Shown here in pieces: positions 1 through 34,272 of a stretch of DNA of 34,272 bases. The position numbers were made by a program, and so were the translations under genes. The stretch lies in the NCBI GenBank assembly GCA_001724265.1, contig MEDY01000324.1, positions 1-34,272 on the forward strand, read 5' to 3'. The notes below the pieces were generated by a model, which had not been told where the DNA came from, did not search any database, and saw only the letters and a list, made by a program, of their open reading frames with translations. The stretch's first letter is position 1; every line of letters starts with the position of its first letter. The DNA is from Rhizaria sp. SCN 62-66 (Eukaryota).

Positions 1-1
1 C

Positions 2-163
2 GGCAAGGCTGCCTCCGGCAACATCCGCTTCGCCGTCCAGGCCCTCGAGGCCGCCAAGCTCATCGGCAAGAAGGAGGGCCGCACCGGCCGCTTCATCACC
101 GCCGCCGGCCGCCGCGAGCTCGACGTCATCGCCACCACCATGGCCAAGGCTGCTCGCGCGTAA
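2..163 (+). CDS. RPS19: 40S ribosomal protein eS19 (S19), 3' end; gene starts before the window
   Basis: Frame 2 reads GKAASGNIRFAVQALEAAKLIGKKEGRTGRFITAAGRRELDVIATTMAKAARA* (TAA 161-163), matching the eS19 C-terminal pattern SGxIxRxxLQxLE...GRxITxxGxRxLDxIA. Strong C-ending codon bias. Confidence 0.9.
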   Translation, partial: GKAASGNIRFAVQALEAAKLIGKKEGRTGRFITAAGRRELDVIATTMAKAARA

Positions 164-874
164 GCACGCTAGCGAGCGCACGAACAAGCAAGCAAGCAGC
201 ACGCAGCGTCGTCGCCGCCCGCCGTGTCCGTTACTCCCCGGACGCGGTGCGCGGCGGCGCGCTCCTGGATGATGGCAACGACTGCTGCAGCGGCTGAGCC
301 GCGTGCACTGTGGCTCCGAAGCCGCCGTCGCGCTGGCGTCGTGTTGTCGCAATCGTTGTCCTCAGCTTCGCAACTGCAGACGCAACACTCACACACATTG
401 AGTGTTGCGACTGCGGTGAGTAGTCTTTGTCTCTGTTTCTGTCCTGTCACAACATGACAGGCAAGTCAGCAACACATCTTCATTCCCCACCGACCTTCCT
501 CTCGCCCGCGGCCGTCACAAAGCGACCGCGGGAGGGACCCTTGAATACAAGCCATACTTAAAATCAAGCTTTCTTTACTCCACGTCTCGCTCTCAAACTG
601 TCATTCACCTGAGGCGCGCATCGCTCTGCTCACGGTCACTGAAACGAAGATTCACTGTTGAAAAGGAGGCGCTAGTAAATCATGACGATATCTAAGTTGA
701 TGCCCAACATAAGATTATGTATCGAAGAAATTAATTGTGACTAAGTTGAATTTATCAGCGTTTCAAGTTTTATGCTCAGTTATGCCATATCGAACGACTG
801 GTCAACCCTTTATTGGGCAATTGTATTGTTTTCGTGGCAACTTGAATACCAATTCCTGTCATAGGTATTGCTGC

Positions 875-1750
875 ATGTCATCAATTGCCAACCCAGCAGT
901 ACGTACTAATGCATCAAGCTTTAGAGAATTCTTGAAGAATGCCCCGTATTTTTTTTACAAATTACACAAATGAGTAAAACTATTAAGATAAATTGCATGT
1001 ACGATGCAGCCACGTGGCCGTCACACTCTCGAATCACTGCCCACTTAAACACATATATCGATGAAACCGACATGCTGCGGAATTGAAGTTTATCTCCGAC
1101 AATTAATTATATTCGATGATTTTACACCTGCGTCTCGTTGCGATTCAATGCGATTATAGAGCACTAACACCGCAGCCCCGATCCCCACTGCTTCGTCCAG
1201 TAAGCTCGCGGCCCTGACGACCTTCACCCCCACGACCGAGGCCGAGTTCCACGCCGCCATCACAATCACCGCAAAGCCGGCCCGCGTGCGGACCGCACTG
1301 CTCTCGGCCATGGAGGTGCCGCTGAACGTGCGCGAGCGCGTGCACAAGCCGTGCTCCGCCGAGCGCGCCTGGTCGGCGACGGGCGTGCCCTTCATGCGCT
1401 GGGTCACGGGGACGCGCTACTGCGGGCCCGGCACCGACATCGCCGCTATGGACCGGCTTGGTGGGCCGCGCAACCGGCTTGACTGTCTCTGCCGCGCACA
1501 CGATGTCGAGTACGACGCGATCTCGACACGCGTGCGCAAAGGAGAGCTCACTGCTGGCGCGGCGCAGCGGCTGACGCTGGCGAGCGACAAGCGGCTCGTG
1601 ACGCGCATCAGGGACCTAATGCGCATGGGCGATCCGCAGGTCTCGGCGGAGCTGCTGGCCGTGGTGATCTGGTGCATGCGCGTCAAGGTGCTGTACGAGG
1701 AGCTGCGCAAGTGCGGCAATGACTGCGCAAGCTGCTGCACTATCATGTAA
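875..1750 (+). CDS. Phospholipase A2-like protein (PLA2X/parvoviral VP1u-type motif) with C-terminal CaaX box; exons 875-898 and 1160-1750, ~204 aa
   Basis: Ca-loop YCGPGT and catalytic NRLDCLCRAHDVEY, with a downstream SDKRL helix. The frame is open from 1160. ATG875-MSSIANPA is followed by a phase-0 GTACGT donor (899), with a TAG acceptor at 1157-1159. Ends CASCCTIM*. The 5' exon is less certain than the domain. Confidence 0.75.
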
Positions 1751-1818
1751 GCATCAGGAGCAGCGGTGTCTGTGTGCAACTTGTTTGTAACAACATTATA
1801 GTCAAAAGCTAAAAAACA

Positions 1819-1867
1819 AACTCATAATGAAAAGTAATGAGAACTCATAATGAAAAGTAATGAGAAC
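1819..1867. repeat. Perfect tandem duplication of a 23-bp unit (AACTCATAATGAAAAGTAATGAG x2 + AAC)
   Basis: Read directly at 1819-1841 and 1842-1864. Confidence 0.9.
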
Positions 1868-2688
1868 GAAATGTGAACTAAAAACCCTGTGATAACGTGA
1901 AAAACGCCAACTACTGCAATCCACTTCAAGTTGTTGGAGTGTGTCGGTGTACATTTTTCCAATTTGTGAACTGAAGTGCAACTTAAAACAACGCACTTCC
2001 CTGTGACTCCTGTGTTTTTAACCACAGTTTTGTCTGTTGTATTGCGATTTGATTTGCTGACTGTTGCAGAAGACAATCATATCCTTTGTGAGTGTGTATG
2101 CGTCAACATCAAATCTCCACTTTTGAAACCTTGTTTGCAACGTGTAAAGTTTTGTCGTTACGCTGTATGACAGTAGCTATAGCTAATGTTATACGTAACA
2201 ACCAATTTGATCAAGTCTGATATTCCGAACTAACTGTGCACTTGCGAAGAGTGACTTTCAACACGATCATATCGAAGGCAATACAACATCAACATTGATC
2301 CATGGTTCAGTTCACATGAAGGCGAGCAGAGATATGTCATGTCGAATCATGCGAGTGTTAAGGATTATTATGTATTCGTACTTTAGCAGGCTTAATTACC
2401 TCACCATGACGCTTTGCAGTCAGGCACTGAGTGCAGCGCAGCAAAGCGTAGCGTTGCAATTGCGGAGCCGGCCCGGGCCCGCTGTAGGCACAAGTACATG
2501 CGTATTGCAGTCGCAGCGCCAGCTGTCACAGCGACAGCCAGTGCGGCAGCCACCGTGGCAGCGCCTGTGTGTGTGACTGCAACTGCAACAGTGACAATCA
2601 AGTCACGGAGCAAGCCGCAGCAAATATGAGATTGTTTAGGAAGGGGGTTGCACATGGGTGCGCGGGGAGGTACAGTGTGTCGCGGCGC

Positions 2689-3073
2689 TCAGTTGTGAGT
2701 CTGGCCGCCGATCTGGACGGCGGGGACCGAGGTGGGGGGCTGGAGCGGGTTGTAGTTAAGCAGCTTGTCGATGAGGTCGACGTGCGCCAGCAGCATGCGG
2801 CGGCAGCAGTAGCGGTTAAGGCCCAGCGCGGTCATCGCGGAGCTGTGCGGTGCAGAGAAATAAAGAAAGACACAAGAGATAGTGGGGCAAATGTGAGCAC
2901 AACAGAGAGGGCATGGCGTTGCACTACGGGCGAGAGAACAGAGAGTAGAAATGAATGTCGGGATGAGGGATAACATACCCCTCAGTGTGGTTGGAAGCAA
3001 TGAGCTCAAGGTAGCGCTCGTACTTGTTGCCGGTGACCTTGCCGCAGGTGAAGCAGCGAACGGGGATGATCAT
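2689..3073 (-). CDS. RPB10: RNA polymerase I/II/III shared subunit RPB10 (RPABC5); exons 3073-2979 and 2842-2689, 82 aa
   Basis: [25 protein letters not shown]...[34 protein letters not shown] contains the CxxC and YCCRRM zinc signature. A GTATGT...CAG phase-2 intron restores the frame. Confidence 0.97.
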
Positions 3074-3493
3074 CTGGAGAAGCGGAAGAGGGAAGGTAAT
3101 AGAGGTGAGGCCGAGGTCGAAAGCAGCGGGACGGTGACAGGAAAATAGAAGTGGTTGCAGGGCGATTTTTGGAACACTAAAAGATCGACAAGTACAGATA
3201 GAGCGGTATTAATATGAATATTGAATCCAAGAAATACTGACGAGTCTCCAGCGCACTAGGCACCTTCAAAGATGGCCCCATCGCGCTCCGAAGCCGACTC
3301 ACAGTCGCAACTCCGACTGGTGGTGCAACCAAAAGGACTGTGCGCACCCTTAGACGAGTGGGTGGTTCGACTGAGACAATCTCTCGAGCTTCTGTGCAGC
3401 TGCTATGACCGTCGTATGCGCATATGGCTTATTTCCGTGATTGTTCTCACCGCGTTCTTTCTTGACAATTCTTCCCATCCTTAGTTAAAGCAG

Positions 3494-4040
3494 ATGTCCA
3501 TCGGCTCGAACTTCGTGAACAACTTCGTACGTCCCAGCTCCACACTCAACGCCCACCTTCTATTGTCTGCCCACGGCCTCTATCAGCATCCTGGGATCTC
3601 AAATCACGGTCGTATAATTCCTCACATTATATATAATGCATCTCTCTTTGTCGCCTTTGCTCCGTCCCCTGCAGCTCGCTTCTAAGCCCGCCCCCGTTGA
3701 CGTTGTCCCCAAGCCTGTCAGCTACTCGAGCTTCGCTGCCACCCGCGAGTGCCTCGTCCGCGTCACCGCCCGCAACATCGGCTTTGGCAACTACCTCCCC
3801 GCTGTCGCCATCCTCGGCGGCTTCGTACGTATCTCCCCCTTGTTCCCGCCCACTCGCGTCGCCTCTCTCCCGCGTCCGCTCTGCTGCTCGCTTCCCAACC
3901 AACGTGTCTTTCATTACGCGCACCTCACGACTTTTCTTGTGTCTCGCCCCTGCTTCCCCTTGCCGTAGTTCCTTTACCCCGCTCTGACTGAGCCCTTCAA
4001 GTACCGCGTCGGCCTCCCCTCCACCTACAAGCCCGAGTAA
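3494..4040 (+). CDS. Uncharacterised 84-aa protein with one probable transmembrane segment; exons 3494-3526, 3675-3824, 3969-4040
   Basis: Two phase-0 GTACGT...AG introns give MSIGSNFVNNF|LASKPAPVDVVPKPVSYSSFAATRECLVRVTARNIGFGNYLPAVAILGGF|FLYPALTEPFKYRVGLPSTYKPE*. Codon bias resembles the ribosomal protein gene. Confidence 0.8.
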
Positions 4041-5377
4041 GCGCGCCGCGCCGCAGCTACAAACACGCGAGCTCACAAAGCATGATTTTTGCTCTCCGTG
4101 TTTGACTCCACCAATCAACCAACTATCGCTCTCCCGCTCTCTCTATCGCCCACAGCTGCCTTCTGCATGACCGCGCTCGCGTGGCTGCGGTGGCGCTCGT
4201 GCGCAGAGGCGGTGGCGACAGCGCACGCGACTTTAGTAACCGCTCAAAGCCGCTGCTGTTGCAGTCCCCTCTGTGTTGCTGCCTCCTCAGCCTTGCGTTT
4301 CCTGCTTCCCTGCTCTCCCGGACTTCGACTCTTTCTGTTTCCCCGCCGCTGCCGAGCAACTGTGCGCGCGCCACGCCCGTTTGGCGTCGGCGTCGCCTGT
4401 ACAGCCCACGGCACCGCGACTCACTGCACCTCACTCAACAGCACTCGCGCACGCTGTGCTGATGCTGATGTTGCTGCTGCAGCGTGTCACGGCGTTCGGC
4501 GTTGTCGCCTGGATAGGAGAAGTATGGATGGAAACGCACCCAGCTGCGTCGGGACCCCGTTTCGCCGCGCTATTTAACCTGGAAAGCGCCCGCTCTGTCG
4601 CCTACATGTGCTCAGTAGCGGTCGCTGACTGAACCCTTATGAATCGTGGGATATAACCACGTCTAATACATAATAAATACTGCAAATATCGTGGAAGATA
4701 ACTATTTATATTTCATATGTCAATCATACACTCTATAAGCTGTGTCTAGCTCGTCAAGCTCAATTGCTCAAGCCAATCTAGTCTGCCGGTGGGATGGGCT
4801 GAGCATATCAAACCTTGATTCAGTTTCCCAGTTCGTCACGTCAAACGATCGTCGGCAACGCGCTGGTGTTTGCTGCACGCGAAAATCCGCGTATTTGTTA
4901 ATATTTCTTTTTGTAAGCCCTGTAGCTGCAGTTTCTTGGGCTCTCAATACGGGTTCTTCTTTTGCCCCAATGACAATTGCGACTGCTTCGTCCTTAGTTC
5001 TTCTATCCTCCTTTCACAGCTCCATTAAGTGAATGCTCGTCGCAGTATGGGATTGTTTGATGTATTAATGCTTATATGCACCCCTTTGTCTGCTCAGTTT
5101 AGCTGCCATGTTGCCTCATCTTGTGTAGTAACCTTGATAAGATTCACCCAACGCATCCTCCCTCTCTTGAACACTCGTTCGTCTCGCCCTATCATTACCT
5201 CAACTTACGGTGCCCGCTCTTGTTCATGTATTCATCGTTTTGTTTCTTGTAGACACACTTTTCTAGCACCTGCAGTGCCTATCTAGCTGCAACGCAGTCC
5301 CGCAAACAACGCACACCACATACGCAGTACCTGCTCTGCTTTGCTCTGCTCTCTGAAGAGTCTCCCCGCGTCGCACC

Positions 5378-7915
5378 ATGGGCCAGGAGATTAGCATGCA
5401 GGCGAACACGCCCTTCACCATCGCGGGCCGTCAGGTCCAGATGGTGCGCAAGATTGCCGAGGGCGGCTACTCGTTCGTCTACTTGGTCGAGGACGTCGAC
5501 CGCCGCGGGACCTACTACGCGCTTAAGCGCTGCGTCACGGGCGACGCCGCGCAGGAGGACCTCGTTCGCAAGGAAATCGACGTCATGACCGCGCTCTGCA
5601 CGCCCAATAACCCGTACTTGGTGCCGTTTTACGGCTTCCTGAAGCGTCCGCCGACGGAGCGCGGCGGCGCGAGCGAATACTGCCTGCTGATGGAGTATTG
5701 CTCCAAGGGCAGCGTGATCCACGAGATGCAGGCCGTGATGGACCAGCGCAAGCGGCTGCATGAGACCAAGACGTTTGTCATCTGGGACGCGGCGCTGCGC
5801 GGCGTGCGCAGCTTGCACGAGGCCAGCCCGCCCGTAGCGCACCGCGACATCAAGGTCGAGAACATCCTCCTCGCCGACGACGGCAAGTACAAGCTCTGCG
5901 ACTTCGGTTCCTGCGTGCACGAAGTGGTGACCGTGGGCAACTCGTCGGCGCTGCACCTGGAGCAGGAGCGCATCCAGCGCCACTCGACGGAGATGTACCG
6001 GGCGCCCGAAATGTGCGACCTCTACCGCGCGCGCTCCAACAACTGGCCCATCGGCGAAAAGGTCGACATCTGGGCCCTGGGCTGCGTGCTGTTTATGCTG
6101 ACGCACTTCCGCCACCCTTTCGAGGACGGCGGCGTGCTGGGTATCCTCTCGGGCAAGCTCGAGATCCCTGTCCGCAGCGGCTACTCTAAGTACGCCAACT
6201 ACCTCATCTCGCGCTGCTTCACCATGGACCCGCGCCAGCGGCCGTCGGCGGCGGAGCTTAGTGAGATCACGCAGTCCTGGCGCGTGTTCCTCGCCACCAA
6301 GGGGCAGCGCCACGGCAGCGACGTTATCGCCGCCGACGTCGAGGCGCTTGTGCCCGGCGTCATTTGCGCCGCCGCGAGCTCCAGCAGCAACTCGAACGCG
6401 TCGTTCAGTGCTAACAACAACAGCAACGCCAACGCCGCCGCCCCCAAGCCCGCCGCGCGCCCGGTGCCCAGGCCCGTCGCTCAGCCGCAGCAGCAGCAGC
6501 AGCAGCAGGCTGCCGGGGGCGCGGACGCCGCGTTCGACGTCGAGTGGAGCGACGACGACAACGACACGGCAGCCGCCGCCGCCGCCAAGCCTGCGCAGAA
6601 GACGCTCGCCCCGCCACGCTCCGCCGCCTCCGCGGCCGCCGCTCCCTCGACGCCCTCGCAGAGCTTCAACGCCGGCGCGGCGGGAGCCAACGCGAGTTTC
6701 GGCGCCGGGGCTAGCTTCGGCTCCCCGACCGCGAGCATGAACCTGCCCGGCGCCAACTCGGGCCGCTCGCGGCTGCGCGCGCAACACCAGCAGCAGGTCC
6801 TGGGCACGCCCTCCGCCTCCTTCTCGCAAAACAATAACAACAATCACAGTGGCGCGGCCCACGGCGCGTTCGGCGGCGCGAGCGCGGCCGTTGAACCGCC
6901 CGCGCTGTTGCCGCAACCCTCGGCCGGCGGCGGGTCGAGCGTGTTCGACATCCTGCACGTCGACGAGTTCACGCGCAACACCACGACGATGCACCACAGC
7001 AACAACAGTGGCAGTGGTAACGGCGGCAACGGTGCTGCCAACGGCGACGACGGCTGGGGCGCGTTCTACGCCGCCGGCTTCGGCGACTTTGCCTCTGCCA
7101 ACGCAAACGCAAACAACAACAACAATGGCATCGGCAGTAGCAGCGCTACTGGCGCTGGCGCTGGCACTGGTGCTGGTGGCGCGGGCCCGCCGTCTGGCCG
7201 CAGCTCGCCGGTGCCACAGCCGCCGAGCCGGACGGGCAGCGTGCAGTCGCAGCAGGCGCAGACCAACTCGCAACAGTTGCGGCAGCCCGCGCAGCCGCAG
7301 TCGCAGGCGCCCTCACAGCTCGTGCGCGCGTCCCCGGCCCCGTCGGGGTCCCCGGCGCCGTCGGTGGCGCTGGCCAACAACGCGCTCGCCAGCATCGGCG
7401 GCTCGCCTTTCACGGCCCCGCGCACGCTGCGTCGCCAGGAGTCGCACAACAGCGCCGCCTCGGTGCCCCACGCCGCGTCCAACGTCAACTCCAACGTGAG
7501 CGAGGCGGGCGACCTGGCCTCGCCGCTGCCGGGGGACGCCGGGGCCGCGGGCATTACCGTGAGCGTGAGCAGTGGGGGCGCGGTTTCGACCGCGCAGAGC
7601 CGCATGGCCGCACGCAACAGGATCTCTGCGTCCGCGGACCCCGGCGTGCTGAGCCGCGCGATGCAGGCGCACCACAACCAGCAGCATCAGCAGCAGCTGC
7701 AGGTGCCGAGCGCCGCGACAGGCCGGGCCGCGCTGGCGCACAGCCACAGCGCAAACTTCGGCTCGCACAGTGGCCATGGCCACGGCAACGGCGCGGCGGC
7801 GCTGGTGACGCACTCGGAGCCGTCGACGCCGAACCTGATCGATATCCTCAGCGCGCCGAGCCAGGCGCCGCCGCCGCAGCAGCAGGGCGTGCTCGACCTC
7901 AGTATGTTTAACTGA
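5378..7915 (+). CDS. NAK-family (AAK1/BIKE/GAK/Ark1-Prk1-like) Ser/Thr protein kinase, 845 aa, single exon
   Basis: IAEGGYSFVYLV, YALKR, LLMEYC, PPVAHRDIKVENILL, YKLCDFGS, TEMYRAPEMCDLY, IGEKVDIWALGC are NAK-type kinase motifs, followed by a long low-complexity tail. Confidence 0.93.
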   Translation: MGQEISMQANTPFTIAGRQVQMVRKIAEGGYSFVYLVEDVDRRGTYYALKRCVTGDAAQEDLVRKEIDVMTALCTPNNPYLVPFYGFLKRPPTERGGASEYCLLMEYCSKGSVIHEMQAVMDQRKRLHETKTFVIWDAALRGVRSLHEASPPVAHRDIKVENILLADDGKYKLCDFGSCVHEVVTVGNSSALHLEQERIQRHSTEMYRAPEMCDLYRARSNNWPIGEKVDIWALGCVLFMLTHFRHPFEDGGVLGILSGKLEIPVRSGYSKYANYLISRCFTMDPRQRPSAAELSEITQSWRVFLATKGQRHGSDVIAADVEALVPGVICAAASSSSNSNASFSANNNSNANAAAPKPAARPVPRPVAQPQQQQQQQAAGGADAAFDVEWSDDDNDTAAAAAAKPAQKTLAPPRSAASAAAAPSTPSQSFNAGAAGANASFGAGASFGSPTASMNLPGANSGRSRLRAQHQQQVLGTPSASFSQNNNNNHSGAAHGAFGGASAAVEPPALLPQPSAGGGSSVFDILHVDEFTRNTTTMHHSNNSGSGNGGNGAANGDDGWGAFYAAGFGDFASANANANNNNNGIGSSSATGAGAGTGAGGAGPPSGRSSPVPQPPSRTGSVQSQQAQTNSQQLRQPAQPQSQAPSQLVRASPAPSGSPAPSVALANNALASIGGSPFTAPRTLRRQESHNSAASVPHAASNVNSNVSEAGDLASPLPGDAGAAGITVSVSSGGAVSTAQSRMAARNRISASADPGVLSRAMQAHHNQQHQQQLQVPSAATGRAALAHSHSANFGSHSGHGHGNGAAALVTHSEPSTPNLIDILSAPSQAPPPQQQGVLDLSMFN

Positions 7916-8765
7916 TGACACTGCCAAACTGCGATCGAGTGAATCGCACGTGAAGCTTGAATAATAAGAAAACGTTTTGTTTGATTATTTGATAACACGT
8001 GTTCTTTATTTGTTTTATTAACAATATCATTAGCTTGTAGATCTTGCGACTGTTCTGATTCTGCTTATCCCTGCACCAAGTGTTACACACCAATTCAGCA
8101 TTTACTCGCTTGAGAACCCGTCGCAGATTGGTCTCACCCACTGACACCGACACAGGTTTGCTCTCAATTATCATACACACTGCACTATTTCTCTTCGTCT
8201 TCGTTTCCTAACTCGGCCGAACTCACTGTCATGGGTGACCGTGAGTGGGTGCATATTCTAAAGCTGTTTATCTCAATCTCAACATCTTGACTCGATGTAG
8301 AATTAATCAAAGATATATAAATTGACATGGATTATATAGACATCAATGTACATTTCCTATAGTGCTTCATCACATCTGAGGTTTGGGAGGCGAGGCCCAT
8401 GCCTGTTTACAACGCAATCGAACGCGCCCGGAAGCGTCGTTACACGCGTGAGCTCTAGCCAGCAAATGCCATGTATGCCACTATCTTTCCCCACAGCCCG
8501 GCCTTTGCCGATGCGGCCGCTCGATTAGAGGCGCAATCCATCAGCTTCGGCGCGGCCTACCGCGTCATAATTGCAGTTTGGCTACAGTTGGAGTCACGTT
8601 CTGACAACTGTCGATATCGCTTGTGAGGCCGGAAAGAAGCACAACTGCATCCATAGCAGCCGCTCAGACTGACTGTGTTGCGTCACTTGCAAGGAGATGT
8701 ACTCGGGTGCTCGTGTATACGTAGCTCGGATCGTGCACCTTGCATGCTGGGTTTTGTAGGAGTAA

Positions 8766-8812
8766 TATGTGTCGAAAGATGTGTGAAAAACACTCATGTG
8801 TGAAAACACTCA
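8766..8812. repeat. Imperfect short tandem repeat ATGTGTGAAAA(A)CACTC x2 plus a degenerate upstream copy
   Basis: ATGTGTCGAAAG ATGTGTGAAAAACACTC ATGTGTGAAAACACTC read directly. Confidence 0.7.
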
Positions 8813-9472
8813 GGGCGAAATGTACACAAGTGTTTAAGTCTAAGATGTCTTCATCGCAAAAATAAATAAGCTAAATGTCGCCTACGCGAGTAAGCATGTT
8901 CGTTCGAGTACATTAGTACCTGGGACTCATGCGCATTGCAACGTCATGTCAACAGAAGGTTTAAATGAAGAATAAAACATGTTTTTAAGTTCCAGCGTAT
9001 GACCCGGTCCCGGTCATTCGATCTTGTGTTACCGACAGCTACCCGCTAGAAACCGGTGAATCTAAAGTGGTGTATCATGTCATGTAGCATGGTGAAGCAA
9101 GATGCTGTTGTTTCAACGTAGCGAGTGTGTTTTGAATCAAACACTTTGAAAATATTGTGAGTGTATAACGACCCTAGTCTTACTCAAAACTAAATAATCA
9201 CATAATGTACTTGTAGTACAGTACAACTACACAAATGAACAAACACACAACATTCATGTCAACAAACAGATTCGTACTCGCTTTCGTCGAGGTCCAAATC
9301 TCTGTTGCAGCAGACACTGCGGCCTGCCAGTACGGCCAAGGCCTTCACTTAAACCGTCACTTGAAAGCGGTTTATGCTAATTCTGTAACACTTGACTCGT
9401 GCAGATCCGGAAGTACTGTCCGTTTGTTACCTATTTGTTCGTTGTTGCTTGTTCACCGAGATACTCTTACTG

Positions 9473-12322
9473 TTACATACCATCGCCCATCGGCGCCCGC
9501 GGTCCGCCGTTCGGCGCTGAGTAAACTTCATCCCCAAAGTAGCCCCCCTCATCGTCGCTATTACCGCTATTACCGCCGTGGCCGCCGCCGTTGCGCTGAG
9601 CAGGCCTGAACCTACCACCAGCACCAGCAGCAGCGCCGGCGCGGGCAGCAGTGCTCAGCATCATTGCGTAGTCGCCCTGTCCGCCGTAGCCGCGCTCGCG
9701 CTCGCGCGGGTCACGGTTGCGCTCGCGCCCGCGGTCACGGTCGAGGTCACGGTCGCGGTAAGCGCCGCCCCTCTGCATACCCCCCATGCCGCCCATGCCA
9801 TGTCCCGCGAGCGCCTTAGCGCGGCGCCCGCCGGCCTGCGCCTTGCTCTGCTGCGCCTTAGCCGCCGTCGTCGCGACCGCCATGTCGGCGACGGCGCCGT
9901 AGGGGGCCAGCGCACGGACCGCGGAGTCGGCAGCGCGCGCCGTGGCCGCAGATAGCGCGGCCGTGGCGCGCGCCATGCTGTAGCGCTGCGAGGCCTGCAG
10001 CGCCTCGGTCGACAGCGCCTCGGCGGCCGCGCGCGAAAGGCCCAGCGGCGCGGCGCGCGCGGCGGCCGTGGCCGTGGGTGCGGGCGCGAGGACGGCGACG
10101 CCGCCCGCGGCCGCCGCGGCGGATACGGCCGCGGGCGCGAAGTGGACGACGCCCGCGACGGCGTCAAGGCGGCCGCGCAGCTCGCCCGCAAGCAGCATGT
10201 CGGCGAGCAGCGCCTCGACCTCAGCGGCCGCGACGGCGAAGCGCGCGGCGACGTCGGCGAGCGCGGCCGTGGCGTGTGTGGCGGCCATCGCGACCAGCAG
10301 GCCGCGGTGCAGCCCGCGCGCAGAGCCCGCGGCGTGCACGCGCAGCCAGGCGTCGCCCGTGGCGGCCGCCGCATGCGTCAGCGCCTCGCGTGCGACGGCG
10401 AAGCGCGCCAGGTCCTTGCCCTCGAACGCGGCACGCATCTCGGCGGCCGCCGTGAGCGCGGACGTGGGCGCGGCCGCGAACGCGCGCGCCTCGGCGGCCT
10501 GCAGCGGCGACACGGGGTGGCTGCACAGCACCGACGCGAGCGCCGTGGCGGCCAGCGCACGCTTGCCCAGCGCGGGGTCGCCGGCCTCCTGCGCGAGCGC
10601 CACGGCCTGGAACAACGCGCCGTACGCCGCCTGCCAGCGCCCGCAGTCGCCGTGGTAGCGGCCCCACAGCTCCGCCAGCGCTGCCGCGGTCGCCGGCGCG
10701 GGCACCACGAAGGCCAGCGGGCCGCGCGCCGCGGCGTGCAGCGCGGCCAGCTGCGCGGGGCGTTGCTGGGACTGCGCGCGCGCGGCCGCGAGTGCAATGA
10801 TCGTGAGCAACTGCTCGCCGCGGCCCAACAGCGCCGCGCGACGGGCAATCTCGGCCACGCTCATGTCGGCGGCGTCCGCGTCGGCGGCGGCAGAGCTAGA
10901 GCTTGGACTGATCAGAGCAGCAGCGCAGCCGCCGCCGACGAGAGGGGGCAGGTTGGCGCACGTGCGCATAAGGTTCACGAGCGCGACGTCGACGTCTGCG
11001 GCACTGGCGCCGACACTGCTGTCGTCGCTGCCCGCAGCGTCGTCGTTGTCGTCCCGCATCGCCCCGCCCTGCGACAGCGCGGGCGGCGCGCTCTGCTGCG
11101 TGTTCTGCACTGTTTTGGCCGTGCTGAGCAGGCGCTGCACGCGCGCAAGCGAGATGTCGAACAGCACGGCCCAGTGCGAGGGCATCGCCGCTAGCACCAG
11201 CTCCACCGCCGCCAGCGCGCGCCGCGCCACGCCGCCTTCGCCGCTGTTGTTGAGCGCAGTGATGACCGCGGTGAGAGCGCGGCGGCCCTCGTCCAGCCGC
11301 ATCGGCACCAGCGCGGCGACCGGGGGCAGCCCCGCCCGCTGGAATGCGCCGCTCACGGTCGTCGCGCTCACGGTCGATGTCGCGGTCGCTGTCGTGGTCG
11401 CAGGGGCGGCGGCGTCCAAGTCGGCGGCGGCGGCGTCCCCGCCCGCGTGTGTGACGGAGAACGAGTCGATTGACATCGCGGAGAGCAGCAGGGCCAGCGC
11501 GTACGCAACGCCGTTAACGCCGGCCCCGGCGCCGGCGCCGGCAACGGCAACGCGTCCCTCAGCCGTGGGCTCCCAGGCCTCGCCGAGGGCGACGGCGAGC
11601 TCAGCCTGCGCGGCGACGGCCTTACGGTAGACCCCCGCGGCCTCCTCCAGGTCGTTGCGGCCCCCGGCGGCGTCGGCCAACAGCGCGGGCTCCGCGGCCG
11701 CAAGCGCGAGCGCGGCGCGCGCGTGGGCCAGGCGCTGCGGTGCGGCCGCGTACTCGCCAGAGTAATAGAGGTTGCAGAAGTGCGCCGTGAGTGTGAGCCC
11801 GGCGGGCACGCCCAGGGCGGCGAGGCGCGCGCTCGGCCCAGAGGAAGCCGCGCCTAAAGCAGAGGCCGTGAGAGCCGCGCCGGCGCCGACACTGGCGCCA
11901 GAGGAGGCACTCGAGGCGGGCTGTGGGCGCACCGGCGCGGCGGAGCCCCAGTTGGCGCCCTCGTCCAGCTCGCCCCAGTCCGCTCCAGCGCCGCCATCAG
12001 TTGCATCGCCAGTCTCGGTCGAGGCGCCGGCGTTGGCGGCGGCGGCAAACGCGTCGGTGGCGTCGCCGTCAGCGGCAGGGAACGAGGCCGAGGCGCCGCC
12101 CGCGGCCGCGCCGTCGTCGAACGCGTTGTCGAAGCCGGCGTCGCCGCCGCCAGCGGAGGATGTGAAGCCGGTATAGTCGCAAGTCTCGCAGCCGCCGCCG
12201 CCGCACCACGTGCACGGCTCCGAGGCGCCGGAGTCAAATCCGGCGCCGGCATCCGCGGAGGACGATGTGCCGATGCAGGAGTCGCAGCCGGCGCCGTCGC
12301 ACCAAGCGCAGGAGTCGGACAT
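9473..12322 (-). CDS. Divergent COP9 signalosome subunit 2 (CSN2)-like PCI-domain protein, 949 aa, with two N-terminal Cys4 motifs
   Basis: PCI winged helix LADVAARFAVAAAEVEALLADMLLAGELRGRLD. ELWGRYHGDCGRWQAAYGALFQA and LASVLCSHPVSPLQAAEARAF resemble CSN2 ECGGKMH...AHTDFFEA and [21 protein letters not shown]. NLYYS resembles NQYYN. The last codons overlap a possible GTATGT donor, so a further short exon is possible. Confidence 0.7.
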   Translation of the reverse strand: MSDSCAWCDGAGCDSCIGTSSSADAGAGFDSGASEPCTWCGGGGCETCDYTGFTSSAGGGDAGFDNAFDDGAAAGGASASFPAADGDATDAFAAAANAGASTETGDATDGGAGADWGELDEGANWGSAAPVRPQPASSASSGASVGAGAALTASALGAASSGPSARLAALGVPAGLTLTAHFCNLYYSGEYAAAPQRLAHARAALALAAAEPALLADAAGGRNDLEEAAGVYRKAVAAQAELAVALGEAWEPTAEGRVAVAGAGAGAGVNGVAYALALLLSAMSIDSFSVTHAGGDAAAADLDAAAPATTTATATSTVSATTVSGAFQRAGLPPVAALVPMRLDEGRRALTAVITALNNSGEGGVARRALAAVELVLAAMPSHWAVLFDISLARVQRLLSTAKTVQNTQQSAPPALSQGGAMRDDNDDAAGSDDSSVGASAADVDVALVNLMRTCANLPPLVGGGCAAALISPSSSSAAADADAADMSVAEIARRAALLGRGEQLLTIIALAAARAQSQQRPAQLAALHAAARGPLAFVVPAPATAAALAELWGRYHGDCGRWQAAYGALFQAVALAQEAGDPALGKRALAATALASVLCSHPVSPLQAAEARAFAAAPTSALTAAAEMRAAFEGKDLARFAVAREALTHAAAATGDAWLRVHAAGSARGLHRGLLVAMAATHATAALADVAARFAVAAAEVEALLADMLLAGELRGRLDAVAGVVHFAPAAVSAAAAAGGVAVLAPAPTATAAARAAPLGLSRAAAEALSTEALQASQRYSMARATAALSAATARAADSAVRALAPYGAVADMAVATTAAKAQQSKAQAGGRRAKALAGHGMGGMGGMQRGGAYRDRDLDRDRGRERNRDPRERERGYGGQGDYAMMLSTAARAGAAAGAGGRFRPAQRNGGGHGGNSGNSDDEGGYFGDEVYSAPNGGPRAPMGDGM

Positions 12323-13150
12323 GCCTAGAGGTTCAGAGGAGCGAAGACGATGTCAGAGTTCAGAGGTTTTCGAAGCGTGAGCAAAGTGACACGAACGTTT
12401 GATAGAAATATGGTTTACATGCGACAAATTAATTTCATAAACACGGAGTTAATGTCAGACTACAAGAAGTATTGAAGTGCTAGAGACGAGATACGAGTGA
12501 GGTGAGCTCAATTTGGATTGGTGGTCAGAGTTGACCTGAGAATCGCGAAACTTTCACATTGTTGCTAGCGCGAATCTGATCGCAAAGAACCGATTAAGAT
12601 ACAGTGCAGAATTTTATGTTCTGTTTTGTGCCCATCTCGTTAATTATAGTGCCTCAAATTCACGCTGTCGTGCTCAAGTTACTTGTTTATTTGGCCACTC
12701 ATGGCGGTCGCCTCCCAGTTGGCGCCTTGCTCTGTGGCCAGCTCTGCACACCAAGGACAAGCTCGTGTCGATCGCGCATCGCGAGTATACTAGTCGATTT
12801 CACGTATCTATTGTGTTGGTTTAACGTTGTTATTCTTGCCATGTCTTGTGTTATGGTCGTCTTGGTGTATATCCTCTCACTTCATCCTTCGCCCCTGCAG
12901 CCCCGTCAAACACCCTGTTCAAACTCTTTCCTCGCGCACAGACACGCAGCAAACCCTCTAATCTTCATAACACGGCGTTAAGTTACGTCTGTACTTTTAA
13001 ACTTGTACTTTGAGGTCCAACTGCCAAGCCCATTGTTTAGCTCTGCTAAAGGCCTCCGACTTCTCCTTGCCTCCTGCAAACACACTCTACGAACGTCACA
13101 CCGCTGGACGGCTTTTGCTGCTCGAGTGCCGCTGACTCGCCTATATCACC

Positions 13151-15257
13151 ATGCCTCGCGAGCTGATCACCATCCAGGTTGGCCAGTGCGGCATGCAGCT
13201 GGGCACACGCTTCTGGGTACGTCTTTAGCCTCTTTGTTCTCTGCACATCCGATCTCTGCACTGGATGCATGCCGAGTGTTCACGCAATGCGCTGGACCAT
13301 GCGGAACCCTTTTTTTTCTTATGGGTGTACTATCGTGTACTACTAAAGATAGGTATATTTGCACTTATTTGCTCACGCATAAATACTTTGTGTCTCCACT
13401 CTTACTCGCACTTCACTCATCCTTGCACTCACACTTGCACGCCGCTCGTCACTGTATTGAACGGTAACACCAGGACCTCGCGTTGCGCGAACACGCAGCT
13501 GCGATGGAGCAGAACGGCGCCGGGCCGCAGGGCTCGCCGGTGTTTGACGAAGCCATATCATCTTTCTTCCGTAACGTCAAAACAAGCAAGTACGTCCGTC
13601 GCTCAATGTGACGCTTTCCTACCAATTGTGCTCACTTCACTGCAATTTGACTTTCTCCTTGAAATACTCAGATATTTTGTAAAAAATAACGCTAAAAATC
13701 CTGAAAATAACATTTTTATTATCATATGCCATTCGCACTGCACCGCACTCCTGTGCAGGAACGGGTGCGTGGACGTGCCCATCGGCGACGGCACCTCGCC
13801 CATCTACTCGCTGCGCGCGCGCGCCGTTTGCATTGACATGGAGGAGGGCGTGCTGAACCGCCTCATGCGCTCCCCAATGGGCGAGCTCTTCGACAACGCG
13901 CAGTTCGTCAAGGACGTCTCGGGCGCAGGCAACAACTGGGCGCACGGCCACGGCCACTACGGCCCGCTGTACGCCGACGAGATCCTCGAGGCCGTGCGCG
14001 TGGCGGCCGAGAAGTGCGACTCGCTGCAGTCCTTCTTTATCATGCACTCGCTGGGCGGCGGCACGGGCTCCGGGCTGGGCACCTACGTGCTGCACCTGCT
14101 GGCCGACGCGTACCCCGACGTCTACCGCTTCAACACGGCCGTGTTCCCCGCGGGCGGCGGTAGCACCGACGTCGTTACTGCGCCCTACAACTCGGTCCTC
14201 GCGCTCAACCAGTTCCGGCTCTTCTCCGACGCCGTGCTGCCCGTCGACAACGAGGCCCTGGTCGACATTGTGAACCGCATGTACAAGCACAACCACAGCC
14301 CCATCGGCGCGGCCAGCGCGGCGCTCAGCCCCGCGCAGCAGCAGCAGCTCGCCGCCGGCGTTGGCCGCGTGCTTGACGCGGCCGCGATGCCGGACCTGGG
14401 CGTCCCCGCCGGCGCCGACCCGGCCGCCGCTGGTAATAGCGCGACCTCGGCGGCGGCGGCGGCGGCGGCGGCGGAGAAAGCGCAGCGCGGCAAGGCCTTT
14501 GAAGACATGAACGGCATTGCGGCGCACTTGCTGACGTCGCTCACCGCGTCGATGCGCTTCCCGGGCGCGCTCAACATCGATCTGAACGAGATCACAATGA
14601 ACCTCGTCCCGTTCCCGCGCATGCACTTCCTGGTGTCCTCGCTCGCCCCCTTGCACGCTGGCCGCAACGCGCAGCCGCGCTCGCTCGACCAGGTGCGTCA
14701 TGTTGTTATTAGCTTATCCACACACAAAAAATCGAACGTGTATTCATTTTCTCTGACTCATTCCAACCGCTTTTATTTCCTTCGTGCATTTTTAGATGTT
14801 TTCCGACACTCTGTCGCCGCACTCGCAGCTGATCTCGCCCTCGCCCTACTCCGCGGCGTCGTCGACCTACCTGGCGCTGGGTTTCTTCGCGCGCGGGCCC
14901 TCGATCCACGTCTCGGATATGGCGCGCAACGTCGCGCGCGTCAAGGCCACCGTATCGATGGCGCGCTGGAACGCCGACGGGTTCAAGATCGGGCTCTGCG
15001 GCGTCCCGCCCGTGGGCGTGCAGCGCTCCGTGCTCGCGCTCGCTAACAACACGTGCATTGCGGGCACGTTTGAGACGATGCGGGAGCGCTTCCTCAAGCT
15101 GTACCGGCGCCGCGCGCACGTCCACCACTACACAGACTACATCGAGGGCGCCGCCTTCGACGACGCGCTCGAGGGCATCGAGGAGCTGATCGGGGACTAT
15201 CGCGGTGCCGCCACGCTGGCGCCCTCGGAGGAGGCGCGCATGCGCCCGCTCGGCTGA
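13151..15257 (+). CDS. TUBE1: Epsilon-tubulin; exons 13151-13216, 13474-13589, 13759-14692, 14796-15257, ~525 aa
   Basis: [14 protein letters not shown]..., [82 protein letters not shown] and [14 protein letters not shown] are epsilon-specific. All three introns are GT-AG and frame-consistent. Confidence 0.95.
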
Positions 15258-15635
15258 GTACAGGAAAAACAATGAAAATGTGATCGAATTTGCAACGCAT
15301 GCCTCGCTGGGAGGATGACAGTTACAATTGCATCGTGGATATCGACTCAACGATCGCATAGTAAATTTAGCGCAGTAAGTTTGATAAGTCTTGTATGAAC
15401 TCATCATGTGATTTGTGGTTATCTAGTGTGATACATAATTTGTTTTGTGTTTTTTCGTGTGGCCCCCTTATGTAACTGAAATAACTGAAATAGGCTACCT
15501 CCTTGTGCTTTGTCTCAGGTATCCCGGTGCAAGGTCGATTTAAGTTTTAAATAATTAAATTTGAATACGTCAATTGTTAATACTCACTGTTCTTTGTTTT
15601 CTAACTTGATATATTCCTGCAATGACATGATCTAG

Positions 15636-16615
15636 ATGGGAGGCCGTCTGTCATAGCAAGAGCGCCTTAAGATCCGCGAACTCGTCGCACCGGCCGCACT
15701 GTCTTAAATATTGCAAACGAACTTAAAGTCTCGGAGTCAAGCGTTCGGCGTTACCTTTGCCCCGGCCAGCCTGTGAAAGATCGTCGTCCTGTGCGGGGCC
15801 AGGGGCGCAAGCACCTCGTCCCGAACGAGCGCTTAGACGAGTTCGCCGCCATCGTGCTCCGCGAGCGCGCGCTCCCCGACACCGAGAAGCACAAGGTTGT
15901 GATGCGGGAGATGAGGATTAAGCTCTCTTTCGCCGTCTTCCGCACCGCGTGCAAGCGCGCGAAGGTCCGCCAGCGCGACCCCGCCTTAGTGCTGCGGCGT
16001 ACAACGCGCGGCCGGCGCCGCATGGCGTTCGCGCGCAAGTACCGTGCGCACGACTGGGACAGGACCATCTTCACCGGCGAGCGGGTCTTTGGCATCGGCT
16101 ACCGCGGGTACGGCGTTCACTACCGCGTTGGCGAGCGACCCACAATGGCGGATCTCGGCTGGCCCGAGGTCGGCCCCAGCGTTGCCGTGTGGTGGGGCGT
16201 CTGCAAGACGCGGCGCCTCGTCCCCGTCGTGTACGCACCGCCGCTCACCAGCGCGAGCTACACTGCGGTTCTTGAGCGCGGCCTTTCCGGGCCTGCGCTG
16301 GGCGGCTACGTGCTGCAGCACGCCAACGCGCGGGACCACACCGCGGCCGAGACGCAGCGCTACCTCAAGCGCCGCCGCATAGCCACGCTGCCCGCCTGGC
16401 CCTCGGGCTCGGGCAACCTGAGCCCCCTCGAGCCGGCGTGGGCGCAAATCTCCGACGCGGTGTCCACGGAGCAGCCGCAGACGGAGACCGCGCTCAAGCG
16501 GGTCGTGCTGCGCAAGATCGGTGAGTTCGACCAGGAGCGCGTGGCCGAGCTGGTGGACGCGCTGCCCGCGCGGCTGAGCGCGGTGCGGCGCAAACGGAAC
16601 GCGCCGGGGCAGTGA
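15636..16615 (+). mobile_element. IS630/Tc1-mariner (DDE_3)-type transposase remnant or domesticated derivative; catalytic DD35E changed to G-A-35-E; 5' stop and frameshift
   Basis: N-terminal HTH GRTVLNIANELKVSESSVRRYL; RRMAFARKY..DWDRTIFTGE, VAVWWGV, LTSASYTAVLE, YVLQHANARDHTA, WPSGSGNLSPLEPAW, LVDALPARLSAV follow Tc1 motif order. ATG15636 hits TAG at 15654 and needs a -1 shift near 15683. No terminal inverted repeats found by eye. Confidence 0.85.
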
Positions 16616-16952
16616 ACGTGTTAAGCTCTCTGCCATTGTGATCTAGGTCTGTTTTTACTTGGAGTCGATAATGGAGAGGTGTACGAACCAAATGTTCCAA
16701 TAACCCTATGTGCATGTTCGTGTTGTAAGTTGCACTGAATTAGCAAGAATGATTGTTTATGTACAAATAGTATCAATACAAACATTATAATCAACTGAAC
16801 TACTGAAGAAATGATGATTTGATCTGGGATCATCACGAGAAAACCTAAATCTAAATACGAACTCAAACAAGCGCGCAACAACGGTTGACAGACATGAACA
16901 CACAGTTCCGCTGACTTCTGTTGCTTTTTTGGCGTAGTGTCACCACTGGTGC

Positions 16953-19114
16953 TCACCTGTTGCGGTCAGTCACCGTGGCCCCCAGCGGGCCCATGCCGGC
17001 CGCCCCGGTCAGCGTCGGCAACAAGCTCTGGCTCTGACAGTGGCGCACCTTGCTCCTGCCCTCGCCGCCGCCACCGCCACCGCCAGTGCCGCCGCCACTA
17101 CTTTTGCCCCGCGCGCCGACGCCGCTGCCGTCCTCGTCCTCTTCGTCCCCGTCGCCGTCAGCGCCATCGCGCTGGTCTGCGTCCGCGGCGCCCGCGCGCC
17201 GGCCCTCCTCCTCGTCGTCGTCGTTCGCACCGCCGCCGTTGCCGCCGTCGTCGTCGTCGTCGCCCCGGGCCGCCGCCTCCGCCGCGGCCGCCTCGGCCGC
17301 CGCACGCGCCACGTCAATGCCAGCCGACGAGGCCGCCGCCGCGGCCGCCGCCGCGACGATGAAGTCAAGCCGCAGCTCGCCGGCGGGCCCCACCGCGGGG
17401 AAGGGGATGTGCACCACGAACACGCCCGCGTCAGCGGTGTAGTAGACGGCGTGGCCGCGCCGCCGCAGCACCACGGGGCTGTTGCGCGTGAAGGTCCCCG
17501 CGATGTTGACAAATTTGGCCACGAGCCGCCCGCGGTGCCAGAGCTTGAGCTTGCCTTCTGACCCGAGCGTGATGATGTCCTCGCCGTCGTTTTCAGCAAG
17601 CACCGCCAACACCACGCCCTGGTCGTGCGCCAGGAAGCGCCACACCTCGGCGCTCCCGGCCTCGGCCGCAATGGCGCGGATCGACCGCTCGGACCCGCCC
17701 GCCCAGGCGTCGCCTGCGTGGCCCACCGCTGCGGCCGCGCTCGCGGCGGTGGACGAGCCCGAGCCCGGCGGCGCGGCGAGCGGGCCCAGCTCCTCGCGCG
17801 CCTCGCGGTACAGCGGCGCGTCGCCGGGCCCTGCGACCGAGGCCTCGGGCGGACCAAGGCGCGCGCGGACCTCGTCCAGCGCGGCGATGGGGCAGAAGTC
17901 GCGCACGCACACGGTGGCGGCGTTGACCACGGCCACCGCGCGCGCGCCCGCAACGAGCAGACACGTCACGGGCTCCTCGGGCGAGAAGGCCGTAAAGCAC
18001 GTGGGCGCCTGCGTGGCAACCGAGGCGAGCGTAAAGCAACGCGCGCCGGCCAGGTGTGGGTGCATCCAGCCCAGGCGCTTGCCGTCGAAATGCAGCGGGC
18101 GCGCGCCGGCGGGGATGTCGAGCTGCGAGAGGATGAACTGCTTCTGCTGGAAGGCGTCGAGCACCACGCACGCGTAGGGATCGCACGGCACCAGCAGCGC
18201 GGCCACGTGCTTGTAGTGCAGCGTCGTCGTCTCGGCGCACAGCCGGTCCGAGTGCGGGCGCTGGAACTTCATGTTGAGACACGACGACTCGGACAGCGAG
18301 AGTGCGAGCTTGATGGTCAGGTCGCCGATTACGGCGATCATCGTGCCCGGGCGGATCGGCGAGTTGGCGGGCACCTCGGCGCCCGCGGAAACAAGGTGCA
18401 CGCCGCGCACGCCCTCGTCCGCGCGCTCGCAGATGACTTTGACGGGGTAGTACTTGGGCGGCAGCGTCAGCGGCACCGGCGGCCCGGCAGCGGTCAGCGA
18501 TGACACCGACGCCGACGCGGCGGACGTGGCTGCGTGGAGGGAAGATGCCGACGCCGACGCAGACGCAGACACAGCACTGCCCTGCTCAGACTGCTGTTGT
18601 TGCGGCTGCTGTCGCGGGAGCTGCGTGGGGCGCGGGGGCGTCCAGCGACAGGCGGGCCGCGCGCAGTCGAAGCGCAGCGGCAGCGCGCGGCCCTGCACCG
18701 CGGCGGCCGCGGCGGCTGCGGAAAGGTGCGGCGCCAGGTTCGAGATCACGTGCGGGATGTACCAAGCCAGGATCTTGCCAGTCGCGGAGCCGGTCACCAG
18801 CGCCACTGGTGGGTTGGAGGAGACGAAGCAGCAAGCAATGAGAAGAGTGTAAAAGATGAGACAGCGTTCAGAGTGAAATCTTTTGTGATTAAATCGGATC
18901 TTAGATACAATCAACACGGAAAAAAAGATATATTCGCACAACATCATGAACTCAAAACATAGTGAGTTCCTCAGTTACACATTGAATATAGCTGATTGAT
19001 TGCGATAATTGTGTTGCGAAACGTACGGCGGCTGTGGCTGACGTCGAAGGCGGTGATGGGGTCCGTCGAGCTCGTGGGCACGGCGAGAAAGTTCAGCAGC
19101 ACAGGGCAACTCAT
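16953..19114 (-). CDS. WD40/beta-propeller-like protein of unknown function; exons 19114-19027 and 18805-16953, ~646 aa
   Basis: Phase-1 GTACGT...CAG splice yields PITAFDVSHSRLALVTGSATGKILAW. A second WD-like blade reads AHDQGVVLAVL...IITLGSEGKLKLW. Acidic/Gly-rich tail. Confidence 0.7.
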
Positions 19115-20649
19115 TGTGCAGCGACGCGGAAACCGTTAGAAACAGATCGGCTGTGAACTGGGGAGCGAAGTGAAACGGTTTGCCTAAGTTGAGCAAAGGC
19201 TACAGCGCGAGGGTAGATTGCTTGGGGTGCGCTTTGTCAAGCGTCTGTGGTAATCGGAGCAATGCGATTATAAATATGGGACACAGCTTGTGTGGGCACA
19301 GATGTACTACGCGCGTGGCAGTCCACGTGAGCTCTTGTGCACGGCTCAGAAGAAAGTGAGTTGTTGAGAGTGTCGGAGTTCGTCCAGCTGCAGGGAAAAC
19401 GGCGCTGCACCAAGGAGTCTTGCTTTGATGACACAAAAGAAACCGAAGTGTGTACTACAGTAGAGATGAAATCGGCACGTCGAGGGATTGTTGTGAGGCA
19501 GTCCATTGGAACATGGTGCAGGAACATAGAATGTGGTTTGACGCGAGGGTTCGAGCCGTCGCCGCAGGTCGCTGAAAAATAGTGGTTTACGTCTGCGTAA
19601 CAAAGACTTGGAAAAGTCTAATTTTCCGAATCATTACTAAACAAATCTCCTAATGCGAATATGGGCCCATAATATTGGTGACGGAGTTTACAACGAGATA
19701 CCGCTCGTATTAGATCGGCCTTCTCAGCACCCCAAGACTGCTTGGACCGGAGTCCACCTACCGTACGTAACAAATTGGCGTGACCTAACTTGCGCCGATT
19801 AAACCAGACTTTTCAACTCGAAGTCTCGGCAAATCGTAAGTATCGACTTCGTATGTTGCAATATTTTCAGTGTAAACGTGTCATTATGTCTTAATTTACA
19901 CTTAAACGTGTCCTCTACTATTCCGTTACACGCAAACAACAGTGCACAAACTCCTACATTGCTCACATGCGTTCGAGCATCAGTAATGGTAGCCCTCGCA
20001 ACAAAGGCAGCATCGGCAATGCACAATCAACAAGGCCAGGCTCAAATTTAGGCCCACGCATAGGGTGACTATGATGACCGTTTGGAGGTAGACTCATGTA
20101 AATATCATAGCTGCGGGTAAATCAGCCTTACATCAGTTTTTCATCATGTGACTGCTATGTTAGACATTATCACATTATCAAGTGTATTACCGCTTGAAAT
20201 GTGCGCGGTTTACGCTGTACATGAGTATTCATGTAATTATACTCGGTTATTCAACGTCTACACTTCTTAGAATCATTGCATTTTGTTACGCTTGCGTCTG
20301 TTGTAACCAAGATTGTTGCATAAACGTGGGTATATCGCGATTTTTTTGAGGCCTTCAAGTCAGTTCACATAACTAACAAGAACTATTTTTTGTGACATGC
20401 TAATGTTATTTGCATTCATTTTGAACTCATGTCCCCGCATGTTATTTTTTGGTGTAGCGTCAGCGTCGGATTTCGTGTTGTGGTGGAAATTGGGGGGTGG
20501 AGGCTTCAAAATTCAAAGCCGACCTGCGTTGAAATCGTCCCCGTTGATGGTGTTAACTTCCGTCAATACGTTCCACGTTTGAATCACACGATTAACAGTG
20601 AGATATACATATAAATTATATTGCACACTCCTTATTGAGTGCATATCCG

Positions 20650-23600
20650 ATGTCCGGTGTCGCCTCCCCTCGCGCCATGTCGGACAACCCCCCTGCGTCG
20701 CCCTTCGCCGCCGACGCCGCCGCCGACGCCGCCGCGCTGCTTGCCGTCGACCCGCCGCTGGCGCCCTCGCTCTCGTGGTGGCACGCGGTGCCCTCGGTGG
20801 TGACCGGCGTGAGCCTGTGTCCCGATAGCGACCTGCTGGCGACCACTCTCCGCAACCCGCCGCCCTGCGCGGACCCCGACGCCGAGGCGCTTGTCGTGCG
20901 CAGCCTCAACGGACGCACGCTCTGTGCGCTGCCCGTCGAGCCTGTCTGCGGCCGCGACGCGCTGCGGGCCCCCGACGAGGCCGGCGACGCGGGCGTGCCG
21001 CCGCTGGCCGTGGCGTTCCGCGCCCTCGTGCCGGGCGTCGACCCAGAGCTTGCTCCTGCCGACAGCAATGGTGACGGCGAGGCTGCGTGTGATGACGTAG
21101 ACATGTACGACGCTGTGACCACAACCTCTTACGCTCCGAGCAGCAACGCAACTTCACACACGAACAACAACAACGACGACGACGACTGCGACAGCGACAA
21201 TGACGACGACGATGGCCACGACGGCGACGCTGCGAGAGCAGGTGCGACTGCGGCCGCGGCTGCTGAGGACGAGGAGGACGAGGCCGAGCCGTGCTCCGTG
21301 GCGACCGCGCAGGCGTGGTGCCCGCGGCGCCGCGTGCTGGCGCTGGGGTTGTCCACGGGAGCCGTGGCGCTCTACGCAGTGGACCAGGGCCGCCGCGTTG
21401 CGTGGATGCAGGCCCACGCCGCGGGTGCCGCCGTTGTCGCAATGCACTGGGCGCTGCTCCCTGCGGACGCGAACGCGGCGGCCAGCTGCGGGGGCGACGT
21501 TGCCACCGCCGCCACCGCCGCCGCCTCCGCCGCTGCTGGCTCTTGCGCTGAGATGAGCACCGCCGCCTTCACCGCGGCCGCGACCGCCGCCGTGGCCCAC
21601 GCCCTCAGCGGCGCTGCTCCTGCGCCCGCCGCTGTCCGCGGCGCCGCGGGCGGTGCCGGCGCCAGTCTGGGCGCCAGCCTGGGCGGGCTGTTGCCCGCGT
21701 GGCTGGAGCCCCCCAGCTCCGGCGGCGCGGCGGGCGGGCCGCCCGTGGCGCCGGTGCCCGCGCTGCCGGTCCACAGCAAGGACGCGCTGGGCTACGAGCG
21801 CGACCGGAAGCTGGTGGCGGCCAAGCCCGCGTACGGCCGCGAGGTGGCGCCCGCGCAGCGCACCGCGCTCGCCGTCACCGCGGGCTCCCCCTTCGCCGCA
21901 GTGCCCGCGCTTGGCACGCCGCTCGGGGGCGCACACCACGGTCCCTCTGCCGCCCACGGTCACTCTGCCGCGCACGGCCCCCAGTCTGCGCTGCTGGCCG
22001 CGGCGATGACGGGCCCCCGCGGCGCGGCGTGCGACGCGCGCGGGGCGCTGGCGGCTTATGTTTCCGCACCGATTGCTGAGGAGAAGGAAACGGATCAGCC
22101 GCCGCGACTTGACTTTAGAGGCGCGGGCATGGGGCAGCTAGACATGCTTGCGTACCCGTTTAACCCCACTCTACAAAAGCAGCAGCAGCAACAACAACTC
22201 CAGCAGCAGCTGCAACAGCAACAGGATGACAACAGCTCCAGCTCCAGCTCGAGCGCCAGTGCTGGGGCCGCCACTGCGAGCGCTGTGAGCGTGCTGGTGA
22301 CCGCGGACGCGCGCGGGCGCATTAAGGTTTGGGGCTACGGCTGGTATCTGCTGGCCAGCTTCCGGCTGCCGCGCGGCGTGCTGGCGGGCCGCTGGGGCGT
22401 GCGCCACAGCGCGAACAGCAAAAGTACGTGTGCCGACACGTCACGGAAATCAAAATTTGAGGAAACGGCTTGCACGTTATTTCATAACTTTTTGTATTAA
22501 TGTACAATTTTACTTATATGGATGCATATCCTATTGCTACATCCCCTTTTTTGTTCCTTTTTCGTCCTCGCACCGCAGAATCCCCTGTGTGGTCGAGTGT
22601 GCAATCGCTGTCTCTCTCGCTGTCGCCCTGCGCGCAGTCGCTGACCGTGGCCGCCCTCGTCGCCCGCTCACGGTCGCGCGCACAGCTCCGCAACGCCCGC
22701 GGACCCTCTCCCACCCACGGTCACGCTGCCCACGGTCACTCGTCCCTTGGTCGCTCGTCCGACGGCCTGCGGACCGACTCGGTATGTCTGACATACTCGC
22801 TCGCGCCGCTGCCGCGCGCCGCCGCCGTGGCCGCGTGGAGCCGCCACGCCGCAGAGGCCGAGGCCGCGCTGGGCGTCGCGGCCGCCGCTCTCGCCGCCGC
22901 CAGGGAGCTCTTCAGCGTCGCCGTACGTAACATTGCTTAATTGACTAGATATATTGACGAATAGTGGTGCTGTTTCTTTCTATTAATACGTCGTGTTGAG
23001 CGCGCGTGTTTATCACAACATACGTGTGGTCGCTTGCTTATACCTGGATTTATGTTGCACTATCTGCTTATGATTTGTTTTCTTAGCACAACTCCGTGGC
23101 GGGCAAGCTGCTCACGGTCCTCGCCGACGAACTGGGCAACTTCGCCACCGCGGCAGAGCGCGCGCGCGGCGACAGGCGTCGGCTGTTGCTGCCGTTGTCC
23201 GCGGCTGCGGCCGCCACTGCCGCTGCCGCCTCAGCCTCCGGTGCAGTCGGCGCGAGCACCAGTGCCGGTGCTGGCGCTGGCGCCGCTATCATGAACGATG
23301 ACGACGATGACAACGAGTTCAGCTTCCTCCGCAGCAACAACGACGAGAACGCTGTGAAGGATGGCGACGACATGTTTGGCCTCGGCGGCGGCATCGGTGA
23401 CAACGGCAACGACGGCGGCAACGCGAACGGCAATTCTGCGGCGGCCGTCGTCGCCACCGACGCCGCCGGTACGACCGTGAGCGCGGTCGCCACTGCCCGC
23501 GCGCGCGCTGTGGCCGACGCCGCGAGTCTCACCAGCGCCCTCGCAAGCAGCGATAGCGCGAATGCAATCGTGAACGAGAATGCGAGTGTAAACACGGTGA

Positions 23601-25891
23601 CTGCGCCGGCGCCGGTGCTGTGGGCCCAGGCTGAGGCCGCTGCGGAGGCGGCGGCGGGCGGCGACGAGGACGCGGCGTGGGTGCAGCGCGAGCTCATGCA
23701 CGCCGTGCTGGGTGGCATCACTGCGGAGTACGTCTTGTTTCACTATTTTGCACAACGAAACAAAATGAAATGCAACCCTCAGTTTGTTTGATAACACAAG
23801 AGCTGTTTTATGTTAATTTTAATTGATATACCAATGTGGAGTAATGTAATTCTTTGCGACTTAGATATCTCACATGTCCCTTATTTTGATCCGCTGCTTT
23901 TGCTCTCGCACTTTAGGGAGCCGTTGCAAAAGGTGCTTGCTGATGCGCAAAACGGCATTTTCGAGCCGAGTCGACTGTCGATGACGGTGCTCGCCGCGCT
24001 CGAGCACTGGCGCTCAGGGTACGCTCTTACACACTGCTACACGCTATGCTAAGATTGCTTTAACTTTATTTTGGTTTCTAACTCTGTGGCTTGCTGTGTC
24101 AACTTCGTCTCATACTTATGTTGCTTTCTTACCTGTTGTCGCAGCTGCGCCATCCTGCTTGAGACCTTGATCCCGGCGCTCTCGTCCCTGCACCACACCG
24201 CGGCCGCCCTCGCCGCGCTGGCCGCCGCCGAGCCCCTAACCTTCGCCGCGCCTCTCGGCCTGCTCCCGGGCCTCAGCAGCGCCGCCGCCGCGCCCCAACA
24301 GCACGCCGTCGCCAGCGACAGTCCCACAGCGGCCGGCACGGTGACCGTGAGCGCGTCGGTCTCTGACTTGGCGGCGGACCCCGCGCTGGCGCCCTCGCTC
24401 GCCGCCGCCACGGCCGCCGCCGCGGGCCCCAACAGCAACAACAACGTAGGCAGCGGCAACAGCGGCGGGAGCTACTGCTGCAAGGCGCTGGTCGATCTCT
24501 CCACGGCCGCGGCCGCCGCGGTCGCCAGCGCGCACGCGGCGCTGGCCGCGGCGGAGCAGGGCTACGGCGACCTGCGCGGCTTCTCGCTCTGGCTCGTCGG
24601 CTCACTGGGCGGGACGCTGGAGCAGCTGCTTGGCATCGTCGACGGCGCGGGCGAGCAGCGTACGTGCATCATTTCGCCATGTAACAACTGTATCGTGCTC
24701 ATTTTGATATAATTTTATTTGGTATCGTGTAGGTTTAACTCTTTGTTGTTTCAATAATAATTTGTTCTTCTGACATCTTCGATCTTGATTTTCCCTTTTC
24801 TTGTGTCCTGTATTTACTACGCCACAGTGAGCATCGAGGACCTGAGCGCGAGCGCGCTGGCCTTCCTGCGCTTCGACCTCGTGCCCAAGACGCACCGCCT
24901 GTTCCCGCTGCTGCAGCAGCCGCTGCCCACGGTTGCCGGCGGCGCCCAGCGCGCGCAGGCCGCGCTGCGCAGGCTCGACACACTCAAGAGTACGCGAATC
25001 AATGAACACATGCATTTTTTACGTGATATGCAGCTCTTTTGATATATATCCTGTAAAGTTGTATATGTATTGTTTATAGTGCTATGATAGCGAACTGTTG
25101 CATTATTGTACTTGAATCCAGATGCTCTTGTTTCCGACGGCACTAACGCAATGTTGCGCTTTCCTTGTCTCCCATCACCGCACGCACCCCTTTGCGCAGT
25201 CTCCCCGGGCCACCTGCCCCCCGGCGGCGTGGCTGAGTGGCTATTGCACTGCGACGCGCTCACGCGCACGCTCGTCGAGACGCCCGCGGCCGCCGCCGCC
25301 GCGCGCATGCGGGTCGCCTCCGCCGCCGCTGTTGCCCTCGTCCCCAAACCCAGTCGCGTCCAACAGCATCAGCAGTCTGCGGTGTGGGGCTTCCCCGGGG
25401 CCGCAGATGCTGTCGCCGCGATTGCCGCTGCATCCAACGGCGTCTCCTCGGAGATCGGTGCAAGCGACACAGTCGCAGTCGCCGGGTTTCTGTCGGACCA
25501 GCCGCTGCCCGCGACCGCGCTGCGCTGGCGCCACCGCCTCTGCCACTGCCCCCGCCCCCGCCATAGTGCGGACCGCCCGTGCGGTTGCGTGGTCGCGGCG
25601 CCGGCGGTGCTGCTGCAGCCGAGCGCGCAGCTGGCGCCGCGCGCGCTGTGGCTCACCGAAGCCGATGCCGCGGAGCACGGCGTGTTCGCGCTCATGCTCG
25701 CGCACGCCAACGCAAACGCCCGGGCCGCCGAGGCCGCGGGCACTGAGGCGGAGGCGGAGGCGGAGGCTGAGGACCCGGAGGCGTCAGTTATTGTGGCGGC
25801 GCTTGCGGCGGCGGACGCGCTTCTGAACGGCGACTGCGACAACGGCGAAAACGGCAACTCAAGCTCTGCTGCGTCCGCTGCAGTTGATGCC

Positions 25892-25922
<31 letters not shown>

Positions 25923-26854
25923 CTATTGCGCCAGCGCCGGTGTACTCGCTGCGGCGCCCTCAGCTCATTGTGGCTGCCACCGGCCCCAGCCTGCTCACGG
26001 TCACCGCCGTTGCCGACCTCGTGCCCACGGTCACCCACACCGGGCCCACAGTTACTGCGCCCACGGTCACCACGGTCACTGCGAGCGCGGTGATCGACCT
26101 TGCGGCGACGGCGACGCTGGCCGAGGACGCGGCGGCGTGGTATCGCTGCTGCGCGCTCGCGGCCGACTGGCACGACGCGCACCGGCTCGCCGTGCTCGTC
26201 GCCTGGCTCCCCGTAAGCGCCAACGACCACAGCCTGAGCCAGAGCCAGTGCCAGAGCCAGAGCCATAGTCAGGCTGCGGCGGCGGCGGCGGCGGCGCAGC
26301 GCGGGGGCGCGGCGGCGGCGGCGCGGCGGGACCTGGTCGTGCTGCAGGTGACCGCGATCGGGGCGGAGCACTGGCAACTGGCCACGGCCGCTGGCCCGGC
26401 CGCCGCGGGGCTCCGGGTCGCCGGGCTGCGGCCGCCGCGCAGCGCGAGCAGTCGCGACGACAGCGATGACGGCGATGCTGGGAACCAGTGTGACGGGGCG
26501 AAGCTGCGTGCCGGCCGTGGCGCGGTTGCCACCGTGCGTCCTGCCATGACTGCCGCCGCCGCCGCCGACGGCAGCGAAGACGAGGAAAGCGCTGCTCTGT
26601 CGCGCGCGACCGTCGCGGCGGTGGACGGGGGCGCGCTGATGGTGGCGGCCGCGGCGGTCAGCGGGGCCAGTCTGCTGGCGCTGCGACCCGAGCGGCAGCT
26701 TGCCTGCGTGTGGCACGGCAACCCCGCCGCAGGGCTCGCCGTGCGCAGGGCCGCCAGCGCTGGCGCGGACACTGACACTGAGCAGCAGCAGCACCAGCAG
26801 GAGAGTGGTGGAGCTGATGTGACAGGACTTAAGGTCTTCACGACGGCGCTGTGA
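20650..26854 (+). CDS. ANAPC4: Anaphase-promoting complex subunit 4 (APC4)-like; 7 exons: 20650-22423, 22579-22922, 23087-23727, 23917-24018, 24145-24659, 24828-24989, 25200-26854; ~1730 aa
   Basis: CPDSDLLAT..LVVRSLN, AWCPRRRVLALGLSTGAVALY..VVAMHW (ANAPC4_WD40-like), SVLVTADARGRIKVWGYGWY, LSLSLSPCAQSLTV and VQRELMHAVLGG follow APC4 motif order. All six GTACGY...AG introns keep the frame (exon sum 5193 nt). The start could be ATG 20677. Confidence 0.8.
25892..25920. repeat. (GCT)n microsatellite encoding poly-Ala within APC4 exon 7
   Basis: About 9-10 perfect GCT units read directly. Confidence 0.85.
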
Positions 26855-27527
26855 AGAGACTTCTTTGTAGAATGATATCCAAAAGTATTATTCCATGCTA
26901 TTATCATATTATATTAACCAAGAATGATACAGTTACTTTAGTGATTCAAGTTCTTGATATCGAGCTCTTGTAAAGCATGACTTGAACGAGTTATAGTAGA
27001 CCCAGAAGATGAATGATGTACAATTGAACCGTAAATTTACATGATGTTGATGCGCGTATATATGTATATTAAGTTATTTTTGACTTTTTTGGAATCCAAT
27101 GAATCATATTGAGAACGACGAAGAAATCTGCCAGTTACAGTATTGGAAGGACTGGCGGGGACCGAAAAAACATGGAATGCTTCAAGCAAAGTTGTTGGAC
27201 GCGCCATGAAATTGAAACGAGGCGTAAACAGACACCGAAGGCCGAGGGGTGTTTAATTTATTGTGATATATGGAACTTATGCGTCTGAATCTGTAACATA
27301 TTTAATTGGCGCGCTTATCTGAGCCGACATAGGCCTTGGGCGCGCATGCGAAGAACCCCGTCTAGCACGCTCTCCCTGGTCCACAAATCTCCGCTCACCG
27401 CGCCGTTTTCGTCCCCGTCTTTGTCCATCTAGCTACCAAGCCCTCCCCCCTCAGCACCTCCCGGTTTCACCTAGTGTCTCCAGCGCCGCCCGCTCCGACC
27501 CGCGCCGCGTCTCCTCCCACACAGAGC

Positions 27528-29547
27528 ATGTGGCACCACGGCAACGCGATGTCGCAACAGCAACAGCAGCAACAGCAACAGCAGGGACTGCAGAACCGTC
27601 CCGCGGGCGCCCCCAACGGCATGCCCCTGATGCAGAACCTCATGTCGCACTCGGTCTCCGGCGGCGGCGCGGGCGTGCCCCCGCCAGGCGCCGCGGGGCC
27701 CGCCGGGCTGCGGCCGGGTATGGCACATCCCCTGCTCCCGCAGCAGCTGCAGCAGCAGCAGCAGCTCCAGGCCCAGGCGCAGCAGCTCCAGCAGCAGCAG
27801 CAGATGGCTGCGCAGATGCAGTCGCAGTCGCAACAGGCCCAGGCGCAGGCGCAGGCGCAGATGCAGGCGCAGATGCGCATGCAGGCCGGCATGGCGGGCC
27901 TCAACATCAACGGGCTCAACGGGCTCAACGTCAACGGCTTGAACGTCGGCGTCGGCGGCATGGGCGTGCTGCACGGCGCCGCGGGCGGTCACCCCGGTCA
28001 GCTGCAGCTCGGCCTGCACCAGCAGCACATGCAGCAGCAGCAGCAACACCTCCAGCAGCAGCAACAGCAGCAGCAGCAGCAGCAGCAGCATCAGCATGAG
28101 GCGGCGGCGGCGGCGTCCCTCGGCATGTACGGTGGCGGCGGCGGCCACGGCGGCGGCGACCACGGCGACGGGCACTACGGCGGCCACGGGCGACACGGTG
28201 TCGACGGCGCCGCGCAGCAGGGCCAGGACCAGCAGCAGCAGCAACAACAACAGCTTCAGTTGCAGCAGCTGCAGCAGCAGCACCAGCACCACGCTGCGTA
28301 CGCCTCCGCGCAGCAGCAGCTGCAGCACCAGCAGCAGCAGTACCAGCAGCAGCAGCAGCATCAGCATCAGCAACACCTCCAGCAGCAGCAACAACAACAA
28401 CAGCAGCAGCAACAGCAGCAGCAGCTCCACAACGTACACGGCCACGGCGGCCACCCGCAGCAGCAGCAGCACCCCCAGCAGCAGCAGCAGGCGCAACCCC
28501 AGCAACAACCGCCGCAGCAGCAGCAGCAGCAGCAGCAGCAGGGCCAGTCCGGCGGCTTAACTTCGGAGCCGGTGGCGCCGATCACCGACACGGGCTACCG
28601 CAGCGAGTACGGGCTACTGGGTATGATGCCCTCGGTCGGCAAGCAGTCGCTGGACGTCATGTTCCTCTCGGTGGGCGTTGAGCTCACCGCGCTGGGGCTG
28701 CTGATGCACCCCAACGAGCTTATTCACCCGACCGTGGACCGGCTCGTCAGCGACGCGCCCTCGCGCCCGGACCCGCTCGCAGCCGTCCCCGTCTGCTATT
28801 ACGCCGCGCCCGCGCCCGCCGCACCTCCCGCCGTCTCCGCCTCGTCCGCCGCCACCGCCACAGCGAGCGCGAGTGCAAGTGCGACCGTGAGCAGCGGCGA
28901 GAGCGAGAGCCTGTCGCACCTGTCAACGCCCACAGTCATGTACGCCTTCTACTCCTCGCCCCGCACCAAGCGCCAGTACGTCACAGAAAACTTCACGCAA
29001 ACATGCACATATTATGTGTCGAATCAACCTGATATATCTATCACTTGTCGGCCTCATCTGAAATGTTGTGTCAAATCGTTCTCTAATGCTACCGTCACAT
29101 TGTTCATCATTCATTGTTCGATGCTCATTTCATATCTGTCTCGTTCTCGCTCTTGTGCTCGCTTCTTTCTCTCGCCTCCCTAGACTGGCTGCGGTGTCGA
29201 CGCTGTACGCGCGCGGCTGGGTGTGGAATAAGACGCGCCAGCTGTGGTATCTGCGCACCCCCGCGCTCTCCAACACCGGGCTCGCGGGCACTGGCAACAC
29301 CAACGCCGCCACTGGCTCCACCGCGGGCGCCCCGAGTGCAACGGGCGCGGCCGCGGTGGCGGCGGCGCTGGGGGACCGCGCGGAGACGCACGTGCTGAGC
29401 TGGGACCTTAACACGTGGCAGCAGGTCGCCGTGCCGCGCGCGCAGGTAGCCGCCGACGCCGACGCCGCGACCAAGGAGGAGCTCATGGCCGAGGAGCCAG
29501 AGCCCGCGGCCGCGACGGTCTTGACTGTGGCGGCCGACGGCAACTAA
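27528..29547 (+). CDS. CNOT2: CCR4-NOT complex subunit NOT2 (CNOT2) with polyQ-rich N-terminus; exons 27528-28975 and 29184-29547, ~603 aa
   Basis: YGLLGMM..., LSVGVELTALGL, VPVCY, TVMYAFYSSPRTKRQ|LAAVSTLYARGWVWNKTRQLWY, WDLNTWQ match the NOT2 anchor region and NOT box. Phase-2 GTACGT...TAG intron. Confidence 0.9.
28020..28541 (+). repeat. Interrupted (CAG/CAA)n trinucleotide arrays encoding poly-Gln/His tracts of NOT2
   Basis: Multiple runs of 8-17 Gln codons. The block CAGCAACACCTCCAGCAGCAGCAACA occurs twice. Confidence 0.9.
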
Positions 29548-30029
29548 ACGTTGAGCTCAAGATCAACAAATACAGGCGAAGAAGCAAGACATATTGAGAT
29601 GACTTTTAGGAAAAGACAAACACTGGAGAGGGATCCATGGTCTTTGTGTCCTTACCAGTGTCATCATCCTCGAGACTCACGTTGTTCGCTTCTTTCCTTG
29701 TTTGGGCTTACCAATTGCTGGGTTATTAGTTGTCTATTACTTGTATGTTATTATTTTTTTGATTATTTGTTCTGGTACCGTGTTTTCAAAAACAATACAT
29801 GTCAAACGCAAAATATTGCTTTTTCACATCCTCAAAACCTTCCATGCTTACGCAAGCATAAGACCTTGACTTAGTCACATGTTGGGTTTGCGTGTAAAAC
29901 AATCTCGTTTATTATGACAATTTTAGGTTTATTTTCTTAATTTTCAAAGTATACTCATGACGCTTGCATTAAAACGTGTGTAACATCTGACTAATGACGA
30001 CACGAGTAGGGCGCAACATCGTTATTTGA

Positions 30030-30710
30030 TTACTGCGCCGCGGCGGCGGCGGCCTCCTGCAGCGCGGCGATGGCGCCGGCGCGGCCAGTGCGCGCGGCCC
30101 ACGCGGCGGCGGTCTCGCCCTTCTCGGTCGTCGCCGCGGCGTCGGCGCCAGCGGCCAGCAGCGCGCGCACGCCGCCCTCGTTGCCAGCCAGCGCGGCCAG
30201 CATCAGCGGCGTCCAGCCCTGCCCGTTCTTGGCGTTGACGAACGCCTTGACGGCGGCCGCGTCGCCGCCCTTGCTGGCCCGGTACGCGGCGACCACGGCG
30301 TCGATGCCCGCGGCCTCCCCGCGCGCGGCGGCCGCGGTGAGTGCGTTGGCGCCATCGTTCGCGCGCGCGACGGCCATGTCCGCGCCCAGCGCGGCGAGCG
30401 CGGCGACAGCGGCGGGTTGCCCGCATGCCGCGGCGGCCATCGCGGGCGTCAGCACGTCGCGCGTGCGCTCGGGCGCCACGGGGTCGCAGCCCGAGAGCGC
30501 GTTGACCTCGGCGCCCGCAGCAATGAGCGCCTTAATCACGGCCTCGTGGCCGCGGGCCGCGGCGGCGGCAAGCGGCAGCAGCCCCAGCGTGGTGGGCGCG
30601 GGGGATGAGCGCGTGTTGGCCAGCGCGGCGGCGCCGGCGCCCGCGGCGTTGAGCAGCAGCGTAACCGACTCGAGGTCGCCGTGCGCGGCCGCGCGAGTCA
30701 GCATGTCAGC
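30030..30710 (-). CDS. Ankyrin-repeat domain exon (~6 repeats), probably the last exon of the iPGM gene
   Basis: LTRAAAHGDLESVTLLL, PLAAAAARGHEAVIKALIAAGAEVN, TPAMAAAACGQ..LGAD, GANALTAAAARG, GWTPLMLAALAGNEGGVRALLAAGAD, GETAAAWAARTG. Confidence 0.9.
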   Translation of the reverse strand, partial: ADMLTRAAAHGDLESVTLLLNAAGAGAAALANTRSSPAPTTLGLLPLAAAAARGHEAVIKALIAAGAEVNALSGCDPVAPERTRDVLTPAMAAAACGQPAAVAALAALGADMAVARANDGANALTAAAARGEAAGIDAVVAAYRASKGGDAAAVKAFVNAKNGQGWTPLMLAALAGNEGGVRALLAAGADAAATTEKGETAAAWAARTGRAGAIAALQEAAAAAAQ

Positions 30711-32956
30711 CTGAGAGGGAAAAGATGCAAAACACACAAAAACAAATCAAAATAATCAGAATAAATATTCGTAGAATGTGGAAGAAACATATCGGTTTTC
30801 GCTACAACGTCAAAGAAACGTCGCTGATTGATTAAAATTATAAAACAGTACAAATCAAGACAATTATTTTGACTCGCGTCATGTGTCGCGAATGCGTACC
30901 TGTGAGAGCGCGGCCTTGGCGAGGACGTCCTCGGCGTCGGCGGCGTCGGCGCGCACGAGCAGCGAGCTGCCGGTCATGGCGGCGGGCTGCTCCACGCCCA
31001 TAAGCGCGAGCACCGACGGCGCGACGTCCTGGAGCCCACCGCCCGCGCGCAGCGCCACGAAGTGCGCCGCGGCCGCGGGCGTGAGCTGCGCGTAGAAGGG
31101 CACCGGGTGGATCGTGTGCGCCGTGTGGGGCTCGCCCGTCGCGGCGTTGCGCATCTGCTCGCAGTTGCCGTGGTCCGCGGTGAGCATCAGCGAGTAGCCC
31201 TCTTTGGCGCAGGCGGCGGCGATGCGCGCGACGGCCGCGTCCGTGGCGGCGGCCGCAGCGGTCGCGGCGGGCAGCATGATGGTGTGGCCGACCATGTCTG
31301 GCGGCGCAAAGTTGCACACGACAAAGTCGTACTTCTGCAGCGCGAGCGCGGTCTCGACCGAGGTAGCGACGCCCGCGGCCGACATCTCGGGCTGCAGGTC
31401 GTAGGTCGCGACCTTGGGCGAGGAAACGAGCCCGCGGTCCTCACCTGCGAAGTCCTGCTCGATGCCGCCGTTGAAGAAAAATGTCACGTGCGCGTACTTC
31501 TCCGTCTCGGCCGTATGGAACTGCTTGAGTCCGCGCTTAGAGAGCCACTCCGAGAGCCCGTCGCGCATGTTGTTGGGCGGGAAGACCGTGGGGAGCGTGA
31601 ACTTGGAGTCGTAGCACGTGAATTGCGCGACCGTGAGCCCCGCGCGCTTGACGCACGGCGCGCGCCCGGGCTTGTCGAAGGGGTAGACGCCCATGCCGAC
31701 CACGGAGGCGATCTCGCGCATGCGGTCCGCGCGGAAGTCGAAGAAGAGCACGGCGTCCTCGTCGCGGAGGCAGCCTGCGGGCGGCGCGTCGGCCGCCGCG
31801 CCGTGCGCCACACAGACGGGCGTAAAGAACTCGTCGTTCTCGCCGGAGGCGTACTTGGCCTGCACCGCGGCAGCCAGCGCGGCCGAGTCGGCGACCACGG
31901 TCGCGCCCGCGCCGCTCACGAGCGCGTTGTACGCGACCTCGATGCTGAGCAATGGACAGAAATATTTAGTATTATATCGGTGAGGGACATCGTGGGAAAC
32001 AAAACAAAGGATTGGCGTGTAAGATATAACAATATGAACTAGTTGAGCTCGATTAATCACTATTTTTGAGGCTAAATCTGCATGAAAGACAGTTCAAGAC
32101 GACGTACCGCTCCCAGCGCTTGTCGCGGTCCATAGCGTAGTAGCGGCCGACGACGGTGGCGACCTTGCCGTAGCCGATCTCGGCCATGAAGGCCTCGATC
32201 TGCGCCAGGTAGCCGGCGGCCGAGGTGGGCGCCGTGTCGCGGCCGTCGGCGAAGAAGTGGAGGAAGCACTCGGGCACCTGCTGCGCCTGCGCGACGAGCA
32301 GCAGCTGCTTCAGGTGGTCGATGTGCGCGTGCACGCCGCCGTCGCTGACGAGTCCCATGAGGTGCAGGCGGCCCGTCGCGGCCTTGGCCGACTCGCACAG
32401 CGCAAGCAGGCGCGGGTTCTTAGCGAAGGAGCCGTCGGCGATGGCCGCGTTGATGCGCTCCAGGTCCTGTGCAGAGGAGCAACGTGGTGTACAATGCAGG
32501 GGGGTAATGAGGATAGCAGGTGATGAGTATTAATAGTTATTAGCACAGCACACAAATTAGCGGCAAAAAGGATATATCATCTGGTTTTCATTAAAAGGTG
32601 AGTAACTGTGTCAATGACATGCGATATAAGCACTGAAATCTATGTTGCCATGCAATCAATGATCTCACACCATCTGAGTCGTGAGCAAGACGGCGCATTG
32701 TGCGTGTGAGGGGACGTGCCTGAAAGTCGATGCGTCCCGCGCCGATGGTGAGGTGGCCGACCTCGCTGTTGCCCATGATGCCGTCGGGCAGCCCCACGGC
32801 TAGCCCGTGCGCCTGGACCGTGGTGGCGAGGCTGCGCTCGGCCAGCGCCGTCATGCCGGGCGTAGGGGCGCAGAAGTTGGCGTTGGACTCGGAGGGCGTG
32901 GTGACGCCCCAGCCGTCCAGCACAATCAGGCAGACCTTGTTCTCCACCGTCGCCAT
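30030..32956 (-). CDS. gpmI: 2,3-BPG-independent phosphoglycerate mutase (iPGM) with a predicted spliced C-terminal ankyrin-repeat domain; exons 32956-32720, 32466-32108, 31944-30900, 30710-30030, ~773 aa
   Basis: LIVLDGWG, MGNSEVGH (phospho-Ser), SDGGVH, DGRD, GRYYAMDRD, FRADR, AETEKYAHVTFFFNGG, SPKVATYDLQPEMS, NFAPPDMVGHT, TADHGN, HTAHT are all intact. The iPGM call is certain; the join to the ankyrin exon is inferred from a phase-0 GTACGC...CAG intron. Confidence 0.9.
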
Positions 32957-33673
32957 GAGGGAGGGGAAACGCTGCGGGGGCGGCAGGCGGGCGGGGGCGA
33001 GACGACATAAGGGTGGCCGGGCATGGGGCGTGTGTTGTGAGTGTAGAATGCAGAGGTGGAGGTCCGAGTCAGCTTCGTATAAACGTATGAACAGTGGAGT
33101 TAGACGTGTGATAGTCGCCGGTATATAGCAGCGAAAAGCTCATGTTGATGCATGGAAGACTGTGCGCGTGCAGGTGCGAACTGTGAAGTCAACATCCGAG
33201 GTTGCGGTGGGTGGCGAGGTCTCTCGACAGAAAGTGTTTGGGTCTCCTGTAGTAACGACTTTCATGTCGTAGCATTTAATAATAATACTCGAATTTTCAC
33301 ATAAAAATACATAATAACAGCATGGATGTCTAGACGGAAGACTCAGCTGTCAATAGATACCTTTGCAACACACACCACACTAAGATCTGACGCCTCGCAC
33401 GGTCACTTCGCCTTTTGAAAACGAGATACTAGCTCTCACTAACCACGTCGTCAGGACAGATAATTATAGTTTGTCCGTCCAATTTGTTGTGCATTCTGAC
33501 TGGTCCATTCAATAATTTTATCTCTGTTTCTTCCCCGGCCCGCAGTCAGAGACAACACTCGCTCCTTCTCCCCTCGGCAGAGCCTCCCACGTCAGCCGCC
33601 GCCTGGCGCACCCCACACTCGCCCCGCCCGCTCTTCCCTCCGTGCTGCGCTGCGCCGCGTTGCCCGCACCGCG

Positions 33674-34272
33674 ATGGGCGACACGTGGAGCCAGCCGGGG
33701 ATGGACCCGGGCTCACTGGGCCCGCTCCCGCCCACCGCCGCGAGTCTCGCCTCGGCCGCTGCAGACGGCGCCTCCGTGCACACGTGCGAGCACACCAATA
33801 CAAGCGCGTCCCCAACGACAGCCGCTACGCCGGCAGCGCCCTCACAACCGCGCCCGTCCCCGCCGCGCACGGCGCCCGCTGCAGGCCAGTCCGCAGCCCA
33901 CGAGGCGCCGCGGCAGCCGATGCGGCAGCCAGACTTGGAGGCCCTCCGACAGCCCCCGCGCCTCGCACCGGCGCACGCGCACAACAACATCGGCGGCAAC
34001 AGCAGCAGCGGCAGCGGACTGTACGTGCGCCCAACAGTGGCCGCTGCAGCCGCCGCCGCGGCCGCGACCGACGCCGAGGCGGCCCTGCGCGCGCGCCGCG
34101 CCGCCACGGCCGCGGCCGCCGCGGCCACGCTGACGCCCGCGGACCTGGCGGGACTGGCCCCCGCTGTGGCCGCAGCTGCAGCCACGCGCCCGCTGCTGGC
34201 GCTGGCGCTGGCGCGGCCCGCGCTGCCCGCCGGCGCGAACCGGCCGCTGCTGCGCGCGCTGGAGCGCCAGGC
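33674..34272 (+). CDS. 5' part of an unknown Ala/Pro-rich protein running off the window end
   Basis: ATG33674 opens MGDTWSQPGMDPGSLGPLPP...GANRPLLRALERQ with no stop to the end. Exon-like GC content begins after a pyrimidine tract/CAG at about 33545. Confidence 0.55.
   Translation, partial: MGDTWSQPGMDPGSLGPLPPTAASLASAAADGASVHTCEHTNTSASPTTAATPAAPSQPRPSPPRTAPAAGQSAAHEAPRQPMRQPDLEALRQPPRLAPAHAHNNIGGNSSSGSGLYVRPTVAAAAAAAAATDAEAALRARRAATAAAAAATLTPADLAGLAPAVAAAAATRPLLALALARPALPAGANRPLLRALERQ

Follow-up and report, generated by a model that had tools for sequence, protein, structure and literature searches.

A His-Asp phospholipase A2 gene of virus-type affinity with a predicted prenylation tail in a protist genome

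Described phospholipases A2 and the protein of the window

Phospholipases A2 (PLA2s) with a His-Asp mechanism are known as secreted, disulfide-rich enzymes or as entry domains of virions, and the only prenylated PLA2 that we found in print is cPLA2-gamma, the fold of which is unrelated. In the literature searched, mostly outside subscription journals, there was no report of a prenylated His-Asp PLA2, nor any on a host gene of a protist that goes back to a viral enzyme of this kind. Parvoviral PLA2s are described by the motifs YxGxG, DxxxxxHD and HDxxY (PMC3626588; PMC7765992; PMC12455919), while secreted His-Asp PLA2s are stated to need millimolar Ca2+ and many disulfides, group XIII being listed without disulfides (PMC9505059). 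Captured viral genes have also been considered as a source of cellular enzymes, as venom PLA2s were speculated to derive from a captured PLA2X gene (PMC8502044).

The window, that is, the whole stretch of DNA analysed here, is the entire 34,272-nt contig C324 of a eukaryotic assembly (34.9 Mb in 714 contigs). In its translation, the motif GTRYCGPGT-x10-PRNRLDCLCRAHDVEY...SDKRL and the C-terminal tail KCGNDCASCCTIM, followed by the stop codon, share one open frame of 196 residues (Table 1; residue numbers are counted along exon 2), as had been read from the bare sequence. The His-Asp pair is likewise intact: the Y87-G91 loop, D108, H114, D115, Y118, and D143 are all present, and the Gly and Pro of the loop as well as D108, H114, D115, Y118, and D143 are invariant in 20/20 aligned rows. 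At the sequence level, the catalytic motifs are thus intact.

Table 1. Coordinates of the PLA2 gene, its parts and neighbours in the window, and of the virophage loci elsewhere in the genome
Feature	Position	Strand	Remarks
RPS19 3' end, upstream neighbour	1..163	+	PF01090
Putative exon 1	875..898	+	8 codons, MSSIANPA; ATG and phase-0 GTACGT donor; one of three single-intron candidates
Putative spliceosomal intron, 261 nt	899..1159	+	GTACGT...TAG, GC 0.38, 4 in-frame stops; inferred
Exon 2, 196 codons and stop	1160..1750	+	host codon usage; polyA-library contig 1190-1686, 0 differences
N-terminal extension	1160..1387	+	Ala/Thr-rich; no signal peptide; GC3s 0.84 before Met51; no homolog found
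His-Asp PLA2 domain, PF08398 (group XIII-like) type	1388..1708	+	Ca-loop and three long helices
Ca2+-binding loop motif YCGPG (YxGxG)	1418..1432	+	motif match; definition as given in PMC3626588
Catalytic HDxxY (H114, D115, Y118)	1499..1513	+	invariant in 20/20 rows; motif as given in PMC7765992 and PMC3626588
Asp143, inferred partner of the catalytic His	1586..1588	+	column invariant (D93 in P0002); on long helix 2 of the predicted model
Cys-rich tail, CCTIM and stop	1709..1750	+	predicted CaaX Cys193; candidate palmitoylation Cys192 adjoining
RPB10, downstream neighbour	2689..3073	-	PF01194; spliced intron 2843-2978, joint in RNA runs X2 and X3
C344 virophage	L005:6400-9903	-	capsid gene 7073-8845 (strand given for capsid gene); repeat-rich end ~6480-6830; joined to host genes
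Degraded second virophage (C649)	L008:4900-7634		capsid 44% identical, 2 stops; possible minor-capsid ORF

The domain matches Pfam PF08398 with 30.4 bits (E 4.7e-7, gathering cut-off 23.9), and PHROGs and NCBIfam gave no family match. An AlphaFold2 model of residues 51-196 (mean pLDDT 76.6; 81-97 across the domain, low for 51-77) predicts a layout typical of PLA2s, with the Ca-loop and helices that would bear the HD pair and the distal Asp. The best fold matches in BFVD were a PLA2-like protein of an entomopoxvirus (E 5.5e-4) and structural proteins or PLA2s of densoviruses, and the ESM Atlas hits, viral PF08398 clusters at 0.83-0.86, fell below the 0.9 bar and serve as leads. Among solved structures, the best PLA2 was the rice group XI enzyme (2wg7/2wg9, Z 7.8-8.1, rmsd 3.4 over 92 aligned residues), a middling score, although at Z 7.8 it ranks second among 48,161 chains; Foldseek found no match in the PDB at E 0.001. 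No group III structure stood among the best 50 listed structure matches, which does not exclude them. The domain carries four cysteines (88, 109, 111, and 172), of which one pair only aligns with cysteines of the bee enzyme, this pair being invariant in 17/17 rows of alignment A1; a disulfide network is absent, as in PF08398 or group XIII-like viral PLA2s. The claimed lack of a signal peptide also held, as far as the inferred exon 1 goes: of the 11-residue hydropathy windows that begin within residues 1-35 of exon 2, the highest reaches 0.99, and the sole hydrophobic stretch is the last helix (approximately residues 160-179).

Compared with the PLA2s of Polinton-like viruses (PLVs) and virophages (PF08398), the window protein shares the YxGPG loop, D-x5-HD-x2-Y, the hydrophobic last helix, the best group profile, and a 29-residue spacing to the distal Asp that is in register with P0005 and P0043, whereas its gene has host codons, a probable intron, a CaaX tail, and no capsid or ATPase neighbours. 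HDxxY, YxGxG and few cysteines are also found in the VP1u PLA2s of parvoviruses and densoviruses (group XIII). Here the similarity is confined to the core: the window protein stands alone with a lipid-anchor-type tail, without capsid fusion, and its His-to-Asp spacing is 29 residues vs 22 in B19, as given in PMC3626588. Strict group XIII (VP1u) membership was rejected, the ORF ending at 1750 with no capsid domain or viral neighbour. With the adintovirus/Polinton PLA2X proteins, as described in PMC8502044, it has in common the PF08398 domain and a Pro just ahead of the Ca-loop, but it ends in CCTIM, gives 33.5 bits with the PLA2X profile, and shows no basic pX-like C-terminal extension in alignment A3, so that membership of PLA2X as defined there was rejected as well. 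Group III (bee venom) and group XI (rice) PLA2s share the His-Asp mechanism and fold; those enzymes are, by the account of PMC9505059, secreted and disulfide-rich, while the window protein lacks a signal peptide and most of the aligned cysteines. Hydropathy and Cys positions speak against the secreted class, again subject to the inferred exon 1. Human cPLA2-gamma (PLA2G4C) is a functional analogue in holding to membranes by a C-terminal CaaX farnesyl anchor, yet it is described as large and Ca2+-independent with a GXSXG lipase motif, and is related neither in sequence nor in mechanism (PMC5485470). Judged from its sequence, the window protein belongs to PF08398 and would work like a group XIII/PLV PLA2, and it is not a VP1u, PLA2X or classical secreted sPLA2.

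The C-terminal CTIM had been taken as a CaaX motif, and it does fit the rule, with a terminal Cys-a1-a2-X, an aliphatic a2, and X = Met. In Arabidopsis, according to PMC3017772, Met at position X leads to farnesylation, position a1 shows no selectivity and a2 must carry no charge, and CTIM is among the substrates. The pattern CC[TVAI][VI][MLI]-stop has 11 matches in the present genome, its reversed control 2; Met is the last residue in eight of these 11, all within GC3-rich frames. The exact CCTIM end also closes two host proteins, one of them a PRL/PTP4A phosphatase (E 3e-20), the other a GRK-like kinase (E 1e-89). Prenylation is known for PRLs and for some of the GRKs. Besides, the genome holds three prenyltransferase-beta loci, one of which is farnesyltransferase-beta-like (subunit assigned by eye). 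Together these data support a tail of the host prenylation type, as predicted from sequence. Among the homologs, a Cys at position -4 was found in 0 of 67 other stored proteins, some of them partial, and in 2 of 121 closed motif ORFs, neither of them CaaX-like. As a side observation, CC[TIV][IV]M-stop tails close at least eight host proteins (L244-L254), including the PRL phosphatase, two GRK/AGC-like kinases, and an ankyrin protein.

Gene model, neighbours and transcripts

Residues 1-50 of exon 2 contain no ATG but are coding-biased, with a GC3s of 0.84 in frame vs 0.54-0.64 in the other frames, and the gene thus likely requires a further exon on the 5' side. The codon signal of the putative exon 1 is weak (GC3s 0.29, 7 codons), and an in-frame ATG at 782 provides an alternative start that fits the same GTACGT donor at 899. 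The consensus GTACGT intron of the sequence-only reading thus stands in part: the donor is also used by a host iPGM intron, but the 898/1160 junction is absent from the RNA joints, of which only two are listed, both within RPB10. It appears very improbable that the gene model differs altogether, be it a 146-aa protein from Met51 without the intron or a protein with another 5' exon that possibly adds a targeting signal. The 146-aa version (P0002) is the call in databases, other ATG/donor pairs are available beside the weak exon 1, and no RNA contig crosses the junction; nevertheless, the polyA-library contig begins at 1190, within the biased stretch that lacks an ATG, and the PLA2 domain and the tail are the same under either model. 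The 5' structure may be more complex, as a TAG followed by GTATTG (window 856-874) just 5' of the ATG at 875 might serve as the acceptor for one more intron on that side. Elsewhere in the window, the first intron of the cofactor-independent phosphoglycerate mutase, iPGM (32591-32720, reverse strand) apparently begins with GC (CAG/GCACGT), by eye a GC-AG intron.

That the gene sits between RPS19 and RPB10 without viral neighbours was confirmed, as 0 of 14 other ORFs scanned in the window match a viral family at E 1e-4. The claimed host-like GC3 bias was likewise borne out: the GC3s of exon 2 is 0.87, vs 0.91-0.95 for host genes (6 genes) and 0.45-0.48 for virophage genes (2 genes), and the codon log-likelihood ratio favours host over virophage by +92.8 bits. 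A protein search found the PLA2 gene to be single-copy in the genome. An intronless 314-codon ORF at 15671-16615 (forward strand) resembles a Tc1/mariner transposase by eye and has no Pfam match at E 1e-4.

RNA evidence comes from contigs of four of the five listed runs, at a low depth of 2.5-4.4 and with DNA carry-over possible. The polyA-library contig covers most of exon 2, and the two runs with spliced RPB10 yielded further contigs at 1491-1672 and 1715-1918. Splicing at GTAAGC, which the sequence-only reading had raised as a different 3' end, was not seen: the contig 1715-1918 reads through ungapped, in a run that may contain DNA. The putative intron and the upstream region have no contig cover in runs X1-X3, which proves nothing, and a G>A change at 1562 in a single contig may be an error. 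In run X4, which also holds diverged RPS19 and RPB10 pieces, two contigs match up to 1699 and then stay in frame with 20/30 bases and 5/10 residues identical (by eye), keeping both cysteines of the upstream C-G-N-x-C; the compared stretch is 10 codons long and stops short of the last four residues. A related organism thus very likely has the gene with a Cys-rich pre-tail, as far as this short stretch tells. The PLA2 frame is a host gene, present in single copy, with host codons and without viral flanks, and it is transcribed according to the low-depth contigs.

Relatives, phylogenetic placement and rival origins

A phmmer search of 1.84 billion representatives (E<=1e-3) gave 18 hits, namely the protein itself, 16 proteins of PF08398 type, and one unrelated repeat protein. 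All 16 real relatives are of virus or endogenous-virus type at 36-47 bits, many labels being given by resemblance. Eleven of them resemble arthropod endogenous densovirus-type proteins (five are named from spider or springtail genomes), with short matches of approximately 40 residues at 50-67% identity, up to 67% over a 36-residue core; the other five resemble PLV/virophage or PLA2X proteins, and two of these are near full-domain matches. A profile search added 27 relatives, mostly PLA2X-like, and a scan with the motif pattern found 74 IMG/VR stretches. The motif can no longer serve as the viral hallmark for which it was taken: CGPG...DxxCxxHD also occurs in at least 120 bacterial or archaeal stretches, so that its presence by itself does not mark a protein as viral. 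A full-length ortholog was sought without success by a word-indexed protein search with exon 2 (only itself among 681 candidates), by short-fragment searches, and by an IMG/VR search with the protein. JGI metagenomes gave 0 matches to the 30-nt stretch of the relative and, with a GC-rich motif pattern, 26 loci, none of them a protist ortholog by translation. A search of the genome itself for PF00068 and PF04665 had no match, which does not show their absence. Some of the IMG/VR entries are of interest in themselves. L009, L017, L040, and L057 form a compact group of stand-alone PLA2s of 133-146 aa that are among the best full-domain matches to the window protein, the PLA2 gene of L009 coming after a 439-aa capsid-like ORF in a PLV-like genome, while L010-L016 (contigs of 2.3-3 kb) are small, probably circular DNA viruses with stand-alone PF08398-type PLA2s of approximately 118-150 aa.

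For the phylogeny, 199 motif domains were reduced to 98 representatives, of which 34 were dropped (2 spurious, 10 short, 22 near-redundant or damaged) and 2 re-added; the tree has 66 rows and 91 columns, and no group I, II, III or XI enzyme is among the rows. Viral labels are backed by genome context for L002, L009, L012, and the named arthropod entries, and by resemblance for the others. In the ML tree, the query falls in a 30-row set with 29 rows of eukaryotic-virus type (98/94, bootstrap not converged), and therein with nine rows labelled PLV/virophage (93/83, unstarred), on a long branch (1.23). Placement on 127 branches (LG+F+G4) put a RELL weight of 0.90 within the viral set; the stem of that set received 0.083 and the other branches 0.015. 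The virus-type affinity is thus well supported by these sequence comparisons, and this part of the earlier claim of viral origin stands. The nesting among viruses is less certain, since holding the 29 viral rows together without the query gave an lnL 3.44 higher (AU p 0.62). As to the donor class, the comparisons diverge: the best LG+F+G4 placements adjoin arthropod densovirus-like rows and not PLVs, whereas the PLV/virophage group profile (8 rows, three of them found via a profile containing the query) scores highest with 50.4 bits, vs 42.5 for Acidobacteriota, 38.4 for all bacteria, 33.5 for PLA2X-like, 30.2 for densovirus-like, 28.3 for Bacillota, 28.2 for small circular viruses, and 18.5 for Pseudomonadota. 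By full-domain match and host range, a PLV/virophage donor is favoured.

The second PF08398 hit of the genome is terminal on contig C344 and stands immediately 5' of a capsid gene that is Sputnik-V20-like (PF22031, 39.6 bits; PDB 3j26, E 2e-5). This virophage forms a lower-GC block with a repeat-rich end and is joined to GC-rich host genes. In the degraded second virophage, a remnant of the C-terminal part of a PLA2 ORF, without a recognisable catalytic motif, lies between the capsid and the possible minor-capsid ORF. Endogenous virophages are described as common in protists (PMC10120064), and the presence of one with a PLA2 gene in this host genome indicates that a donor class infects this lineage. 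In the literature searched we found no paper on a PLA2 in a virophage, and in IMG/VR no close relative of the resident virophage PLA2. The resident enzyme has the loop NFTGPG, lacks both motif cysteines, and is 30% identical to the query over 69 aa; direct descent from it, or a sister position to it, was rejected (dlnL 15.2, AU p 0.009). On a separate matter, the only 18S rRNA hit (L237, contig C706) spans 4.4 kb and is AT-rich; a number of its insertions are large and look like group I introns, and it may derive from some other organism of the assembly. No tandem polyubiquitin junction, at which a rhizarian insertion would show, was seen.

The same prenylated, cytosol-facing PLA2 could also have come from a bacterium, with a CGPG/HD domain of the Acidobacteria type, or from the stem lineage of the viral enzymes, a reading that we regard as rather unlikely. 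The motif is common in bacteria, the Acidobacteriota and all-bacteria profiles score next after PLV/virophage, and the AU test leaves four of the 70 bacterial or other branches standing, among them one Acidobacteria branch (p 0.105), and likewise the stem (dlnL 2.5, p 0.58), in line with the outside-viral tree. Nevertheless, the AU test rejects the remaining 66 of the 70 branches and their RELL weight is small; none of the 18 phmmer hits is of bacterial type, the best pairwise bacterial score is 37.4 bits vs 51.2 for an IMG/VR protein that came from an independent pattern scan, and most bacterial motif proteins bear extra CxC/CD cysteines (by eye) that are absent from the query. A group III-like sPLA2 of ancient eukaryotic descent, stripped of its signal peptide and most of its disulfides when it moved to the cytosol, is unlikely as well; the viral likeness would then be convergence through the loss of cysteines, or the viruses would have taken theirs from such genes. 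In favour of it, PF05826 (group III) also scores above its cut-off (24.5 bits vs 22), the alignment with the bee-venom PLA2 runs almost without gaps between the Ca-loop and the distal Asp, and PMC12455919 describes the folds of groups III and XIII as close relatives. Yet the bee enzyme reaches only 16.6 bits (E 0.048) against the scores of the virus-type hits, PF05826 cross-matches 5 of the 9 virus-type proteins scanned at 16-23 bits, no group III protein was among the phmmer hits at E 1e-3, and the HDxCP of the bee enzyme is replaced by HDxxY in the query, which retains a single pair of the aligned cysteines.

The gene might, finally, be what remains of an integrated virus, or a relic without catalytic activity, its CaaX-like end being incidental, or else it might encode a lipid-binding decoy. 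Degraded virophage DNA does occur elsewhere in the genome, RNA contigs are few and of low depth, and a full ortholog was not found in the searches; against these points stand wholly host-like codon usage, an intact frame with every catalytic residue, the absence of viral neighbours, a tail identical to host prenylation tails, and the frame and cysteines kept in a relative. We consider this explanation improbable.

Proposed origin and action of the enzyme

On balance, we favour the view that the window holds a host PLA2 gene that was captured long ago from a PLV or virophage, and whose product, predicted to be farnesylated and palmitoylated at CCTIM, would cut phospholipids from the cytosolic side. 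Capture from a virus, taken by itself, is fairly likely on the sequence evidence. A virion PLA2 gene would have entered the genome along with an integrating virus. There it would have shed the basic C-terminal part of the viral protein, acquired an intron as well as a CaaX tail, and been kept by selection. As group XIII enzymes lack disulfides, a viral-type domain would be pre-adapted to a reducing compartment, and the few disulfide cysteines of the window protein may allow folding in the cytosol. After cytosolic synthesis, Cys193 would be farnesylated, and Cys192 and perhaps Cys185 and Cys189 palmitoylated; the protein would then dock on the cytosolic leaflet, aided by its hydrophobic last helix, and hydrolyse phospholipids at the sn-2 position.

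Given the need of this enzyme class for high Ca2+, the enzyme would be near-silent at the resting Ca2+ level of the cytosol. It may act where Ca2+ floods in locally, for instance where the plasma membrane is wounded or a food or contractile vacuole leaks, and its products, lysolipid and fatty acid, would serve membrane remodelling. Such Ca2+-gated action at local influx is the weakest step of the proposal and we hold it to be doubtful. Only tentatively do we put forward the wider picture, in which the protist domesticated the membrane-penetration lipase of a virophage or PLV and flipped its topology, from a virion enzyme acting in the endosome lumen to a prenylated, Ca2+-gated enzyme of the cytosolic leaflet. 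Its sites might be food vacuoles or the membranes that incoming giant viruses use. A role against giant viruses would be conjecture.

Being small and easily expressed, the protein lends itself to direct tests of each step. A His-Asp PLA2 that is lipid-anchored and faces the cytosol would, if true, represent a new topology for this enzyme class. If the gene is virus-derived, it would be a rare instance in which one virion enzyme of the virophage/PLV world became a protist host gene, and would bear on the speculation, raised in PMC8502044, that cellular PLA2s come from captured viral genes.

Follow-up and report, generated by a model that had tools for sequence, protein, structure and literature searches.

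The window (the whole 34,272-nt stretch of DNA that was analysed) carries on its minus strand a gene of four exons, which runs from an ATG at 32956 to a stop codon at 30032–30030 and specifies a product of 773 amino acids (Table 1). The joined exons comprise 2319 nt, corresponding to 773 codons without a stop, and the product contains, in this order, a complete cofactor-independent phosphoglycerate mutase (iPGM), a 19-residue linker, and six ankyrin repeats. Exon 3 ends with ...TCACAG at 30900, the donor GTACGC begins at 30899, and exon 4 opens in phase 0 with GCT GAC ATG at 30710 and continues for 226 codons to TAA. The ATG, donor, acceptor, phase, and stops given in a first-pass annotation of this DNA were all correct on re-reading the sequence.

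Table 1. Features of the iPGM–ankyrin gene, with positions in the window.
Feature	Position	Strand	Description
Exon 1	32720..32956	-	ATG at 32956, 79 codons; N-terminal Metalloenzyme part including the catalytic Ser region
Intron 1	32467..32719	-	253 nt, GC..AG boundaries
Exon 2	32108..32466	-	119 codons + 2 nt; first half of the iPGM_N (transferase) domain
Intron 2	31945..32107	-	163 nt, GTACGT..CTCAG
Exon 3, enzyme part	30957..31944	-	remaining iPGM_N and C-terminal half of Metalloenzyme, to ...MTGSSLL
Exon 3, linker	30900..30956	-	19 codons (VRADAADAEDVLAKAALSQ) past the usual end of plain iPGMs
Intron 3	30711..30899	-	189 nt, GTACGC..CTCTCAG, GC 0.34, 6 in-frame stops
First in-frame stop if intron 3 is kept	30879..30881	-	TGA
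Exon 4, coding part	30033..30710	-	226 codons; six ankyrin repeats
Stop codon TAA	30030..30032	-	
Two AATAAA hexamers, AT-rich 3' region	29908..29933 (29933-29928, 29913-29908)	-	possible polyadenylation signals

The N-terminus encoded by exon 1 agrees with those of homologues in sequence comparison. Intron 1 is supported by a joint from 32465 to 32719 in the polyA RNA run X1, which skips 253 nt; four letters at this joint are ambiguous, and GC-AG is the sole canonical option among the ambiguous placements. For intron 2, a joint from 31944 to 32108 that skips 163 nt was found in runs X2 and X3, both from one sample. The donor of intron 3 had been said to follow the consensus of this genome, and the count agrees: GTACG lies near one edge in 14 of the 37 short AT-rich islands of the window, against an estimated chance expectation of about 2. 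GC3 was 0.95 in the linker (57 nt), 0.93 in exon 4, and 0.29 in intron 3. The two AATAAA hexamers downstream of the stop codon are putative polyadenylation signals; a polyA-RNA contig of run X1 covers the region of both (29718–29961), and no AATAAA was found in the three introns of the gene.

Enzyme, linker, and ankyrin module

iPGM belongs to the alkaline-phosphatase superfamily and is normally a free monomeric enzyme, which interconverts 3-phosphoglycerate and 2-phosphoglycerate without 2,3-BPG in a Mn/Co-dependent reaction. Its characteristic architecture, with iPGM_N (transferase) inserted into the Metalloenzyme (phosphatase) domain, was recovered from the exons by Pfam matches over the curated cut-offs: Metalloenzyme in exon 1 (8.4e-15), iPGM_N in exon 2 (4.5e-49), and both Metalloenzyme (2.3e-51) and iPGM_N (5.1e-15) in exon 3. 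The nearest solved chain was the canonical iPGM 5kgn_A (E 9.7e-88 over 334 residues of exon 3). The two-domain core is the same, but canonical iPGM lacks the 19-residue linker and the 226 residues of ankyrin repeats.

Conservation within the enzyme part was evaluated against 225 reference iPGMs. The first-pass annotation had described all catalytic and metal ligands as intact, and of the 59 columns with a conservation of 97% or more, 58 are indeed kept, including D14, S64, H125, R155, D156, R187, R193, R270, R273, K348, D415, H419, D456, H457, and H475; the assignment of ligands among them is presumed from the Geobacillus enzyme. The exception is G421I, at the near-invariant Gly that follows the metal-binding His in the DMVGHT-G motif of canonical iPGMs. 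The same Gly-to-Ile change occurs in P0001, a second protein of this architecture described below. With Ile next to the metal-binding His in the window protein and P0001 alike, full mutase activity is not certain; judged by its conserved residues, the complete enzyme is probably active.

Plain relatives end 1–8 residues past the MTG.SLL motif, and the window protein continues for 19 codons. An ankyrin domain consists of tandem helix-turn-helix units of about 33 residues that form a solenoid. Six such units (an N-cap, four internal repeats, and a C-cap) were counted by eye on exon 4, in line with the approximately six repeats expected after intron 3, and several Pfam ankyrin families exceeded their cut-offs on this exon: Ank_2 (2.1e-19; 70.3 bits, cut-off 27.3), Ank_4 (3.7e-15; 56.1 bits, cut-off 22.7), Ank_3 (38.5 bits, cut-off 22.3), Ank (36.8, cut-off 21.1), and Ank_5 (33.6, cut-off 27). 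Single-sequence AlphaFold2 prediction of exon 4 alone gave a nearly all-helical but poor model (mean pLDDT 50.2, pTM 0.31).

Spliced junction and the relative P0001

A single 151-nt contig from X2 contains the junction of exons 3 and 4. It goes from 30900 directly to 30710, leaving out exactly the 189 nt that have GT..AG ends; 87 and 64 letters lie on either side, at a depth of 3.7. X2 is a cDNA-labelled wastewater run that carries the program label 'RNA? (probably DNA)'. All nine of its placed pieces were at least 99% alike, and among the eight listed none lay inside an intron of this gene. If X2 were DNA, this contig would represent a copy that lacks the intron, in which the frame is still continuous. 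Introns 1 and 2 are likewise bridged by RNA or cDNA contigs. Over 30679–30940, X3, from the same sample as X2, has no cover and the polyA run X1 has almost none. Run X5, which is DNA-like, contains intron 3 unspliced (record 24, 30670–30976, one differing letter). Three further joints were rejected. One from 30339 to 30932 in X5 has a side of 20, extra letters, and non-canonical ends and was taken as a join with other GC-rich sequence; those from 30954 to 31866 and from 31222 to 32236 in X1, with sides of 22 and 20 and non-canonical ends, were regarded as GC-rich joins, not splicing.

The same order of parts was found in P0001, an 819-aa NCBI-derived protein from a 7431-bp contig: an iPGM (74% identity), a 20-residue linker, and a six-repeat ankyrin part (58%). 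Exon 4 aligns from its very first residue with residues 593–810 of P0001, at 58% identity. The two linkers occupy the same place but are unrelated in sequence, that of P0001 being Ser/Lys/Gly-rich and that of the window protein Ala/Asp-rich. The P0001 protein has no break at the positions of introns 1 and 3, and reads through an in-frame intron of about 96 nt (a length inferred from the protein) at the intron-2 site. It therefore looks like a raw ORF call, in which case, as far as the protein tells, both domains would lie on one uninterrupted ORF; raw ORF-style calls do exist in the protein collection, for example P0121 from this window. The first-pass annotation had joined iPGM to the ankyrin repeats by an in-frame splice from 30900 to 30710. 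With that splice read in a single contig of a single run, and the architecture conserved in the orthologue P0001, we hold with high confidence that the fusion is real.

In a phylogenetic tree, the window protein and P0001 were sisters (support 1.0) within a clade of unfused sequences (support 0.997). Since the sister pair sits inside an unfused clade, the fusion is the derived state, and it appears to have arisen within an uncultured eukaryotic lineage and to have been kept in at least two members. In the closest relatives the protein stops as a plain iPGM. Among the matches listed, ankyrin was present in one of 120 longer iPGM homologues, and it was not found among the other 150 best library representatives. 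When residues 575–819 of P0001 were used as query, 6843 of the 8000 sequences scored had E <= 0.001; among the 120 matches listed, iPGM occurred only in P0001, and the others were generic long ankyrin arrays. Residues 440–819 of P0001 matched only generic ankyrin clusters in the protein atlas, with scores up to 0.90. Searches with P0001 against genome and metagenome contigs listed 80 loci each, all iPGM-only at 37–46% identity, with the P0001 source absent; these loci cover query residues of about 1–630 and are mostly bacterial or archaeal by title. Literature searches returned no description of an iPGM–ankyrin fusion. The view that the combination is unusual is thus upheld by both the homologue count and the literature, and on sequence comparison the fusion seems rare and lineage-restricted.

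Proposed role of the ankyrin module

We consider it likely that one four-exon gene produces a 773-aa protein, in which a flexible linker of about 20 residues connects iPGM to a six-repeat ankyrin solenoid. Removal of the 189-nt intron from the mRNA would give the fused protein; the ankyrin module would bind a partner protein and thereby place or regulate the mutase, which would meanwhile perform the 3PG/2PG step of glycolysis. Taken by itself, the proposal that the module binds a partner for localisation or regulation has roughly even chances. Tethering of iPGM to a metabolon, the cytoskeleton, or a flagellum is speculation. Glycolytic enzymes with added domains or anchors, such as TPI-GAPDH in stramenopiles, PAS-PGK in kinetoplastids, and flagellar or sperm-anchored enzymes, are precedents for localisation; we know of none among them with iPGM or ankyrin repeats. 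With regard to the flagellum question, a tubulin-family ORF of the window (13229–15043) matches beta-tubulins weakly.

The ankyrin part could also act within the protein or between copies, docking on the mutase or self-associating and so tuning its activity. The two domains of iPGM must open and close, the linker length is kept (19 versus 20 residues) though its sequence differs, and the Gly-to-Ile change by the metal ligand in both fused proteins could be a co-adaptation. However, the pair of species amounts to a single event in evolution, which means that the change they share could have come about by chance, and we regard this reading as unlikely.

Another reading concerns splicing. It was suggested in the first-pass annotation that a kept intron 3 would give a complete plain iPGM ending VRIRDT, and reading the frame bears this out: six more codons lead to the TGA, giving a 553-aa enzyme. 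The intron lies precisely between the modules, and regulated retention of it, or polyadenylation inside it, might toggle between this free form and the 773-aa ankyrin form. The nearest known analogy for both the architecture and such a switch is mammalian glutaminase (GLS), a central metabolic enzyme whose KGA form has C-terminal ankyrin repeats, as here, and whose splice variant GAC lacks them (PMC13142944). GLS differs in catalytic fold, pathway, and lineage, and its ankyrin repeats are not known to be homologues of those of the window protein. In contrast to GLS, no second isoform was seen here: the spliced form alone was observed, in the cDNA-labelled run, and cover of the unspliced intron came solely from the DNA-like X5, as the RNA contigs do not reach intron 3. 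Any AT-rich intron can be expected to run into a stop early, this one having six in frame, and the AATAAA hexamers lie in the 3' region and not in intron 3. Moreover, the continuous linker of P0001, similar in length, leaves no room for the intron, which judging from the protein is therefore probably not conserved, and nor would any switch be. The suggested switch thus fared poorly, and we consider it improbable.

A hard-wired metabolon, in which the ankyrin part docks iPGM to a fixed structure or to adjacent enzymes (enolase, for example), an unspliced intron frees the enzyme in the species of the window, and the shared Ile421 is an adaptation to the tether, also seems improbable.

Two adjacent genes, a plain iPGM ending at the stop at 30879 and an ankyrin gene starting from an ATG at 30704, could in principle be linked by a rare read-through or conjoined transcript. 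This ATG is in frame, three codons into exon 4, and the ORF-style call P0121 is a separate 357-aa product ending VRIRDT. Nevertheless, the spacer would be about 170 nt, compared with 473–894 nt for the intergenic AT-rich stretches in the window, and the iPGM frame runs on at high GC3 beyond its normal end to a consensus donor. The match to P0001, which is one polypeptide, starts ahead of the ATG at 30704, and the cDNA contig links both parts in frame at GT..AG. These data make two genes very unlikely. An assembly or gene-call artefact such as a chimeric contig is scarcely credible: the source is metagenome-like, GC-rich alanine-coding DNA yields spurious joins, and odd joints with short sides do occur among the placed reads, but the independent record 24 of X5 crosses intron 3 and both exon edges, the cDNA contig links the same exons, and the independent P0001 has the same architecture.

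ORF-style calling on eukaryotic metagenome contigs hides fusions, as this gene was catalogued as the fragment P0121. If the ankyrin part has no specific role, the gene would be another case of ankyrin-repeat promiscuity in domain shuffling. An iPGM with a built-in protein-binding module would offer a handle on whether and where a glycolytic step is anchored, and, as two species share the fusion, its ankyrin part may be usable as bait for the partner.

Structure of the fusion gene and its exon 3–exon 4 junction

The window has a eukaryote-like composition, with exons at 70–80% GC and introns and spacers at 35–45% GC; this contrast runs across its whole length, and exon GC3 is about 0.94. The first-pass annotation had placed a cofactor-independent phosphoglycerate mutase (iPGM) fused in frame to ankyrin repeats on the minus strand, and all of its coordinates for this gene, including the TGA in intron 3, proved correct. 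Joining the exons by script gave 2319 nt, or 773 stop-free codons. Each Pfam match on exon 4 exceeded its curated cut-off, and the sequence reads as six ankyrin units: four internal ones, of which one has an insertion, flanked by N- and C-terminal caps. Single-sequence folding of this alanine-rich part yielded a poor model (pLDDT 50.2). At the other end, the N-terminus of the fusion protein aligns with plain homologues and carries no extension, and our reading of the sequence found no obvious C-terminal targeting signal.

Features of the fusion gene and of other genes in the window
Feature	Position (nt)	Strand	Details
Start codon ATG	32956	-	fusion gene, four exons
Exon 1	32956-32720	-	Pfam Metalloenzyme
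Intron 1	32719-32467	-	253 nt; GC..AG boundaries, not GT..AG
Exon 2	32466-32108	-	Pfam iPGM_N
Intron 2	32107-31945	-	163 nt
Exon 3	31944-30900	-	Pfam iPGM_N and Metalloenzyme (2.3e-51)
Gly to Ile, residue 421 of spliced protein	about 31240-31242	-	alignment with 225 iPGMs
Intron 3	30899-30711	-	189 nt; starts GTACGC
TGA	30881-30879	-	ends 553-aa plain iPGM, tail VRIRDT, if intron 3 is retained
Exon 4	30710-30033	-	Pfam Ank_2 (2.1e-19), Ank_4, Ank_3, Ank, Ank_5
Stop TAA	30032-30030	-	directly after exon 4
AATAAA (two)	29933-29928, 29913-29908	-	3' region of fusion gene
Phospholipase-A2-like domain gene	1160-1747	+	
Protein kinase gene	5357-7912	+	
PCI-domain protein gene	9476-12352	-	
Tubulin-family ORF	13229-15043	+	Pfam Tubulin 1.4e-38
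Long ORF, mostly poly-glutamine runs	27366-29183	+	sequence

Four lines of evidence show that the exon 3–exon 4 junction is more than chance. The window contains 44 AT-rich islands, seven of them long spacers and 37 short; in 14 of the short ones, GTACG occurs no more than about 15 nt from one edge, against a chance expectation that we estimate at about 2. The GTACGC donor of intron 3 is therefore typical of the window, and the GTACG consensus is itself unusual. Upstream of this donor, the iPGM frame continues for 19 codons (57 nt) past the point at which plain iPGMs end. This linker looks coding, as its GC3 of 0.95 compares with 0.93–0.95 in the exons, whereas intron 3 has a GC content of 0.34, a GC3 of 0.29, and six in-frame stops.

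Four public sequencing runs were mapped to the region. A 151-nt contig from X2, a wastewater library labelled RNA-Seq/cDNA and automatically tagged 'probably DNA', aligns to exon 3 over 87 letters and to exon 4 over the remaining 64, omitting exactly the 189 nt of intron 3, with GT..AG ends on the strand of the gene. All nine X2 pieces mapped were at least 99% alike, and none of the eight listed lay inside the introns of the fusion gene. If X2 were really DNA, the contig would represent an intron-less copy in which the two parts are still encoded in one frame. Intron 2 was bridged by contigs of X2 and of X3, a run from the same sample, and intron 1 by the polyA metatranscriptome X1, where four letters are ambiguous and GC-AG is the sole canonical placement. 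The genomic arrangement is no misassembly, since the DNA-like run X5 spans 30670-30976 unspliced. An X1 contig also showed C>T at 30563 in the ankyrin exon (depth 5.2 of 8.6), probably a strain variant.

Elsewhere in the window, the tubulin-family ORF matched solved beta-tubulins only at about 1e-47 across some 155 residues and may represent a divergent tubulin class, because this match is far weaker than we would expect of a true alpha or beta tubulin. The poly-glutamine ORF is convergent with the fusion gene, running towards the latter's 3' end, and the frame of the ORF seems to resume past an AT-rich island (28982-29155) that begins GTACGT.

The mutase domain and a relative with the same architecture

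Exon 3 was searched against a collection of 5.8 billion proteins with subject length set to 610–2000 aa. This gave 488 matches among 7999 scored, and ankyrin families occurred in one of the 120 matches listed. That protein, P0001 (819 aa, encoded on a 7431-bp contig), is 74% identical to the window across exon 3 and 58% identical across the entire exon 4. The exon 4 alignment opens at its first residue (ADMLTR against ADTLTR), ahead of the internal ATG at 30704. The 20-residue linker of P0001 is Ser-, Lys-, and Gly-rich; its sequence is not related to that of the window linker, although the two are alike in length. The fusion proposed in the first pass is thus borne out by both the in-frame removal of intron 3 in the X2 contig and a second protein of the same architecture.

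At about residues 201–233, exactly at the position of intron 2, P0001 carries a 32-residue T-rich insertion beginning RYV. We infer that this is an in-frame GTACGT intron of about 96 nt read through by the gene caller; the true protein would then have about 787 aa. The simplest reading of P0001 is as a raw ORF, because the collection includes ORF-style calls on such DNA, for example P0121, the 357-aa fragment of the window ending VRIRDT. As a raw ORF, it would carry mutase and ankyrin parts in one uninterrupted frame, with introns 1 and 3 absent from that species. Searches of genome and metagenome contigs for the P0001 locus returned only iPGM-only matches at 37–46% identity, most of them on records with bacterial or archaeal titles.

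The spliced window protein was aligned with 225 iPGMs of 500–565 aa. It keeps 58 of the 59 columns that are at least 97% conserved among them, as does P0001; these include D14, S64, H125, R155, D156, R187, R193, R270, R273, K348, D415, H419, D456, H457, and H475. From the Geobacillus enzyme, we take these residues to be the phosphoserine nucleophile, two metal sites, and substrate-binding residues. The claim that all ligands are intact needs one correction: in both fused proteins, the Gly directly after the metal-binding His of DMVGHT-G, present in 223 of the 225 references, is Ile. The closest solved structure was 5kgn_A (E 9.7e-88), and the mutase part is apparently competent.

Origin and rarity of the fusion

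The nearest relatives of the fusion are plain iPGMs by sequence comparison: the closest proteins of ordinary length (P0122–P0128, 52–59% identical) all end 1–8 residues after MTG.SLL. A FastTree phylogeny was built from 45 sequences hand-picked from 505, comprising the window, P0001, the 11 nearest unlabelled sequences, 27 labelled by organism or source, and five distant representatives. The window and P0001 were sisters (support 1.0), nested in a clade consisting only of those nearest unlabelled, unfused sequences (support 0.997) and apart from labelled fungi, animals, and other eukaryotes. Because the pair sits inside a clade of unfused sequences, the fusion looks derived, a trait that arose within a small lineage.

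When P0001 was compared by phmmer with all 1.84 billion representatives, no second fused form emerged among the best 150 matches. Pfam found Ank in none of eight of these matches (five of at least 596 aa), two further long matches bear other domains according to the exon 3 search, and one of 4340 aa aligns only via its ankyrin arrays. According to the first pass, an ankyrin fusion of iPGM is not known; consistent with this, a full-text literature search returned no description of an iPGM–ankyrin protein, the co-occurrences looking incidental by titles and openings of abstracts. The fusion is real and rare.

Role of the ankyrin module

One gene and one spliced frame join the mutase to the ankyrin module; the low-complexity linker between them is conserved in length, and the module is 58% conserved between two species. 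The module could act within the protein or between copies of it, possibly in connection with the Gly to Ile change common to both fused proteins, although we consider this unlikely.

More doubtful still is the suggestion from the first pass that retention of intron 3 toggles between a plain and an ankyrin-bearing mutase. Its appeal lies in an analogy: the mammalian glutaminase gene GLS encodes KGA, which ends in ankyrin repeats, and by alternative splicing also GAC, which lacks these repeats (PMC13142944). The early stop after the donor is the ordinary outcome of any AT-rich intron, AATAAA is absent from intron 3 and occurs twice in the 3' region, intron 3 lies outside the cover of the RNA contigs, and P0001 appears to lack it altogether; the switch thus finds no support. 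That a plain iPGM simply adjoins a separate ankyrin gene is very improbable, given the exon-like linker, the in-frame joint, a spacer that would measure only some 170 nt where the intergenic islands of the window measure 473–894 nt, and a P0001 alignment that starts before the ATG at 30704.

Ankyrin repeats are protein-binding scaffolds, and a partner-binding role is therefore the most likely. The fusion belongs to a kind already known, that of enzymes to which ankyrin repeats have been added. We propose, with moderate confidence, that its ankyrin module binds a partner that positions or regulates the mutase.
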